DNA of 64,000 nt from a virus. Positions within the stretch are counted from its first letter, which is position 1. Each line of letters opens with the position of its first letter. Positions 1 to 64,000 of the stretch are shown here, in pieces. The DNA lies in IMG/VR virus record IMGVR_UViG_3300026488_000011, positions 96,001 through 160,000 of that record. One strand, written 5' to 3'. The position numbers were made by a program, and so were the translations under genes. Under the pieces are notes generated by a model. The model was given only the letters and a program-made list of their open reading frames with translations. It was not told where the DNA came from and did not search any database.

Positions 1-1
1 C

Positions 2-247
2 TGTTTTTACAATAATCTCTAACATGTCTAATGCTTCGATAGGTTCTATAGTCTTGTTAAGCAGATTTTTATCATATTCAAATATAGCATAGTTTATACC
101 GACTATCTTCTTCTCAACATCATCATTCGGCATGTCGGTTACAGTTACTAAGTCACTATACTCGTCCTTGAAAACATTTAATACAGTATCTAATACCTTT
201 TCTAAGGCTATTCTTCTTCTTGCTCTTAGCGCTGTCTGTTCTAACAT
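2..247 (-). CDS. Hypothetical protein, partial (runs off window start)
   Basis: ATG at 247 preceded by GAAAGGTG; open frame MLEQTALRARRRIALEKVLD... to the window edge. Confidence 0.6.
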   Translation of the reverse strand, partial: MLEQTALRARRRIALEKVLDTVLNVFKDEYSDLVTVTDMPNDDVEKKIVGINYAIFEYDKNLLNKTIEPIEALDMLEIIVKT

Positions 248-261
248 TTGACACCTTTCAT

Positions 262-639
262 TTACTTAGTTTCAGAATTAGTATCTAATTTGTTTTTTAA
301 ATAAGACTTAGATAGAAACAGTATCGTAGCGGCCTCCAGCATAGAGGCTACACTATCATACTCTTCTTTCTTCTTAGTAGACACAACGTCCTTTATGTAG
401 GTGAGTATCTCGGATAAAAACGGACAGTTTTCTAATAACAACTCAGAACCATCCACAATGATATTCTTATTATCATCGTCTTCTAAATCTTGAAATAACG
501 TAAACGCGTCTTCCATGGCGGCTAAAACTGATGCGATATTCCATGCTTTTTTCTCACCGTTTAGTTCCTTTTTATTTAAGATAATGCCCATGCCTCTTTC
601 TATCATGTTTTCATACATAATTTCTGGATTCACTTTCAT
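262..639 (-). CDS. Hypothetical phage protein (125 aa)
   Basis: ORF track; GGAGGA RBS; co-directional operon packing. Confidence 0.7.
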   Translation of the reverse strand: MKVNPEIMYENMIERGMGIILNKKELNGEKKAWNIASVLAAMEDAFTLFQDLEDDDNKNIIVDGSELLLENCPFLSEILTYIKDVVSTKKKEEYDSVASMLEAATILFLSKSYLKNKLDTNSETK

Positions 640-655
640 TCTTTCCTCCTTTTGT

Positions 656-1273
656 TTATATATTTCCTTTGTGTGGATCAGTAGGATCCTTTCCTTCTGC
701 TATTAAATCTTCAGCTATATCCCAAGCATCTTGGATTATCATCCTTTCTGATAAAGTAAATGGATTAGGACTTTCCAAGCTACAATGTGTTATTACACCA
801 TTTCCTTCTTCGTCAAATCTAAGGAACCCGTCAATTACATGGAGATAATCATCTCTCCATTCTGCAGGCACGTCTTTCTCCGGTAAATGAACTTCATCAT
901 CCCAGCCTTGCAACCTGTTATTCATATACATGTTAAACAGAGCAGGATCAGCTAGTATATACTGTCGCATCATCCAACCAGAGTTATAAATGTTATCATA
1001 ATTCACAGCGTATATCCTATCGTTGAATACAGCTGCACTATGTCTAGCAATTAATTCTTTAGCTTTGTCAATAATGGTATTATTCGTCACAGTCTGGAAA
1101 GTCTGAGTCACCCTCGCTGCAAAATCTTGTCCGTATTGTTGTACCGTTTGGATAAACTGTTGATAATTTCTTTGGAAATAATCCATAGCCCTTTGATCAG
1201 GCATAGCGTTTACCAACATCTTGCTAACAGTATTTAGCATATTTACATCATCCGCTATAATTACATTAGCCAT
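656..1273 (-). CDS. Conserved phiKZ-like phage hypothetical protein (205 aa)
   Basis: ORF with AGGAG RBS; MRQYILADP...QGWDD segment resembles a conserved jumbo-phage family (recalled, not searched). Confidence 0.65.
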   Translation of the reverse strand: MANVIIADDVNMLNTVSKMLVNAMPDQRAMDYFQRNYQQFIQTVQQYGQDFAARVTQTFQTVTNNTIIDKAKELIARHSAAVFNDRIYAVNYDNIYNSGWMMRQYILADPALFNMYMNNRLQGWDDEVHLPEKDVPAEWRDDYLHVIDGFLRFDEEGNGVITHCSLESPNPFTLSERMIIQDAWDIAEDLIAEGKDPTDPHKGNI

Positions 1274-1283
1274 TTTCTTCTCC

Positions 1284-2303
1284 TTATTTTTGCGAGATAA
1301 ACGCCTTATAGACGCGATTGGCTACCGTATCCAGAGATTCAAAAATATCTCTTAGGTAGTCGGGGACCAATAAATCTTTAAACGTTATCTCGTCTTCATT
1401 TTTTAACTTTGGTTTATTCAGAGTCATAGCTCTAATTAAATAATATATAGTTAAATAACTATTCAGTATGCTTTTCCCGTGTAAGTCTTTCATATAGTTA
1501 AGCACATACTTCGGCGTACCTTTATTTAACAGGAATTTATTTAGTAAAAGCATCCAGAACGCTAACATAACGTAATTATCCCTAATGACCGGATCTACCT
1601 CTGACTTCGATAATAATTCATCGTCTATCGTAGTACCCGATATTCCTGTAATTACTTTGTTTACTCTGTTCATTACTAGTTTCACAAATTCTACATCTCT
1701 GAGTACTATGTTAGAATTCATCTTGTTGTAAGTATCTGTAAAAGGTTTGATTTGCGGATGATTCGTCTTTAGCTTAAATAATCTCACTGATGAAATTTTC
1801 TTACCTTTTCTTTCTTCCAGAATTACTAATTTATATTCGTACTCAGAATCTATTTCTTCTATAAGGCTATAATCTATTCTCTGTGCCGTGTGCACAATAT
1901 AATAGAGAATAGAAAGAGGTTTTAATAGTTTTAAATCTTCTCTTGTAAAGCTCCTAATCTTTCTCAGAGTTTTATTGTATTCTAACACATTTTTAAGACT
2001 ATGTCCAGAAATTAGTTTACTTTTAAAATCTTTTACACAATCTCCTGAAGTCGGCTTAAAATTCCTGCATACTTCAGGCACTAGGTCTTCTGGTAATTTG
2101 CAATTTTCTCCATCTAAGAAAATACAATCTTTACTACATATATCAAACGTACCATTGTCCCATTCCTTTCTTATTACTACCAATTTTTCTCTATCAAACA
2201 GCACGGAAAAGCTCCCATTAGCTAATAAATCCGTTTCGTAATATATTTTAGCTAATTCTTGTGGTGTTAATAATGGTTGGCATTTACCGCATACACATTT
2301 CAT
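1284..2303 (-). CDS. Hypothetical protein with Cys-rich N-terminus (339 aa)
   Basis: ORF; MKCVCGKC and further Cys; abuts neighbouring genes. Confidence 0.7.
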   Translation of the reverse strand: MKCVCGKCQPLLTPQELAKIYYETDLLANGSFSVLFDREKLVVIRKEWDNGTFDICSKDCIFLDGENCKLPEDLVPEVCRNFKPTSGDCVKDFKSKLISGHSLKNVLEYNKTLRKIRSFTREDLKLLKPLSILYYIVHTAQRIDYSLIEEIDSEYEYKLVILEERKGKKISSVRLFKLKTNHPQIKPFTDTYNKMNSNIVLRDVEFVKLVMNRVNKVITGISGTTIDDELLSKSEVDPVIRDNYVMLAFWMLLLNKFLLNKGTPKYVLNYMKDLHGKSILNSYLTIYYLIRAMTLNKPKLKNEDEITFKDLLVPDYLRDIFESLDTVANRVYKAFISQK

Positions 2304-2609
2304 TTATTCCTCCTCTTCTATTTCTTCTAAACGTTTTGCTATACTTGTAAGTAAGTTAGTTATTGAGAGTATGTATTCAGACGCCATACGTTTATCTCTC
2401 CATGTGTTTTCATTATCTAATTGTTGCAGCATTGATGTTAACATATTTTGGACAATAGAAAATGCTTTTGCTAATTCTTCTTTGTTTAGTTTATCTAAGA
2501 CATGTTTTAGATTACCAGTAGCTTGTTCGAAATATAACCCTGAGACTATCTTAGATTTTACTTCATCAGTTATCTCGCCATTCAACTGTTTTTTATATGC
2601 TTCATTCAT
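2304..2609 (-). CDS. Hypothetical helical protein (101 aa)
   Basis: ORF; 4-nt ATGA overlap with upstream gene. Confidence 0.65.
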   Translation of the reverse strand: MNEAYKKQLNGEITDEVKSKIVSGLYFEQATGNLKHVLDKLNKEELAKAFSIVQNMLTSMLQQLDNENTWRDKRMASEYILSITNLLTSIAKRLEEIEEEE

Positions 2610-3235
2610 CTCTTCTCCTTCTCTATGGTTTTTACTAATAGTTCTAACAGCCTATCTACTTTAGATTTATCACCCCAGATCGCGATCATAAATTCTCCAG
2701 TTATCATAGCGTCATTATGTCTCAACACTATTTTTTCATCATGACCTATATTGTTACTAAGAATTGTGATTGTTTTCTTATATAGGGATTCTAATTTGTC
2801 TGCTCCAGTTTGTCCATATCGATCCGCAAACTCTTTTATGTTTTCGATATAGATGAAGTAAAGACCTAGCGTCATGACTTCCTCACCGTACTTTGCCATA
2901 GTGGAATTCATGATACCTGCTTTTAGTATATGCTCGCTATCTTCATTATCTTTATCAAACAGTGCTTCCGCTGACACCATAATAGGACATTCGCTCTTTA
3001 TTGCTTCGTATTCTCTATCTGATTCCAAAATTTCATCTTCGGTCCTATCTAGGATATCGAAAACGCTATCTAGTTCTTCTAGTAAATTTGTTAATTTACC
3101 ATTTGTCACAAATGTTAAACGCTCGATATTTAGCCCTGTAATGGTGCTGTAAAACGTAGCAGACGGAGTATTATCGCCAGATAATAATAAGTTGTCTACC
3201 AACCTGTTCATATTACCAAATCTCACATATCTCAT
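2606..3235 (-). CDS. Hypothetical protein with degenerate, truncated GGDEF-like C-terminal domain
   Basis: LGLYFIYIENIKEFADRYGQTGAD...R...ITGEFMIAI aligns by eye with the GGDEF pattern LxxxDIDxFKxxNDxYGHxxGD...RxGGDEFxI; catalytic residues not conserved. Confidence 0.5.
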   Translation of the reverse strand: MRYVRFGNMNRLVDNLLLSGDNTPSATFYSTITGLNIERLTFVTNGKLTNLLEELDSVFDILDRTEDEILESDREYEAIKSECPIMVSAEALFDKDNEDSEHILKAGIMNSTMAKYGEEVMTLGLYFIYIENIKEFADRYGQTGADKLESLYKKTITILSNNIGHDEKIVLRHNDAMITGEFMIAIWGDKSKVDRLLELLVKTIEKEKR

Positions 3236-3272
3236 TTCTACCTCCTTTTATTTAGTTCTTATTCTCTACTTA

Positions 3273-3280
3273 GTAATATA
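3273..3280 (-). promoter_or_regulatory. Putative early (virion-RNAP) promoter TATATTAC
   Basis: Matches the phiKZ early promoter consensus TATATTAC; variants TATATTAT/TATATAAC/TATATAAT lie 30-60 nt upstream of six other minus-strand genes. Confidence 0.55.
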
Positions 3281-3312
3281 TAGATTTATTATTCTAGAAA
3301 CGAAGAAAAAAA

Positions 3313-3337
3313 AGGTGCAGGGAGTTACCCTGCACCT
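3313..3337 (-). terminator. Intrinsic terminator after nvRNAP beta' exon 3
   Basis: 10-bp perfect stem AGGTGCAGGG/CCCTGCACCT followed by a U-tract on the minus strand; overlaps the stop codon. Confidence 0.8.
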
Positions 3338-3546
3338 AACAGCTTTCTAGCTACTGGATCGTCTTCAGGACTACGGCTATCTTCTCTCATGTGTGTAAAG
3401 TTAGATAGCGTAGCCACTGTGGTAGACGGTATATATAAGTTTTTATTAACCTTACCGTCTATGTCTATGATGTTGTAATGTGGAGAAAACTTCTTAGCTA
3501 TCTCCGCCATCTTATTATCTAGTAATATAGTAGCATTCATTTCGTC
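3325..3546 (-). CDS. rpoC: Non-virion RNA polymerase beta'-like subunit (phiKZ gp55/56.1-like), exon 3
   Basis: Starts GAC GAA ATG AAT (D-E-M-N) directly after the intron terminal G at 3547; completes NGDFDGDEMN; matches the beta' continuation DQM-type motif. Confidence 0.88.
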   Translation of the reverse strand, partial: DEMNATILLDNKMAEIAKKFSPHYNIIDIDGKVNKNLYIPSTTVATLSNFTHMREDSRSPEDDPVARKLLGAG

Positions 3547-3962
3547 CGTGATGTTCAGACAGGGTCGTTACTCCTGTCCCGCGGCATTACCCGCAGCTCT
3601 AGCTTTCACTAGAGACCAGACTATACCATCACCCTTTACCATAGGATCAATTATCCCTTAGGCAGTCGGGTGCCCTCCGTTTCGAACTCACTTGAGTCCT
3701 ACTCTACTCGGTTTTCACTATTCCGTTTCCAGAATAGCTATCCTTTCGACAGTCGTTGAACACACACCATATCCATTTGGACGTAGGTGCTTCGCTGCGG
3801 ATCGTCCTATACTAACGAGCTTTTTACTATACCATGGAGCACTCGCCTCCCCATGCCCTTATCCGGTTTCCCGGATAAGTTAGTACTCATTAGCTTCAGG
3901 ATGTCTCCGCAATTAGGAGGGTTTTTAACTAGAGTATTTCTACTCTAGGACAGCCAGTATTA
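3547..3962 (-). ncRNA. Group I intron 2 (ORF-less, IA-like, 416 nt)
   Basis: 5' splice GGT|TAA; P1 GACGGU/GCUGUC with terminal U-G; P3 CCCUCC/GGAGGG; Q GAUCCGCAGC; R GUUCAACGACUG; S GGUAUAGUC; extra helices between P7 and P3'; ends in G. Confidence 0.9.
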
Positions 3963-3971
3963 ACCGTCGAA
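3963..3971 (-). CDS. rpoC: nvRNAP beta'-like subunit, 9-nt micro-exon 2 (TTC GAC GGT = F-D-G)
   Basis: Exactly supplies the missing FDG of the DFDGD motif in frame; flanked by the terminal G of intron 1 and the U|TAA start of intron 2. Confidence 0.88.
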
Positions 3972-4383
3972 CGAGTACAATGTACTCGGACCATATCTTC
4001 ATCCCTTACCATAGGATAGATCATCCCTTAGGTAGTCGGATGCTCCCCGTTTCCCATCCAATTAGATGGTACCCTACTCGCTTTACCAGTAGTTACACTA
4101 CCAGCGGGCAGTCTTACCTTACCCTCACTATTACTATACCTTTCGGTATAGTCGCAGCTTTCGGTGGCCTCTGAACACATCCCATATCTATAAAAGACGT
4201 AGGGACTTCGCTGCGTCGATTCCGCAACACTATGACGTTTTTACCATACTCGTCGCTTCCATTACTGGGACGAGTATCATACTCGGTTTCCCGGTATGAG
4301 TGGTAGTCATAGCTTTTACACGGTTCCCGCAGTTAGGGGAGTATTTTGCTAGAGTATTACTACTCTAGGGTGACCTCGACCCG

Positions 4384-5673
4384 TTAAACTTTAACAACTC
4401 TTTTAATACCCAGAGAATCTATTATAGGTACATTTTTATCTTTTATGCAGTTAATGATGGTCTTTTGACTTACGTTAAAATGTCGAGCTGTCTCTCGTAT
4501 GCCCTTGAATTCCTTCTTTGTCCCGTCTTTAAATTCTACTAATATAGAAGTACTCCTAGAATAGTTGACTAAATTATCCATACACCACTTACCATTTTTC
4601 CATAACACCCAATCATTTATACGGTAACATTTGTCATCGTTTAGAAATTTTGCTAACTTAGCTCCGCTAATCTTTAAAAACTTTTTAGCTGGCTTTATAC
4701 CATTAAATTCTTTTACTTCACCTGTAACTAAATTTTTAACTTTCACCGGTTCTTTAGATTGTTTTTTATGTAGTTTAAATAATTCATATCTTTCATGGTC
4801 CTTTAAAACATCCAATAACATAGAATCCTTGTATAGGTAACCTTTTTCACCAGTCAATTTCCTCCACAATTTAGTCTTGTTATTATAGAACTCCAATTCG
4901 CCAGATTCTTTATTTCTAACGATTATACCCCATGGTAAATCTATTAAACTAGGATCCATAAGATACTGCCTATAACTATTGTCGTCTGCTAAATAATATA
5001 ATTCATCAGGTTCTGTCTCTGAATCAGAGGTCTTGCTAAACCAAGACGGGGTCTTCTTGTCAGATATAGTAGATTTACTTAACCCTAATATTTTACTCAC
5101 CCTGTTTAAATTACTACAAAACCAGATCCTTTTATCTAATACATTTGTTAACACATACATACCTAGCTTTAAGTTTGTTCTTGTATGTACGTTAGCAGAA
5201 TTTTGTTCCATGGTAGTCCAATGAATATTTTCTAAACGATTGTCCTTTTTATTGTTATTTTTATGGTCTACGATATAATCTGTAACAAAATCATTATTCG
5301 GCAACCATGCATATGCCATAAGGCGGTGTACTGTCGTTCTGTAGTGAGAATGTGTTTGTGTTGTGATTATGACACAATTATAACCGCTGCAATCAGATGT
5401 TTTTAATTTGGTGTTTGTTATTAAGTCATAAACATTTCCTACCTTATCTACAGCATACCTAGGCGCTATTGGGACAACAGCATATTCTTTCTTTGTTCTC
5501 ACACTGCAAAATACAACAGGCCTATCAAACATTGGTATATGTACTACTTCATACGGACCATTGCCTTGTCTTATCCTGGCAGGAACGTACTTTATGATGT
5601 TCTTTAACCACTCTAAACCTTTTGGGTATTTGTAATTCTCTGGGTATCTTATAAATTGTTTTTTGATCTTCAT
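4384..5673 (-). CDS. Intron-encoded HNH homing endonuclease with C-terminal NUMOD1/IENR1-like DNA-binding repeats
   Basis: VHRLMAYAW...DHKNNNKKDNRLENIHW HNH motif; repeats VKNLVTGEVKEFNGIKPAKKFL and EFKDGTKKEFKGIRETARHF. Confidence 0.88.
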   Translation of the reverse strand: MKIKKQFIRYPENYKYPKGLEWLKNIIKYVPARIRQGNGPYEVVHIPMFDRPVVFCSVRTKKEYAVVPIAPRYAVDKVGNVYDLITNTKLKTSDCSGYNCVIITTQTHSHYRTTVHRLMAYAWLPNNDFVTDYIVDHKNNNKKDNRLENIHWTTMEQNSANVHTRTNLKLGMYVLTNVLDKRIWFCSNLNRVSKILGLSKSTISDKKTPSWFSKTSDSETEPDELYYLADDNSYRQYLMDPSLIDLPWGIIVRNKESGELEFYNNKTKLWRKLTGEKGYLYKDSMLLDVLKDHERYELFKLHKKQSKEPVKVKNLVTGEVKEFNGIKPAKKFLKISGAKLAKFLNDDKCYRINDWVLWKNGKWCMDNLVNYSRSTSILVEFKDGTKKEFKGIRETARHFNVSQKTIINCIKDKNVPIIDSLGIKRVVKV

Positions 5674-5676
5674 TCT

Positions 5677-5710
5677 TAACTCCTTTTTAAGTACTCAGTA
5701 TAAGGAGTTA
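5677..5710 (-). promoter_or_regulatory. RBS-sequestering hairpin of the homing endonuclease gene
   Basis: UAACUCCUU pairs perfectly with AAGGAGUUA (contains the Shine-Dalgarno), 16-nt loop. Confidence 0.7.
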
Positions 5711-5749
5711 TTGTTTTAAAAAATGCTGTGTTTAACGGGTCTATAACGC

Positions 5750-6964
5750 ATCACCGTTTGGCGCTTTGATAGTCATCATGTTTACACCGATGGTCTTATC
5801 TTCGATATTAGTTTTGAATTTAGTTATATAATAGAGTTGACTAGACCCCATTAACAAGCTAGGATTCCTGTTAAATATTACAGGGATTCCTTTATAAGGA
5901 GATTCTTCTATCAACTCGTTCAGAATTTCTTCTATTACTGGATAATGCTTGTTGACGGCTTCAAAAACTAGGTTAGAAGCTTCTTTATACGTGTATCCTC
6001 TTTTTAAGAGCTTATTTATAATATGCGGTCTAAATGCAGTAGGACCTATTATCCATGGTACATGCAACACATCATAATCTTCGCTGGTAGGGAGTGAGGT
6101 GATTACCGCTCTGAAGGTAAAATGACTACGAGTACCATAGATATGTTTTCTCACCATTCCTTTTTTACCGGATAGCTTTTCTTTACTATATTTGATAAAG
6201 AGCTTAGCTATCCCGGAGATTATTTTACCTACACCATTCTCTACCTTTTTACTGTAAGGATCCATGTTTGCTAACTTTACTGCTAATAGCGATATATCGA
6301 TAACGTCTCCTAACATAGTAGTGGTATAAGCATCCTTCCCTGTTACTTCCATTACAAATAGTCTCTTATTCACTAACGGTAAATAATCTACTAGGAGTTT
6401 ATCCCTATTCCTTTTCCATTCCTCTAGCAATCTCTTGGCTTTCTTATCCTTTTTATTGGATTTAAACACAGAATTATTAGCTATATAGAGCAATATTTTC
6501 TCTATGTTATTTATAACGTTTAGATACCCCCTACCTCCTATTATATTTTTGATAGAATGGAGATATGTAGGTATCTTAGGAGGATTATAAGAAGTATCTG
6601 CTAACCAGCGTAGCCCGTCTATTCTTTTACCTAATATAGATGTGAGTTGATTCCAGAAATGCGGATTTAGGAATTTTAAATCATCCCTGAACTTCTCTAT
6701 CCATAGTAGCGGCTTTATTATGTCAAAAGCTTTCACTACAGAAGTACCGCATTTAGGACATGTCTGACCGAGTCTCCATGCACCTTTGAAATACCCGCAC
6801 TCGCATTGTGGTATGATGGAAATTTCGTCCTCGTATTGAGTAAACAACAGCTTTTTCATTTTCTCAGGTTCGACGTCGGTTATTTTAAAGTTGTTGAGAA
6901 TTAACTTACGATCTGTTTCGTGGAAATATTGATTTAGATCATTATAGTCTTGTACTATTGGCAT
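5750..6964 (-). CDS. rpoC: Non-virion RNA polymerase beta'-like subunit (phiKZ gp55-like), exon 1
   Basis: Zn-binding CECG...CPKCG; GKKGMVRKHIYGTRSHFTFRAVI (beta' GKxGRFRxNLLGKRVDYSGRSVI); FNRNPSL; ends APNGD at the splice site; spliced product 481 aa. Confidence 0.9.
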
Positions 6965-6982
6965 TCTTCCTCCTTTTGTTTG

Positions 6983-7243
6983 TTACGTGTTATAATGGTC
7001 AATTTGTTCAAATGCGTCGATTAGGCCTAAATCGAGCATTTCGTTTATGATAAGTAATAATTCATCTGCGTATTGATTAATTACTAGACGATCCTTAATA
7101 AGACGTTCGTCTAAAGTAACTACTACGCAGACATCCCTTTTACAAGGTTTTACGAAAACGCATCTAGATAAGTTTTCGGTACGTTCCATGATAAATTCAT
7201 GGATTGTTTCTGGTTCTTCAATTGTGAACAATAGGTACCGCAT
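6983..7243 (-). CDS. Hypothetical protein (86 aa)
   Basis: ORF with GGAG RBS. Confidence 0.6.
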   Translation of the reverse strand: MRYLLFTIEEPETIHEFIMERTENLSRCVFVKPCKRDVCVVVTLDERLIKDRLVINQYADELLLIINEMLDLGLIDAFEQIDHYNT

Positions 7244-7328
7244 GCAACTCCTTCAGTGTTTTAAAATTTTAAGTTATTCAGGTCGATGACCAAATTAATA
7301 ATATAAAAATAAAAAAATGTGTGATACG

Positions 7329-7356
7329 ACATAGAGGTGTAACTACACCTCTATGT
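7329..7356 (-). terminator. Putative intrinsic terminator
   Basis: 12-bp perfect stem ACATAGAGGTGT/ACACCTCTATGT overlapping the stop of 7343-7801; U-rich tract beyond. Confidence 0.65.
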
Positions 7357-7801
7357 GATTTAATCTAATTGAGACCTTTGCTCTTAGCTTAGATATCTTG
7401 CCTTGATATACTCTTACAATTTCTTCGTCCTCGAAGATGATGTACTCATCGACAACTTCGCATTCGTCTTGATCCAATATAGATAAGACTGCGTCTCTCT
7501 CGCTACCAAGACGCACACCATATACATCTACTTCGATAGCAATGGAGTAGCTGTATAGTGCGTTGTGTAGTTTATCTATTATTCTATCAGGATGCATGCA
7601 TCCTGGCTGGTAATTAACGTAAACTGTGATTTCAACCGCTAATAAATTATTATTTTCATCAACGACCTCTACTTCTTCTATCTTAACCTCCATAGGACTA
7701 ATCTCATTTTCTAGATATTCTTTTAATCCATCTATATCTAGGTTTTTATTGGTTTTGAATTCTAAAGCTCTGAACCAAAGTTGTGGATTATGCGTATTCA
7801 T
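7343..7801 (-). CDS. Hypothetical protein (152 aa)
   Basis: ORF with AGGAG RBS. Confidence 0.65.
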   Translation of the reverse strand: MNTHNPQLWFRALEFKTNKNLDIDGLKEYLENEISPMEVKIEEVEVVDENNNLLAVEITVYVNYQPGCMHPDRIIDKLHNALYSYSIAIEVDVYGVRLGSERDAVLSILDQDECEVVDEYIIFEDEEIVRVYQGKISKLRAKVSIRLNHIEV

Positions 7802-8312
7802 TTATTCTCCTTTTGTTATTTGGGTTACTGGATACTTCTTCCTTATAGTCTTCATTAAACTGATCCTTGGTTTCTTTACCTTCATCTGTGTCTACAACTT
7901 TGTCTTGTTTCATTAGGACATCAACATACTCACTTCTTAAGTCTGATAATTCCTGACTATCTTGACCGTTGTTATCTTCCAGCATTTTCCTCATCTGACT
8001 TAGCATTGTTAGTTTATGATCTAGTTCTGAGGAATCCTCATCCAGTTTAAATAATGCTGCTTTTGTTGCCGCGATGTCTAGGACCTCATTTATTAAATCT
8101 AGAGCTAGTTTATTTTTCACTTCTAGCTCTTTGATTTTGATTTTCAGCTCGCGATTCTCTTTTATGTTATTTTCAATTTCATTCGTCATATTCCAGAAGT
8201 CATCTATCAATTTACTTCTGTCTCGCTTGCAGGTATCTAATTCTTGTTCTAACCTTTCTATTAACGCATTAGCTTTGTCTACTAATGATTCTAACCACGC
8301 TACTCTATCCAT
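7788..8312 (-). CDS. Coiled-coil hypothetical protein (174 aa)
   Basis: ORF with AGGAG RBS; heptad-like charged helix. Confidence 0.65.
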   Translation of the reverse strand: MDRVAWLESLVDKANALIERLEQELDTCKRDRSKLIDDFWNMTNEIENNIKENRELKIKIKELEVKNKLALDLINEVLDIAATKAALFKLDEDSSELDHKLTMLSQMRKMLEDNNGQDSQELSDLRSEYVDVLMKQDKVVDTDEGKETKDQFNEDYKEEVSSNPNNKRRINEYA

Positions 8313-8372
8313 TTTACTCTCCTTTTTATTTAATGTTCGCTCCTATTAGTTATATATAAGTAAAAAAAATAG

Positions 8373-8402
8373 ATACTATCAGGATCTAGATCCTGATAGT
8401 AT
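8373..8402 (-). terminator. 30-bp perfect palindrome / putative terminator
   Basis: ATACTATCAGGATCTAGATCCTGATAGTAT, followed by U-tract on the minus strand. Confidence 0.7.
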
Positions 8403-9910
8403 TATAAAACTTCTATTTGTGTCATCAAAAAGTCTCCTAGGAGTTCCACTGTGGCGTAAAACGCAGCTTCACTTGGTGTAATGTTTTCACCCAGCATTTT
8501 TGTAGCATCATAACTAACAAATTTAGGATACATTGTGTTGGCTGTAAGTGTTAACATAATCTCTTTAGATGTATTTACTACATCCATCAAATCAGCTATT
8601 TGTTTATTTTCTACAATTTCAGTCACTACTTCTTTCACTATTTTTTCTCTAATATCTTCGTTCGGATAAATCTCTGACATTGCTTTACTATTCGCTAATA
8701 CACTTCTGCTTAGTATATAAATGCTCATCAGTGAGTTTCTTTCTCTCTCTTTATTTTTAACAATTAATAGTCTACCGTATTTGTTAAATATTGCTTTAAA
8801 CTCATCCTTCTTGCTTAATAAATCTTCAGCTTTTAACAATACAGATAATCGTTTTGTATCAATAGGACTTTGAGATAATTCAGATAGAGCTATTCCGTAC
8901 AATACACTATTATCGACCTTAGTTCCGTCTTCGTTTACTTTAGATAATACTGGCAATACTACAGCCACTGCGTAACCGTCCTCGCTTCTATATACATACG
9001 GTACCAGAATATTATTATTAATCATTGTTAGTAAATGTCCGTAGAGACGATTGAATCTTTTAATAGCTGCATTCATAATAGCTTCAGCCGCAGCTGCTTG
9101 TTCGGGTAAGTTAGATTTTCTTGCGTTAATGTAGATATTTCTAAGTGCAAGAATTAATAAAGCTAACATATCTAAATCAGATGCATCGGCATTATTAATC
9201 TCTTTCAATATCTCTTTAGCATCACTAGTAGATAATAAAGAATAAATGTGGTTTACCAACTCATAACTTTTAGGTATTTCGTTTAATCTATTTTTTAAAG
9301 CATTTTCTATCTCTAACTCATCCTGTTTCTCTATGCTATCGCTAAGAGACATTACGCTGTCAAACGCAAGAGGTATTCCTAATGCATCCTCTATCCTAGC
9401 ATTTGTCTCAGTGAGATAACCTCTTTCTTTTAACAACTGATATAAATAACTGTCGTCTAAGTAGAATATTTCAAAATCACTTTCAGGATCAGATGCTTCT
9501 AAGTTGCTAATACCAGCATTTACTCTCTCTACATATCTACTTAGGTCACTGTTTAATCTTCTAAAGAAGATTAGCTCTTTATAAGTTTTGTCACTAAGTC
9601 TTTTTATAATTTCATCATCTGTTAAATCAGATATTCTAGGGGTAAAGTTATTTTCGTCTATAGTATTAAAGTTTACATAATTAAGTAAACCACCTAATAC
9701 AGGTACCAATCTACCCTTACAACCAGGTTTACCACATGCTTCTTGTAACAACTGTTTCACTTTGTTTTCAACTACTACGTCTATTAGATCTTTTATGGTC
9801 TCATCAGGTAACTTAGACATGTTTTCAAATATGTCTTTTTTAAGTAAATCTTTTAACGTAAACCACTCTATCTCTTTAAGAGCAGTCTTAATTTTTCTGT
9901 TATCATACAT
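8402..9910 (-). CDS. Hypothetical protein (502 aa), probably virion-associated by position next to vRNAP genes
   Basis: Long ORF with RBS; positional analogy to phiKZ genes flanking gp178 only. Confidence 0.6.
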   Translation of the reverse strand: MYDNRKIKTALKEIEWFTLKDLLKKDIFENMSKLPDETIKDLIDVVVENKVKQLLQEACGKPGCKGRLVPVLGGLLNYVNFNTIDENNFTPRISDLTDDEIIKRLSDKTYKELIFFRRLNSDLSRYVERVNAGISNLEASDPESDFEIFYLDDSYLYQLLKERGYLTETNARIEDALGIPLAFDSVMSLSDSIEKQDELEIENALKNRLNEIPKSYELVNHIYSLLSTSDAKEILKEINNADASDLDMLALLILALRNIYINARKSNLPEQAAAAEAIMNAAIKRFNRLYGHLLTMINNNILVPYVYRSEDGYAVAVVLPVLSKVNEDGTKVDNSVLYGIALSELSQSPIDTKRLSVLLKAEDLLSKKDEFKAIFNKYGRLLIVKNKERERNSLMSIYILSRSVLANSKAMSEIYPNEDIREKIVKEVVTEIVENKQIADLMDVVNTSKEIMLTLTANTMYPKFVSYDATKMLGENITPSEAAFYATVELLGDFLMTQIEVL

Positions 9911-9955
9911 CTTATTTCTCCTTAATATCTGTTGTTATTTAATCAAACAAAAGAA

Positions 9956-9985
9956 ATCTATGACGGAATATATTCCGTCATAGAT
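9956..9985 (-). terminator. 30-bp perfect palindrome / putative terminator after vRNAP beta
   Basis: ATCTATGACGGAATATATTCCGTCATAGAT with U-tract on the minus strand. Confidence 0.7.
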
Positions 9986-12900
9986 CATTTACTAAAATAC
10001 ATCTCAGCAACTTTTTTACTTAGATGCTCCAGTAGGCCAGCAGTGGTACCCATTAGACTAGGACTGTTTACTATCCTAGCATATATAGCTCTAGCACTAA
10101 ACAATACCTCTATCTCTTCACCGTTTTCTCCTACAATAGGATAACTGAATATATCTCCTACTGTGGTTTTTAACTGGTTAGCTATAATTGCTTTATCACC
10201 AGTACCCATATTCGATTCCACTAAGATATAGAACTTAATTTCTACCTTACCTTCATCCAGTGGCTTACCTTCTATAGAATAACTGCTATCTACTCTACCT
10301 GTGAATTTCCTATTAGTCTTAGGATCTATTAAATTCTTCTCTGTTTCTTCTACTAATTTTCTAATAGATTCAGACAGTTGTTCTTTTTCACAATTATAGA
10401 ACACCTGTATCTTAATTATCTTACCTTTTATCTTAGCTTTAGGTGTAGTCTTAACAAAACCTTGTAAAATGTCCAGAGCCTCTTCTGTAAGTTTACCATC
10501 GTCCATTATTCCAGTATTAATCATTAATAACGCTGTAGATGGCTCTACGCTATCTCCTACATTTAATACGTTTACTATTTCTTCAGTAGCATCCAGGACT
10601 ATGCTTCTGGATTTCACATATTGTATTTTAGCCTTATTTGCTAACTTGCTGCTTATAGCACAACTATCCTCATACGTTTCATTAAGCTCCATTAAAGCTG
10701 TTCTCACTGTTAAGTATGGCTTATAAGTTACCTTAGTAGGATCGAAGATATCTGGTTCGAAGAAACTACTATCGTAATAAATTACATCTCCTTCTTTTAC
10801 CTTTTGATCTTTAACCACATTAGGTTTTAAAACATGTAAGTAACTAGTATTGGATTCTTCTTTACTAGTCCAATTCGAATAAACAAAAGTTTCTTTTTTA
10901 CCGCTTTTGTATTCTACCACTATTTTATTCCTACTTACTTGTTTTACTATACCATCTTTTTTAGCGAATCCTATAAACTTTTTATCTAACCTGTAAGGAA
11001 GTACTGAATCATACCCTGTTCTAACTGGATATACAGATCCGTTTATTAATGGAAGTACATGTGAATTTTGTACGTTAATAAAGTTAAGTCTCTTTGAATC
11101 ATCGGTAGTGCTAAACGGTGCTAGAAGAGCACTGGTACTTAATACATTAGCAAAATCTATTTCCTTTAACTCACCTTTCATTCCTCTTAGGTTTTTAATC
11201 ACAGGATTCGCTGATAGATACGCTGAAATACCTACGTCACCTGAGTCCTTATGTCCTTCAGATATCACTCCTATATCATCAGGATGTAATTCTCTAGTAC
11301 CCTTACTCATGGATTCTTTTTTTCTACCTTGGAATCCTATATAGGTAACGTCTTCTCTCTCTTTTAAGTAGATTAGAGGATTTGTATCGTCTAATAAAAT
11401 ACTAGCACTATCTTCGTTTAAGAGTCTCCAGACAATATATGGATCTAAGTTCAATCTACTCCTACCAAAGAACTCTTCATTCTTTTTCTGTCTTATCGCT
11501 TCTACCATTTTGGAATACACCATCTGAGGTACTTTCTCATAGCCTCTAATCACATACCCCTTCATGCTTTGTGGATGTAGATAGAAATCATTTACTAACA
11601 TCTCATTAGCCCTCAGTAAGAGTCCTGTAAACGTAGTAGGTTCTTTCATTTGTTTCAATACGTTGGCAGTTACTGGATCGACATAGAGATCATCTAACAA
11701 TTGTATCTCTGTAATACTGTTTAAAGGTAAGCCTATGTCTTTAAAAAACGCTAACATCATTTCGCGACTGTTAAAAGTGTCTAGCGGTAGATCTTTTGTT
11801 ATCTTAGGAAAGTGATTCAAACCTTCAAACAACATGATGTGTTCTGGTTTATCCCAATACACTACCAATGTCTCAAACTTAGTTTTAAATACGGTAGCAT
11901 TCTCCGGTTTTAGATTTTTTCTACCCTCCAGAATATCATATTTTACTCCTAGCATCTTTAGTAAGTTTTCTAAGCCTAGATAATAAGACAACATAAACAC
12001 TGTCGGAATATAGTTTTTATAAATTTTAACTAAACTATACTCATTCACGAGTTTAGTTTTGTCTATCGGGACTATGTTGTAGAAGTTATCTAACTTCTTC
12101 ATAGTCTTATCATAGACATATAAGTCATTACTCTGATTTATGAATAGAGGTTTATCATTTCTACTACCACATAAAACATACTTACCGTTTTCTTCTAATT
12201 TTTCTAATTCGATACCTAATTTGTCTGCGAATAAGTCCCTATTAGGATAATCAAAATCAAACAACATATCCTTATACACGTATGATTTAATAAATCTCAT
12301 ATGCAGAGAATAGACTTCTGGTAGTATGACATCAGGTACGTGTACTTCTCCTAACACTAAGTTTTTTATCTTACCAGATTCTTGTAACTTTAATAATTGC
12401 TTTTTTAGACTATATCCTGCGTTTAATTTCATGTATGGGGCTTTATCTATAAACAGTTTGCCATATGCACTACTTAATGCTACTCTATTATAAGCGATCT
12501 TTTTTATTGGCAAGTCGGATCTTTGTTTTCTAAGCACATAACCGTTACCGGACATTTTATACTGTCCGTCTTCATCTATCTTAGGAATTTTAAACTTTAC
12601 CTTATGAGTACCTTTGTTTATATCCGTGAATACAATCTCATATTCTTCATAATCTCCTAAGATGTTTCCGTTTTCTACTCTATTAAGTTCTTTTATTACC
12701 ATCCCTCCTCTCTGAAGAGAGAATATTGTACGAGCTATATCTTTCTTAAGTACCTCTCTTATGTACTTTCTGTCGAAAGCTCCTATTGTATCCTCCAATG
12801 CTTTTTTATCAGGCATTATCTTTACATCAGGTAGTTTTTTATCTTTTTCAGTTATTTCTACTTCTTTATCAGATATAGTTAAGTAATCTTTTAACGGTTT

Positions 12901-14199
12901 TCCATCTCCGAATACATCTGATTCCAACACTTCCTCGATACTTCTCAATAACTTAGTTTTCTTTTTCTCTACTCCGTTGATTTCGGTCAAATGCTCAATT
13001 GTTCTTATTGTATCTTTTACTACATCATCATCAGACTTTATTATTTCCTCAATGTCGTTATATTTTGGTTTAGTCTTACTTAATCCGGTTATCTCATCTT
13101 CTTCTGGTTCCATTTTTATAATGTCTTCTATGTCTATTGTATCATCTTCTGTTTCTACTACTTGCTCATCTATTTCGTCTACTACTATGCTGGTGTTTGA
13201 ATCTATTACACCTTTCTTCTTTGTTTTACTAATAGGTAAAATATCTTCAACTGTTTCTTTGTATGTACCTTTTTCTATTTCGTTTTCCTTAAATCCAGGA
13301 AGTAAGTATTCACTATGCAATGTAAAATGTAATAACTTAAAAAGTTTATCGGGATCGTATTTAGTACTATTCTCTAATGTATCATAATCTTTATCGAACT
13401 TTAATAGCTCTGCTAGGTTAACCACTAATCCTTTCTCGTCTAGAACAAAAACAAAGTTTATCTTAGATAGATCCTTCAGCTTTTCTACTTTCTGTAAAGG
13501 TGTCTTTTCTTTTAATTCTTTATATAGGACTCTGAATGTATCCAATAAAGACAATCTTTTAAAATCGAAAAACGTCTTTATAAGCTGTAGATCATACTCA
13601 GTTTTATCTAAATATTTTTTTATCAGTTGTCTACCATAGAAGACTTCTGGTAACTCTAAGATAACGAAATGATGTGGTCCTAATCCTGTACCAAAATCAA
13701 TTCTATTAAGTTTTAGAATTCTGTCTATAATAGTCCTGCTAGTCACTCTGTATTTTTCATACTCATGTTTAGGATGGTTTTTCCATCTGTATATGGTGTC
13801 CAAAACTGAGTAGTTTATTATTAAATCCCTATCTTTTAATATCTTAGGATTCTTCTCTAAAGCATTATAGACTTTCTTACTTAACTCAGTCTTAAAGTCT
13901 GGATAGTCCTTATTGAACTTACTGGCGAAACTAGATTCGTTAATTACTGACTTAGTCACCTTTTCAGGTTTATCGGAATATTCCAATACATTAACCACGA
14001 TACCCTTACTTATGTTTCTGAAATAAGGTAAAGTCCTGTTAGGATACAAAGTGTTGTTTTCTTTATAGAAATGAAGTATTGTTCCCTGAGGAAATACTAT
14101 ATCGCTTAAATTCAAAACTTTAGGATATATAAAATCATTAGCCTTTCTCAATCCTAGTTTTTTGTACCATAATCTATATTTTTTTTTCCTAGTACTCAT
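9985..14199 (-). CDS. rpoB: Virion RNA polymerase beta-like subunit (phiKZ gp178-like)
   Basis: RELHPDDIG...DSGDVG, DDSKRLNFINVQNSH (cf. DDANRALMGSNMQRQ), GDKAIIANQLKTTV (cf. GDKMAGRHGNKGVV). Confidence 0.88.
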   Translation of the reverse strand: MSTRKKKYRLWYKKLGLRKANDFIYPKVLNLSDIVFPQGTILHFYKENNTLYPNRTLPYFRNISKGIVVNVLEYSDKPEKVTKSVINESSFASKFNKDYPDFKTELSKKVYNALEKNPKILKDRDLIINYSVLDTIYRWKNHPKHEYEKYRVTSRTIIDRILKLNRIDFGTGLGPHHFVILELPEVFYGRQLIKKYLDKTEYDLQLIKTFFDFKRLSLLDTFRVLYKELKEKTPLQKVEKLKDLSKINFVFVLDEKGLVVNLAELLKFDKDYDTLENSTKYDPDKLFKLLHFTLHSEYLLPGFKENEIEKGTYKETVEDILPISKTKKKGVIDSNTSIVVDEIDEQVVETEDDTIDIEDIIKMEPEEDEITGLSKTKPKYNDIEEIIKSDDDVVKDTIRTIEHLTEINGVEKKKTKLLRSIEEVLESDVFGDGKPLKDYLTISDKEVEITEKDKKLPDVKIMPDKKALEDTIGAFDRKYIREVLKKDIARTIFSLQRGGMVIKELNRVENGNILGDYEEYEIVFTDINKGTHKVKFKIPKIDEDGQYKMSGNGYVLRKQRSDLPIKKIAYNRVALSSAYGKLFIDKAPYMKLNAGYSLKKQLLKLQESGKIKNLVLGEVHVPDVILPEVYSLHMRFIKSYVYKDMLFDFDYPNRDLFADKLGIELEKLEENGKYVLCGSRNDKPLFINQSNDLYVYDKTMKKLDNFYNIVPIDKTKLVNEYSLVKIYKNYIPTVFMLSYYLGLENLLKMLGVKYDILEGRKNLKPENATVFKTKFETLVVYWDKPEHIMLFEGLNHFPKITKDLPLDTFNSREMMLAFFKDIGLPLNSITEIQLLDDLYVDPVTANVLKQMKEPTTFTGLLLRANEMLVNDFYLHPQSMKGYVIRGYEKVPQMVYSKMVEAIRQKKNEEFFGRSRLNLDPYIVWRLLNEDSASILLDDTNPLIYLKEREDVTYIGFQGRKKESMSKGTRELHPDDIGVISEGHKDSGDVGISAYLSANPVIKNLRGMKGELKEIDFANVLSTSALLAPFSTTDDSKRLNFINVQNSHVLPLINGSVYPVRTGYDSVLPYRLDKKFIGFAKKDGIVKQVSRNKIVVEYKSGKKETFVYSNWTSKEESNTSYLHVLKPNVVKDQKVKEGDVIYYDSSFFEPDIFDPTKVTYKPYLTVRTALMELNETYEDSCAISSKLANKAKIQYVKSRSIVLDATEEIVNVLNVGDSVEPSTALLMINTGIMDDGKLTEEALDILQGFVKTTPKAKIKGKIIKIQVFYNCEKEQLSESIRKLVEETEKNLIDPKTNRKFTGRVDSSYSIEGKPLDEGKVEIKFYILVESNMGTGDKAIIANQLKTTVGDIFSYPIVGENGEEIEVLFSARAIYARIVNSPSLMGTTAGLLEHLSKKVAEMYFSK

Positions 14200-14277
14200 G
14201 CTTTACTCCTTAATACGTTAATTTCAATTCAACGACCTATTAAAAAAGAAAACTAATCACAGAGTAGATAACTACAT

Positions 14278-15903
14278 CTACTCTGTAAACATCTTTAATG
14301 CTAAATCGGAAATATCGTTACTATTGGAATAAACTAATTTTCCAGTTGGGTCTAGGTAAAATTTAGTACTATTAAGAAACTCCATTAACTCTTTCCTGGA
14401 TTCATCTTCATATACGATTGTAGCCGACATTTTATCACCATCAAAGTCAGCTCCTAGTCTCCCTAGGAAAGCTACGTTAGGGGAAAGAGACAAGAAAGGT
14501 TTACTATCAAATCTAGGATACTCGTAAAGTTTAATAGGTTGTGGTTGATGCAATCCTTTATAGAGGACTTCTCTACCTTCTATAGTAGTTTTTAGATAAA
14601 ACTTGGTAGGATATACCGAACCCAATCCTGTAATAGGATATCTTGTTACGAAACCTGGGTAATTATCAGCAATATCAAAAATGCTAAGATATACTAACTC
14701 CATATATGTCATAGGTCTAATATACTTCTTATCATAACCTACAGGCATTAATCTAACATCGTCAATTATCTCTACTACATTTCCATCGTCATAAACCAGG
14801 AACATATACTTACCGTCTACTACAATAGGAGCCTTTTGTATATCTTCCTGTATTAATTTGTTAATGGATTTCTCTAACCCATCGTCTGTTACCCATTGGG
14901 ATCTAGTCTTGTTACTGACCTCCACTAATTCTTTTTCAAACGTCTTAGGATTATAGAGATATGCGTTATTGCTCTCTGGATCAAATACGTTGTTCAGAAA
15001 TTTAGTTCTTATGTGGTAAATAGCTATAGGAGTAATACCTTTAGTAAACTGATATAACCCTATTACTGTTTGATCAAATCTGGGTCTATTAGGCTGGTGA
15101 TTGACTTTAATCTTTATAGGTATAGCTGTAATTACGTTTCTGGTACCGTACATTACTGTACGCTTTACCCACTTGCCTTGTATAAATCCTTCTTTACCGG
15201 ATAGTATATTTTCTATATACTCGTAAATCTCTGTTACTTTCTTTTCTAGTCTGGCTTTAATAGGATCTATGAATTTAGAACCTAATGCTTCCGAACCAAA
15301 TTTCTTCGCTGTGTTGGAGATAGTTAATAAATCTCTATATAGATTATTTATTTCATCTTCCAATACCTTTCCATTAGGGAGGACTTGTCTGTCCCTCATA
15401 CCTGCTGGTAATACTAACCATTTATCTACTAATACATCTTTTGCTTTATACTTCTTGATAAATTCAATTCTTTTCTTTCTTATTTCTGAATTAGTTTCTC
15501 TAAATTTTATCTCGTCAAAATGTTTTATAAAAAAAGAAAAACCTGTTTCTCCATCTGCCTTTGTAGCTGGTTTAAAATTCTTCTCTTCATCATCCCAGAT
15601 AGCATATTTAGTACCCTCTATAATTCCCTTATACAAGCTCTCTAATTTACATAAATGTCTGTAAACCAATGGATGTATTATATCCGTACCTAAAGAGATA
15701 TATCCAAATCTTTCTAGTCTTTCTTTGGATCCTACTGGTCCAAATATCTCAGTAGAGAATAAACCATCCTTATGGAAGACAGTAGAGTTTTGCTCATATA
15801 CGTCTTTAGTTTTTACTTCTCCTAACCTTTTTACTATATCGGTAGTCAGGATTAAAATTTCTATATTAAATGGTATTTTTGGTCTAAATACGTTTTCAGA
15901 CAT
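14278..15903 (-). CDS. rpoC: Virion RNA polymerase beta'-like subunit (phiKZ gp180-like) with intact catalytic motif
   Basis: GLFSTEIFGP, LVLPAGMR, INNLYR, LSGKEGFIQGKWVKR, LGADFDGDKM. Confidence 0.92.
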   Translation of the reverse strand: MSENVFRPKIPFNIEILILTTDIVKRLGEVKTKDVYEQNSTVFHKDGLFSTEIFGPVGSKERLERFGYISLGTDIIHPLVYRHLCKLESLYKGIIEGTKYAIWDDEEKNFKPATKADGETGFSFFIKHFDEIKFRETNSEIRKKRIEFIKKYKAKDVLVDKWLVLPAGMRDRQVLPNGKVLEDEINNLYRDLLTISNTAKKFGSEALGSKFIDPIKARLEKKVTEIYEYIENILSGKEGFIQGKWVKRTVMYGTRNVITAIPIKIKVNHQPNRPRFDQTVIGLYQFTKGITPIAIYHIRTKFLNNVFDPESNNAYLYNPKTFEKELVEVSNKTRSQWVTDDGLEKSINKLIQEDIQKAPIVVDGKYMFLVYDDGNVVEIIDDVRLMPVGYDKKYIRPMTYMELVYLSIFDIADNYPGFVTRYPITGLGSVYPTKFYLKTTIEGREVLYKGLHQPQPIKLYEYPRFDSKPFLSLSPNVAFLGRLGADFDGDKMSATIVYEDESRKELMEFLNSTKFYLDPTGKLVYSNSNDISDLALKMFTE

Positions 15904-15972
15904 TGTTTCTCCTTTATGTCATTTGCTCACTAGAACATAATGGAATCTAGATAAAAAAAGAAATAATTCTGT

Positions 15973-16179
15973 CTAGGAATTGTTTCCTAGACATACAGTT
16001 TTAATTTCTTTGCATACAGATTTAAGCTCATCTAGGTCTACGTTTAATTCCTCAGATGCTCTTCTAATATTACCAAATACAACACCTTGTGCTTTTACAG
16101 CGCAGTTGTCTGTTACTGGATTATAGACCAGTAATAATTTTATCCCTGATAGTTCTGTATATCTCATACATCTAGACAT
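15973..16179 (-). CDS. Hypothetical protein (68 aa)
   Basis: ORF with AGGAG RBS and upstream TATATTAT motif. Confidence 0.55.
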   Translation of the reverse strand: MSRCMRYTELSGIKLLLVYNPVTDNCAVKAQGVVFGNIRRASEELNVDLDELKSVCKEIKTVCLGNNS

Positions 16180-16260
16180 GATTACTCCTTTACACTAATT
16201 GTTATTGTTCGTCTACTAAATAATATACTCATAAACTTTTTTAGAATAGGAATATAATGA

Positions 16261-16590
16261 TACCCCTCTGAGGGAGAGGGGTAGGAATCGCGAAACGAAT
16301 GAACGAAGTGAATGAGTGAGATGATTCCTGGGGAGAGGGAGCATACCATATAGTACTGCTGTGTGAGTATGTGAGCTAATACCCTGAGGAAATGAGTGAG
16401 GTAGGATAAGACCAAGCGAACATACGAACGCTACCGGCTAAGCAGACCCTATAAGCAATAGCTATAGGGGAGAGGGCTACGCCCTCTCCTTATATATAAA
16501 TATAAAAATACTTATCAAGATATAAAATAAAAAAATAATTAATGAGAATAGCTATGTGTTAAACTACTCCTATAGCAATAAAGCTATAGG
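16261..16590. other. Purine-skewed non-coding region with short repeats, hairpins and an AT-rich tract (candidate origin or other cis element)
   Basis: GGGAGAGGG x3, AATGAGTGAG x2, several CGAA, hairpins, then an A/T-rich stretch at ~16490-16545. Confidence 0.4.
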
Positions 16591-17096
16591 GTAGCTAAAT
16601 CATTTACTATCTTAGATGCTGTTGAGTATACGTCTAAAGTATTGAAATGTTTGATTAAGTCATTGACAGTAGTTATTGTACAGTTTTTTAATTTATCGTA
16701 TGTAGTAGGGGCAATGATGTTTTTAGAAAAGTATTCATCTGCTCTACGTTTAGCTTCTGGAGTAATTAGAGTATTAGGAGAGCCTAGGAGATGTTTTTTA
16801 ATTATCTGTATTACTGGATTTTTTAGTTTATTATCTACGGTAAAATGGTTTCTGTCTAGAGTGACATAAGTAAGCATAGTAGATGGTGTTAAATCAAATG
16901 TAGTTATTAACTCTCTGAGTTTATTAATGGGTAGAGAATCGTCGTAATAGAGGATGTTTATGTTAGTAATGATTTCTGCCCTTGTATAGGGTGTGAGTTC
17001 ATCTTGGTTTGTGATACGGAGTTCACAACTTACCGATTGAGGGAATTTGTGATTGTTGGTCTTGTCAAAGTGTAATTTACTTAATAGGATTCTCAT
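16584..17096 (-). CDS. Hypothetical protein
   Basis: ORF; likely start at 17096 behind AAGGAGG. Confidence 0.6.
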   Translation of the reverse strand: MRILLSKLHFDKTNNHKFPQSVSCELRITNQDELTPYTRAEIITNINILYYDDSLPINKLRELITTFDLTPSTMLTYVTLDRNHFTVDNKLKNPVIQIIKKHLLGSPNTLITPEAKRRADEYFSKNIIAPTTYDKLKNCTITTVNDLIKHFNTLDVYSTASKIVNDLATL

Positions 17097-17192
17097 TTTT
17101 ACCTCCTTTGATTTTTTATCCAAGTAAGTAATGTATAGTTAGAAGTTGTTAGATGATTGGGTGAGCGAGTAGATATAATATATAAGGAGAAC

Positions 17193-20100
17193 ATGATGGC
17201 AAATGATAAAGATTTGGACAAAATGTTAAACGATGATGGTCTGGATGAATTAGATAAATTATTCGAAGATGAGAGTATAGATATAGACAGTGGTTTAGAG
17301 GGTGATAGCAGAGATCCTGTAGACAAGGTCCTAAAGAGTACTAAGTCGGCTATGAAGGATTATGACTTAAAAAGTAAATTATTAGAAAGAGTAAAGGATG
17401 ATGTAATAGATACACTGCCGAATGATTTACGTAATGTAGTAACTGGTATAGATAATGAAATATATGGATTAAAAAGAGAAATAGAGGATAAGCTACCAGA
17501 TGTCAAAAAGACCTTAAAGAGTATGTTAGGAGATGCTGAAGAGTTAGCTCCTAATAAAGTATTAGGTATTAATATTAAAGACAAGATAAGAAGATTAAAA
17601 GACAAAATACACGTAGAGGAAGAAACTTTCATTCCTGAGGAAACACTAGACGAAAAAGCTAAGAGGTTTAGTGATGAAATCTTAGGAGGGGATATACAGA
17701 AGAGCATTTTATCGGATATAGATGTTAAAACTAATGTTAATTTAAATCTAGAGCTCTTAAAAGAGGCAAAGACCACGAATAACTTTTTGTTAAAACTAAG
17801 TAGTAAATATTACAAAAACAGCTTGGAATTAATGTTTAAACAACTCCATGCGTTGGTAAGCATAGATGAAAAGACTAAATTACTAGTCGAGACATTACCT
17901 AAACAGTTAGAAGGTATATTGAGAAACACGTCAATACCTGACGTAATGAAGTATAGGGGTAATGAACTACTAAAAGAGAATTTACGTAGAGATATGATGG
18001 AAAGTGGTATAGAGCTGATAAAAAATAGTCAAAGTGTAAGGACTATTACGAGCAAGTTAAAGAAGGCTGCGCTGAGTGGTTTTAATAAAGGTTTAGAAGG
18101 TCTAAGAACAGGGCAAGAATTTATTTCCACTCAGAGAGAGATGAAGGAATTAATGAGTGACGTGGGTATGGACCCTACGCAAATGGCTATACAATCAGGT
18201 TTTGATTTTGCACTAGGTACGGTAATGACTGGCTTAAAAAAAGGTGTGAGAAAAGTAGCCAGCAAGTCTAGAGTAGCTAATAAATTGCACTACAAACTGG
18301 ATAAAACCATATCTAACCCTGAAAAAGTACTAGAGAAATGGGAGAATAAGCTAAACGATAAAAACAATCCTTTAGCAGAATCCATGGCAGAGTTTATCTC
18401 TAGTTTAAGAAAGGAGATGGGTAGTAGTAAAACTGATATCGACTTAAGTCGGGATGTGAACCAACCAACAGTGTTCGATATAAAAACTAAACTAGCTATC
18501 ACTAACATAATACCTACTTATCTAAGTAAGATACTGGCAGAGGTAACAGGTATTAGATTAAAGTTAAAAGCTCCTAAAGTAGACGAGATAGTATTTGACT
18601 ATAAAAGAAACAGGTTCTTTACCGCTAAACAGCTGAAAAATAAATTTATAAGAGACAGTAAAAAAGCTAGTAAGTATGTATTAAAAACAATAGAGGAAGA
18701 ATCTCCTAAGATTATTAGTATACTAGAGAAAGATACCAAGTTAAACGAAGAAGAGAAGAAACAGGTAACATCAGCTTTATTAAAGCATGTAAACGAAGGC
18801 GGTAGCAAGGATATTAGATTCTTAAAAGACGAAGGATTCTTGGATAAACTAGATGAAGGTCTAAAAAATAAACTAACTCCAGTATTAGATAAAATATCTA
18901 AAGATTACACATCTGTAGATCTTAAAGAAGTTGAAGAAGCCAAAGAAGCCTTGAATAGAATAGAACGCAGTCTAGCTAACGAAGCTAAAGAATTTGGAGA
19001 AAGAGCTAAAGAGTTGGCAGATATTGGTAGAACAGATATATTAGAAACTCTAAAGATAATAAATGACGACCATACCAAAATCAGCGGAGAAAGAGTATTT
19101 GATATAGTCACTGATCTTACTAATAGGGATATTAGTAAAAACAAAATAAAATATGCTGATTATATACGTACAAGGAATGAGGATGCGGAAGATTCCGATA
19201 AAGAGTACATAGAAGACAAGATAAATAAAAAATTTAACGAATTCAAGAACATAGCTTTACCTAAGATAGATGACATTAAGAAGGAAACAAAAGAGATTAT
19301 CAAACACCCTGATAAGAAACTCAATATCGTTAAAAACGAACTAACTAAAACTGTGGAGAAAATAAAAAACACAAATAGACCAAAGATAGAGAATATCACT
19401 AAGCCAGTAGGTACAGCTTTAAATAAAGCACAGACCAAAGCTGAAGAAGTAGTTAAACCTCTAGTAATCAAGATTGAAAGTTTTGAGAAACCTAACTTAA
19501 TGAAAGAGAAATTAATAAGTAAGATAAACGATGTTAAGAAACTGGAATATAAAGAACTAAAATCAGGAGCAGTTAAAACATACAATAATATCTCCAGTAA
19601 GTTAGTGAAATCTATCGAAAAATTTGAAAGTAAATTACCTTCTAATCCTGATCAGGAACTAAAGCAAAACGTTAATAAGTTAGAACACATAATACAGAAT
19701 GATCAGTTAGACAATCTTTTAGAGGTACAATTAGCTCAAAAGCCATTACCTAAAGATATACACGAAGCCAAAATCATCTATGAGGAAACTGTACATAGTT
19801 TAGACCCTACTGGTAGATTAAAAGAAGAATTAAGTAAGAAGGGAAATTGGATAGAGAGATTATATAATATCCATAAAGGTGTTATGGCTAAGATTCAAGC
19901 AGGTGTATTTAATCTTAAAGAGAAAATGAGTGAACTGTTTAGTGGAGATACATTTTCTAACTTAAAAGATAGATTGGGTCTAGCTGGAAAATTAGGATCT
20001 AGAGGGTTAAAAATACTAGGAGCCGGAAAAGACTGGTTAGTTAAACATGGACAGTTATTAAAAGACAATACTTCTGAACTACTATATGATCCAGAGACAG

Positions 20101-22256
20101 GTAAGTTTAAAAGACCTACTATAAAAGGCTTAGCTAAATTTGGATATAAAACTTTTATGGGTAGTGCTAAAATAACCGGAGAGACAACAAAAGAAACATA
20201 TGGTCAAATGTTCGGAGTCTTAAAAGATATCAAAGATTCTTTAGTAAAAAATACAGAAAAGAATGAAAAGATAGTAAAGGTATTAAATAAGACCGTTACT
20301 TTAGATAAAAATAAAACCAATACTAATACGGCTTCTAAGTTTGCTAGTATGTTAAAATCTACTGTAAAGAAACAGTCATCCATACTGAAAGGTATCAAAG
20401 ACAAAGTAACATCTAACAAAAAAGAAACACAAGTGAATCCGTTTGATAAAGATGGTGACGGTGATAGGGATGGAAACTGGAAAGATAGATTAGCCTTGTT
20501 TAAGAAGAAGAATAAAAATGTCAATCCTTTGGAAAAGAGATTAATGCCTGCAGTAGATAAGAAGGAGGATCTGTTATCCACATTACTTAAATGGGGACCA
20601 TTCTTAATAGGCGGTCTAATAACAGGATTTAAGAAGATATTAGGCGGAGTTACAGATAGCTTAATAACTGGATTCAAACATGTGTTATGGGAACCTATCA
20701 AGTGGTTAGGTAATACTATTATGTCCGGTATAGGAAAGGCATTAGGTTCAATAACAGGATTAATTAGTAAGATACCAGGGTTAGGTACAGTAATTGAAAA
20801 AGGTAAAGATCTATTCAAATCTGCTAAGGACAAGGTAAAAGACCTATTTACCAAAGGTAAGACTCCTGATATAAAAGATAAAATAAAACCTAAAACTGCA
20901 TTACCTAAAAAACCAGTAAAAGTGAAACCATCCAGTATTAAATCAGTATTGAGCAGGATGAAGAATTTAGTGGTGAAGAAGTTAGGTAAGAAGGCAGGAG
21001 CTAAATTATTAGCTAAAATAGCTACTAGATTTGTACCGTTTGTAGGTACCGCAATGTTGGCATACGACGCTGTAAAAGTAGGTTACTATATGATGCATGA
21101 TGGTCTATCACTACCTGCGGCAGTATCCAAACAGCTATTAGGATTTAGTATATTTGACGATAACGAACCTGCGATTGATCCAGAAACAGGTGAACCTATT
21201 AAACCGGATGTAGAGAATAAAGATTCTGAGAAAACCAAAACTACAGAAGCAAATATAGAAACGAAACAAGAACATCCATCTACAGTATCTAATTGGAAAA
21301 AAGAAACATTCCACCAAGTACCTAATCAGAAATCCAAACCTCCTAAGATCAAAAACTATCACATTGGTGACACTTTAAAAGAGATTAAAATACCTATTGG
21401 CAATAAGGAAGAATTAGTTGCTAAGTTGGTGAAACATGAAGGGCTTAAATTAAGAAAGTATAGGGATAGTCTAGGGTACGAAACTATAGGTGTAGGACAT
21501 CTATTAGATACTAGAAAAGGCGGTGTTCCTCTAAGAGATATAATAGACAGAGATACTGACCAAATAACTGAGCCAGAAGCATTTAAGATTTTAGCTTATG
21601 ATACTAATAAAACAGGTAAGAAGTTGTATAGTTTGCTTCCATGGCTAAGAAATCAGCCAGAGATAGTGCAAGAAGATTTGATAGATATGGGATTTAATTT
21701 AGGTGTAGGCGGATTACTTAAATTTAAGGATACCTTAAATGCCATTAAAGAAGGTGATTATTCTAAAGCTGCTAATAACCTAATGAGATCTAAATGGTAT
21801 AAGCAAGTAGGTGATAGAGCGAAAGAAATAGTAAATGACTTTATGTCATTATCGCAATCAGCAATATCTACCAGTAGCACAATGGCAACTACAGTAAGAA
21901 ATACTAGATCACAAGCTGAAACATATGTAAATACTATAAATAAACAACAGAATGAAATAGTAAAAGAGACTGCTAAACAGGCTAAAGCTCCTATAGCTAA
22001 TGTAGATTATACTCCACATTTTGAAAACAGCACGCAACAACAATCTATTACTAATAACCTACTGAAAGAATCCTTGAATATACAAAAACAAATGTTGAAT
22101 ACGTTACAAGGTATTTACGAAATTAGTAAAGCTACATTAATGTTACAGCATCCTGACAAAAAAACTGTAAAAGCAATTACTAAAAAAGAAAAGGAGAGAA
22201 GGTATATAGAACCTCCTACTAATCCAGCATTATCTGTAAATGTAAATGAATTTTAA
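17193..22256 (+). CDS. Giant tail-associated protein (tape-measure-like, phiKZ gp181 position) with C-terminal T4-type (GH24) lysozyme domain
   Basis: Long helical/coiled-coil body; hydrophobic Gly-rich segments; KHEGLKLRKYRDSLGYETIGVGH (E-x8-D-x5-T), DMGFNLG, SKWYKQVGDRA; start 17193 has AAGGAG RBS. Confidence 0.82.
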   Translation: MMANDKDLDKMLNDDGLDELDKLFEDESIDIDSGLEGDSRDPVDKVLKSTKSAMKDYDLKSKLLERVKDDVIDTLPNDLRNVVTGIDNEIYGLKREIEDKLPDVKKTLKSMLGDAEELAPNKVLGINIKDKIRRLKDKIHVEEETFIPEETLDEKAKRFSDEILGGDIQKSILSDIDVKTNVNLNLELLKEAKTTNNFLLKLSSKYYKNSLELMFKQLHALVSIDEKTKLLVETLPKQLEGILRNTSIPDVMKYRGNELLKENLRRDMMESGIELIKNSQSVRTITSKLKKAALSGFNKGLEGLRTGQEFISTQREMKELMSDVGMDPTQMAIQSGFDFALGTVMTGLKKGVRKVASKSRVANKLHYKLDKTISNPEKVLEKWENKLNDKNNPLAESMAEFISSLRKEMGSSKTDIDLSRDVNQPTVFDIKTKLAITNIIPTYLSKILAEVTGIRLKLKAPKVDEIVFDYKRNRFFTAKQLKNKFIRDSKKASKYVLKTIEEESPKIISILEKDTKLNEEEKKQVTSALLKHVNEGGSKDIRFLKDEGFLDKLDEGLKNKLTPVLDKISKDYTSVDLKEVEEAKEALNRIERSLANEAKEFGERAKELADIGRTDILETLKIINDDHTKISGERVFDIVTDLTNRDISKNKIKYADYIRTRNEDAEDSDKEYIEDKINKKFNEFKNIALPKIDDIKKETKEIIKHPDKKLNIVKNELTKTVEKIKNTNRPKIENITKPVGTALNKAQTKAEEVVKPLVIKIESFEKPNLMKEKLISKINDVKKLEYKELKSGAVKTYNNISSKLVKSIEKFESKLPSNPDQELKQNVNKLEHIIQNDQLDNLLEVQLAQKPLPKDIHEAKIIYEETVHSLDPTGRLKEELSKKGNWIERLYNIHKGVMAKIQAGVFNLKEKMSELFSGDTFSNLKDRLGLAGKLGSRGLKILGAGKDWLVKHGQLLKDNTSELLYDPETGKFKRPTIKGLAKFGYKTFMGSAKITGETTKETYGQMFGVLKDIKDSLVKNTEKNEKIVKVLNKTVTLDKNKTNTNTASKFASMLKSTVKKQSSILKGIKDKVTSNKKETQVNPFDKDGDGDRDGNWKDRLALFKKKNKNVNPLEKRLMPAVDKKEDLLSTLLKWGPFLIGGLITGFKKILGGVTDSLITGFKHVLWEPIKWLGNTIMSGIGKALGSITGLISKIPGLGTVIEKGKDLFKSAKDKVKDLFTKGKTPDIKDKIKPKTALPKKPVKVKPSSIKSVLSRMKNLVVKKLGKKAGAKLLAKIATRFVPFVGTAMLAYDAVKVGYYMMHDGLSLPAAVSKQLLGFSIFDDNEPAIDPETGEPIKPDVENKDSEKTKTTEANIETKQEHPSTVSNWKKETFHQVPNQKSKPPKIKNYHIGDTLKEIKIPIGNKEELVAKLVKHEGLKLRKYRDSLGYETIGVGHLLDTRKGGVPLRDIIDRDTDQITEPEAFKILAYDTNKTGKKLYSLLPWLRNQPEIVQEDLIDMGFNLGVGGLLKFKDTLNAIKEGDYSKAANNLMRSKWYKQVGDRAKEIVNDFMSLSQSAISTSSTMATTVRNTRSQAETYVNTINKQQNEIVKETAKQAKAPIANVDYTPHFENSTQQQSITNNLLKESLNIQKQMLNTLQGIYEISKATLMLQHPDKKTVKAITKKEKERRYIEPPTNPALSVNVNEF

Positions 22257-22286
22257 CTATGCTAGGAGATTATTCTCCTAGCATAG
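22257..22286. terminator. Bidirectional terminator between convergent genes
   Basis: 13-bp perfect stem CTATGCTAGGAGA/TCTCCTAGCATAG, T-tract on the plus strand. Confidence 0.75.
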
Positions 22287-22899
22287 CTTTTTTCATATCT
22301 TCTGTAGATATTATGTCTAGAAATTCTGTCTTTAACCTTTTTTCGATGTCTTTTACTACCTCTTCTGTTACTCTCTTTTTAAAGATTTTGTAATCATCAT
22401 CATTATTAATCTCAGTTATTCCTAGTTCATCTCTAACATCTGCGATTATGTTAAGGATTGCTTTTAATCCTTTTGCGTATTTTATATACTTACTATCTAC
22501 CTCATTTATTTCTATAGCTCCTCTTTTTATTTTGCTATAGATCTCAATTCTTTTCTCTTTCAGATTCTTCATTTTTAATATTTCGTTTAGTAGCTCTTTA
22601 TCGCTTAAGATCTTATCCAGAACTACTAACTCTATAGCATACCAATAGTTTGGTACATGGTGTGTTTTGTAACCATCTAATCTCTCCCTATCCTTATCCG
22701 TTAGTACTTTATCCAGGATAGATATACCAGCTTTTCTCTTATTTAGATAATACATCACGTTTTCGATAGACATCACATCACCTAGTAATCTGCTCTTGAA
22801 CTTAGAGACATGCTTCGGGTGTAATCTATCTGTCTTCCTTTTTCCTTCAGGAAGTATTTTGATTATTTTGTTATCTCTTGTGTTATCAACTAACGCCAT
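22270..22899 (-). CDS. Hypothetical protein (209 aa)
   Basis: ORF with RBS. Confidence 0.65.
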   Translation of the reverse strand: MALVDNTRDNKIIKILPEGKRKTDRLHPKHVSKFKSRLLGDVMSIENVMYYLNKRKAGISILDKVLTDKDRERLDGYKTHHVPNYWYAIELVVLDKILSDKELLNEILKMKNLKEKRIEIYSKIKRGAIEINEVDSKYIKYAKGLKAILNIIADVRDELGITEINNDDDYKIFKKRVTEEVVKDIEKRLKTEFLDIISTEDMKKAMLGE

Positions 22900-22917
22900 T
22901 CTTCTCTCCTTCTTCTA

Positions 22918-23334
22918 TTAGTGTTTTAATATTTTGTTCTTAAGATCTTCGTTCAATAGGATGTACGAAAGATATAATTTTTCAGCTGTGAAGTTTTCTA
23001 CATCAGCATATGTAAAAGGTTTAACAGTTTCACCATAGTCATCTATTATGGTTCTGAGATACTCAGACAGATAACCTTTCATGGTCTCTCTAGCATCATA
23101 GTCGTTATCTACATAGTCCAATGCTGTTAGTTTATGACATAAAGATTTTAATCTATGGTATCTACTGTCGTGTAGATCCATCCATGTGTCTAACTCATCT
23201 TCAATAACAGCTAACAAACTAAATCTAGTTCTGATATCAAAATCTTTTATAACGGATTTGAAAGTTTCTATTTCATTTTCGTTTCCTGTTTCTAATCCCT
23301 GTAAGATAAAGTTGTCTAGATCTTTCTTAGTCAT
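22918..23334 (-). CDS. Hypothetical protein (138 aa)
   Basis: ORF; 4-nt overlap with upstream gene. Confidence 0.65.
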   Translation of the reverse strand: MTKKDLDNFILQGLETGNENEIETFKSVIKDFDIRTRFSLLAVIEDELDTWMDLHDSRYHRLKSLCHKLTALDYVDNDYDARETMKGYLSEYLRTIIDDYGETVKPFTYADVENFTAEKLYLSYILLNEDLKNKILKH

Positions 23335-23927
23335 AGTTTAATTCCTTTTATACCGTGGATAGTTTCTTCGTCATTTAGCCATTTTACCTTGGCATATATT
23401 TCCATATTATCTACTTGCATAAATTCTAATACCAGGAAGACAAATGTCTTCCAAGTGAGTTTCTTTTTAGACATTGCATTATAGATGCTATTCTCAGATT
23501 TACTGCCTTTATAACTCTTAAGTAGTTCGGCAGTTTTGCCTTTGTAACCTAAGGCTTCTATGATTTGATCTCTCAAATCCGCTAAGAATTTACCATACTC
23601 CTGGTAGTTATCGGGAGTAATTTCTACCATAGCTTTAACAGTCTTCTCGCCTTTATGCACCACGACAGTAAAGATCAATTTCTTTACTCCTAATACATCG
23701 AATAATAATAGGAGGAATCTTTTCCATGTTAATTCGGAACCTTTTATTAACTTGTTTAGGGTACCCGTGTTTAAGGCTCCTTTTTTATTCCTGTTTTTCC
23801 TCCAATAACGCTTGACAGAGAAAACTAAACTACTCTGGAGATTGTTCTCCAGGATTATTTTTCTCCACATTTTAGCTAGCAAACCGTTCTCCGTAGTTGC
23901 TACGGGGGTTCTTTCTAAGTCTTCCAT
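23331..23927 (-). CDS. Hypothetical protein with two tandem LTWKxF domains
   Basis: Internal duplication (GSELTWKRFLLLL / KKKLTWKTFVFLV); likely start 23927 after GAAGGAG. Confidence 0.65.
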   Translation of the reverse strand: MEDLERTPVATTENGLLAKMWRKIILENNLQSSLVFSVKRYWRKNRNKKGALNTGTLNKLIKGSELTWKRFLLLLFDVLGVKKLIFTVVVHKGEKTVKAMVEITPDNYQEYGKFLADLRDQIIEALGYKGKTAELLKSYKGSKSENSIYNAMSKKKLTWKTFVFLVLEFMQVDNMEIYAKVKWLNDEETIHGIKGIKL

Positions 23928-23970
23928 AGTACGCTCCTTCTGTAGTAAGTAAATGTCGTAGTAAGAGTAA

Positions 23971-24393
23971 CTACTTTGCAAGATGTTTAAAGATATTGTC
24001 GACAATATCTTGCATATTAATAATATATTTTTTAATAACCATTGAATTAAATGTTTGATCAGTGTCTGTGTCTAGACTCTCTATCCAGTCTTTAAGGTCT
24101 TTTAGTTTGGGTATAGATCTGTGTAGAAACAAGATTTTATTCTCTGCCTCATCGTCTAACCCGTCTTTACCGCTTAACCATTCTAACATCGGAATATCTC
24201 TAATCACAGACATTTTAATTTTTCCTACTTCTAGCTTATCTGTATAATCATGCGTTAATAAATATTCGACAGCTTCTACATAATCTTCTAGATAGCGGTG
24301 TAATGAGTTTAACTTTACCTTTCTTACCTTGGGTGAATAGATATCTAATTTTATATCAGTATTCCTGTCTTTATTTTTCCACCAGTTCCACAT
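23971..24393 (-). CDS. Hypothetical protein (140 aa)
   Basis: ORF with AAGGAG RBS. Confidence 0.6.
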   Translation of the reverse strand: MWNWWKNKDRNTDIKLDIYSPKVRKVKLNSLHRYLEDYVEAVEYLLTHDYTDKLEVGKIKMSVIRDIPMLEWLSGKDGLDDEAENKILFLHRSIPKLKDLKDWIESLDTDTDQTFNSMVIKKYIINMQDIVDNIFKHLAK

Positions 24394-24459
24394 TGATACT
24401 CCTTTATAGTACTCAACAATATGTTTTACCGTGAATAATTATGTTAATAAGGAGAAAGA

Positions 24460-24873
24460 ATGAGTAACTCAATTAGAGACATTGATAAGGCTAATGTATT
24501 TATGCCTGAAGAAATGAGGGTATTAGATAAAACCCTCGAAATAAGAGAGAAGATAGTAGACAAAATGATAGAGGACGGTATACCTTATAAGACTTCAGAA
24601 ATTAGAGTACTTAACGAGGTCTTAAATGCCATGGATTCTAACGTCATGGGTAGAACAGATAGAAGATTGAAGATGAAAGAAAATGATAATAACGAAAATA
24701 TCTTAGAGATGATGAGAGAAGTTTTAATAAACGTGGAAAAGAAAAAATCCACAGTAACTGTTGAACAAAGACAAATAGAATTAACAGAAGGTTTAAGACC
24801 AGATGAAATTGTATTAGGAGAAGATCAAATAGAGTTTCAGGAAATTTCCCTAGAAGATTTAGAAGGAGAATAA
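24460..24873 (+). CDS. Hypothetical phiKZ-like protein (137 aa)
   Basis: ORF with AAGGAG RBS; first gene of an operon with a structural gene and RuvC. Confidence 0.65.
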   Translation: MSNSIRDIDKANVFMPEEMRVLDKTLEIREKIVDKMIEDGIPYKTSEIRVLNEVLNAMDSNVMGRTDRRLKMKENDNNENILEMMREVLINVEKKKSTVTVEQRQIELTEGLRPDEIVLGEDQIEFQEISLEDLEGE

Positions 24874-24874
24874 G

Positions 24875-25696
24875 ATGGTATTTAACACAACAAGGACTAT
24901 TTATAGTCTAAAATTACAAACGGCATTGTTAACAGGAGCCGAGTATGAGACTTTGCCCAATACTACGTTAAATGAAAAGTTTAGTATTCTGCCCAATTAT
25001 GTAATTACGGGAACATATCCTAGATTAAATTGTTATGTACTGGGTGTAGGTGGTAATCCTATAATTGAGAATACAGCTATTGACCTTAAAAGAGGTAAAC
25101 ATAGAGCTACCGATGGAGCCCTGTTTAAACATTTACCGTTTATAATTAGAAGAACTGACGATGATATCAGTGATGAATTAAAACAAAAGTACAGACTAAG
25201 AAAAGTAGAGAATATAAATGGAATAGATTATATAGTTTACTACGCCAAGGTACTAGATAAAATAGATTTTACTAACACCATATTCCAGGTAAATAGTGAC
25301 TTTGGTAATAACTTCATAGGTCCATATGATACTACTAATGATCCTACAATACTCAATCCTACTCCTCTACTGGATTTAGACATAACCAAGATAAAAGGTA
25401 GTTACGTGTTAAATATGTGTAAGGTGTTATTCGTATTGGAAGATTGGGAAATCGAAGAGTTAAAAAACTCTATGTCGATCATGTATCCAGGTGAGACACT
25501 TACTTCTATTAGTGAAATAGGTCTATGTTCAGGTATAGACATAGACTATAACGGCTATAAGGAATCTGTAAAGACCCAAATAAACTTCTTTACTGACATG
25601 AATTTGGACTTACAATTATTGGATAATCTAAAAGTAAATAACAGAGTAGAATTTTATTTGGAACTGGGGGGAATGGAACCTCTCTATAAAGGATGA
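24875..25696 (+). CDS. Putative virion structural protein, phiKZ-like (273 aa)
   Basis: TRTIYSLKLQ...TLNEKF...LGVGGN...H.ATD.ALF.HLPFI.R pattern resembles a jumbo-phage structural family (recalled). Confidence 0.55.
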   Translation: MVFNTTRTIYSLKLQTALLTGAEYETLPNTTLNEKFSILPNYVITGTYPRLNCYVLGVGGNPIIENTAIDLKRGKHRATDGALFKHLPFIIRRTDDDISDELKQKYRLRKVENINGIDYIVYYAKVLDKIDFTNTIFQVNSDFGNNFIGPYDTTNDPTILNPTPLLDLDITKIKGSYVLNMCKVLFVLEDWEIEELKNSMSIMYPGETLTSISEIGLCSGIDIDYNGYKESVKTQINFFTDMNLDLQLLDNLKVNNRVEFYLELGGMEPLYKG

Positions 25697-26247
25697 TTAT
25701 GTTTAAGTTACTAGGCATCGACCCAGGTACTAATTTCTGCGGTGTATCTATTTTTACTATAGAGAGTCTAGATAAAATAGTCGATGTAAGGACAGAGTTA
25801 ATAGATATCTCTAATCCAATCTACACAGATTTATCAAACGACCTGTTTTATAGATTACACCGACTAGAAGAAGCTATTAAGAAATTATGTTTAACAGAAT
25901 ATCCGTTTATGCCTATAGCCTTAGGAATCGAAGCTGGATTTATAAATAGATTTAGACCGGCAGCATATGGCCCTTTAGCTAAATCAAGTTTTATAATAGA
26001 ACATGCTTTTAAAGACATAACGGGATCTAATCTAATCGTAGAATATCCTCCTAGTATAATTAAGAAGAGAGTGAGTAGACAGGGGTTAGCTACTAAATCA
26101 GATATGTTAACCGCTGTATTAAACAATGATGAACTTTCGCCATGGTTAATAGGAATGGAAACTGAACATGAAATTGATGCGATAGCTATAGGATATTGCT
26201 TACTAGAAGATATTAGAGAAAGACCTGAAATATTGTACAAAGTATAA
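25693..26247 (+). CDS. ruvC: RuvC-like Holliday junction resolvase
   Basis: LLGIDPGTNFCG, GIEAGF, EYPPSIIKK, HEIDAIAIG catalytic D/E/D pattern. Confidence 0.85.
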   Translation: MIMFKLLGIDPGTNFCGVSIFTIESLDKIVDVRTELIDISNPIYTDLSNDLFYRLHRLEEAIKKLCLTEYPFMPIALGIEAGFINRFRPAAYGPLAKSSFIIEHAFKDITGSNLIVEYPPSIIKKRVSRQGLATKSDMLTAVLNNDELSPWLIGMETEHEIDAIAIGYCLLEDIRERPEILYKV

Positions 26248-26267
26248 AAAAATAAAGTTAGTGGAGA

Positions 26268-27245
26268 TTATTTCTCCACTAACTCATATTCTATTCTTAA
26301 AGGCTTAGATTCCAATATTAACTTTTTCCCATCGTATTCTAATATGTCTTGGGAAGTAAAGAAAGTTTGATCGTTATAGTAACCGGACTCTTCCTTGTTA
26401 TAGAACAAGTCTATGTAGACGTCTCCGGCTTCTATAGCTCCTACGCTAAGAGTAGTAGGTACTACCTTATAGGATTTTTTGTCTAATTCTTTACCGTCTT
26501 TTAATACCCTTTTAATCGCTAGTATCTTTGTAGGTTTCATAAAGTCTACATTTAGAACACTTATAAGAGTATCGAATGGAATTGATGGATCTTCAAGGTG
26601 TTCTTCTACTATTGCTTTTAGGTGGTCAAATGTAAAATCTTTAGTGGATAAGTAAGATTTCAATAATTCGTCTAGGAAACTCTTGTTCACACCTTTTTCT
26701 TCGCAATATTCTATAATAGTGTTTTTATCTAGCTTATTGAACGTAACAGAGTATTTTAACCTACCTGGTCTGTTCCTGATCAGCTTAGATATTTTATAGG
26801 GTTCATTCTCTGTTACTAATACTAATCTTCTTCTACCTAATGTGTTGGATAGTAGTGTTAACATTTTCTCTTGTTCTTCAATACTGAATGTCTTACCGAA
26901 TTCATCGAAGAATAACACTGCATTGTCTAATGTCTCTAGAAATGAAATTAGATCAGGACTAAACTCTACATTAGTGATTAGATATACACTCATGCCGTGA
27001 TCTATAGCTCTATTAGCTATAGATTTAGCTATCTCTGTCTTACCTGCTCCTTTTAATCCTAATAACATCACACCGCCTATTAAGTTTTTTCTTTCCAGAC
27101 CTTTCCATATTACATCCCTGTACCTTCTAGCATCTCCGTACAGCTTTTCCGGTTCTTTAAATTTATGTGTTAAGGTGGTAACATAATAAGATTTGGAAAA
27201 TGGATCTTGCTTTACCTCATAAACCATAGGTATATTCATCCACAT
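26268..27245 (-). CDS. AAA+ ATPase
   Basis: Walker A GLKGAGKT, Walker B LFFDEFGK, arginine finger NRPGR. Confidence 0.85.
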   Translation of the reverse strand: MWMNIPMVYEVKQDPFSKSYYVTTLTHKFKEPEKLYGDARRYRDVIWKGLERKNLIGGVMLLGLKGAGKTEIAKSIANRAIDHGMSVYLITNVEFSPDLISFLETLDNAVLFFDEFGKTFSIEEQEKMLTLLSNTLGRRRLVLVTENEPYKISKLIRNRPGRLKYSVTFNKLDKNTIIEYCEEKGVNKSFLDELLKSYLSTKDFTFDHLKAIVEEHLEDPSIPFDTLISVLNVDFMKPTKILAIKRVLKDGKELDKKSYKVVPTTLSVGAIEAGDVYIDLFYNKEESGYYNDQTFFTSQDILEYDGKKLILESKPLRIEYELVEK

Positions 27246-27325
27246 GTTTTACTCCTTTATGATTATTACACTTAAATAATATATGGTTTACTTTCTCTGA
27301 ATATAACATTAAGAAAGGAGACGGT

Positions 27326-27811
27326 ATGTTAAGATTTTGGAGTTTTATAAAGACTAAAGAAGGATTACTTTCTATAATAATTTTAACTTTTGTAGGTGTG
27401 CCGTTAGTTCTCTCAATATTTAATGGCATTAAGTCTACCTTTATGGATACTTTTGGTATTAAGACAGATAGCGAAATTAAGGCTGAGCAAAAAGTGGTGA
27501 TTGATAAAATAACAGAGGAGAACAGGAACTTAAAGAAAATAAACGAGATTAAAGCTAAGATAGTGAAGATAAACGAAAAGAAAGTGATCGACGAAATAAA
27601 AGAAGAGAAAAAGATCGATGAGTTTAAAATTAATCTGATTAAAGAAGTAGACAAAGAACCAGACGTTAAGGTTAAAGAACAAGTGAAAGTAATAACTAAA
27701 AACAAATCTCCGCAAACGGTAATAATAGATAAGAAGAAGTATGAAGAAGAAGGATTGAAAAATATCAATCTTATCTATCAAGCCTATGAATTAGTAAAGG
27801 ATGTAAAATGA
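27326..27811 (+). CDS. Putative inner-membrane spanin (Rz-like)
   Basis: Single N-terminal TM helix followed by charged coiled coil; overlaps downstream lipoprotein gene. Confidence 0.55.
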   Translation: MLRFWSFIKTKEGLLSIIILTFVGVPLVLSIFNGIKSTFMDTFGIKTDSEIKAEQKVVIDKITEENRNLKKINEIKAKIVKINEKKVIDEIKEEKKIDEFKINLIKEVDKEPDVKVKEQVKVITKNKSPQTVIIDKKKYEEEGLKNINLIYQAYELVKDVK

Positions 27812-28128
27812 TTAGGTGTACGTTGTTATTCGCTTTGTTAGCATTTTTTATAACCGGATGTAGTAAACAACCAGAATATAAAATTATCTATAAAGAAAAG
27901 ATTGTTAGAGTATATCCTCCCGAGTATTTAACCAAGGATAATATTAAACTACCTCCACCGCCTAGCAAATATCGATACATTACAGGAGATCCTTTTCAAA
28001 GAGAGAGGTTACTGACTAAATATGTGATAGAATTATTAATCACTATTAAAAAGTATAAAGTAAAGCTTAAAAATATTAACGACTGGAACAAGAAGACAAA
28101 TAAGATATTATCTACTACTGACAAATAG
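27808..28128 (+). CDS. Putative outer-membrane lipoprotein spanin (Rz1-like)
   Basis: Lipobox LLAFFITG|C, proline-rich LPPPPSK. Confidence 0.6.
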   Translation: MIRCTLLFALLAFFITGCSKQPEYKIIYKEKIVRVYPPEYLTKDNIKLPPPPSKYRYITGDPFQRERLLTKYVIELLITIKKYKVKLKNINDWNKKTNKILSTTDK

Positions 28129-28323
28129 TCAGTAGTAGTTTTTTAATTTAGTTTTATTTCCATATTTATCAACAATTATGATGTCATTGGGATCGTAATA
28201 ATTTTTTAATATACTCAATACTATGTCCATCCTATTTTTATATTTGAAAAAATGTTTTTTAACAATAATGTTGTTTGCCTTTATCTCTACAGTGTATTCA
28301 AATTGTGAAAGATTAATACTCAT
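28129..28323 (-). CDS. Hypothetical protein (64 aa)
   Basis: ORF with AAGGAG RBS. Confidence 0.5.
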   Translation of the reverse strand: MSINLSQFEYTVEIKANNIIVKKHFFKYKNRMDIVLSILKNYYDPNDIIIVDKYGNKTKLKNYY

Positions 28324-28332
28324 AGGTCTCCT

Positions 28333-28845
28333 TTATAATACTTTAGTTTCGATAGTCTCGCTACAACCCCCGCCGTCTGATTCTTTAACTGTCCATATAA
28401 TCTCTCTCACATGTTTAAAAATTATATGGAAGAAATCATAAAAGGGAGGGTAATGTAGTTCTCTATCAATAGCATTTACTAAATCAGTCGCTATTGGTTC
28501 TATTATTTTAATAGCATCATTCTCTACACTGTCTATAGAATCACAGGAAACTGGTTCTCCTGTAGGTTCTATCGTAGTAGACCAATATCTGGCTATCTCT
28601 CTGGCTAATATCCAAGGTACCTCTGATTTAGGCTCTACAGACCTAAGGTCTCCAAAATTTAATGTACCAGCTGGCGTGGTTATATCTATATTTGGATTAG
28701 TAGGTTCTGCTGATTGAAATTCTTGGTCTAGAATCCTTTCTAACGCTCTAACTGAATCTAGTCCTCCGTCGTAAGGATGTTGAGATAAAAAGCTATCTAA
28801 CGCGGTCTTGTAATTCTCAGCTGCTCTGTTTTCATCCATAGCCAT
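28333..28845 (-). CDS. Hypothetical protein, probably baseplate-associated (170 aa)
   Basis: Directly downstream of the spike gene. Confidence 0.5.
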   Translation of the reverse strand: MAMDENRAAENYKTALDSFLSQHPYDGGLDSVRALERILDQEFQSAEPTNPNIDITTPAGTLNFGDLRSVEPKSEVPWILAREIARYWSTTIEPTGEPVSCDSIDSVENDAIKIIEPIATDLVNAIDRELHYPPFYDFFHIIFKHVREIIWTVKESDGGGCSETIETKVL

Positions 28846-28846
28846 T

Positions 28847-29809
28847 TTACTGTCCTCTGATTGTATTTATTTTATCAATTATTTCCTGGAACATAGATAT
28901 GGATGTGTCGGTCCATCTGGTTTCATAACCTAGATTACCTATATGTTGTGCTGATATTAATTTGTTTAAAAAGTCTACCAGTGTATCCATTAACTCAACT
29001 CCTCCTCCTGTTATAGTAACGCTACCAGCAGTTAATCCATAGTGATTATCGACATTCTTAGTCTCAGTGCTTGTATGTGTGTCTATGGTCTCGCTAGCTT
29101 CAGTTTTGTGGTGTTTAGTATTAATGGATATTAGGTTTGTTGTCTTAACAGTCATTGCGTTGTTGGTTGAGATGTTTAATGTATCAGTAGGACTATCTAG
29201 TTCTATATAATTTCCTTTACCATCCAATACTTTTAAATTCCCGTCTTTAGTGTTTAAGATAAAATCGTATGATGTATATTCATTCCACTTATCACCCGTA
29301 TGGAACTTTATTATCTTGTCTCTGGTATTTATTTCTAGATAATATGTATCTTCTAAAAGCTCATCAGGATCTAACTTAGGTTTGTCGGAAAATACAAATC
29401 TTACTACTTCTTCTTTTCTTAAACTTAAATCATTAAACATTGTTGTCCAGAAGAATAAGTCACTGTTACTATATCTCCATAATAACACCTGCTCGCCCTT
29501 TCTTACATCAGGAGGTGTTAATCTATTATACTGTCCAAAAGAAAACCATTTAGCTCTGATTGTTTTACTTCTGTCTATTTGTAATTTTAAAGTTTTTATG
29601 TCATCATTTTCATGGTCTACTATTTTTACATCAGCTTCTATTTCTTCATCATTCATGTCAGGTCCTACCGTAGGTAATTTCTCTACAGGGTAAATCTCTA
29701 CTATATCACTATCCCAGTCTTTATCTCTTACTACAAAACCTACTGAATAAAATATTAAGTTAGAAGGATCTACTTTATGTAGATATAGATCTTTCTCTAA
29801 ATTATCCAT
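28847..29809 (-). CDS. Putative baseplate central spike / tail tip protein (phiKZ gp164-like)
   Basis: RLTPPDVRKGEQVLLWRY...LFFW OB-like segment, then beta-strand repeats (beta-helix-like) with His-rich C-terminus. Confidence 0.6.
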   Translation of the reverse strand: MDNLEKDLYLHKVDPSNLIFYSVGFVVRDKDWDSDIVEIYPVEKLPTVGPDMNDEEIEADVKIVDHENDDIKTLKLQIDRSKTIRAKWFSFGQYNRLTPPDVRKGEQVLLWRYSNSDLFFWTTMFNDLSLRKEEVVRFVFSDKPKLDPDELLEDTYYLEINTRDKIIKFHTGDKWNEYTSYDFILNTKDGNLKVLDGKGNYIELDSPTDTLNISTNNAMTVKTTNLISINTKHHKTEASETIDTHTSTETKNVDNHYGLTAGSVTITGGGVELMDTLVDFLNKLISAQHIGNLGYETRWTDTSISMFQEIIDKINTIRGQ

Positions 29810-29871
29810 AAGTACTCCTTTATCTCACTTCTTTTTCAATTAAGCTTCTAATATGAATTTAAGGAGGAGTA

Positions 29872-32298
29872 ATGAAGTTAGTAAAGTTACACTTGAAAGA
29901 TTATAATAGATTATCAGTGTCTGGAATAAGAGAGTTGATTTATAAACCAGAGAAAAAAATACAAGTCATACTCGGTACAAATGGATCAGGTAAGTCGTCC
30001 TTACTAAAAGAGATTCTTCCTAACGTGGATGGATTAAAAGAGGACTATGGAGAAAATGGTTTAAAGAAAGTGACGATAGAGCATAGAGATAACATCATAA
30101 ACATTTCCTATAACAGGAAAACTAATAAACACTCATTTGTTAAGAATGGAGAGGAATTAAATCCGTCCGGATTAATGAAAATACAGAAACAATTAATAGA
30201 TGATGAATTTGGTATCACTAAGGAGATAATGGAAATCTTATTATCTACTAATAGTTTTATACAAATGTCAGTAGGTGAGAGAAAAAAATGGTTTACAAAA
30301 ATATTATCGCATGTAGATTATGATTACGCGCTTAGTGTCTATAATAGAGCAAAAGATAGGGTAAAAGAATTACAATCCTTTATAAAATTAACACGTAGCA
30401 AACTTATCAAAGAGGAAAATGTCTTAAAAGAAGCCAGCAATGGTTATGAAGACAGTCTAAAGGAAAGACTTCAAATCCTAAATTCGTATTTAGAAAAACT
30501 GTTAGAAGCTAAAGAGCCTTACAATCAGTTTGATTTAGATTCCCTTTTATCAGAAATAAATCGATTAACACTAGATACAGAGGTTAAGCTTAACAAGTTG
30601 TTAGAAGCAGCTAGTACATATGGATTAGAATTAAGGAACGTAGATATCAAACTTACGTCTTTAAAGACTAAAAAAGATATGCTAGAGAAGAATAAAGAAG
30701 ATCTAACTTCTAAAATGGAAAAAGCAGAATCTCTAAAAATTGATAAAGGTGACAACCTTGAGCAGATTAAGAGCAGGATTAAAGATCTGGAAGAGAAGAA
30801 AAAGGAAATAGAGAACTTAATTCCTGTACGTGTAGATGATTATGGTTATTTGCTTAGAATATTTAACCAAATCTATATGGAGATAGTTGAAACAATAAAC
30901 CTCTTAGAAGACTATAATTCAGTAGACATTAAAGAAGAGAAGGAACTATTAGAGAAATCTAATAAAATAAAGACCGAATTAGAATTATTAGGAAAAAAGA
31001 TTAATAAACTAGAAGCCGAAATAAATCATTTAGAGGAACTTTCTAATCGAGGTAGTACTAAATGTCCTAAATGTGGTTATGAATGGATAGAGGGCTTCTC
31101 AGAGGCTAAATTAAAACTATTAAAAGAATCCTTGAATAAACTAAACGTTAAGAAGCAGATGTTAGAAGAAGAGTATGGTAAGATAGAAGATCTGCTGACG
31201 AAAATTAAAGAGAAGAAAGATCTTCTTATACGGCTTAAGTCTTATCTTAGTCAATTTGATAAGCCCGTATACGACTACCTACTCCATGATGGGTTAAAAG
31301 GACTGAGAGAAAAACTTACGTCTATGACAATACTAGTAGATAAGATACCTCTACTAAAACAGATAGAAGATGAACTACTGGATTTAACGTATAAAAAATC
31401 CATTTTAGAAAAAATGGACAATGAGAAACTTAATAAAATTTTAGACAGAGTAGAAGAGATAAAAAACGAATACAGCAAGGTTATTAAAGAGCTGAATACC
31501 GTAACTGAAGAAATAGATAGACTAAAGAAATTCTCTGCAGCGTTAGACACAGTAAACAAGCAAGTAGAAACACTGAAAAGTTTACTTAGGGAATATAGAA
31601 AGAATAGTAAAGAGATAGTAAAACAGTATAAAAATGAATTCATAAGCAAAGTTATTTATGAGCTAAAAAAACTGATAAGCGAAGCTGAATCAGAGTTAAT
31701 AGAATTTAAGAATGCTAAGAAAAGATTTATGGCTTTGACAGATGAACTTAAAGAATATGAAGAGCGTCTTAAAATAATGAAAGAAGTAACTGAACTCCTA
31801 TCACCTACTAAAGGAATAATTGGTAAGTCAGTAGTGAAGATAATAAACACGGTATTAGAAGAAATGAACGATATTATTAACCGTGTATGGAGTTATGAAA
31901 TAAGGATACTTCCTTGTAATATAGAAGAGAATGATCTTAATTTCAGATTCCCTGTCTTAATAAACGGAAACAGAGAGATACCTGATGTTAGTAAAGGTAG
32001 TAGCAGTATTAAAGAGATTATAGACTTAGCGTTTAAAATAGTAGCTATGAAGCACTTAAATATGTTGGATTATCCATTAATACTAGATGAGTTTGGAAGG
32101 ACTATGGACGAGACACATAGGATCAGAGCATACGAGTTTATAGAGGATATATCTGAAAAGTATTTTTCTCAGATATACCTAGTGGCGCATTTTGAATCAC
32201 TATACAGTAGGTTTACTGATGTGGATTTGGTGGTGTTGAATGACGAAAATCTTACAATAGATACGAAAGATGTAAATAAGGTAATTACTTTAAAATAA
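29872..32298 (+). CDS. sbcC: SbcC/Rad50-like SMC-family ATPase
   Basis: Walker A GTNGSGKS, coiled coils, Zn-hook CPKCG, signature SKGSS, Walker B LILDEFG, H-loop VAH. Confidence 0.9.
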   Translation: MKLVKLHLKDYNRLSVSGIRELIYKPEKKIQVILGTNGSGKSSLLKEILPNVDGLKEDYGENGLKKVTIEHRDNIINISYNRKTNKHSFVKNGEELNPSGLMKIQKQLIDDEFGITKEIMEILLSTNSFIQMSVGERKKWFTKILSHVDYDYALSVYNRAKDRVKELQSFIKLTRSKLIKEENVLKEASNGYEDSLKERLQILNSYLEKLLEAKEPYNQFDLDSLLSEINRLTLDTEVKLNKLLEAASTYGLELRNVDIKLTSLKTKKDMLEKNKEDLTSKMEKAESLKIDKGDNLEQIKSRIKDLEEKKKEIENLIPVRVDDYGYLLRIFNQIYMEIVETINLLEDYNSVDIKEEKELLEKSNKIKTELELLGKKINKLEAEINHLEELSNRGSTKCPKCGYEWIEGFSEAKLKLLKESLNKLNVKKQMLEEEYGKIEDLLTKIKEKKDLLIRLKSYLSQFDKPVYDYLLHDGLKGLREKLTSMTILVDKIPLLKQIEDELLDLTYKKSILEKMDNEKLNKILDRVEEIKNEYSKVIKELNTVTEEIDRLKKFSAALDTVNKQVETLKSLLREYRKNSKEIVKQYKNEFISKVIYELKKLISEAESELIEFKNAKKRFMALTDELKEYEERLKIMKEVTELLSPTKGIIGKSVVKIINTVLEEMNDIINRVWSYEIRILPCNIEENDLNFRFPVLINGNREIPDVSKGSSSIKEIIDLAFKIVAMKHLNMLDYPLILDEFGRTMDETHRIRAYEFIEDISEKYFSQIYLVAHFESLYSRFTDVDLVVLNDENLTIDTKDVNKVITLK

Positions 32299-32311
32299 GA
32301 AAGGAGATGAA

Positions 32312-32842
32312 ATGGCAATCGTATTTGAGGTAAATCCAGAGAAAATAATGAAAGAATACAGCGAACTAAACTCTTTAGATTTTTACAGTATGGATTTAAG
32401 AAAAATTAAAAAGACTTATAACAGAATATGTGAGTTAGTAAAAGAGACTAAGAACACCATAAAAGCATTTGATATATTATTACATTCTAAGTATAACGAG
32501 AGGGATAGTTCTTTCAGGAGGAAGAAAAGTATTAAGGAAAGAAAGAAACCAAAACAAGCCCTAACAAAATTACTAGCCGTGTTTAGACCACGTGCATTTG
32601 ATATAAATGAAAACACTATAGATGGTTCGTATATCACATATCATAGTCTTAGGATGTTTGATACTGTCTATGTTAGATACAATGGGGAATATGTATCAGA
32701 TGTAAACGAACTAAAAACTAGATATGTGAAAATTCTAGAAGATCTAAGAACATTAGCTAAATATATACAACAAGAACATCTTAATTCTAGTAGCAAGTGT
32801 AAAAGAGTGTTTCTACAAAGATCGTTACCGTTAGAATATTAA
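32312..32842 (+). CDS. Hypothetical protein (176 aa)
   Basis: ORF with AAGGAG RBS. Confidence 0.6.
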   Translation: MAIVFEVNPEKIMKEYSELNSLDFYSMDLRKIKKTYNRICELVKETKNTIKAFDILLHSKYNERDSSFRRKKSIKERKKPKQALTKLLAVFRPRAFDINENTIDGSYITYHSLRMFDTVYVRYNGEYVSDVNELKTRYVKILEDLRTLAKYIQQEHLNSSSKCKRVFLQRSLPLEY

Positions 32843-32844
32843 CC

Positions 32845-32871
32845 AGACCAGTAGGAGAATCCTACTGGTCT
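32845..32871. terminator. Bidirectional hairpin between convergent genes
   Basis: 12-bp perfect stem AGACCAGTAGGA/TCCTACTGGTCT. Confidence 0.65.
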
Positions 32872-33467
32872 AATTTCTTCACTAATGTCTCTATTTTAGT
32901 TTTCATCTCTTTTACTAATTTTTCTAGATCTTTCACTATCAGTCTACATGGCTTATTGTTAACGATTTTAGCCTTTCTGTTACTTTCAAATGTATTATAT
33001 TCGTCTACTGTGTATAATAAGGTATTACTTGTGTTTAGTAGTAATACCTCTGGTTCAATACCGTAATATGCTTTTACCAGATCGGATATTTCTTCTAGTA
33101 AGAAATTGAAATCTTGATCATCCGGTACTACTCCTAAATCTACCGCGATTGTTTTCTTCCTAAATGCCTTACCTGTTACGTCTGGTATAGATTTTAGATA
33201 ATTGACAGGTATGTACAGATATTGTCCATCAGGACTCAATAATGTTACTATCGGGATATCATTGTTTACCGCATATTCGTAGTCCTCTTGCGTGAGACCT
33301 AATTTCAGATATATGTCATTCAGCACATCTTCGTTACTAGCTACCATCTCCTTTATAGATCTTACACTTAAGACCTTATAGTTAGTATCAGGGTTTAAAT
33401 AATCGGCTATAGGTTCTTTTAGTCTAAACTGACCTATACTGCCTATTACTGGGATTAAGTAGTCCAT
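32862..33467 (-). CDS. Hypothetical, probably virion protein (201 aa)
   Basis: ORF; P.IGS.G.F.LK.P start resembles a jumbo-phage family (recalled). Confidence 0.55.
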   Translation of the reverse strand: MDYLIPVIGSIGQFRLKEPIADYLNPDTNYKVLSVRSIKEMVASNEDVLNDIYLKLGLTQEDYEYAVNNDIPIVTLLSPDGQYLYIPVNYLKSIPDVTGKAFRKKTIAVDLGVVPDDQDFNFLLEEISDLVKAYYGIEPEVLLLNTSNTLLYTVDEYNTFESNRKAKIVNNKPCRLIVKDLEKLVKEMKTKIETLVKKLDQ

Positions 33468-33570
33468 TCCATATCCTTTTTGTTATAACTTTTTTTATTC
33501 AGAGAAACTGTATATATTATTTATACCTAACAACATTTTCTGAATAAACATCATATTAGAAAGGTAACCC

Positions 33571-34977
33571 ATGAATACTTTAGTAATTTATACAGACGGT
33601 GCATGTAAGAGAAATCCAGGACCAGCGGGATATGGTGCTCATATGTTAGTGACTGATAAGAATATTAAACCTAAGCAAATATTATCCAAGTACAAATTAA
33701 CCAACAAAGGATACATAGCTAAAAATCTTTTAAAAGTTAATAAACCTGATGATGTCGAAGAAGTAGGATTAAGACAAGTAGTTGATATATTTGGTTATAC
33801 AAATTCTGATACTAACAATAGAGCAGAACTAGATGGCGTTATCCAGTCTTTACTTTATTTCATAAATGTTAAAGCTATAGATGATACATTTGAAGATATT
33901 ACTAAGGTAGTAATCAGGACAGACTCTAATTACGTAATAGGTATGATTGCTAAACTAGAAGATCCTGATCTAGGTATTAACGAGATAGTGGCTAACCAAG
34001 ACAAGGCTAAGGAGTTAGATAAGATACTTAGAATCCTTAGGGAGAAAAATATTGAGTTGGAAATGCTGAGAGTAGCTGGTCATTCTGGAGACTTAGGGAA
34101 TGATAGAGCTGATTTATTAGCTAACATGGGTGCTTATGCCAATATTCGTGGTCTGGATGAACAGGTCATCATTTCAGATACCGGAAATAATTACTGGAAA
34201 TTAGAATCTGATAGACCTCCTCTGTTAGACAATAAACTATTATTTAGATACAGCAATGAAGTAAATGATAAAGATCTGTACTATTACGGATTAAACTACG
34301 ATGAAGATGATCAAATAGGTAAAAGAAGTGCTGATGTCATTTACCAAGTTTATCATACTCCTGAACCAGTGGATAAAATAAATGAAATTTCTACTCTTTT
34401 CAATAGCCTAACAGAAAAGCTGGTAATACCTTATACAATAAACTTAGATAATTTATATCATAAGCAAATTTCTAAGAATCTTAATTACTACAAAGAATAC
34501 TATTTGTTAACCGAACATAAAACAAAAAGAAAAGTAGTAACTGTAGACGGAATAGAGTTAGCTTCAGAAGTCTACCCTCCTAGTTTATCTATGCTGGCTT
34601 TAGAAATCTCTGATTACTTAAAGAACATATTAAAAGACTATATCGAGGATACGTTACGTCCGCATATTACTACGTTAGATATTACTAATGAGTTCTATAA
34701 TTTAGGAGATAAGACTACTCTTAAAAAAGAAGTTAAAAATAAAGATGTTATAAAAGTAAAGGTAGGAAAAGGACATGCTAAGATAGTAACAGGTTTAGAC
34801 ACACCTAAGCGTAACAGTATGAAGAAGATAGAAAAGTTAAATCCTAAAGTAGAGTTAATCCTGATCGATAGAAAGCAGGTGATTGAGTTTTTCACGATTA
34901 CTAGCTACGATGGTGAGAATGGTAGAGAATATCTTTTAGTGGATAATCATTATGCTAACATAGTATTAAAACATTGA
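33571..34977 (+). CDS. rnhA: RNase H with long C-terminal extension (phiKZ-type)
   Basis: YTDGAC..NPGPAG, TNNRAEL, TDSNYV, VAGHSG..GNDRAD.LA. Confidence 0.9.
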   Translation: MNTLVIYTDGACKRNPGPAGYGAHMLVTDKNIKPKQILSKYKLTNKGYIAKNLLKVNKPDDVEEVGLRQVVDIFGYTNSDTNNRAELDGVIQSLLYFINVKAIDDTFEDITKVVIRTDSNYVIGMIAKLEDPDLGINEIVANQDKAKELDKILRILREKNIELEMLRVAGHSGDLGNDRADLLANMGAYANIRGLDEQVIISDTGNNYWKLESDRPPLLDNKLLFRYSNEVNDKDLYYYGLNYDEDDQIGKRSADVIYQVYHTPEPVDKINEISTLFNSLTEKLVIPYTINLDNLYHKQISKNLNYYKEYYLLTEHKTKRKVVTVDGIELASEVYPPSLSMLALEISDYLKNILKDYIEDTLRPHITTLDITNEFYNLGDKTTLKKEVKNKDVIKVKVGKGHAKIVTGLDTPKRNSMKKIEKLNPKVELILIDRKQVIEFFTITSYDGENGREYLLVDNHYANIVLKH

Positions 34978-35002
34978 CAGGGTTTTATTTCCCTGTCAAT
35001 GT
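34971..35002. terminator. Bidirectional hairpin between convergent genes
   Basis: 12-bp perfect stem ACATTGACAGGG/CCCTGTCAATGT spanning both stop codons. Confidence 0.65.
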
Positions 35003-35911
35003 CATAAATTTCTCTACTAGGTTTGATTTAAAGTCGTTTATTTTCTTAGCTATTTTTTCTAACTCTTTAGGTTCTTGATTTATTATCAAATTAGATATCA
35101 TTACCATAATGTCTACTAGATTTGTATATAGGAAGAATAGTAAACCGATTGCTGTAGAATATTCTGCTAAGGCTAAAAGATATTGACTCAATAACTGTGC
35201 TGTTTCCTTATCGTCTCTTAGCTTAGGCATCAATCCTTTTACTAAATCAGATAACTCTACTACTCCTTCCATGATTCTTTCTAATTCTTCTAATCTATAG
35301 TTTTTACCTAGTGTAAGTGTTTTATTAATTAGTTCGGGTATACTGCTTACATTACTTACTAATTTTCTTAATTCTACTCTGTCTCTTATTACCTTGTCTT
35401 CTCTTATCTTTTCTATATCTGTTAAGATTCTCTCCACCCTATTTTTTATCTCTTCTAGTTCCTTAGTATTTCCTATGTCAGTAGATTTTATTCTGTTGCT
35501 TAGTAGAATATTATCTATTCTGTTTTTTACTTCTTCTAAGACGTTTTTGAAATTCTCTATATCGTTTATATGTAAGATAAGGACATTTACTAGTTCGTTT
35601 AAATTAGCTTTTAATCCAGCTATGGTAGGTACTTTTACACTCAACAGTTCAGGTGTGACAGCTCCATTATTAATAGCTTTTAAAACAGCAGGCTTTAATT
35701 TAGCTAGCTTTTTAACATTACTAGTCCTAGTGTTGTATTTTACCATCTCATCCGCTATTACCTTAGTGGTCTGTATATAACGAATTAGTTTTACAAATTT
35801 GTCGTAAAGCAAAGTATCGAGTTCTTTTATTACATCAATTATACCTTCATTACCCTCTACAATATCTAATTCATTTTTACTATGTTTAATAAATAAATCC
35901 AACGTATCCAT
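34985..35911 (-). CDS. Helical hypothetical protein, possibly virion/inner-body (308 aa)
   Basis: ORF with AAGGAG RBS; helical composition. Confidence 0.55.
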   Translation of the reverse strand: MDTLDLFIKHSKNELDIVEGNEGIIDVIKELDTLLYDKFVKLIRYIQTTKVIADEMVKYNTRTSNVKKLAKLKPAVLKAINNGAVTPELLSVKVPTIAGLKANLNELVNVLILHINDIENFKNVLEEVKNRIDNILLSNRIKSTDIGNTKELEEIKNRVERILTDIEKIREDKVIRDRVELRKLVSNVSSIPELINKTLTLGKNYRLEELERIMEGVVELSDLVKGLMPKLRDDKETAQLLSQYLLALAEYSTAIGLLFFLYTNLVDIMVMISNLIINQEPKELEKIAKKINDFKSNLVEKFMTLTGK

Positions 35912-35963
35912 TATTTCTCCTTAATTTTATAATTTCACAAAAAAGAAAATAGATGTACCGGTT

Positions 35964-36626
35964 TTACTTAACCGGTACATATTTAATTAGTTGTTTATAA
36001 GGGATAGGTTCTGTTAGGTAAATTTCTAGTTGAGGCAATGCGTCACCTAACATGTTCTTATCACCTTTTTCTATTTGGAAGTCTACTAGTTCTTGTACAT
36101 CCCAGTTTTGTTCCTCTACATATTTCTTAGCTTCATCTACTGTCATGAAGTAAGGAATACCTAGCTTATCATAAATCTCTCTCATATTCTGTTCGTAAGC
36201 TAGGAAAGCATCATCGATGTTCATTTTTCTAAATTGTTTTCTCCATTTATCAGCTACTTTTTCAGTTTCTAAAATTACTTTTTTAAGTCCTGATAGATGT
36301 ACATATTTTACCTTATCTTTGTGTTCTTCTAAGTCGGCCATGTAACTACAAGATTGTCCAATATCAAATTTCCTAAATCCTGCATTTACTAATTGTTTAA
36401 TATGTTCGTCTGTTAACAAGAACGGGAAAACATGCACCACATGAATGTGGATACTTGAGTAATAAATCCCTCTGGTCTTAAACATATTGTCTACTACCTG
36501 TTTATACTTAGGGTCTTCTAGTGCAATAACACTTACCGGTCTGATACTAGGATATCCGCATTTACCGAATAGGTATACAGGAAATCCTCCACTGGTCGCT
36601 GACGCGTATTTGTCTAAGAAATCCAT
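35964..36626 (-). CDS. Hypothetical protein (220 aa)
   Basis: ORF with RBS and upstream TATATAAT. Confidence 0.65.
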   Translation of the reverse strand: MDFLDKYASATSGGFPVYLFGKCGYPSIRPVSVIALEDPKYKQVVDNMFKTRGIYYSSIHIHVVHVFPFLLTDEHIKQLVNAGFRKFDIGQSCSYMADLEEHKDKVKYVHLSGLKKVILETEKVADKWRKQFRKMNIDDAFLAYEQNMREIYDKLGIPYFMTVDEAKKYVEEQNWDVQELVDFQIEKGDKNMLGDALPQLEIYLTEPIPYKQLIKYVPVK

Positions 36627-36739
36627 TTTTCTCTCCTTATTAGTTGTTTACATCACTAGATGGTAAATTTACCACCTTCTTATAAATTATATATGAGTAT
36701 TTTATGTTAACTCTAAAGTGATCTGATAAAGGAGAATAG

Positions 36740-37561
36740 ATGGTAAGAAAGTTATTAGTTATAATGTTGTTATTAATAGGTTTATTGTTCGACATAAGTC
36801 ATGCCGGGACTAAATGTTCTGTTAAAGATTACATACCTGAAAAAGCCAAAGAGTTATTACCTACTATTTATAAAGAAGTAAATAGAATCATAGGAGAAGA
36901 CTTTAAATATCCATATTACTTTCCCGCATTAATAGAACATGAAAGTTGTGTCGTTTTGTGTGGTAAAGGTTACTGGGCTAAAAGATGTTGGTCTCCTAAA
37001 TCTAGATTAAAAACAAAAAGAGAAGAAGGAGCAGGTTTCTTTCAACTTACTAGGACATTTACCAGAACAGGTAGAGTAAAATGGGATATAATTTCCTACT
37101 TAAAGAAACTTTATCCCAAAGAGTTAAGCGAACTTAACTGGAATAATGTATATGATAGACCCGATCTACAAATTAAAGCAGGTTTACTATTATGGAAGAG
37201 AAACTTTGAAAGATTTAGCAAAAATATTCCGTTGGATACTAGATTAGCATTTTCAGATTCTGTATATAACGGTGGTTTTAGATGGTTTAATAAAGAGAGG
37301 AGTCTTTGTAAAATGAAGAAGGGATGTGATCCTAATAGATGGTTTGGACATGTAGAAAAGATAAAGAGCAAGAGAGCTATTAGAAAACTATATGGTGATA
37401 GAACAGCATGGGATATAAATAGACACCATGTAAGAGATGTGATTAAGGTAAGATTACCTAAGTATGAAAAAGACTACGAAGAAAACTTTAAGAAAGAAAA
37501 AGTAAAAACATTGCAAGAGATTTTGGAAGAATTATTGGAAGAAGACAACTGGGACTATTAA
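36740..37561 (+). CDS. Lytic transglycosylase-like endolysin with N-terminal signal peptide
   Basis: Signal MVRKLLVIMLLLIGLLFDISHA; catalytic IEHES, GAGFFQLT, VYNGG motifs. Confidence 0.75.
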   Translation: MVRKLLVIMLLLIGLLFDISHAGTKCSVKDYIPEKAKELLPTIYKEVNRIIGEDFKYPYYFPALIEHESCVVLCGKGYWAKRCWSPKSRLKTKREEGAGFFQLTRTFTRTGRVKWDIISYLKKLYPKELSELNWNNVYDRPDLQIKAGLLLWKRNFERFSKNIPLDTRLAFSDSVYNGGFRWFNKERSLCKMKKGCDPNRWFGHVEKIKSKRAIRKLYGDRTAWDINRHHVRDVIKVRLPKYEKDYEENFKKEKVKTLQEILEELLEEDNWDY

Positions 37562-37684
37562 TCTATTGGTTGTCTTTTTCCATGTCATGTCCAGCTAACC
37601 TCGATCTTGAGAATTCTTCTCTTTGAAATTGCTTTAACAAATAATAAAAGTATAGATATGGAGCAACAGCTCCATATCTAGATA

Positions 37685-38017
37685 TTAAATCATTTTCATT
37701 ATAGCGGCAGCTATGATGATAGCCCCAGCTAATAAATTAATGCTTCTGGCTAATAGTGCAATACTGGATGCTTTTGGATCTTGTTTAGCTTTCTCCACTA
37801 GATCTCTAGGCTTTCCGTAGACAGGATCTATAAAGTAATCATATAGCACTTCCAATATCCAGTGTCCTGTAGCTGCTACTACTATCATCCCAGACGCCAA
37901 TATCAAAGGCGCTCCAAAAGATATATTTTGGAATAATTTTGTATCTGGATCTGTTCCTAAAAAATATATAGGAAATGCAATTACTACTAGTAAACCTATT
38001 AACGTTCTTTTACTCAT
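37685..38017 (-). CDS. Small membrane protein with 2-3 TM helices (holin candidate)
   Basis: Three hydrophobic stretches; adjacent to the endolysin. Confidence 0.5.
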   Translation of the reverse strand: MSKRTLIGLLVVIAFPIYFLGTDPDTKLFQNISFGAPLILASGMIVVAATGHWILEVLYDYFIDPVYGKPRDLVEKAKQDPKASSIALLARSINLLAGAIIIAAAIMKMI

Positions 38018-38445
38018 GTTCTATTTCCTTCCTCTAGAGCAATTATTTCTTCACCACATCTCAGAATATCCATTCTCTTCAACTTTCTGTCCATAATTAA
38101 TTTAATACCTATTTCTTTTAAAGCATCTTTAATATTGCATATATCTGCTTTTTCATTTACAAAGATCAGTAGGGTATCTTGAGATTCTTTCTTAAATGCG
38201 ATTAGATTTGACCATAACTTTAGTTTTTTGTTTTTAAAGTAATTCTCGAACATTTCTCTCACAGTCCTAGGACCTAATCCAGTATCTATAGTAGTATTTA
38301 GCAAATCAGCATATCTAGTACTATCCATTAGTATTCTACAGAACATAATGTCGTTTAGTTTAGTATGTAATCTAACAACAGGTTTGAAGCCAGCTGGTAT
38401 CTTCTCCATATTTCCTCCAATTATTTTAATCATAAAATCGAACAA
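38014..38445 (-). CDS. Hypothetical protein (143 aa)
   Basis: ORF between nrdB and the membrane gene. Confidence 0.55.
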   Translation of the reverse strand: MFDFMIKIIGGNMEKIPAGFKPVVRLHTKLNDIMFCRILMDSTRYADLLNTTIDTGLGPRTVREMFENYFKNKKLKLWSNLIAFKKESQDTLLIFVNEKADICNIKDALKEIGIKLIMDRKLKRMDILRCGEEIIALEEGNRT

Positions 38446-38456
38446 GTAAAGACGGA

Positions 38457-39497
38457 TTAGAAATCGTTTAGATCTATTCCTCCCTTACTATAATTAACCA
38501 CATTACCTTCAAAGAAGTTTGTTTTTTGTTCGTTAAAGCTACTAAAACTATCAAACCAGGTAATAGGATTTTTGAGACCTACATCCGGGAATAACAGTTC
38601 TATGCCCATAGCCTGGGCTCTTTTATTTACAAGATATTTTGTAAATCTATCGATAAGTTCCTTACTAGTTCCTAATATTTCATCATTAGTAATATACCAA
38701 CCCCAATCTCTCTCAAGCTCGTATGCTGCGTATAACATATCCTTTATGTTCTTTATAACTTCAGGTGTGAATAAATCAGGATATTCTTTCTTGATTTCTT
38801 TAAATATATTTGCGAATAACGCAGTATGTGTTACTTCATCGCGTTGGATAAATCTGATCATCTGTGAACTACCTATCATCTTACCAGCTCTTGCTAGTAG
38901 GTAGAAAGCACTAAATCCGTTGTAGAAATAAACACCTTCTAAAGCTTGGTTAGCTACAATCATATATATCTTAGCTTCATCATCACCTTCTAAAGCTTTC
39001 TTACCCCATTCCTCATATACGTTACCTATAAATTCATTTTTCTTTCTGAGTTGCTCATCAGCTCTCCACATTTCATAAATACCATCAGTATCTAAAGATA
39101 TACTATCTACCATTACTGCATAACTTTGACTATGCAAAGCTTCTTCGTATGCTTGCCTTACAATACACATATTTACTTCAGGAGCAGTGATCCATGGATT
39201 TACATTATCAGGTGTGTTATTAGTCTGGATAGAATCCATAAAGATAAGTTGGCTTAATGCCTTATCATACATTCTTTTTTCAGCTGGTGTTAGTTGCTTA
39301 TATTGTTTAGCATCCTCTGTTAAATCAACCTCTCTAGGAAACCATGTATTAGCTAACATCACTTCCCATAGGTTGTAGGCCCATGGATAACTTAGCTTGT
39401 TTAAGTTAATAATCCCCTCTGTACATCCGTTTATAATAGAAGTAGTACTTCCTTTATGCATAGGACAATTATAATTAAATAATTTTTTTGTGTTCAT
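38457..39497 (-). CDS. nrdB: Ribonucleotide reductase class Ia beta subunit
   Basis: NTWFPREVDL.ED, EALHSQSY (radical Tyr), LEGVYFYNGF, RDEVTH, NFFEGNV..Y. Confidence 0.95.
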   Translation of the reverse strand: MNTKKLFNYNCPMHKGSTTSIINGCTEGIINLNKLSYPWAYNLWEVMLANTWFPREVDLTEDAKQYKQLTPAEKRMYDKALSQLIFMDSIQTNNTPDNVNPWITAPEVNMCIVRQAYEEALHSQSYAVMVDSISLDTDGIYEMWRADEQLRKKNEFIGNVYEEWGKKALEGDDEAKIYMIVANQALEGVYFYNGFSAFYLLARAGKMIGSSQMIRFIQRDEVTHTALFANIFKEIKKEYPDLFTPEVIKNIKDMLYAAYELERDWGWYITNDEILGTSKELIDRFTKYLVNKRAQAMGIELLFPDVGLKNPITWFDSFSSFNEQKTNFFEGNVVNYSKGGIDLNDF

Positions 39498-39554
39498 GTT
39501 CTCTCCTTATTCTAATTTTAGTCATGATAGGATAGAGGGATAAAAAATAAATGC

Positions 39555-39582
39555 ACAGAGAGATATTTGAATATCTCTCTGT
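39555..39582 (-). terminator. Putative terminator between nrdA and nrdB
   Basis: 12-bp perfect stem ACAGAGAGATAT/ATATCTCTCTGT followed by U-rich tract on the minus strand. Confidence 0.6.
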
Positions 39583-39587
39583 ATCTC

Positions 39588-41990
39588 TTATTGACATCCA
39601 GCGCATTCTATACTTCTATCCATTACTTCATCTTGCTCCGGCGATTTACTTCTTAGGTAGTAGAAACTTTTAATACCTAACTTCCATCCAGTAGTGTAAA
39701 TATCATTTAGGTATCTACCGCTTGCTTTTTCTGGGTCGATATAAATGTTTAGACTCTGTGCCTGATCTAACCATTTTTGTCTCACCGCTGCTGCTTTAAC
39801 TGGTAGGAGTTGGTTTATCTCATACGCTCCTACGTAGTACATATACGTATCGACGCTCAATTCAGGAACCACCACCGGTATTAAACCAGACGCATTTTCT
39901 TCAAACCACTTTTTCTTATATACTGGTTCAATTGTAGGAGTAGTCCCTGTTAGTATAGAAATGGAACTCGTAGGCGCTATTGCCATTAAATACCCGTTTC
40001 TTATACCTCCCTTTACTTTTTCTTTTAAACTATCCCAGTCTCTTCCATATGTTCTATCTGTAAGTTTTTTAGCCTCAGGATGTTGATGGTCTACAACCGT
40101 AATACCTTTACTCCATTCGCTTCCTTCAAACTCTGGATAGCTACCTTTTTCTCTAGCAAGATCTGCAGATGCATTAATTGCTTCATAGGCTATATTTTCA
40201 TAGATTTCATCTATTAGTTCTAAATGTTCTTTACTTCCATACATAATTTGTTTTTTAGCTAACATATGTGCTTCACCCATAGCACCTAGACCTATCGCTC
40301 TAGTCTTTAGATTTGTATCTCTTGTAGATTTTGTTACGTATAAGTTTAAATCGATAACGTTATCTAACATTCTTACAGCTATAGGTACTATCTTAGTGAT
40401 TTCTTCTTTGTCATTTACCTTACTTAAGTTAAGACTAGCTAAGTTACATACTAGCGTTCTTCTCTCTTTAGTTTTCTCTCTAGTAGTAAAAGTAATTTTC
40501 TTATTAGGTTTAGTAGCTAATTTATCTTGTGTTGTTAATCTTTTAGCTTTCTTAGTAAACGTCCTGTTGCCTGATATTACCTCTACATCTTCTTCTTGAT
40601 CTAAGAAGATTGTTTCTCCGTCTTCAAATATTACTTTAATCTTCCACTCAGCAGGAGCTGTTACCTGACTAATCTCTGTGCATAGGTTAGAACTATTGAT
40701 CGTACCTGCATGTGCATTTTGATTTCTTCTATTATGTTCGTCCTTAAAACATATGAACGGATTTCCAGTCTCGTAATATTCTAATAGGATTTTCTTCCAC
40801 AGTTCTTTAGCGCTGATTTTTTCTTTTCTAATTGTTGGATCATTTTCATATTTCTCATATAGTTTCTTAAATTCTTCTCCATACGTAAAATGTAAATCTC
40901 TTACATCTTTAGGATCAAATAGTGTCCAATCTTCGTCGTTTTGCGCTCTCTCCATAAACAAATCTGGAATCCATAGCGCCGGGAATAAGTCGTGAGCTCT
41001 TCTTCTTTCTTCTCCAGAGTTTTTCTTTAAGTCTAAGAAATCTAAAATATCCATATGCCATGGTTCTAGGTAAGGTGCAATTGCTCCGCGCCTACTACCT
41101 AACTGATCTACCGATATAGCAATATCATTTGTAATCTTCATCCATGGTATTAATCCTCCCGATGCTCCTTTAACAGTGTCTATGATAGAACCAGTAGATC
41201 TAGGTAGAGTCCAGTCCCATCCAATACCGCCTCCGTATTTACTTAGTAATGCCATTTCCTTATATACGTCGAATATATCTTCTATATTATCTTCAGTCAC
41301 TCCTGCAAAGCAAGATGATAATTGATGTCTATTCTTTCTAGCATTACTTAGTGTAGGCGTAGCTACCATTACCTTAAAAGTACTGATTACATCATAAAAC
41401 TGCTTAGCCCAATATGTCGGATCTTTTTCTTCACTAGCTAGCCACATTGCTATTGCCATAAACATGTGTTGCGGTAATTCGAAAAGATTACCTTTCTCAT
41501 CTTTAGATAAATATCTATCATAAGCCATCTTAATACCAAGATAAGTAAACTGTAAATCTCTGTCGGGTTTAATATAGTTACTTAATTCATCCAGATCAAA
41601 TTTAGATTCGTCTAATAACTTAGGATGTATTACATCATGATCTACACCATATTCTAAATACGTTCGTAAGCTATGACTATAAGGTTTGCCTTTTATACCG
41701 CCTAACAGTTTACCTACCTTATGATACATATCGTTTAGAAATAGTCTAGCCGCTACAAACGACCAATCAGGTCTATCAATATCTATTTTATCTACAGCAG
41801 TTTTTATTAACGTAGATTGTATTTCTTCTGTAGTCATTTTGTCTCTGAATTGTAATTTAGCATCTAACTCTAGTTCGCTAAAATCTACATTATTTAATCC
41901 TTCCGTAGCGCTTAAAGTCTGTTTTCTTATCTTTTTAATATCTAAATCTTCTAGTTTACCATCTCTCTTTATAACCTTAATGCCTTTCAC
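39588..41990 (-). CDS. nrdA: Ribonucleotide reductase class Ia alpha subunit with ATP cone
   Basis: VIKRDG ATP cone, ATPTLSNAR, LSSCF, SNLCTEI, CNLASLN, AIAPTSS, YYLRS, C-terminal ECAGCQ; GTG start at 41990 behind AAGGAG. Confidence 0.95.
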   Translation of the reverse strand: MKGIKVIKRDGKLEDLDIKKIRKQTLSATEGLNNVDFSELELDAKLQFRDKMTTEEIQSTLIKTAVDKIDIDRPDWSFVAARLFLNDMYHKVGKLLGGIKGKPYSHSLRTYLEYGVDHDVIHPKLLDESKFDLDELSNYIKPDRDLQFTYLGIKMAYDRYLSKDEKGNLFELPQHMFMAIAMWLASEEKDPTYWAKQFYDVISTFKVMVATPTLSNARKNRHQLSSCFAGVTEDNIEDIFDVYKEMALLSKYGGGIGWDWTLPRSTGSIIDTVKGASGGLIPWMKITNDIAISVDQLGSRRGAIAPYLEPWHMDILDFLDLKKNSGEERRRAHDLFPALWIPDLFMERAQNDEDWTLFDPKDVRDLHFTYGEEFKKLYEKYENDPTIRKEKISAKELWKKILLEYYETGNPFICFKDEHNRRNQNAHAGTINSSNLCTEISQVTAPAEWKIKVIFEDGETIFLDQEEDVEVISGNRTFTKKAKRLTTQDKLATKPNKKITFTTREKTKERRTLVCNLASLNLSKVNDKEEITKIVPIAVRMLDNVIDLNLYVTKSTRDTNLKTRAIGLGAMGEAHMLAKKQIMYGSKEHLELIDEIYENIAYEAINASADLAREKGSYPEFEGSEWSKGITVVDHQHPEAKKLTDRTYGRDWDSLKEKVKGGIRNGYLMAIAPTSSISILTGTTPTIEPVYKKKWFEENASGLIPVVVPELSVDTYMYYVGAYEINQLLPVKAAAVRQKWLDQAQSLNIYIDPEKASGRYLNDIYTTGWKLGIKSFYYLRSKSPEQDEVMDRSIECAGCQ

Positions 41991-42076
41991 ATTCGCTCCT
42001 TTATTAGTTTTATCTAGTCCTCTCTTTTGAGTCAACAGAAGACAGAATAAAATTTTCTAAGAAAGGATACAGGAAA

Positions 42077-42754
42077 ATGAATAAAGCTCTACGTGATTTA
42101 ATGATATTTGCAGATAAAACTTCTTGTTATAAGGTTAAGGTAATGAAAGAGCTTATGAAACGAATTAATCCACGAGAATACGGGTTTACTGGAAATGAGA
42201 TACTGACCACTATTAATGGTGATGAAACAGTTCTAACGTACCAGGATAAGATATTGGATTGCGATAGTTTAATAAAGCTTAACTTGGAAATAAAATTCTT
42301 TCTGAGAAATGATAAGAAGACAGACATAGAGATTAATCTAACAATGTGTGAAGTAGGAAATCTTATTGAGGCAAAATTATATAAGGACGACAGGACTGTG
42401 AAATTAGTAGAAGAGTTCCTTGATATAGTATTAGAGAGGTTAGAAGATCATTTTGGTAGAATAGAGACTAAAACTATTAGAGATATTAAAAAACAGTGTT
42501 GTTGTGTGATCATTACACAAGGAATCACTATTTCAGATACATACCATCATGCATTTTTTAGATTCCAGGAAGATGTTTTGAAAGCATTAAAAGAAGGTAA
42601 CACAAATGAGGTCGATATTACATTACTACACCTCAAAAAGATAATTTTTGACAGATTACGCATGGATAGCGACGTAATCGGTGGAGAAAAACAATTGATA
42701 CGAAAATTAGCGAAATTAAAGAAAGAAATAACAGAGACAGATAGAGAGAATTAA
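42077..42754 (+). CDS. Hypothetical protein (225 aa)
   Basis: ORF with AGGA RBS. Confidence 0.6.
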   Translation: MNKALRDLMIFADKTSCYKVKVMKELMKRINPREYGFTGNEILTTINGDETVLTYQDKILDCDSLIKLNLEIKFFLRNDKKTDIEINLTMCEVGNLIEAKLYKDDRTVKLVEEFLDIVLERLEDHFGRIETKTIRDIKKQCCCVIITQGITISDTYHHAFFRFQEDVLKALKEGNTNEVDITLLHLKKIIFDRLRMDSDVIGGEKQLIRKLAKLKKEITETDREN

Positions 42755-43071
42755 TTCTCTCTATCCGGGTTTTCATCTTTCCACAATTTTTTAAAATAAT
42801 TTACCAAACTTAAAAAATTATTCCAATCGTATTCAGTACACTTCTGTCTATAAGATCTCTTGTAATTATTATGGAAATTCATGTGGCAATTCGAACACAC
42901 TGTGACTCCATTATCAATATCAAATCTCTTGTCTTTAAAATAAGTGGCATGATCTTTATGGTGTGCGTGTAGATGTTCCCTAGATCCACATACCTGACAT
43001 TTACCATCTCTGGCAATTACGGCATCATGCCATTGTTGATACTCTCTACTATTTCTCCAATTTTTCTTCAT
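42751..43071 (-). CDS. Small free-standing HNH endonuclease
   Basis: RDGKCQVCG...HAHH...NGVTVCSNCHMNFH. Confidence 0.85.
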   Translation of the reverse strand: MKKNWRNSREYQQWHDAVIARDGKCQVCGSREHLHAHHKDHATYFKDKRFDIDNGVTVCSNCHMNFHNNYKRSYRQKCTEYDWNNFLSLVNYFKKLWKDENPDREN

Positions 43072-43125
43072 TATTTCGTCCTTTAGATTTAATCAGGTTA
43101 AAGAAAAAAAAAAGAGGAGGAAGAA

Positions 43126-43998
43126 TCAGAGTTGTTTAAGATAATTGATAAGATCGTCTTCTGTTTCAAATACAGCGAAGAATTTACCATTGTGTATAAA
43201 AACCTTACCAGGTACATCTAGATTTTCTAGTGCTCTGTTTCTTCTATCGAAACTATCTGGTTTTACTGGCACGACTTGTGCTTTCCATTTTTGTTTATTT
43301 TCGTCATACCAGTAAACGATGTCTACGTCAGAAAATTCTTGGATAACCGGCAATACATATTGCCAGTTAGGAATAAATCCATTTTCAAATTTAAGTACTT
43401 TCCAACCATCTTTGGTGAGTTCTTCCACTATTTTAACTTCACTCGTTAACCTCCTCTTAGCCTCCTCTAATCTCTCTGCTTTTCTTTTTAATCCTTTTAG
43501 CATTTTGTAGAGAAACCTTAGTGCTTCGTTAAAAGCGGTATGTTGTTGTTTCCCATATGGATTATCTGTATTAAAGTTAGCAACTATCCACGGAAGCTCA
43601 CCAGGTTGAGCTTTTCTGATACCAATGTCATGCAAGTCAGATATTTCGGTAATTTTGTTTAATTCCCCCATTATAGATTCAGGGATTAGGTTATTTTCTC
43701 TTAACCAGTCATAAACTAATCCACTAGATGCTTTTCTAAATTCTTTAGGATCGAACTGATGGTGATCGAATAGTTTTTTATCTTCATCTAGTTCTCTACC
43801 TACATCTATCACAAACACTACATCATAAAACTTTGTGAAACTTTCTACTAACTCGCTTCCCGTATGATTATTGTGATTGACTCTGATGACGTCTACATAA
43901 TCAGCATCTTTCGCATAGAAACATTTTATTAATGCTGTTGCTAGAATTTCATCACAGTGAAATGTTCCCTCGTGTGTAATTATTGCTATTCTTGCCAT
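43126..43998 (-). CDS. MYG1/UPF0160-family metal-dependent hydrolase (exonuclease)
   Basis: ITHEGTFHCDE, IDVG, FDHHQ, F.H...F motifs. Confidence 0.82.
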   Translation of the reverse strand: MARIAIITHEGTFHCDEILATALIKCFYAKDADYVDVIRVNHNNHTGSELVESFTKFYDVVFVIDVGRELDEDKKLFDHHQFDPKEFRKASSGLVYDWLRENNLIPESIMGELNKITEISDLHDIGIRKAQPGELPWIVANFNTDNPYGKQQHTAFNEALRFLYKMLKGLKRKAERLEEAKRRLTSEVKIVEELTKDGWKVLKFENGFIPNWQYVLPVIQEFSDVDIVYWYDENKQKWKAQVVPVKPDSFDRRNRALENLDVPGKVFIHNGKFFAVFETEDDLINYLKQL

Positions 43999-44070
43999 AA
44001 TTTCTCCTTTATTTAATTTTGTATTTCTACATAAGTTATATATAAATGAAAAAAGGTAGAAACTAGGAGA

Positions 44071-44325
44071 CTATCTCTTGTCTCCTAGTTCTTCTAATAA
44101 CTTTTTATTAAAATTTATAGCATTCACTACATCGTTTAATCTCTCTGTGAGCTCAGTCTTCTTTTCAGGATCTACATTGTTAGAAAAGATAATATCACAT
44201 AACTTTTTCCTCAAATCTTCACCGTCTTTTATTTTCTGCTTTATAGCATCTTCATATATCATTCCTGCGTATTTACTTCCCTTATATCCGTAAAGATACT
44301 CTGACTTCTTAAATTCTTTTTTCAT
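44071..44325 (-). CDS. Hypothetical protein (84 aa)
   Basis: ORF. Confidence 0.55.
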   Translation of the reverse strand: MKKEFKKSEYLYGYKGSKYAGMIYEDAIKQKIKDGEDLRKKLCDIIFSNNVDPEKKTELTERLNDVVNAINFNKKLLEELGDKR

Positions 44326-44329
44326 AACG

Positions 44330-44617
44330 CTACCTTATTTTAGAGATTATTAAATGGACTATCCATACAGGTACTGATAAGAAACACAAAACCAAACATA
44401 TAAAAAAAGTTATAATCGTACCGATAACTGATAATAATCCACCTACTACTACGAAACATATTACTATTAGACCCGCAATTAGGGAAGCCGTTAGATCCTT
44501 AAGCGTTTGAGGAGGTCTTCCTTCTAGTAATGTATATACTAATAAAGACAATCCTAGGTAAAGCCATAACAAAATATACCAGTATGTAGTTATTAAATTA
44601 ACAACTTGTTCCATCAT
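44330..44617 (-). CDS. Small membrane protein (95 aa)
   Basis: Two to three hydrophobic helices. Confidence 0.5.
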   Translation of the reverse strand: MMEQVVNLITTYWYILLWLYLGLSLLVYTLLEGRPPQTLKDLTASLIAGLIVICFVVVGGLLSVIGTIITFFICLVLCFLSVPVWIVHLIISKIR

Positions 44618-45749
44618 TTTCCTTTCTTCTGTAATCGTTTATTAGGTTTCTCATCTCTTTAGCTACCAACTTAGTTTCTTTTTGTGTCCACGTTTTATAT
44701 AGATTATCGTAGGCTTCTCTTTCTAGTAAGAAATGTCCCCATTGATATGGATTGTCTAAATATCCACCTATAATGAAGGTTTTGAATTTCATGTGTTCTG
44801 GCCATCTGTTGTATATTTCTTTCTTATAACCAAGGTCTTTAAAAAGTTGTTTGATTCTCAATGGGCTATATTTGAGCAATTCAGTTACTAAAGATTTTGT
44901 AGTCTCTACGTAAAGCTCATTTAGTAATTTCTTATTTTCTATAACATCAATGTCGTTTCTATCTAAAATTGCTGTAGCGTTTTTATTATATTCGTCTAAT
45001 AGATTCTTTACAGATTCTAGGTCTTTTAATAAATCTGGTTTTCCAGAATATTCTGTGTTTAATCTAGATAGAAAGTCATCAGGTATCCAATACTTATCCT
45101 CTGTTACTTTTCTCTCGCTTACTGCTACCTGAGTCAGTGCTCCGTGTGTCCTCATCTGCGCAAACACAAAATACGGTACTTCAGCTTCAATTATAAAATA
45201 TGTGGGTACCGACGGGTTATATGGAATGTCTTCTAATTCAAACTCTGCGTTCAGCAGCGTCCTCAGGTTAGTTAATAATAAGTAAGATCTCTTACCTAAT
45301 AATTTTTCTAATAACGATATTTCAGAAGTTAAATCATACATGTAAGACCACTTACCTAAGACATTATTAAAATCATCCGGTTTCATAATGATTGTACTTT
45401 CCTTTAGTCTTATGAAATAGTCCCCTTTTCTAATGTCTACTCTTAGAATCACGGGACAATATTCTAGACTCCTGCCTGCTACTTTTGGTAATTTAGCTTC
45501 TTTATCTTTCAGAGATAAGTCTTCTAGTTTGTAATAACTAATGTTTGGAGCAGCTTCTCTGGATAGCATTTCAAATAACTTTTTAGGATTTTTAGATTTC
45601 TCTAATCCTCTAGATATAGTAGCAATATTAGCTACCGTGTTTATTCTATTTTCTTCATTGGCATTGATGTTTTTATACTTACATCCAATTCTATCCTCTA
45701 CTGTTTTTACATAGCCTCCCGTTATCCATAAATTAGTTTTCATATCCAT
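44598..45749 (-). CDS. Divergent ThyX-like (flavin-dependent thymidylate synthase) protein
   Basis: VPYFVFAQMRTHGALTQVAVSER has the spacing of the ThyX RHRx7SxR signature, with substitutions; located near nrdAB. Confidence 0.5.
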   Translation of the reverse strand: MDMKTNLWITGGYVKTVEDRIGCKYKNINANEENRINTVANIATISRGLEKSKNPKKLFEMLSREAAPNISYYKLEDLSLKDKEAKLPKVAGRSLEYCPVILRVDIRKGDYFIRLKESTIIMKPDDFNNVLGKWSYMYDLTSEISLLEKLLGKRSYLLLTNLRTLLNAEFELEDIPYNPSVPTYFIIEAEVPYFVFAQMRTHGALTQVAVSERKVTEDKYWIPDDFLSRLNTEYSGKPDLLKDLESVKNLLDEYNKNATAILDRNDIDVIENKKLLNELYVETTKSLVTELLKYSPLRIKQLFKDLGYKKEIYNRWPEHMKFKTFIIGGYLDNPYQWGHFLLEREAYDNLYKTWTQKETKLVAKEMRNLINDYRRKENDGTSC

Positions 45750-45819
45750 TTTCTCTCCTTCAAATTTGTTCTCTACTGAATAAAGCAGGGATAAAAAATT
45801 ATCAGTACTAGGAATATTC

Positions 45820-46227
45820 CTAGTACTGAGAAATAATTTCTTTTATTTTTTCCATAGCGGCTTGTAGTCCAGTAGCGATATCTTTTAGTTTCACATTTCT
45901 GAATACGTTGTCTGCATCTTTCCAAGGAATAGTCTGTTCATATATTAGAGTATAGGCATCTTTAACGTTCATTCCGCTAGCTAATGCTTCATTAAACTTA
46001 GCACTAGCTATAGCTAGTACTGAAGACATATAGTTAATGCTGCCTTCATCAGCTTGGAACTTGTATCCTCCTACTTCTACAATAGCAGTAATCTTGTGAA
46101 ATTCTTTTTTCGCTTTACGACCTTTAAGAGGAATAGGTTCTAGTATGCTTTCAACTTCAGCACCATTATTATCCAGTTTTAGTTTATATCTAAAACCTTT
46201 GATTTCTTTTTTTGTAAAATACCCCAT
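45820..46227 (-). CDS. DUF4376-like tail fibre assembly protein
   Basis: FQADEGSINYM...WKDADN motif. Confidence 0.6.
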   Translation of the reverse strand: MGYFTKKEIKGFRYKLKLDNNGAEVESILEPIPLKGRKAKKEFHKITAIVEVGGYKFQADEGSINYMSSVLAIASAKFNEALASGMNVKDAYTLIYEQTIPWKDADNVFRNVKLKDIATGLQAAMEKIKEIISQY

Positions 46228-46299
46228 TCATTATCCTTTATGACTATGTTGATTATTTAGCAATAATCATTTAATTTTAAAAAGAACATAGTAGGAAAA

Positions 46300-46653
46300 T
46301 TAAACTCCTACTATGTTGGCTATTTCTCCTAATGCTGCTTCTAGGGCTTTGGCTATTTGAGACACCGTTACTTCTCTGATTACATTATCAGCACATTTCC
46401 ACTTTAAGCTATAATTTAAGTATTTATCTGCATTATCAGGATCCATTAGTGCTTTGTATTGTGCTAGTGATACTACGCTTGTCATATAGTTAATACTTTC
46501 AGCGTTAGCATCAAAAGGTATATTATCTACAGTAACAATTAACTTTTCTTTAGCTTCTTTTTTAAGAGCCTTAGGTCCTTCTACTGGATCAGGTTTCCAT
46601 TTGTAATTTTTTGTTATTAGTAGACCTCTTCTCTTTATCTTCTTTTCTAACAT
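46300..46653 (-). CDS. DUF4376-like tail fibre assembly protein (paralog)
   Basis: FDANAESINYM...WKCADN motif. Confidence 0.6.
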   Translation of the reverse strand: MLEKKIKRRGLLITKNYKWKPDPVEGPKALKKEAKEKLIVTVDNIPFDANAESINYMTSVVSLAQYKALMDPDNADKYLNYSLKWKCADNVIREVTVSQIAKALEAALGEIANIVGV

Positions 46654-46662
46654 TCATACTCC

Positions 46663-47448
46663 TTATTTTATATATTTAGAGAAAACCTCTTTTAACGTCT
46701 CAGGTGTGGTGTCTGTTCCTAGATTTCTAGCTTCTTTAACGGCATTAATAGCATCCATAGGGTTTCTAGTAAACAGTCTATTCACACCCACTCTGAAAAC
46801 ATCTATGAGTACATAGAACTGTCTTAATTTTTCTTGCCAATTCTCACCCAAATAAATTATGAGGGCTATTAGATCGTCTCTAGACATTCCTTCTATAGCT
46901 GCAGCTGCTTCCATAGTTTCTAACGCTAGTTCATTTCCTTCTTTTGCGGCTTTAGCGGTCTCGTATTTAGCCAGGTATCTCTCTATCTGTTCTTGCGTTA
47001 AATCTTCTTTATCTGCTAATATCTCTCTAGCTCTTCGATGTGTATAATCTGCTAAGTTTTGTACTAATTCTAGAAAATATGGTCTTATAAAATTCATGAA
47101 CTCCGGATTGGATAACTGTGCTTTTTCCAGCTGTCTTTCTACTTCTTCATTAAGGAATAATTCAAGACTAGGTCTTACCATACCTTTCTCTACTAATTCT
47201 TTATATTCTGGTTTTAGGACTATATTTCCTTCATCATCCTGTTCGTAGTGATCTCCAGGAAATACTGGTTCACCATTCTCGATCCCTATGTATTCTACAT
47301 AGTTTTCCGGGTACTTTTCTTTATACTTCATTATTGCATCTTCTACTCTAAAGTTAGTAGAGGCAAAAGCCTCTCTAGCTGTGTTTAGAAATTGATCTAT
47401 GTTTCTATTTTTAACAAGTTCTTTTAATTCAGTAACAGTTCTTAACAT
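46663..47448 (-). CDS. Putative tail fibre assembly/chaperone protein (261 aa)
   Basis: Directly downstream of a tail fibre; YLAKYETAKA...EGMSRDDLIALII resembles phage tail-assembly families (recalled). Confidence 0.45.
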   Translation of the reverse strand: MLRTVTELKELVKNRNIDQFLNTAREAFASTNFRVEDAIMKYKEKYPENYVEYIGIENGEPVFPGDHYEQDDEGNIVLKPEYKELVEKGMVRPSLELFLNEEVERQLEKAQLSNPEFMNFIRPYFLELVQNLADYTHRRAREILADKEDLTQEQIERYLAKYETAKAAKEGNELALETMEAAAAIEGMSRDDLIALIIYLGENWQEKLRQFYVLIDVFRVGVNRLFTRNPMDAINAVKEARNLGTDTTPETLKEVFSKYIK

Positions 47449-47449
47449 T

Positions 47450-50400
47450 TTAAACTCCTGATTTATTTTTAAAATATGGTAGCTTTATTCTTTTAATACC
47501 ATATATAACTTCATCGTTGTTATTATTGTAATCCTTATAGATGTAACTCCCATCATAACGTAAACGATTAATGTCTGGTGTAATATTTTCGTTCAATTGT
47601 TCTCTAAAGAGGTAAGATTGATACAATGTCTCATACCTAAGATCTATGTACGGCAGAAACTTAACGGCGTGTCTAGGTCTACCATATGAATCATCAAATT
47701 CATGGTGTTCTAGCCAATAGCCAGGCCATCTATTTATCACCTCTACACTCGTCTGATTTCTTTTAATACTAGCACCGAGCCCATATTTTCCACCGTCTAA
47801 TTTAGCATCAACAAGAATTCTGGCTAACGCGCCGAAATGATGATTGTATACGGTACTAGATGAATAAACAACATCGTTTACTCTCTTAATCTCACCCTCT
47901 TGTAGAACAGTTAATGGATCGGCAGTACGACTATAAATTACTACTATCTGTCCTTTCGCTATTAACTCTCTAATATCATCTATTTCTCTACTCACGTTCT
48001 TAATATAAACTACTGATGAATATGAATGACTAAACCATATATGTTCGTCGTCATCACTTTTTAGTGCCTCAATTATTCTGCCATCTGGTAATCTTAATAA
48101 TATTTGGTGTATACTGTCATAGCCGTAAACAACATGATAAGGCATTTCAAACACTAATTCATCCGAGCTAGTATAAGTTATTAATTTTCTTAGACTATAT
48201 GCCTCCGTGTTAGCTTTTAATTCGTTCTCTGCTAAATAGATTTCTTCGCCATTATCATTTACTCTATACCAACGCGACGCATTACTATAATCTTCTTTCT
48301 CAGGATCTAAATCGATGGTAATATCATCAACTATACTCATGTAGTATTCATCACCTACTTTAACCAAATCATTGATTTTTATAGTTACAGTGTTACTAAC
48401 ACCACTGATTGCTTCATAATCATACGTCTCCTTAAAGCTTGTTAAATTACCTAATAATAGAGCAGTAGTAACTCTTTTATTATAGCCAGTAGCATCTGTA
48501 TAATTTGGAATAGGGATCCTTACATGGTAAGCATTTTCAGGAGCCGGTTCTTTTAATATTAGTTCACTTACTGTACCCCTTGCCATGTTAGCGCATTGTA
48601 ATTTAGTAAAGCCTAGATAGTTTCCATTTATATCGTAAAAATAGACGGGCTTATTAATATTACTTCCAAACACCGGAAACATATCGTTTATTCTATCATT
48701 TTCAAGTCTGACAGATCTTGTTCCCAGTTTAACTTTTCTACGACTACTATCTAAATCTACTTTTACCTTAATGTAATCAGAAGGTGTTTCATATCCATTT
48801 ATATTACCATCAGCATGTAGTCTTAATGTTTTAGTCATTATTTCTTCTAGAGTCCTATTTCTACCATCACGTCTTAAGTCCACTATATCTATTTCACCAG
48901 CACCATCTAACGGCATATTATCTGGTCTTAAAATTGTAGATTTTGTTTCACCAGTCCTGTACCAACCTGTCTTATCGTCTAAACCTAAATAATTTGTTTC
49001 TGATATAGATTCTCCAGTATCAGGTTTATAATAAGCAACATGATCGGAATTAAAGCAATCTGCTAATCTTTTTATCTTATCGAAGTAACCAGATAATGAT
49101 AACGCCTTACCGTTTTCTATATAAGACGCAGTACCGTTAGGATTATGAACAGGATGGTATATACCATTGTTTCTTCTCTGTATTAGAAATAAAGGAACAG
49201 CATGCGTGTCATTATGTCTAGATTTAAAACTACCTGGGTAAAATGATGAAAGATAAACCCCTGTTGATGGGAAGAACGAATCACCTGTCCATTTTGTAAT
49301 ATCGTTATCTATATGAGATTTTTCGCCTTTTGGCTTAACATGGTAATATTTATCTGCAAATACAGATAACGGTCCATTATACGCACTTCCTTCTACTAAT
49401 GCATCTACTTTCTTAAAGAAGTTACTAACGCCTTTGATTACTCTTATTCTGTATCTAACTTGTTTTAATATACCGTTCTCATCTTTGAAGATATTATTTT
49501 CTGGATCGCTAATGAATTTGTTTTTTTCTTCATTTGTTAAATAGCTCCATCTATAGCCATATCCTATTAACTCTCCAGAATTTTGCCAATTTCCAAATAA
49601 CGAATATTCTTCATATCCTTCAAACCAGTTAGGTTGTACTAGCTTACCGTTATCAAGGATATCTTTACCATACCATTGTACATTTCCTAAACGATATACT
49701 ACATCTTTTTTATCTATGTCTTCGGTCCATACTTCGAGGAAGACTAAATCTTTTCTAGCATTACCATACATGCTTCTTATTAATGCAGTAGGTCCTCTGG
49801 ATGGGTCACACATATCAGAATTTACTGATAAGTCATCACCATTGTTTACTACCAGAACATCCTCCAATACTGTTAACCTAGGATTAGTGAATTTTACATC
49901 TCCTAATGGTTTTTCTGAACTTAATGTATGGACTTGGAATTGTATTATTTCCACATAATTAGTAGCTACGAATTCTACTATCAATTTACCATTTGGACCT
50001 TCTGTAGCTTTTGGTCTAGTATAATACTCTCCGTTCCTACCACTACTACCTAACCAGACGTATGCCTCATAATTATCAGAATCCATAAAATCTACATCTA
50101 TTTCTACTCTGTATTTAACTCCAGGCATAATACTAACTTTTTGATAAAACCCATGATACATATCCGCATCTTTGACTATTATTGATCCATCGGTTACTTC
50201 TAAAGTGGTACCGGTATATGGTATCCAATTTGTACCTAATTCTTCTTCAAAAGCAGGGTCTTTGAATAAGTTAACACCGTCAGCTTTTACCAGCACTACA
50301 TCTCCGTGGTTAATATCTGCTTCTATGTTTCTGAGGTCTGATATTATCTTATCCACACTAACCGCATCAGGAAGTTTTATTCCGAATGTGTTTCCATTCC

Positions 50401-50896
50401 AGGTGTCGTCACCTTTTAAATTCTCATAATTACCACCTGTACCATATAACCTAATAATATGTCCGTCAACGTTAAATTTAGGATTATATCTTCTAGTATT
50501 AAAATGTTCTTCGTGTAATGGAAACGCTAATGAGTTTTTTAAATACCTATCAGAAGGATAGCTTTTGGTATGTATAAATGTTTTAGACCCATACGCGTCT
50601 TCTTTTAGAAAATTAGTGAAGTCACTTTCTTCATCTATCTGACCTGTACCAGCATATATCTTTTTTCTATCTTCTCTGAGATGATCATATTCTGTTTTCG
50701 ACATAGCTTTTACTGTAACTTCTGATAGTTCTTCTTTTATCTTAGCTATATTTGGTAAGGTATACTCCATAACGTTACCCAGTTTGTCTTTAACAAGCCA
50801 TCTAATATCTTTTTTCTCTCTAGTGTCTAATAAATCTTGTAAAGTTTCTGAGATATTGATTATGTTCTCTGAAATTATTTTCCAAGGCAATCCCAT
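47450..50896 (-). CDS. Tail fibre / receptor-binding protein with LPW N-terminal module and carbohydrate-binding-like domain (1148 aa)
   Basis: N-terminus shared with 53925-54776 and 62714-63439; NLFKDPAFEE...GVKYRVE CBM-like segment; followed by chaperone-like genes. Confidence 0.65.
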   Translation of the reverse strand: MGLPWKIISENIINISETLQDLLDTREKKDIRWLVKDKLGNVMEYTLPNIAKIKEELSEVTVKAMSKTEYDHLREDRKKIYAGTGQIDEESDFTNFLKEDAYGSKTFIHTKSYPSDRYLKNSLAFPLHEEHFNTRRYNPKFNVDGHIIRLYGTGGNYENLKGDDTWNGNTFGIKLPDAVSVDKIISDLRNIEADINHGDVVLVKADGVNLFKDPAFEEELGTNWIPYTGTTLEVTDGSIIVKDADMYHGFYQKVSIMPGVKYRVEIDVDFMDSDNYEAYVWLGSSGRNGEYYTRPKATEGPNGKLIVEFVATNYVEIIQFQVHTLSSEKPLGDVKFTNPRLTVLEDVLVVNNGDDLSVNSDMCDPSRGPTALIRSMYGNARKDLVFLEVWTEDIDKKDVVYRLGNVQWYGKDILDNGKLVQPNWFEGYEEYSLFGNWQNSGELIGYGYRWSYLTNEEKNKFISDPENNIFKDENGILKQVRYRIRVIKGVSNFFKKVDALVEGSAYNGPLSVFADKYYHVKPKGEKSHIDNDITKWTGDSFFPSTGVYLSSFYPGSFKSRHNDTHAVPLFLIQRRNNGIYHPVHNPNGTASYIENGKALSLSGYFDKIKRLADCFNSDHVAYYKPDTGESISETNYLGLDDKTGWYRTGETKSTILRPDNMPLDGAGEIDIVDLRRDGRNRTLEEIMTKTLRLHADGNINGYETPSDYIKVKVDLDSSRRKVKLGTRSVRLENDRINDMFPVFGSNINKPVYFYDINGNYLGFTKLQCANMARGTVSELILKEPAPENAYHVRIPIPNYTDATGYNKRVTTALLLGNLTSFKETYDYEAISGVSNTVTIKINDLVKVGDEYYMSIVDDITIDLDPEKEDYSNASRWYRVNDNGEEIYLAENELKANTEAYSLRKLITYTSSDELVFEMPYHVVYGYDSIHQILLRLPDGRIIEALKSDDDEHIWFSHSYSSVVYIKNVSREIDDIRELIAKGQIVVIYSRTADPLTVLQEGEIKRVNDVVYSSSTVYNHHFGALARILVDAKLDGGKYGLGASIKRNQTSVEVINRWPGYWLEHHEFDDSYGRPRHAVKFLPYIDLRYETLYQSYLFREQLNENITPDINRLRYDGSYIYKDYNNNNDEVIYGIKRIKLPYFKNKSGV

Positions 50897-50996
50897 TTTT
50901 TCTCCTTTATTATAATTATGTACCTATATACTCCAGTTTTGGTAAAATTAGTAAAATAAGTGGTTTAGGATGTATCATGGAATTTAGTTATTAATG

Positions 50997-51030
50997 TCAT
51001 AGACACGTCGATGGATCGACGTGTCTATGA
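50997..51030 (-). terminator. 16-bp perfect inverted repeat at gene end
   Basis: TCATAGACACGTCGAT-GG-ATCGACGTGTCTATGA overlapping the stop of 51025-53910. Confidence 0.6.
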
Positions 51031-53910
51031 TTGTTTCCTTGTTACATTGCTTACAAATGGTTCTATAATCTCTACTTCAGGTTCTTCTATAACTAGACCT
51101 CGTTGTACTGCCCTATATCCAGCAGGGTCAGTAAAATCTTTAAACGTAACTTCAACAGCGTCTACTGTTTCATCAGAGCTCGCTGGGGTTACTTTAACAG
51201 GTTTATAATCCAAAGGAAGTAAGGATATACTGTCATTCAGTATTTCTATCTTAGTAATAGCGCTGGTGACTGATTTTGATAACTCTAGTACCTGTTTACC
51301 TTCTGTAAATAAAGCTCTCACTTCTTCTTCAGTAAGTGCTCTATTAAAAATTCTTACTTGGTCCACAGTTCCGTGTGTGAGTCCGTCTGCATCATAGGTA
51401 GATTTACCTATAAATGATTTATCAGTTATCGAAGGCGTGCTTTCATCCAAAGATCTCGTTGTTATAGGTAACTTCTTGCCATCTAACCAGAGACCGTATT
51501 TTTCACCATCATATGTCAGAACTAGATGGTATATTCTATTAGCCTCTAGAGTTACTTTAAAGTCGGTCTTATCATCTATTATTCCGGTACCAGAATAATC
51601 ATCATTTTTCCTATGGTGTATACCTAGATAGTTAGTATCCGCAGCATGTCCAATAAGTAAATGAGCTCCGAAATCTATTACTCTAGACCAAAAATCATCA
51701 AATTTTTCGAACATAAAGAATGTGCTGATTGTAAAAGGATTTGAACCAGCAAAATTTGATGGATCAATAGGTATTTCTATATAACTCTCTCCGTCAAACT
51801 TAGCTGCTAGGCCACTAAAAACACCTACGTCATATTGTTCATTACCATTCCATGTACCGTTATAATTATTGTTAAGATCATCAGCAGTTTCATTATCGAA
51901 TGTATATGTAGCTATATTTGTTCCATCTCCAAGTAAGTCTGCTGTCCTAGCAGTATCTTCTACTTCCACATCTATTACATCCACTACTTCATCATCTAGC
52001 AATACCTTAATATTATTGCCTGGTTTAGGATTTTCCATTACCGTTACTTTAGTATCATCTACATTTATTACTTCTAATGTTCTTTTATACGGTAGATATA
52101 TTTGTTTAGGTAAAGCCGTTAAATTCAAAGATGTTGTGTCTAGAATGTTTCTTTGTTCGTGATATAATCTATATGCTTCGTCTTCCGTTATTGGTCTAGT
52201 AAATACACGTACCTGATCGACAAGACCACTAAAATAAAATCTATCTCCTTCTTCTTGTCTACCGATATTCGTATTATAATTTGCTACTTCATATCCAGCT
52301 TCGATACTGTCTATAAGTTTTCCGTTATACCACATTTTTAAATTTGTTCCATCATAGCTCATTATGACGTGATTCCATTTGTTAGGAATATTTTCTACGC
52401 TTATCCAATTTCTATTTCCTCCTTTAGCGACAGCACAAGCGATGGTATTTTCTCCAAAGGATCTTATTGAAAATCCGGAATCACCTCCATCGGACTGATC
52501 AAATATAGCAGATTCTGAGTTTATTATATCGTCCACAAAATACCATAAACTAATAGTAAAATTATCGCCTAAGAGGTTTCCTAAGTTTTCTAAGCGTATA
52601 TAACTATGTGTAAATTTAGCGGCTAAACCATCGAAAACTCCTGCCTCATATTGTTCGTCACCAGTCCATGTACCATTGTGTCTACTACTCAGGTCGTTAG
52701 CAGTTCGGTCATCAAACGTATAAGTAGCTAAACAACTATCGTCCTTAAATAAATCTAGAACGTTCGTAGTATATACTTTGTCCATTATTTTAGGTTTTAT
52801 CAAGTCGCCGTCTATATTTACTACAGGTTCGGATTCTAAGTCTTCAAATACTGCTAATCTATTTTTAGTCAGATCTGTGTTTTCTAAATCTATTTTCAAA
52901 TATCTTCTTAATTTGTTTAGTTCTGTATTATTATCATAACCAGTGCCTAATGTCATATATACATCGGTACCTAAAAATGCTTTATTAACATTTGAAATAA
53001 AGTTAAGACCACTGACATCAAGCTTTTTAGATTGCTCTGCATAGAGTATTTTTACCTCGTCCTCTGTGAGTGGTCTGTTAAAGATACGTACTTGATCGAT
53101 AAGACCTACTAGTTTATCATTATTACCAGTCCAGCCTATGTAGATATTGTAGTCCTCAGTACCTTCTTGTCCTAAATCACTACTACCTATTCTGACTCCA
53201 TTTATATATAGTGTTTGTCTTCCGTCTTCGTATATACCACATATATGTGTCCAATCAGTAATAATATCATTAATTCCAGTATATTTTACACAGTAATAAT
53301 CAGCGCCCCCAGATGATACTAGTTCTAGTCTGTTTTCTGATTTATACCAGAATAAAGACAACGAACTTCTATTATCGGCATTACGATATCCGAAAAATTC
53401 TACATGGTCGTTATTGACACTAGGATCTGCTTTTATCCATAATGAAAACGATTTATTGTTTACAAGCTCATAAGTTTTATAACCAGTATCAATATAGCTT
53501 TCACCATCGAATTTAGCAGCTTGTCCATATTTACCTGCATCATATTGTTCATTACCATTCCATACACCATTATAATTACCGCTTAAGTCATTTGCGTTGC
53601 CATCAAACGGATAAGTAATTATACAACTCTTATCTTTAAATACGTCTAAGATAGAGGGTGTATTGAGTTTAACAGTCTTATCATTTACATTTTCTAATAG
53701 ACGTCCTTCGCTATTGCTTACTAAGAATAGTTTATTAGGTAACTCTAAATCTTTATCAAAATACACAGCATCTTTAGTTGTAGTCAGTAATGGTATCTCT
53801 TTTGGTCTAATGTTTACTTTATTGTCTCTTAAACTTATCCAATCAGACTGATCTAATTCCTGTGTTACAGGCTTTTCAATCCACTGAGAGAATTTTTTTA
53901 AACTTCTCAT
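51025..53910 (-). CDS. Virion protein with three LamG/concanavalin-A-like domains (961 aa)
   Basis: Three repeats of Y.FD..A.DL..NYNG.W.G.EQYD.G...AAKFDG.SYI ... WxH ... G.IDQVRIFNR.LT..E. Confidence 0.82.
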   Translation of the reverse strand: MRSLKKFSQWIEKPVTQELDQSDWISLRDNKVNIRPKEIPLLTTTKDAVYFDKDLELPNKLFLVSNSEGRLLENVNDKTVKLNTPSILDVFKDKSCIITYPFDGNANDLSGNYNGVWNGNEQYDAGKYGQAAKFDGESYIDTGYKTYELVNNKSFSLWIKADPSVNNDHVEFFGYRNADNRSSLSLFWYKSENRLELVSSGGADYYCVKYTGINDIITDWTHICGIYEDGRQTLYINGVRIGSSDLGQEGTEDYNIYIGWTGNNDKLVGLIDQVRIFNRPLTEDEVKILYAEQSKKLDVSGLNFISNVNKAFLGTDVYMTLGTGYDNNTELNKLRRYLKIDLENTDLTKNRLAVFEDLESEPVVNIDGDLIKPKIMDKVYTTNVLDLFKDDSCLATYTFDDRTANDLSSRHNGTWTGDEQYEAGVFDGLAAKFTHSYIRLENLGNLLGDNFTISLWYFVDDIINSESAIFDQSDGGDSGFSIRSFGENTIACAVAKGGNRNWISVENIPNKWNHVIMSYDGTNLKMWYNGKLIDSIEAGYEVANYNTNIGRQEEGDRFYFSGLVDQVRVFTRPITEDEAYRLYHEQRNILDTTSLNLTALPKQIYLPYKRTLEVINVDDTKVTVMENPKPGNNIKVLLDDEVVDVIDVEVEDTARTADLLGDGTNIATYTFDNETADDLNNNYNGTWNGNEQYDVGVFSGLAAKFDGESYIEIPIDPSNFAGSNPFTISTFFMFEKFDDFWSRVIDFGAHLLIGHAADTNYLGIHHRKNDDYSGTGIIDDKTDFKVTLEANRIYHLVLTYDGEKYGLWLDGKKLPITTRSLDESTPSITDKSFIGKSTYDADGLTHGTVDQVRIFNRALTEEEVRALFTEGKQVLELSKSVTSAITKIEILNDSISLLPLDYKPVKVTPASSDETVDAVEVTFKDFTDPAGYRAVQRGLVIEEPEVEIIEPFVSNVTRKQS

Positions 53911-53924
53911 ATATCACTCCTTTA

Positions 53925-54776
53925 TTATGCTATACCGTCAGTTTCCGCAGTATTGTCCGGAATGTTTGAATCTATTATTTGCTGGTCAGCTTCTTCATTA
54001 ACGTTTACTATCGTTATGTTTAACACAGCAGGACTACTGGATAATTTACCAGGCGCGCTAGCGGTTACAGTAATTCTATCCGTACTATCTGCTTCTACTA
54101 TAGGTGCATTATATATAAAGTAATCACTCCCTGGATTATAATTTATCTTACCGCTCAGTACGTTGATCTCATATATATTATCACTGTCGAAGTTAGCGAT
54201 AGTATATTTCTCACTAGTATTTTCTACCGCCGTTGCGGGTCCGCTTATAACTGGTGTTTCTGTAATATACTCTCTAATTGCTCCGTCTACTAATTCCCAC
54301 TTAGCAATAGAGCCACCTTCATCGTCTTCAATTACTTTGGTAACTACATAGAGTTTTCTTTCTGAGTAATCTATATATAACGTACCTACCTCAGCTGTCA
54401 ATTTTTCATCGGGTGGAGTAGATCCAGCTAAAACAGAAAGATCATTGCTCTTATCAGTACTAGGTAAGATATCTAACCAATTACTACCATCGAAATAGAC
54501 CAATCTTTTCTTTCCTAAATCTAAATAATAATCCCCTGGTGCGATTGGAGCAGAGTCAGGTCTAGTTTCAGGAGGAGTATCGTAAGCACCTAAGTATCGT
54601 CTATTAAATATATTCACTATCTTACTTAAATTAGGTATTTCTTTTTCTGTAACGTTACCTAATTGGTCTCTTGTTATCCATAGTATGTCTTTATCATGTA
54701 CGGGATCTAGGAAATCATTTAGTACCTTACTAATATTGATTATATTTTCGGATATTGTCCTCCATGGTAATGCCAT
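53925..54776 (-). CDS. Tail fibre adaptor-like protein with LPW N-terminal module (283 aa)
   Basis: MALPWRTISENIINISKVL; GDYYLD...YFDGSNW; paralog of 62714-63439. Confidence 0.6.
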   Translation of the reverse strand: MALPWRTISENIINISKVLNDFLDPVHDKDILWITRDQLGNVTEKEIPNLSKIVNIFNRRYLGAYDTPPETRPDSAPIAPGDYYLDLGKKRLVYFDGSNWLDILPSTDKSNDLSVLAGSTPPDEKLTAEVGTLYIDYSERKLYVVTKVIEDDEGGSIAKWELVDGAIREYITETPVISGPATAVENTSEKYTIANFDSDNIYEINVLSGKINYNPGSDYFIYNAPIVEADSTDRITVTASAPGKLSSSPAVLNITIVNVNEEADQQIIDSNIPDNTAETDGIA

Positions 54777-54777
54777 T

Positions 54778-55107
54778 TTATTCTCCTTTACTCTGTTTAT
54801 GAACTGTTCCTGAAGTAAGTATTCTTATTTCCTGTTTTCTTGCCTCTAGTACCTTATCAATTAACTTTAACATAAAATCTGCTAAACCTATGTTTCTTAA
54901 TGTTCTCTCTAAGAACCAAAATACCACTACTACTGATGTTAGGAAAAACATATATTCCATATCTTTATCAGTAAACTCGTTTCTGTGGAAAATCATGTAT
55001 ATGAAAGTAGTTAACAATCCTATCGTAATAATAGGTCTCATAAAACCTTTTATTACTAAGAACCATTTAGGTTCATGTATTTCAGTATGGAACGTCTGTT
55101 GTGTCAT
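54778..55107 (-). CDS. Small 2-TM membrane protein (holin-like)
   Basis: MRPIITIGLL and second TM ending WFLER. Confidence 0.5.
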   Translation of the reverse strand: MTQQTFHTEIHEPKWFLVIKGFMRPIITIGLLTTFIYMIFHRNEFTDKDMEYMFFLTSVVVVFWFLERTLRNIGLADFMLKLIDKVLEARKQEIRILTSGTVHKQSKGE

Positions 55108-55609
55108 TGTTACTTCCTTTATTTGTAATAATTCTTTCTTTTACACTTTCGCCGTAGTAATCTATAATTAATTTATACAAACGGTTAGGCGAAATAGATG
55201 AAGGTTCTAAATACCACATTGGTTTAAAACCATCTATCTTCAAGGCATTCGCTACTGTCTCAGAGCAAAACCATCTATCTGATCTATCTTGTGTAGGTAG
55301 AATGAAACCTAATATTCCAAACCAATCATAAGGCTGGCCTTTGATGGATTCGTAAAACTCTATGATTCTATCTAAGTTTTCTACCGGTACCTTTAAGTAA
55401 TCCCAGTGGTCTTCATTGTACTTATGTGGTTTACATCTGACATGTCCATCTCTAGGCGATGAACTACACTGCATTAGTACATTATCTATATTTAGTAGAA
55501 TTTCCACATGACTATACTTTCCTTTAGTATACCATGCAATTAATTTATCTATCAGGGTAGCATCTTTACGATCAGCTTTATAAAAAGCTATTGTGACATA
55601 TTTTTTCAT
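55082..55609 (-). CDS. Permuted papain-like (NlpC/P60, YiiX-type) protein
   Basis: YSHVEI...YDWFGILG...RWFCSE (His before Cys, permuted order). Confidence 0.7.
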   Translation of the reverse strand: MKKYVTIAFYKADRKDATLIDKLIAWYTKGKYSHVEILLNIDNVLMQCSSSPRDGHVRCKPHKYNEDHWDYLKVPVENLDRIIEFYESIKGQPYDWFGILGFILPTQDRSDRWFCSETVANALKIDGFKPMWYLEPSSISPNRLYKLIIDYYGESVKERIITNKGSNNDTTDVPY

Positions 55610-55662
55610 TATTTATCCTTTACCATTAGGTAATTAATAATCACTGAAATGTTAAATAAAGT

Positions 55663-55692
55663 AGACTATCAGGGATTAATCCCTGATAGTCT
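55663..55692 (-). terminator. 30-bp perfect palindrome at gene end
   Basis: AGACTATCAGGGATTAATCCCTGATAGTCT spans the stop of 55676-56371. Confidence 0.6.
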
Positions 55693-56371
55693 TTAATCTA
55701 AACGCCATTGCATTTCTAACAATAGGATATCCCCTATTCTGTATATATTTTCCGGTATACGCATCTAGCAGCTCATCGAAAAACTTGTAGTAAATATGTC
55801 TACCGGAAGTAAGGAATTTATCTAATTCTACTAAATCTGTTAATCTAGGTCCATAGTAAAACGTTAAATATTTTTTACCGAAAGAGATTTTTATCCATAA
55901 GAAATGTTTCTTACTACCGTCTTTTAATACAGCAGTGTACCATTCTTTTTCTATTCTACCTGACTTATACTTTTCTACTTTAAGATCTATTATATCTTCT
56001 GTTTTTAATCCGGTATTCAGTTCATAATTATGTATAGGGTTTCTCATTATGTTCCAAACAAAGAAGTCTATAAACGTGCCTCTGTACTTCTTTTTTAACA
56101 GATGAGGTTTGGACTTCAATACTAATGGATCGAAGAATATACCGTCTTCATCATTACCGTATATAGGTTTCAAGAAACTTGTGTTAATACTATATAGAGT
56201 TTGAAACTTATTCCAAATGCTATTATCTCTGTATCTGAATAAGTAAATGAACGGACTAAGTATATAACCCATTAGTATAAGAATTAGTCTAATAGGCAAT
56301 TCAAAAATTAGTTTAATATAAAAAATATACTTACTCACTGGTACCTCCTTCGCTAGTACTGGTTGTCTCAC
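55676..56371 (-). CDS. Hypothetical phage protein with N-terminal hydrophobic helix (231 aa)
   Basis: W..MRNP..N motif seen in phage tail/lysis-adjacent families (recalled). Confidence 0.55.
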   Translation of the reverse strand: MRQPVLAKEVPVSKYIFYIKLIFELPIRLILILMGYILSPFIYLFRYRDNSIWNKFQTLYSINTSFLKPIYGNDEDGIFFDPLVLKSKPHLLKKKYRGTFIDFFVWNIMRNPIHNYELNTGLKTEDIIDLKVEKYKSGRIEKEWYTAVLKDGSKKHFLWIKISFGKKYLTFYYGPRLTDLVELDKFLTSGRHIYYKFFDELLDAYTGKYIQNRGYPIVRNAMAFRLKTIRD

Positions 56372-56945
56372 TACTGTCGTCTGTTGTATATCCTAATGTT
56401 TGCTTTATCTGCTCTTTAAAATCGTCAAGACCATCTAGAATAAGTTGTCTTAAATTAACTGCTTCTAAATCTTCCATAGTTTCTGCTGCTTCTATAAGCT
56501 GTTCTGCTTCCCATTGTTTACCAAACGCATATCTTACATATAAAGCTAGTTCAGTGATTAGTGTGTCAGCTTCGTTTATGTCCATTACTACCATGTTTTT
56601 ATCGTAATCTCTAAAAATAGTGTTAGGACTACCTATTTTCTGATCTGTTCTAATACCCCCATCATAGAGCATCACATCTAATGGTGTGGATTGTAATTTA
56701 ATCCCTTTAATACTCTCGTATCCTTCTCCTAGTATTTCATCTAGTTCTTCTTGTATTTCATTTTTCTTATCTTCTTTATCTTGTGTTAAGTCTGCTATAA
56801 TAGTATTGGTTTCAGGATCCCATTTCAGAACACTGGCAGTAGGTATTACTCCTGAGTACGCTATGTAGCCAGGAGGAGTTAAATCGCCCTCCTGCGCAGG
56901 TAATATTTCTACTACAAGATCTCCGCTTACTTTAATAAAAACCAT
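56331..56945 (-). CDS. DUF4376-like tail fibre assembly protein (204 aa)
   Basis: DKEDKKNEI...IFRDYDKNMV...KQWEAEQLIEAAETMEDLEAV. Confidence 0.55.
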   Translation of the reverse strand: MVFIKVSGDLVVEILPAQEGDLTPPGYIAYSGVIPTASVLKWDPETNTIIADLTQDKEDKKNEIQEELDEILGEGYESIKGIKLQSTPLDVMLYDGGIRTDQKIGSPNTIFRDYDKNMVVMDINEADTLITELALYVRYAFGKQWEAEQLIEAAETMEDLEAVNLRQLILDGLDDFKEQIKQTLGYTTDDSSETTSTSEGGTSE

Positions 56946-56957
56946 GATTTCTCCTTA

Positions 56958-58778
56958 TTAATAAATATTAGGTAGTTTTATCTTATTAGGATAAACAACA
57001 GGTACTTTACGATACGGCGATAGTATGTAATCGTCGTTTCCTCCCCAAACATATACTTCGTTGTTATTAGTAACTAAAAAACATGCAAAACTATATATGC
57101 CAGCAGGTACTTTAGCAAAGAACTTAATCTCATCGCCTCTAACCGGTACAGGTATCTTAACATATTGTAGCATATTGGTATTAACACCTATACCTAATTG
57201 GTAACGACCGTTATATCCAGTGCCATATATTCCATCCTTCTTGACGATAAAACTCTGATTAATATGGCATTCCTTAGGATGGTGTTCTTGATTGTCTAAT
57301 ATCTTTATTACATCTGTAGCTACAGCTACCGGAGTAAGTTTCTTACCTTTTGATCCGTAACCTACCTGACCGTACCCGGAGTAACCCCATGAATATAGCA
57401 CACCATCATCTCTCAGTGCTTTAACACATGAATAACCAGCTAATGCTATGTCTATAAAACGACCTGTCAAATCTAATGGTTCTACAGGTGTGTGTTGATC
57501 TGTGGTATTATTAGTTCCGCAGAAACCTTCTCCATTATAACCAGCTGATAGAATCTTAATTTCTCCTGTATTAGGATTTTCTATTAACATCGCTACACCG
57601 TTTACGGAGTTACCTATCTTATTGTTAAATGCTACTATCTTTTTAACAACAAATCCATCTCTTATCCAGTAGTCTGTTACATCTACGAATGTAGTAACCA
57701 ATCCTTTAGTACCGTTACCGAACTGACCATTACCATTAAATCCTGTCATTAGGATTCTACCATCTTTTCTCAAGGCTATAGTAAAACCATATCTAGTTCC
57801 AATGTTATAAATTTTCTCTACTTCAGTACCTAAATATTCTATTTTTGTAAAACTAGCTCTATCTCTGGTATCGCTTAATCCTAAGGCTCCATTATCATTA
57901 AAACCTGCTCCATAGATATAACCATCTGATTTCTTAATAAATAGTCTATTATAATCAGGTTCATAGTTCCAGTTAGTAGGATCGTCGAAAACATCTACTA
58001 CATTTGTCGCTACTAATGTAGGAAATCTGATTACATTAGAATGCCCTGCACCGCATTGTCCTCTGGTATTTTTACCCCATGCATATAAGTTTCCATTCTC
58101 TAGTAATACATAGCTATTAGTATAATTATGGTATCCTATCTTTTTGATAGGTACATCTCTTTCAGGTATTAGTAATTGTTGTAGTGCTTTTACGCTGATG
58201 TCAGCTACTTGATTAGCTGCTCCTCTACCAGAAGTAGGATTCAAAAATCCTGAATTACCGCCAGCTGCTACATATGCCTTACCATTTACTTTAAAGGTAA
58301 TACCGTGTATACCGCCTTTTACGTCTTCTATAATATGTTCAGTACCTGTAATTAACCTCTGTAACTCTTTCGGATCAATGTTTTGTAATGCCTCTATTAC
58401 AGGATTACCGTCTATTATTTCTTCCTTGGTAAAAACGTTGTCTCCGTTTAATCTATGTAACCTTAATTCTCCAGATTCAAATATTCCTAAATAATAGAAT
58501 CTAGGATCGAGCTCTACTTGATCTACCACATTTATTAGTTCACCATTTAGTAAGATCCTGTAGTCTTTTTTATTTGTCTTAGGTTTTAGTAAAATATAAC
58601 TACCATCTTCTTTACTTACCTCTGACAATGTTCTTAGTTCGATTATTGTAGTATCGTCGCTAGTATCGAGTATGGCTTTACCTAATGCTATTTCGGTGCT
58701 GTCTATAAATCTATCGCCAAACTTTAAAGATTTTTTGTCATCTACAAAGATAGTATTGTTATTAATTCCTAAACTCAT
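56958..58778 (-). CDS. RCC1/BLIP-II beta-propeller tail protein (606 aa)
   Basis: Repeats LYAWGKNTRGQCG, YGAGFNDNGALG, MTGFNGNGQFG, YSWGYSGYGQVG, YGTGYNGRYQLG. Confidence 0.85.
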   Translation of the reverse strand: MSLGINNNTIFVDDKKSLKFGDRFIDSTEIALGKAILDTSDDTTIIELRTLSEVSKEDGSYILLKPKTNKKDYRILLNGELINVVDQVELDPRFYYLGIFESGELRLHRLNGDNVFTKEEIIDGNPVIEALQNIDPKELQRLITGTEHIIEDVKGGIHGITFKVNGKAYVAAGGNSGFLNPTSGRGAANQVADISVKALQQLLIPERDVPIKKIGYHNYTNSYVLLENGNLYAWGKNTRGQCGAGHSNVIRFPTLVATNVVDVFDDPTNWNYEPDYNRLFIKKSDGYIYGAGFNDNGALGLSDTRDRASFTKIEYLGTEVEKIYNIGTRYGFTIALRKDGRILMTGFNGNGQFGNGTKGLVTTFVDVTDYWIRDGFVVKKIVAFNNKIGNSVNGVAMLIENPNTGEIKILSAGYNGEGFCGTNNTTDQHTPVEPLDLTGRFIDIALAGYSCVKALRDDGVLYSWGYSGYGQVGYGSKGKKLTPVAVATDVIKILDNQEHHPKECHINQSFIVKKDGIYGTGYNGRYQLGIGVNTNMLQYVKIPVPVRGDEIKFFAKVPAGIYSFACFLVTNNNEVYVWGGNDDYILSPYRKVPVVYPNKIKLPNIY

Positions 58779-58789
58779 ATTTACTCCTT

Positions 58790-59485
58790 TTAGATTATTT
58801 TAAGATATGCATTATCTGCTACAAATAGACTATCAAACCTAATGGGACCTACTAAGGTTCTATTATATCCCTCTTCTACTCTAATGGTAGAAAGGTATGC
58901 AGGATTAACTACACCAGCGTTGTTTTCATCTATAGCCATTCCTCCCTCTATCCTTATACCATTTTTGAAAATTACAGTATCCTCAAATGTTTTAATACCT
59001 CTAATATCATCGTCTTTATCTATTGTAACAAATTCTTCTCTTCTAATAGAAAAATCGAAGTCGGTAGGGACTATCTGACCTAATATATAAGGTAGGTCTA
59101 ACCAGTGGGTAATACCGTCTCCTAACTTAAACCTAATTTGCTCATCGTCCAACTCAATACCTAACTGATTATTACCTAATACAGGATTAGTAGTTTCCCA
59201 AACTTCTCTGGTGTATTTCATTACTTCTAAAGTTAAGGGACTAGGAGATATGATGTATATCTTATTATCACTATTTTCTACGTCTATAGGTACCGTATTA
59301 TCCGTCACAGGTTCTAAGTTTCCTGTTTTTAAGTCATTTTCTAAGTTAGTAGAAACGAAATTTCTTACTACTATATAAAGATCATCTTTTTCGGAATCAG
59401 TAATTATAGTGTCTTTTCTATATGGTGTATTTGGTGCATATACCGGTATACTACTAGTACTACCGGAGTATATGATTTGTGCCAT
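58790..59485 (-). CDS. Tail protein with Mtd_N/hyaluronidase-N-like module (231 aa)
   Basis: WETTNPVLGNNQLGIELD...FKLGDGITHWLDLPY. Confidence 0.7.
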   Translation of the reverse strand: MAQIIYSGSTSSIPVYAPNTPYRKDTIITDSEKDDLYIVVRNFVSTNLENDLKTGNLEPVTDNTVPIDVENSDNKIYIISPSPLTLEVMKYTREVWETTNPVLGNNQLGIELDDEQIRFKLGDGITHWLDLPYILGQIVPTDFDFSIRREEFVTIDKDDDIRGIKTFEDTVIFKNGIRIEGGMAIDENNAGVVNPAYLSTIRVEEGYNRTLVGPIRFDSLFVADNAYLKII

Positions 59486-59523
59486 GTCTACTCCTTACTA
59501 TCACTTGTTCAAAAGAACTTATA

Positions 59524-59555
59524 GATTAATAGGAGACTATTGTCTCCTATTAATC
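59524..59555 (-). terminator. 14-bp perfect inverted repeat at gene end
   Basis: GATTAATAGGAGAC/GTCTCCTATTAATC. Confidence 0.6.
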
Positions 59556-62500
59556 AGATTCTTTAAATAGATTACCGTAAGCGCTTAATACACTAATGTT
59601 AGGTTTGTCAATCAGGAAACCTCTCTGTAGTTTTCTAAATCCGTTAACGGACACTACATCGTTAAATTTTACGACTTTTGTAACTGTATTTACATCATAA
59701 TCTGTTAATTCAATATTGTTAGAATCTACTACTTTTATTTTCTTACTAAGTCTTAAAGACTCTGGAACCTGTGAAAGATCATAAGTTAATCTAATTTTCT
59801 TGTATTCTTCTTTAAATAGCTTTTGAATCTCTGAAGGAGATAACGATCTGTTAAAGATTCTTAGCTGGTCTATAGATCCGTTCAAATATGAACTTAATGT
59901 ATCTCCGTAACGATGAACACCTAATAGTCCAGTCATGCCATCGTTAAATATTAAGTCACCTGTATAAGCAACTGTGTATGATTTAACACCATTAATCCAC
60001 AAAGTAATTGTTTTAGCAGTTACATCATGAGTAATTGTTAGCAACTTAGGACTGTTAAAGATGTCTTTAGGAAAATAATATATCTTTTGCTCATTATCTT
60101 CCGTTCCTTTTACGGTAAATTCAAAATATATACTATCGCTACTTCCTACGAGTACGCCTCCCTTGCAATCAGCGCTGCTTCCATCAGTGTCTAAATTTCT
60201 GATATTTAAAAACGTACCAGATCCATCAGATTGGAACCATCCAGAAACGGTGTATGACTTTTGTGTAAACACGTCGTCCAGATTACCTATGTTGATATAA
60301 GTATTTCCATCGAAATAGGCAGCATCGTCGTACTTACCAAGAGTGTAAAGTTCATTTCCGTTCCAAGTAGGATTATAATTGCCTAACTTGTCCTCTATGT
60401 TACCATCCATAGGCATGAATAATACAGCAGAATTATCTCCAAATGGATCAGGGTTATTTACTGTGCTGTCTAGTACTAACTCACCATTACCAATGCTAGT
60501 ACCGGCATCTGTAATAATGTTAAAATCTTTATTTGCTATATCCACGATTTCTGGTTCTAAGATTTCTGCTTCGCTATCTGTCTTTGTTAAAATGTTTTTA
60601 GGCCTATGCATAGGTAGTAAAACCCCTAGTCCTTCTACTGCAATCTCGCTAGGTACTATTATTCTTTTAATTTGTTCCTTGTAGAGACTGTATACCTCGT
60701 CACTATTTAATACTCTACCAGTAATTCTAATTTGATCAATTTTATCTCCTGCAGATAAGAAATTATTATAGACCGTACTACCGTTATTATCATCAATATC
60801 AGCGCCGAATACAATTGGTGTATTTATTATACTTCCAGGAATTTCAAAGAGATCCTCTGCTACTAGTTTTCCGTTAATACAAATGTTTCCATTGTTGGTA
60901 ACTACAATGTGATGCCATTTACCAGTAGTGAAATAATCATCCAGACTGGTTATAAATTTAGGATTTTCAGTACCAGCAACTACTGCGTATGTTGTTCCTA
61001 CATTCCCGTTATGTGTACTCACTGCTACATTCTTCCATAATTGGAGTGTGTTTGAATTATCTTTACTAATAGTGAATATGGTTGTGTTATCGTTATTATC
61101 AGTAGTATTTTCTAGAGGATCGGTAGCTGGATAATACCAAAAACTTAATGAGAATTCATCTGGTAATGTATCAATATTTGTCTTTAGATAGCTGCTTCCA
61201 TCGTATAGCAGTGCCTTGCCTCCGAATACTCCGTCGTCATATTGCTCAGTACCTATTACTTCTGCTGTATGATTTCCTGTAAGATCTTCTGTAGTAGACT
61301 TATCAAATGTAAATACTGCTACAACTTCACTATCTTCATTTTCAAATACATTAGCTTTACTAAGTGTACCTTCTAGGGTAATATCATCTTTAGTTAGTAC
61401 CTTAGAACCTTTAGTAGTTAATAATATGTCTTCCTCGTCAACATTTGTAATAGGCAGGGCATTACTCTTAATAACGTTATCAGAACCTAACTTCATTTCT
61501 ACTGGTACAGTCTCAAACGTACTAAATACTTCTTCATCAGTATGGAATGCAAGTTTATCATTGCCTTTAAACGTTATTAATTTTGGTTCTTCTTCTAAGT
61601 TTAGATTTGAAATATCGTACACGTTACACTTCAATGCTTCATTGTACACTATAGAAGCTTCATTATCGTTTAGCACTTTCTTAAACAATCTTACTTGGTC
61701 TATGTAGCCCGTTACTGATATATTATATTTCGCGTCATATCTAGTTAAGATACCTAATTCAATAAGGTAATTGGATTCTTCGTTGCCTCCACTATACAAC
61801 CAGTCTTTGTTACTAGCACTTACAGTGTCCCCGAATACTAATTCGCCATTTATATAAATATTTAGATACCCAGTTGATTTATTGTATCCTGAAGTAACAT
61901 GGTACCACTTATCAGGATCAATCTTAAACCCGGTTTTTGTCCATGTCCAGTTATCTTCACCTGCTGCGTATACTAGTTCACCATCACTGTCGATACCTAA
62001 TTCATAAAGACGATAACCAGCATTAAGCAATGTGATATCGTATGTAGTGTCTCCGACTGTTGGATAATCGCCATTCCAGTTAAACCAGAAACTCACTGTT
62101 AATTCATCATCGAGATAATCTGCTAACTTAGTAGATACACCGAATCTATGGTCTGGGTTAACTTTCAAGGCGTACCCGTATTTACCATTAGTAAACAGCG
62201 GGGTCACGTCGGCAGGATCTGGCGTGTCAGTATTATTATACGTGTTACCATCGGTTACTCTACCTGGGATATACTTAAATTCATTATCTATGTTACCTTC
62301 GAATCTAAATAGTCCTATAGCCGAACGATCGCCTAATATATCTAGATACGTGACTCCTGCGCCATTTATAGTATTATAATCAATAAACGAAGCCTCTGTT
62401 TCCTCCATAGTATTGTCGTTTTTTATTAATAGCAAGTTTTTATTTTTACTTAACTTCATCATTATTTCGTCTATAACGCTTTCATCAGTCACCGGCCTAC

Positions 62501-62702
62501 ATATATCACGAACTGCATTATAAGGCAAAACTACCTTGTCTTTTCCATATGGAAATAGTCTAAAACCTTTAGTAGTTAAGCTATTATCTTTAACACTAGT
62601 CCAGTTCTTATCTGTCGCGTCTTGCTCTACATATGTTTCCGCGTAAAACGCCTCTTTTGTTTTATCATAGATCCTGTTTTCAGGTGTAAATAAAATATTC
62701 AT
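59550..62702 (-). CDS. Virion protein with three LamG/concanavalin-A-like domains (1050 aa)
   Basis: Three LamG repeats ending GYIDQVRLF, DKIDQIRIT, GSIDQLRIFNR; C-terminal GFRKLQRG shared with 51025-53910. Confidence 0.82.
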   Translation of the reverse strand: MNILFTPENRIYDKTKEAFYAETYVEQDATDKNWTSVKDNSLTTKGFRLFPYGKDKVVLPYNAVRDICRPVTDESVIDEIMMKLSKNKNLLLIKNDNTMEETEASFIDYNTINGAGVTYLDILGDRSAIGLFRFEGNIDNEFKYIPGRVTDGNTYNNTDTPDPADVTPLFTNGKYGYALKVNPDHRFGVSTKLADYLDDELTVSFWFNWNGDYPTVGDTTYDITLLNAGYRLYELGIDSDGELVYAAGEDNWTWTKTGFKIDPDKWYHVTSGYNKSTGYLNIYINGELVFGDTVSASNKDWLYSGGNEESNYLIELGILTRYDAKYNISVTGYIDQVRLFKKVLNDNEASIVYNEALKCNVYDISNLNLEEEPKLITFKGNDKLAFHTDEEVFSTFETVPVEMKLGSDNVIKSNALPITNVDEEDILLTTKGSKVLTKDDITLEGTLSKANVFENEDSEVVAVFTFDKSTTEDLTGNHTAEVIGTEQYDDGVFGGKALLYDGSSYLKTNIDTLPDEFSLSFWYYPATDPLENTTDNNDNTTIFTISKDNSNTLQLWKNVAVSTHNGNVGTTYAVVAGTENPKFITSLDDYFTTGKWHHIVVTNNGNICINGKLVAEDLFEIPGSIINTPIVFGADIDDNNGSTVYNNFLSAGDKIDQIRITGRVLNSDEVYSLYKEQIKRIIVPSEIAVEGLGVLLPMHRPKNILTKTDSEAEILEPEIVDIANKDFNIITDAGTSIGNGELVLDSTVNNPDPFGDNSAVLFMPMDGNIEDKLGNYNPTWNGNELYTLGKYDDAAYFDGNTYINIGNLDDVFTQKSYTVSGWFQSDGSGTFLNIRNLDTDGSSADCKGGVLVGSSDSIYFEFTVKGTEDNEQKIYYFPKDIFNSPKLLTITHDVTAKTITLWINGVKSYTVAYTGDLIFNDGMTGLLGVHRYGDTLSSYLNGSIDQLRIFNRSLSPSEIQKLFKEEYKKIRLTYDLSQVPESLRLSKKIKVVDSNNIELTDYDVNTVTKVVKFNDVVSVNGFRKLQRGFLIDKPNISVLSAYGNLFKESD

Positions 62703-62713
62703 GTTCTCTCCTT

Positions 62714-63439
62714 TTATCTCATTCCGTCTGTATTATCAGAGGTAGTTAAATATTCAAAGTTTACTGAATTATCTCCATCCATATACACAATAGGATCATC
62801 GTTATTTATTATCTGGTCACTTACTTCAGGAACTAATTCAGCCTTTAAGTAAAATATCACAGGATCACTAATTAAGTAACCCGGCTTAGCTGCTGCTAAT
62901 TTAATTTCTATTGTAGTAGATTCTGATATATTCTCCAAATTGATTAGTAGTTTATTATTATTTAAGACAGCTTCACCTGCACTAGTAAAGACATAATATA
63001 TAGATTTAGGATCATAATTTAGAATATTATATTCCGCTACTGTTCCAACGTAGACTTTACTAGGTCCACTGACCTTAGGTGTTTCAGTTATATACTTATC
63101 TAAGTTTATTTGTGCTGCTACTTCTGGTAATGTATCTAGCCAACCGCTTCCATCAAAAAACTTGAGTTTTTTATCGTTAATGTCTAAGTAATAATCTCCT
63201 GGTTGTAATGGAGCTCCATCTGGTCTACTCGAAGGTGTTCCTTCATATGCTCCAATATATCTTTTACCAAATACATTAATCAGTTTACTAATATTAGGTA
63301 TCTTCTTTTCAATAACATTGCCTAATTGGTCTCTTACCACCCACATGATATCTTTATCATTTACTGGGTCTAGGAGATCATTCAGTACTTTGCTGATGTT
63401 TATCACATTCTCGGATATCGTTCTCCATGGTAATGCCAT
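62714..63439 (-). CDS. Tail fibre adaptor-like protein with LPW N-terminal module (241 aa)
   Basis: MALPWRTISENVINISKVL; paralog of 53925-54776. Confidence 0.6.
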   Translation of the reverse strand: MALPWRTISENVINISKVLNDLLDPVNDKDIMWVVRDQLGNVIEKKIPNISKLINVFGKRYIGAYEGTPSSRPDGAPLQPGDYYLDINDKKLKFFDGSGWLDTLPEVAAQINLDKYITETPKVSGPSKVYVGTVAEYNILNYDPKSIYYVFTSAGEAVLNNNKLLINLENISESTTIEIKLAAAKPGYLISDPVIFYLKAELVPEVSDQIINNDDPIVYMDGDNSVNFEYLTTSDNTDGMR

Positions 63440-63449
63440 TTTATTCTCC

Positions 63450-63926
63450 TTAAATTGTTTTAGCTGTACTGTATATAATAGTAGCTACAGTGTTAGTTAA
63501 TAATTCATTAGCCACATCATGTACCTCTTCTAAACTATCATTTAGCTCTAATACGTAATTTTCAGATAGTACTGGTTCTAACTCATTGGCAGTAGTTTTA
63601 TCAGCTACGTATGGTAAACTATTTAATCTAAACTGTACAGGATTACCATCTGCATCTTCGAAATTAAGTGTAACCATTACATTATATTCTACACCTACTC
63701 TGAAAAGTGATTTATCGACGTATAGTACAGTTAAGTTGTCTGTATCGTTAGGTCTATCTATTACAGGATTATTATTTTCATCTTCTACATACCAACTAGT
63801 AGAAGTATGAGTGTATCCGTCTTTTACATCCAGGTTTAATATTTTATATTTGAATTTTCCTTCAGGAATACCTGGATCAGTAGTGTTAACCTCTATATAA
63901 GGTATGCCATTTACTGGTATTAACAT
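63450..63926 (-). CDS. Hypothetical tail-region protein
   Basis: ORF; likely start 63926 behind AAGGAG. Confidence 0.55.
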   Translation of the reverse strand: MLIPVNGIPYIEVNTTDPGIPEGKFKYKILNLDVKDGYTHTSTSWYVEDENNNPVIDRPNDTDNLTVLYVDKSLFRVGVEYNVMVTLNFEDADGNPVQFRLNSLPYVADKTTANELEPVLSENYVLELNDSLEEVHDVANELLTNTVATIIYSTAKTI

Positions 63927-64000
63927 ATTATCTCCTTTATTAGAATTCAAGTTAAGACGACAGGAGCACTAGCTCTCTGCCGTCTTTATAACTAATGTTT

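Follow-up and report, generated by a model that had tools for sequence, protein, structure and literature searches.

In an uncultured giant phage, sequence comparison confirmed that the predicted gene for the catalytic RNA polymerase subunit is split by what appear to be twin, related group I introns placed only 9 bases apart. The best explanation is very probably a double invasion of the gene followed by two-step splicing that would restore the catalytic motif NGDFDGDEMN, with an endonuclease encoded in intron 1. All parts of the gene lie on the (-) strand of the window, i.e. the whole stretch of 64,000 nt that was analysed. Exon 1, encoding RNAP beta'-N (5750..6964, 405 codons), ends with AAC GGT GAT (N-G-D, first catalytic Asp); the micro-exon TTCGACGGT / UUCGACGGU (3963..3971) reads TTC GAC GGT (F-D-G, second catalytic Asp); and exon 3 (3325..3546, 73 codons plus stop) starts with GAC GAA ATG (D-E-M, third catalytic Asp). 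A hairpin resembling a terminator, GGUGCAGGG / CCCUGCACC, with a T run behind it (3305..3336, (-) strand; read by eye), overlaps the stop codon. When the three exons were joined, an in-frame 481-aa product was obtained, containing KAPNGDFDGDEMNATILLDN (NGDFDGDEMN) and a single terminal stop, with one Mg-binding Asp codon on each of the three exons. The earlier note had placed the NGD end of exon 1 at 5750, TTC GAC GGT at 3971-3963 and GAC GAA ATG from 3546, and these coordinates and sequences proved exact. Its in-frame 481-aa beta' was borne out by translation and homology, and its distribution of the three catalytic Asp codons over three exons by covariance-model, covariation and homology tests. 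As it had also claimed, ORF callers miss the gene: the ORF listing yields a truncated 407-aa product (5741-6964) and a 71-aa orphan (3325-3540).

The proposed relationship to phiKZ gp55/56.1 and to the AR9 homologue held on alignment, the exon 1 protein matching PDB 7OGP_A (phiKZ gp55) with E 1.9e-54 over residues 4-405 and AR9 7S00_d with E 7.9e-10, in addition to phrog_2987 (E 2.1e-96). Over its whole length, the spliced 481-aa product could be aligned with homologues of phiKZ gp55 / AR9 gp270 that have no interruption, and no gaps arose across the junctions with the intronless FLC9 gp381 and AgentSmith_102. It also matched intronless metagenomic homologues, among them P0006, which reads KAPNGDFDGDELN. 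The C-terminal 73 aa encoded by exon 3 aligned to the C-terminal portions of the intronless homologues, and the motif, which belongs to the double-psi beta-barrel loop (N-A/G-D-F/Y-D-G-D), likewise aligned after splicing. These matches assign the gene as a probable orthologue of phiKZ gp55 / AR9 gp270, the jumbo-phage beta'-N, in which the choice of the non-virion over the virion enzyme is made by best match only. The subunit is single-copy in the 185-kb genome, and an Rfam scan of this genome detected no group I introns beyond these two. A megablast search of the whole locus against cultured phages gave no match; nor did tblastn with exon 3 alone, a query that is too short and divergent. By codon degeneracy arithmetic, the probability that a random 9-mer lying exactly between the terminal G of one ribozyme and the first base of the next encodes F-D-G is approximately 6e-5. 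The identical 9-mer in the same arrangement was also found in a relative (L004) whose exon-1 protein is 67% identical. On both counts, chance is not a credible explanation of the micro-exon.

We analysed the two intervening segments as ribozymes. The earlier claim that each of them has a P1 ending in U-G, complementary P3 and P7 pairs and a terminal G was upheld for both introns, the P3 and P7 pairs being supported by covariation; in both, the guide lies directly upstream of P2 and a P7 pseudoknot is present. Intron 2 (3547..3962, (-) strand, 416 nt, last base G3547) contains no ORF. In its P1, GACGGU (3968-3963), i.e. bases 4-9 of the micro-exon, pairs with the guide GCUGUC (3954-3949), with U3963-G3954 at the splice site. 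No convincing pairing was found for an intron 2 P10. The search with the Rfam group I model RF00028 (gathering score 50), which the earlier note had put forward as a check, succeeded for intron 2, with 79.3 bits (E 1.1e-19) over the full model (1-253), but intron 1 remained below the gathering score, with 41.8 bits (E 2e-9) for its 461-nt core alone and 28.2 bits in the genome scan. Such a score is expected for intron 1, because the 5' strand of its P1 is 1.3 kb away, beyond the span of the model, but it counts against the assignment all the same.

Intron 1 (3972..5749, (-) strand, 1778 nt, last base G3972) carries an ORF in its P1 loop. The last six bases of exon 1, GGUGAU (5755-5750), form the 5' strand of P1 and pair with the guide GUCACC (4374-4369), with U5750-G4374 at the splice site, while bases 1-6 of the micro-exon, UUCGAC, pair with the P10 guide GUCGAG (4380-4375). 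In the single intron occupying the same site in another relative (L032), the guide GUUAUA pairs with the 3' exon UAUGAC, giving two compensatory P10 changes. The P1 loop bearing the ORF is closed by a 12-bp stem of perfect complementarity, in which the 5' arm GACCCGUUAAAC (5720..5731, (-) strand) faces the 3' arm at 4389-4378, the latter lying within the guide region (4369..4389, (-) strand); this stem was present in the minimum-free-energy fold of the P1 region, and 11 of its 12 bp are retained in L004. The ribozyme core, from P2 to P9 and including the P7 pseudoknot, occupies 3972..4368 on the (-) strand, as defined by Rfam and covariation. The ORF itself (4384..5673, (-) strand, 429 aa) matched the Pfam families HNH_3 (33.3 bits, cut-off 24.8) and NUMOD1 (38.6 bits, cut-off 22.8), as well as I-HmuI (1U3E; E 2.6e-4) and phrog_59 (E 2.7e-23). 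With an HNH motif, a NUMOD module and its location in an intron loop, it is predicted to encode an I-HmuI-type HNH homing endonuclease. Its Shine-Dalgarno sequence (GGAG, 5683-5680) is masked by a 9-bp hairpin (5677..5710, (-) strand) in the fold of 5712-5660, and the complementary arms of this hairpin are retained in L004.

The cores of introns 1 and 2 are 74% identical and, among the introns sampled, are each other's best non-orthologous match. Covariation was assessed on an alignment of five sequences, namely, both introns, the L004 copies of both and the L032 intron, two of which are close orthologues. Over 93 pairs including the P7 pseudoknot, 95.4% were paired in this five-sequence alignment, compared with 32-40% when the partners were slid, and compensatory changes were detected in 40 of the 93 pairs, compared with 4-10 after sliding; in P3, four of six pairs showed double changes. 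The observed values were reached by none of 500 shuffles on four of five measures and by one of 500 on the fifth. Subgroup IA (phage-type) group I introns have extra P7.1/P7.2 hairpins beside the P7 5' strand, in the interval from P7 to the P3 3' strand. Covarying hairpins (helices 11-13) were found here in this interval and may be their counterparts. Both introns are predicted to be group I ribozymes, whose core and P7 pseudoknot are supported by covariation across the five sequences.

The same covariation places both ribozyme structures under selection, which argues against gene decay, a highly improbable reading according to which splicing has been lost in at least one of the introns, and the 407-aa and 71-aa ORFs are either leftovers or act as separate polypeptides. 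Gene callers do give two separate ORFs, the smaller with its own ATG, the intron 1 core does score below the Rfam gathering score, and jumbo-phage RNAPs are already divided into several subunits (PMC7598289). If unspliced, however, the FDG codons would not be translated and the 407-aa product would end in NGDAL, leaving no catalytic loop, and the genome has no second copy of the subunit; moreover, L004 keeps the same arrangement at 67% protein identity. A pseudogene was rejected in view of the covariation and the single-copy status of the gene. The reading of 5749-3547 as one large intron was also rejected, since it would delete FDG and leave out of account the complete ribozyme 3' end abutting the micro-exon.

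In the proposed course of splicing, each ribozyme would fold after transcription and, through a 6-bp P1 with U-G at its end, set its own 5' splice site, then attack with exogenous G and ligate after its own terminal G. Both introns would presumably be removed in vivo, and the resulting mRNA would read NGDFDGDEMN and be translated into the 481-aa subunit. Within the micro-exon, the intron 1 P10 and the intron 2 P1 overlap by 3 nt, so that 12 nt would be needed where 9 nt are present. In addition, once intron 2 is gone, the new junction GGU-GAC pairs with the intron 1 guide at -8.1 kcal/mol, compared with -6.8 kcal/mol for the true P1. Efficient and accurate double splicing is not self-evident, because intron 2 lacks a P10, the pairings overlap on 9 nt and the GGUGAC decoy is the stronger one. 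Since the exon is shorter than 12 nt and GGUGAC is a perfect Watson-Crick decoy for the intron 1 guide, the ribozymes may have to splice in a set order or to pass the micro-exon from one to the other, and the pair may be a switch for timing or quality instead of purely selfish DNA, but we regard this as unlikely. If it were true, mis-ordering or exon skipping would give an in-frame, catalytically dead beta' (NG-DEMN), and the output of active polymerase would depend on RNA folding conditions.

Exon skipping could also be the main outcome, if the ribozymes cooperate or the 5' splice site chosen by intron 2 is a distal one, such that intron 1, the micro-exon and intron 2 leave as a unit; the main product would then be an in-frame, catalytically dead NGD-DEMN or NG-DEMN protein, perhaps a regulator. 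The two introns are alike, with 74% core identity, and such likeness has been put forward as what allows cooperative skipping in Twort and was shown to do so in engineered tandem Tetrahymena introns (PMC10136302). The intron 2 guide GCUGUC can indeed pair at five of six positions with AACGGU in exon 1, but at -3.8 kcal/mol compared with -6.0 kcal/mol at the true site. Skipping would, however, cost a single-copy, presumably essential gene two of its three codons for Mg-binding Asp. The intron 1 P10 guide tracks the micro-exon, which is kept in L004 together with both sets of splice-site pairings, and the two guides differ at four of six positions, a design favouring exon inclusion (PMC10136302). 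We therefore consider skipping as the main outcome quite improbable.

We compared the window with L004, which carries the same two-intron cassette with the identical 9-nt micro-exon and has kept the splice-site pairings of both introns. When its complete 10-kb locus was scanned with Rfam by E-value, no intron was reported, although the L004 introns are approximately 95% identical to those of the window; we attribute this miss to filtering in the search and used the alignment instead. Nucleotide identity is 64-67% for the exons, 84% for the HNH ORF and 94-96% for the ribozyme cores, with sharp steps at the boundaries; at the protein level, the HNH proteins are 86% identical, compared with 67% for the host protein. 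From these comparisons, the cassette appears to be much younger than the host gene, although its high identity may be due in part to constraint on structure and not to recent transfer.

As to origin, two related group I introns would have invaded the beta'-N gene at points 9 bases apart, each of them within the Mg-binding-loop codons N-G-D-F-D-G-D. Intron 1 would be the mobile intron, with its endonuclease gene looped out of P1 by the 12-bp stem and the ribosome-binding site masked by the hairpin, and its endonuclease would drive homing. Since intron 2 is only 9 nt away, it would travel with intron 1 by co-conversion, and the pair would move as one cassette. A possible, if somewhat doubtful, alternative is that the two introns came by independent invasions from separate site-specific lineages (NGD| and DxDG|), rather than as a duplicated or co-mobile cassette, intron 2 being an immobile relic. 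Each site is singly occupied elsewhere: L032 has a homologous intron with an HNH gene at NGD| and no second intron, and AR9 has an intron with its own HNH gene at DYDG|. The endonuclease of intron 1 and the ORF of the L032 intron are 28% identical (E 6e-29). Furthermore, among the homologues, 18 stop at NxD| and 15 at DxDG|. On the other hand, the two cores in the window are each other's closest non-orthologous relatives among the sampled introns, in which DxDG|-site introns are poorly represented, and, in the comparison with L004, conservation is uniformly far higher across the whole stretch of intron 1, micro-exon and intron 2 than in the flanking exons, which fits joint transfer.

Of the 120 closest homologues, 70 stop in or just before the catalytic motif, at no fewer than six positions. 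Other relatives have micro-exons of 11 and 12 nt. The 11-nt micro-exon of L009 was defined by two separate Rfam matches, terminal G residues and the reading frame; among its P1 guides, none was convincing for the first intron and none clean for the second. In L021, the gene reads DFDG|, followed by 3.1 kb with two ORFs inside, and then |ELNF; this interruption gave no Rfam group I match, and the third Asp codon was not located. The approximately 21 bases encoding N-x-D-x-D-G-D, together with the nearby NRNP codons, thus appear to be a dense intron hot spot, and the arrangement in the window is one of many combinations at it, with micro-exons of 9, 11, 12 and 13 nt having been seen.

Single introns in phiKZ-like RNAP genes, cited in the earlier note as established, were recovered as the fusion in 7OGP chain A (PHIKZ055 + PHIKZ056.1) and as the two-piece join of AR9 g270. 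Genes g270/g271 of Bacillus phage AR9 (GenBank KU878088) belong to the same gene family (nvRNAP beta'-N), and the g270 intron lies at exactly the position of intron 2 in the window, D-x-D-G|D (DYDG|D in AR9), with a near-identical P1 (GACGGU/GCCGUC, compared with the guide GCUGUC here). AR9 has this one intron and no micro-exon, and its HNH gene is inside the DxDG|-site intron, whereas in the window the intron at that site lacks an ORF and its neighbour carries the endonuclease. The orthologous phiKZ gene 55 / 56 / 56.1 has a group I intron in the same catalytic loop, but this single intron, at KAPN|ADFDGD, lies two codons upstream of the intron 1 site and leaves all three Asp codons on one exon. 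The intron of a phiKZ-like genome scored 81.1 bits as group I, and its 3' end resembles that of intron 2.

A cultured counterpart of the paired arrangement is Escherichia phage Goslar (MK327938), in which the same gene and motif have two introns round a micro-exon, the first with an HNH/NUMOD1 ORF (Goslar_00188 / Intron_gpI ncRNA / NUMOD1-HNH / Goslar_00185). There, exon 1 ends in GAC TT, followed by the 13-nt micro-exon CGACGGTGACGCT and then ATG AAC, and the insertion points differ from those in the window (DF in phase 2, and after DGDA). The first Goslar intron scored 46.9 bits with Rfam, and the second boundary was set from the terminal G and the frame. In the record, a single intron is annotated, together with separate hypothetical proteins, and our literature search found no paper describing this arrangement.

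In introns 2 and 3 of Staphylococcus phage Twort orf142, two highly similar group I introns likewise flank a short exon, for which inclusion and skipping are the alternatives in question (Landthaler and Shub 1999, as summarised in PMC10136302). That exon is 23 nt long, with room for separate P10 and P1, compared with 9 nt and overlapping pairings here, and the host gene is a different one, whereas the pair in the window sits in a catalytic motif. In organelles, Ophiostoma cob-201 has two group IB introns 18 nt apart and rnl-576/577 are group II introns 1 nt apart, side-by-side introns that were explained by independent invasions of neighbouring sites (PMC12308204). These pairs share with the window adjacent self-splicing introns and exons too short for gene finders, but they lie in mitochondrial genes, outside the RNA polymerase active site, and involve other intron subgroups and endonuclease families (PMC12308204). 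The earlier suggestion that such an arrangement was new in a phage thus stood in part: our literature search found no paper on tandem-intron micro-exons in phage RNA polymerase genes, the closest published case being the 23-nt exon of Twort orf142, but the relatives and Goslar have micro-exons of 9, 11, 12 and 13 nt, and Twort and fungal mitochondrial cases are published (PMC10136302, PMC12308204). The arrangement is real, as a very compact example of what selfish introns are known to do.

For annotation, this presumably essential polymerase subunit comes out of gene finders as a truncated protein plus an orphan, and the three-codon exon is never seen; about half of the closest homologues suffer from the same error, as does the Goslar GenBank record. 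Tandem introns round a short exon are so far known to have been studied only with the 23-nt natural exon of Twort and engineered Tetrahymena tandems. Pairs of homing endonucleases and introns have been shown to mediate competition between co-infecting jumbo phages (PMC11620839), and the locus is a good system for how such pairs compete for, and share, one invariant target.

The β′-N subunit gene of the phage RNA polymerase (RNAP) lies on the minus strand in three pieces. Exon 1 (6964–5750) comprises 405 codons with a strong ribosome-binding site at the start and ends with AAC GGT GAT; because its frame meets a stop soon past 5750, ORF callers give a 407-aa protein and miss the gene structure, as the earlier note had stated. 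The micro-exon, the nine bases TTC GAC GGT, is located at 3971–3963, and exon 3 begins at 3546 with GAC GAA ATG and has 73 codons before its stop, which falls within a hairpin loop; the hairpin (3305–3336, minus strand) is terminator-like and has a T run after it. When the pieces were joined (predicted exon sequence GGTGAT-TTCGACGGT-GACGAA), they formed a single open frame of 481 aa containing ...KAPNGDFDGDEMNATILLDN..., with the motif N-x-D-x-D-G-D, the Mg-binding catalytic loop of RNAP. This role of the loop is well established for RNAP, in jumbo phages as well (PMC7598289). The joined product aligned end to end, including the 70 residues past the motif, with the uninterrupted FLC9 gp381 and AgentSmith_102 of cultured phages, in support of the 481-aa β′ proposed earlier, and also agreed with intronless metagenomic relatives such as protein cluster P0006 (KAPNGDFDGDELN). 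The suggested alignment with phiKZ and AR9 homologues matched exon 1 to phiKZ gp55 (PDB 7OGP_A, E 1.9e-54) and AR9 gp270 (7S00_d), and cellular β′ was matched as well; this homology indicates that the gene encodes the N-terminal β′ piece of the phage's own multisubunit RNAP. No second copy of the RNAP subunit was detected in its own genome (185,491-bp IMG/VR record with terminal repeats).

Both intervening segments were compared with the group I model of Rfam (RF00028). Intron 2 (3962–3547, 416 nt) scored 79.3 bits with the whole model covered, and the last 400 nt at the 3′ end of intron 1 (5749–3972) scored 41.8 bits (E 2e-9). The latter is under the gathering score, as expected with the 5′ strand of P1 placed 1.3 kb upstream. 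Identity between the two cores is 74%. P1 pairs GGUGAU with GUCACC in intron 1 and GACGGU with GCUGUC in intron 2, each with the terminal U-G pair noted before; in both, the guide directly precedes a conserved P2 hairpin and the last base is G. For covariation analysis, introns 1 and 2 were aligned with their orthologues in L004, a related locus with the same cassette (intron 1, micro-exon and intron 2), and with the same-site intron of the related locus L032. RNAalifold predicted 91 pairs, from which three clashing with P7 were removed, and a 5-bp P7 pseudoknot was added by hand, giving 93. In this small sample of five sequences (two close pairs plus one), 95.4% of cells were paired, compared with 32–40% when the partners were slid by 1–3 columns, and compensatory double changes occurred in 40 pairs, compared with 4–10 after sliding. 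The observed values were reached by none of 500 shuffles on four of five measures and by one of 500 on the fifth. The comparison of intron 1 with intron 2 by itself revealed double changes in P3, P6, P7 and P8. These results indicate that, as judged from sequence and predicted structure, both interruptions are group I introns, in line with the tandem pair that had been proposed. No group I matches beyond these two were found in the phage's own genome (185,491 bp).

The P1 loop of intron 1 holds an ORF of 429 aa (5673–4384, minus strand) with HNH_3 and NUMOD1 domains, a distant relative of I-HmuI (1U3E); its putative intronless target has the context ...AACGGTGATTTCGACGGTGACGAA.... This loop is closed by a perfect 12-bp stem (5731–5720 with 4389–4378, minus strand), which would set the 5′ splice site beside its guide. 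The Shine-Dalgarno sequence of the ORF is inside a 9-bp hairpin (5677–5710, minus strand) that is kept in L004. Translational masking has been described for T4 intron endonuclease genes, which the masked ribosome-binding site of this HNH gene resembles. The sequence GUCGAG, immediately 5′ of the P1 guide, is able to form P10 with micro-exon bases 1–6. The NGD/ site (/ marks the interruption) is also occupied in L032, by a homologous intron with a homologous endonuclease and with no second intron; there the guide GUUAUA pairs with the phage's own 3′ exon UAUGAC, so that the P10 guide covaries with the 3′ exon. This covariation is independent support for the predicted 3′ splice site of intron 1, which argues that the micro-exon is a real exon.

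Single introns in phiKZ-like RNAP genes, as stated in the earlier note, were recovered in both reference phages. In phiKZ this loop is interrupted by a single intron; the gp55 chain of the solved structure is a fusion of PHIKZ055 and PHIKZ056.1 joined at KAPN/ADFDGD. AR9 g270 is annotated as two joined pieces with the HNH gene g271 between them; its junction was located at GDYDG/DVLN, with P1 formed by GACGGU and GCCGUC. This is the exact site of intron 2, and the guides are almost alike. Since AR9 uses the intron 2 site and L032 the NGD/ site, each of the two sites holds a single intron elsewhere, and both are filled together in the window. In Goslar, a cultured Escherichia coli phage (MK327938; L059, 166500–171100, minus strand), exon 1 ends with GAC TT and is followed by an Rfam-annotated intron with a NUMOD1/HNH ORF, a 13-nt island CGACGGTGACGCT with a G before it and T as its last base, approximately 340 nt, and then ATG AAC. 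Goslar thus appears to contain two introns around a 13-nt exon in the same motif; its GenBank record lists a single Intron_gpI ncRNA, together with a NUMOD1 protein and, as separate entries, two hypothetical proteins.

Of the 120 closest protein clusters (P0001–P0120), homologues of window positions 5741–6964, 50 were full length and 70 ended within the catalytic loop or shortly before it. Among the former, 49 have the N-x-D-x-D-G-D loop followed by x-x-N, and P0005 diverges right after DIDGD. The stops fell at NxD/ (18 homologues), DxDG/ (15), DxDGD/ (12), Nx/ (11), NRN/P (11) and DxD/ (1), with two positions unclear; these counts, taken from called ORFs, are approximate, as the motif can be imitated by one or two residues read past a splice site. 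The 70 interrupted homologues mark what is, by these predicted ORF ends, a dense hot spot of intron insertion. Four stop sites are at equivalent points of a quasi-repeat, (N or D)-G-D, a layout in which a single guide sequence might work at two sites.

Among the loci with DNA, intronless alleles are many, single introns occur at various sites (L018, L019, L032, L044, L047 and L049), and the 9-nt cassette is shared with L004, L008 and L030. L009, L010 and L031 have an 11-nt phase-shifted exon TTGATGGTGAT (L009 3036–3046) between two introns that Rfam supports at 45.7 and 41.6 bits (L009 2208–3527). The first intron of L009 contains an apparent truncated ORF remnant, and a search of it for a P1 guide identified none. 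L011 and L035, on the same contig (L011 7096–10850), have three introns with intervening exons of 114 and 12 nt, inserted at NRN/PSLL, at NMD/ and past the 12-nt exon TTTGATGGAGAT (10211–10222); the last has a clean P1 (GGAGAU with GUCUCC). In L016, two introns enclose a 126-nt exon. In L021 (7240–10344), DFDG/ and /ELNF are separated by 3.1 kb holding two ORFs (489 and 289 aa). This insert gave no Rfam group I match, and a search for the third Asp codon in L021 found none; the codon could be in a very small exon, or the insert could be of another kind. Taken together, the micro-exons of the L004, L009 and L011 groups and of Goslar argue that the predicted tandem-intron micro-exon arrangement is recurrent.

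Between the window and L004, identity changed in sharp steps at the exon–intron boundaries: 64–67% for the exons and 84% for the HNH ORF at the nucleotide level, 67% for the host exon-1 protein, 86% for the HNH protein and 94–96% for the ribozyme cores, with the micro-exon identical at 9 of 9 bases. The simplest reading is that intron 1, the micro-exon and intron 2 entered one of these lineages as a block after their divergence. Intron 2 lacks an endonuclease; because it is only 9 nt from the homing site of intron 1, co-conversion with intron 1 would carry it along. Among the introns sampled, in which DxDG/-site introns are poorly covered, neither core has a better non-orthologous match than the other core, as would fit duplication to an adjacent site.

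Micro-exon bases 1–6 form P10 of intron 1 and bases 4–9 form P1 of intron 2; owing to the overlap on GAC, both helices cannot be fully formed together. No P10 was seen for intron 2. Once intron 2 is gone, the GGU-GAC junction is complementary to the intron 1 guide at every position (−8.1 kcal/mol versus −6.8 for the true P1), and because C-G replaces U-G at the would-be cleavage site, it may be a decoy. The intron 2 guide pairs at five of six positions with AACGGU, an exon 1 sequence that precedes the intron 1 splice site by 3 nt; use of this pairing would give the in-frame dead product NG-DEMN. Similar tandem group I introns are known to skip the exon between them in Twort orf142 (23-nt exon) and Coxiella 23S rRNA (34 nt), and so do engineered Tetrahymena pairs, in which differentiated splice-site recognition favours inclusion (PMC10136302). 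By analogy, the difference between our two guides at four of six positions fits selection for exon inclusion.

Earlier work had described group I introns in the RNAP genes of jumbo phages (phiKZ and AR9; bioRxiv 10.1101/2020.12.14.422802; PMC12350094), phage genes with multiple introns (PMC7886860) and, in Twort and mitochondria, tandem introns with short exons between them (PMC12308204). The uniqueness suggested earlier needs qualifying: the arrangement extends to L004, L008 and L030 and, in similar form, apparently to Goslar. A full-text literature search, covering few subscription papers, found no account of micro-exons inside a phage RNAP catalytic motif or of an insertion hot spot in the RNAP loop. 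An Rfam E-value scan of L004 1–10338 reported no group I intron although both are approximately 95% identical to those of the window (79 and 42 bits), probably a speed-filter artefact and a caution for automated intron surveys. The tandem-intron arrangement is real and tidy, but neither a new category nor unique to this genome; its value lies in annotation and in the study of intron mechanics.

Follow-up and report, generated by a model that had tools for sequence, protein, structure and literature searches.

Two sibling group I introns flank a nine-nucleotide exon in the metal-site codons of a giant-phage RNA polymerase gene

The window analysed here, a 64,000-nucleotide stretch of DNA, forms part of a 185,491-bp record with terminal repeats that belongs to a giant phage, with a hydrothermal-vent metagenome as its possible source. 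Its minus strand carries an nvRNAP β'-N gene of the phiKZ gp55 type, which is interrupted twice and so divided into three exons (Table 1). Exon 1 is about 30% identical to phiKZ gp055 (tblastn against PHIKZ055: 29.9% over 99% of the query, E 8e-48) and also matches 290 jumbo-phage records or homologues; a protein search with the same exon returned 263 metagenomic homologues, and a megablast search of isolated phages with the locus gave no match. In translation, the frame of exon 1 stops coding after NGD and continues into non-coding sequence. Joined to the micro-exon and exon 3, it reads NGDFDGDEMN, an NADFDGD-type metal site as found in intronless homologues, with whose C-termini exon 3 agrees. 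The spliced β'-N subunit would comprise 481 residues, and each of its three catalytic aspartates is encoded on a separate exon.

Table 1 Features of the interrupted β'-N gene (window coordinates)
Feature	Position	Strand	Description
Exon 1	5750..6964	minus	405 codons; ends AAC GGU GAU (NGD), first catalytic Asp; from translation
Intron 1	3972..5749	minus	Group I, 1778 nt; ends with G3972; endonuclease gene in P1 loop
Closing stem, 5' strand	5730..5741	minus	Perfect complement of 4389-4378; 12 bp, closes endonuclease-gene loop
Homing endonuclease gene	4384..5673	minus	429 aa, HNH_3 and NUMOD1; between 5' splice site and guide sequence
Closing stem, 3' strand	4378..4389	minus	Holds endonuclease stop codon; overlaps P10 strand by 3 nt
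P10 strand of intron 1	4375..4380	minus	GUCGAG; pairs with micro-exon nt 1-6
P1 strand of intron 1	4369..4374	minus	GUCACC; pairs with exon 1 end GGUGAU (5755-5750), U.G at splice site
P9 hairpin of intron 1	3972..3988	minus	Single, short; abuts or takes in terminal G (fold)
Micro-exon	3963..3971	minus	9 nt; UUC GAC GGU (FDG), second catalytic Asp; read directly
Intron 2	3547..3962	minus	Group I, 416 nt; no ORF; ends with G3547
Guide of intron 2	3949..3954	minus	GCUGUC; pairs with micro-exon nt 4-9 GACGGU (3968-3963), U.G at splice site
Three-hairpin 3' domain of intron 2	3558..3614	minus	P9, P9.1, P9.2; fold -28.8 kcal/mol, z -2.67
3' hairpins of intron 2	3614-3597, 3596-3579, 3578-3558	minus	Fold; followed by 11-nt tail
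Exon 3	3325..3546	minus	73 codons; starts GAC GAA AUG AAU (DEMN), third catalytic Asp

Both interruptions have the hallmarks of group I introns. In each, the 5' splice site follows the U of a U.G wobble formed with the guide in P1, and the terminal guanosines, G3972 and G3547, stand immediately before in-frame exon codons. The P3 and P7 strands that build the pseudoknot of the P3-P8 core pair in six of six positions within each intron, with compensatory differences between the two. Across five family members, both introns and three relatives, compensatory changes fall in 41 of the 96 consensus pairs. Against the Rfam model RF00028, intron 2 scores 79.3 bits (E 1.7e-18), above the gathering threshold of 50 bits, while the core of intron 1 (4386-3967) reaches 38.4 bits (E 2e-8; 28.2 bits in another search), which is significant yet below that threshold. 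The core of intron 1 is 63-75% identical to intron 2, depending on the aligner. On these features we class the two as sibling group I introns. An additional helix proposed by RNAalifold between the guide and the 3' strand of P7 (columns 8-12 with 398-403) was rejected, because the alignment lacks the exons and a P3/P7 pseudoknot is beyond what the program can draw; P7 was checked separately.

Intron 1 owes most of its length to a predicted homing endonuclease gene, whose reading frame (5673-4384) matches PF13392 (3.7e-8) and PF07453 (1.1e-9), the HNH and NUMOD families. The ribosome-binding site of this gene sits within a 9-bp hairpin (5710-5677, minus strand), in which the Shine-Dalgarno sequence pairs with an upstream complement. 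The hairpin is conserved in the closest relative of the locus, L003 (5378-5412), with changes in the loop and one A-U pair of the stem replaced by G-U. By analogy, it resembles the translational sequestration of I-TevI in the T4 td intron, as reportedly described by Gibb and Edgell in 2010, a study cited in PMC11878797.

All three exons, the two introns and the endonuclease gene recur in L003, where the micro-exon is identical. The exons of L003 are 66-68% identical to those of the window, its endonuclease gene 84%, its intron cores 94-96% and its micro-exon 100%, a gradient indicating that the cassette was transferred or homogenised as one piece after the host genes had diverged. The closing stem recurs in L003 in an 11-bp version, and variants of the intron 1 P9 hairpin in L003 and in other samples either sit in the loop or preserve the pairing. 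Contigs from three further samples also span the micro-exon. With cmscan at E 0.01, L003 yielded no group I intron despite this near identity of the introns; we treat that result as a filter artefact and a negative Rfam result on the longer locus as unreliable here. Viral contigs scanned for a 17-nt P8 pattern gave only the known relative and three chance matches in coding regions (L004, L005 and L007). Over positions 3200-7100, contigs from four DNA runs contained no intron-less or single-intron joints, an observation with no bearing on absence.

These comparisons also bear on whether both ribozymes are intact. One of them, most likely that of intron 1, might be defective, the gene being a decaying or helper-dependent copy: the core of intron 1 falls short of the Rfam threshold of 50, the terminal G of that intron can be drawn into the P9 stem, and its P1 loop has taken up an insertion of 1.3 kb. 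We consider such a defect very improbable, since the core helices are all intact and carry compensatory changes, the core keeps 94% identity to that of a relative with exons at only 68%, and no group I intron besides these two turned up when the entire 185-kb record was searched. Furthermore, the phiKZ intron of the same family bears an endonuclease gene at the same place, in a gene reported to contain an intron (PMC11512511).

The micro-exon is recognised from both sides. As an earlier note on this DNA had claimed, its nucleotides 1-6 (UUCGAC, 3971-3966) pair with GUCGAG (4380-4375) to form P10 of intron 1, and nucleotides 4-9 (GACGGU) pair with GCUGUC (3954-3949) to form P1 of intron 2; both pairings can be read directly. 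P10 is matched in six of six positions in the canonical register, for which we estimate a chance expectation of about 0.003 (0.375 to the sixth power). L003 repeats the whole arrangement, with identical micro-exon and guide sequences though its exons are only 66-68% identical. The pairings between micro-exon and guides are more than chance. The two helices have GAC (3968-3966) in common and cannot both form fully, nine nucleotides being too few for a 6-bp P10 and a 6-bp P1, so the overlap results from the geometry of so short a middle exon. Two further premises of the same note stood as well: the 3' ends differ, intron 1 having a single hairpin (3988-3972) and intron 2 three in the predicted fold, and skipping of the nine nucleotides, a multiple of three, would keep the frame and give NGD-DEMN by the exon translations. 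The splicing order and the switch that it built on them fared less well; the structural premise holds and sequential use is a fair reading, but neither a fixed order nor a switch follows.

Duplex energies were computed for the competing helices. The full P10 of intron 1 is worth -7.5 kcal/mol, and limited to the free UUC it would come to +0.9 kcal/mol. The P1 pairing of intron 2 is lengthened by ViennaRNA to an 8-bp local hairpin of -8.1 kcal/mol. Since the micro-exon cannot hold both 6-bp helices and a three-base P10 is unstable, sequential use of the exon is a fair inference. Moreover, only three bases lie between the terminal G of intron 1 and the P1 helix of intron 2, which makes simultaneous docking in both active sites sterically unlikely and sequential action expected. 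P10 is needed only in the second step of intron 1 splicing, so that either order can in principle give the full mRNA. Ordered or sequential splicing is plausible on this geometry.

In the course that we favour, the P1 of intron 2 would form first, as a local 8-bp hairpin, once it is transcribed. Cleavage at the 5' splice site of intron 1 could proceed independently of intron 2, and ligation of its exons would follow either through a transient or partial P10 or after the exit of intron 2 has freed the full 6-bp P10. Full-length mRNA would be the normal product, and exon skipping, if it occurs, a by-product. Once intron 2 is removed, the joined micro-exon and exon 3 (3968-3963 and 3546-3544) read GGUGAC, which is fully complementary to the intron 1 P1 strand (4374-4369). 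This mimics GGUGAU, the true end of the 5' exon, and could act as a decoy for the intron 1 guide. L009, a relative with a single intron, has GGC as the equivalent codon and so lacks the GGUGAC mimic.

Alternatively, intron 1 could act first, having folded before the guide of intron 2 appears; its docked P10 would then win the micro-exon, exon 1 would be joined to it, and only afterwards would the P1 of intron 2 form. Transcription does proceed from intron 1 through the micro-exon to the intron 2 guide, 9-17 nt later, the full P10 is close to P1 in stability, and a perfect 6-bp P10 has been kept despite the presence of intron 2. The interval is, however, very short: transcription reaches the intron 2 guide within a fraction of a second of the micro-exon, whereas group I catalysis is far slower. 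A local hairpin also normally outcompetes a long-range helix, and the P10 strand is partly tied up in the closing stem of 12 bp, whose last three nucleotides are the GUC of that strand (guide region 4380-4369, GUCGAG-GUCACC); P10 thus faces competition on both its strands. We therefore regard an order with intron 1 first as rather unlikely.

The strength of P10 varies across the intron family. In our reading it has 6 bp in intron 1 of the window and in intron A of L040, and 4-6 bp in L009, where a Tyr codon stands in place of Phe, the guide segment differs correspondingly and the P1 element GUCACC is the same as in the window and L003. It has about 3 bp or is absent in L017 (intron 2), in intron A of L010 and in phiKZ. 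That relatives do with a weak or absent P10 indicates that the helix helps but is not indispensable. Within the window, a perfect 6-bp P10 goes with a minimal P9 in intron 1, and intron 2 has an elaborate P9 domain and no P10 (duplex energy +0.6 kcal/mol). Intron 1 may therefore be more reliant on P10 than most of its relatives, in which case the overlap would matter functionally.

A stronger proposal, that of the earlier note, is that competition for GAC amounts to a regulatory switch. It would set an obligatory splicing order, and a controlled in-frame skip to NGD-DEMN would tune or poison polymerase assembly; the predicted subunit lacks one catalytic Asp and the spacing of the motif. In its fullest form, the two ribozymes would be mutually exclusive on the exon and impose an obligate order together with a tunable dominant-negative β'-N, folding kinetics serving as a timer or throttle on nvRNAP. 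The overlap is real and the skip preserves the reading frame. The P3 and P7 strands of the siblings can also cross-pair in five of six positions, so that a hybrid fold joining exon 1 to exon 3 is conceivable. There is a precedent, too: Twort orf142, with three similar introns, yields transcripts lacking an exon, according to PMC3073962, which cites Landthaler and Shub 1999.

For skipping, exon 1 would nevertheless have to react at the 3' splice site of intron 2 while bound to intron 1, and the intron 1 guide offers no in-register P10 to exon 3; only an out-of-register 3-bp match (-3.9 kcal/mol) was found. Pairing of cognate P3 and P7 strands, six of six against five of six across the introns, also favours separate folds. 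Selection against cross-pairing between siblings was considered as a general rule and rejected, the P7 strands of the L040 pair being identical in our reading. Among the protein homologues of exon 1, neither a spliced nor a skipped product was seen. The relatives, with micro-exons of 11-13 nt at other site pairs and in many cases one intron or none, display no conserved regulatory design, and the cassette seems to have arrived by recent transfer instead of evolving together with the gene. No copy seen differs in the guide sequences or the micro-exon, an invariance that would also be expected of a selected device. By the Twort precedent, exon skipping between the two introns of the window is a legitimate idea; a regulatory or poisoning role for it is unsupported, and we judge both the switch and its fuller form highly improbable.

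The wider gene family suggests how such an arrangement may arise. For a census of the insertion sites, 120 representatives listed among the 263 protein homologues were classed by the point at which the open reading frame breaks off; the counts are approximate, since the frames read on into the intron. The frame runs unbroken through the motif in about 45 clusters and stops at one of six or more positions in about 70: about 11 at an upstream RN site, about 13 after Nx, about 17 after NxD, one after NxDxD, about 15 after NxDxDG and about 12 after NxDxDGD. The NADFDGD codons thus contain at least five insertion points within 21 nt, and one more lies at an RNP motif about 38 codons upstream. At the DNA level, 14 loci are intronless at the motif. 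Single-intron alleles occur as well, with an intron at the first site only (L009), after the last Asp only (L021) or only at the site of the window's intron 2 (L042 and L044). The endonuclease of L009 is 28% identical to that of the window. In the phiKZ-like Pseudomonas phages OMKO1 and PaZh_1, the match to exon 1 ends at residue 367-370, at the upstream RN site, which hints at an additional intron at that site in some isolated phages.

The metal-site codons of the jumbo-phage nvRNAP β'-N gene are thus a dense hotspot, occupied in more than half of the sampled genes, in which micro-exons arise repeatedly. This matters for annotation, because gene callers render the interrupted β'-N genes as truncated proteins of 400-430 residues and pipelines call such genes truncated.

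Tandem introns with a micro-exon recur in four other lineages, at other pairs of sites. The middle exon has 11 nt in L010 (7045-7055), 12 nt in L017 (10211-10222), where a third intron lies upstream in the gene, 12 nt in L040 (7476-7487) and, in our reading, 13 nt in the Escherichia phage Goslar (168214-168202 of the record; L055 1215-1203, minus strand). L040 contains two compact introns that score 78.9 and 93.7 bits, both above the Rfam cut-off. Its 12-nt exon, as we read it, accommodates a 6-bp P10 on nucleotides 1-6 beside a 6-bp P1 on nucleotides 7-12, with no overlap. Among the tandem pairs seen, only the 9-nt exon of the window and L003 forces the two pairings to overlap. Given the side-by-side fit in L040, whether the pairings overlap depends on the pair of hotspot sites that happens to be filled. 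Tandem pairs at different site pairs, in a hotspot where more than half of the genes are occupied, favour the accumulation of selfish elements; the micro-exon looks like a pile-up of selfish introns, which fits better than a designed regulator.

We accordingly assign a probability of roughly 60% to the reading that two sibling introns accumulated 9 nt apart at a hotspot, that their overlap is geometric, that full-length mRNA is the normal product and that any skipping is a by-product. An HNH-bearing intron 1, together with an ORF-less intron 2 travelling with it, would have settled in the magnesium-site codons of NADFDGD, and removal of both ribozymes would restore the 481-residue subunit. The window holds the most compressed micro-exon, and the tightest natural packing of two group I ribozymes, seen in this gene family and hotspot. 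The locus offers a natural test case for the need for P10 in vivo, for how adjacent ribozymes avoid misfolding and for skipping between sibling introns.

Group I introns at active-site codons of phage genes, jumbo-phage polymerase genes included, are already known (PMC11620839, PMC11512511), and several systems share parts of the present arrangement. In phiKZ, the genes gp55, gp56 (HNH) and gp56.1 reflect a group I intron in the same catalytic motif of nvRNAP β'-N; introns in gp55 and gp56 have been cited previously (PMC11512511). The phiKZ intron scores 75.6 bits against RF00028, has the same kind of 3' end as the window family and likewise carries its HNH gene between the 5' splice site and the ribozyme core. 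In contrast to the window, phiKZ has one intron, inserted after the Asn codon, which leaves the whole ADFDGD on the second exon, with neither a micro-exon nor shared exon bases.

Goslar (NC_048170, gp247 ... gp185) is the closer parallel in architecture. In our reading, two group I-type introns flank a micro-exon in the same motif and one of them contains an HNH gene, although the record annotates just one Intron_gpI; we found no published description of the Goslar micro-exon in the literature. Its insertion sites are different from those of the window, and 13 nt accommodate P1 and a short P10, so that overlap is not forced.

Other likenesses are more distant. Twort orf142, a different gene, resembles the window in having several similar group I introns within one phage gene, the siblings of the window being 63-75% identical; exon-lacking transcripts were observed in Twort, according to PMC3073962, whereas skipping in the window is hypothetical. 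In PhiPA3, the gp210 intron in vRNAP β also places an HNH endonuclease within a group I intron at conserved catalytic-region codons of a jumbo-phage RNAP (PMC11620839), but it is a single intron in a different subunit. The role shown for gp210 is interference competition between phages and not splicing control; more generally, the intron endonucleases of jumbo-phage polymerase genes have been shown to serve as weapons against co-infecting phages (PMC11620839). Very short exons between group I introns in a conserved enzyme gene are also found in mitochondrial cox1, for example in placozoans (PMC5436844). Unlike the phage gene of the window, the cox1 genes are organellar and in some cases trans-spliced, and their introns are not siblings at a catalytic metal site (PMC5436844).

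Intron 2 itself, which is 95.7% identical in L003, has further matches elsewhere. Contigs from another vent sample match its 3' part (3547-3634), and the similarity breaks off precisely at the splice site (3547) or at the edges of helices, which suggests that the 3' domain of intron 2 also occurs in other sequence contexts. When isolated phages were searched with positions 3547-3975, core segments of intron 2 were 72-88% identical to unannotated stretches in 55 records of Twort-like Staphylococcus phages. The same segments have matches in the second RNAP intron region of phiKZ-like phages too, and together these matches indicate that the intron family is widespread across very different phages.
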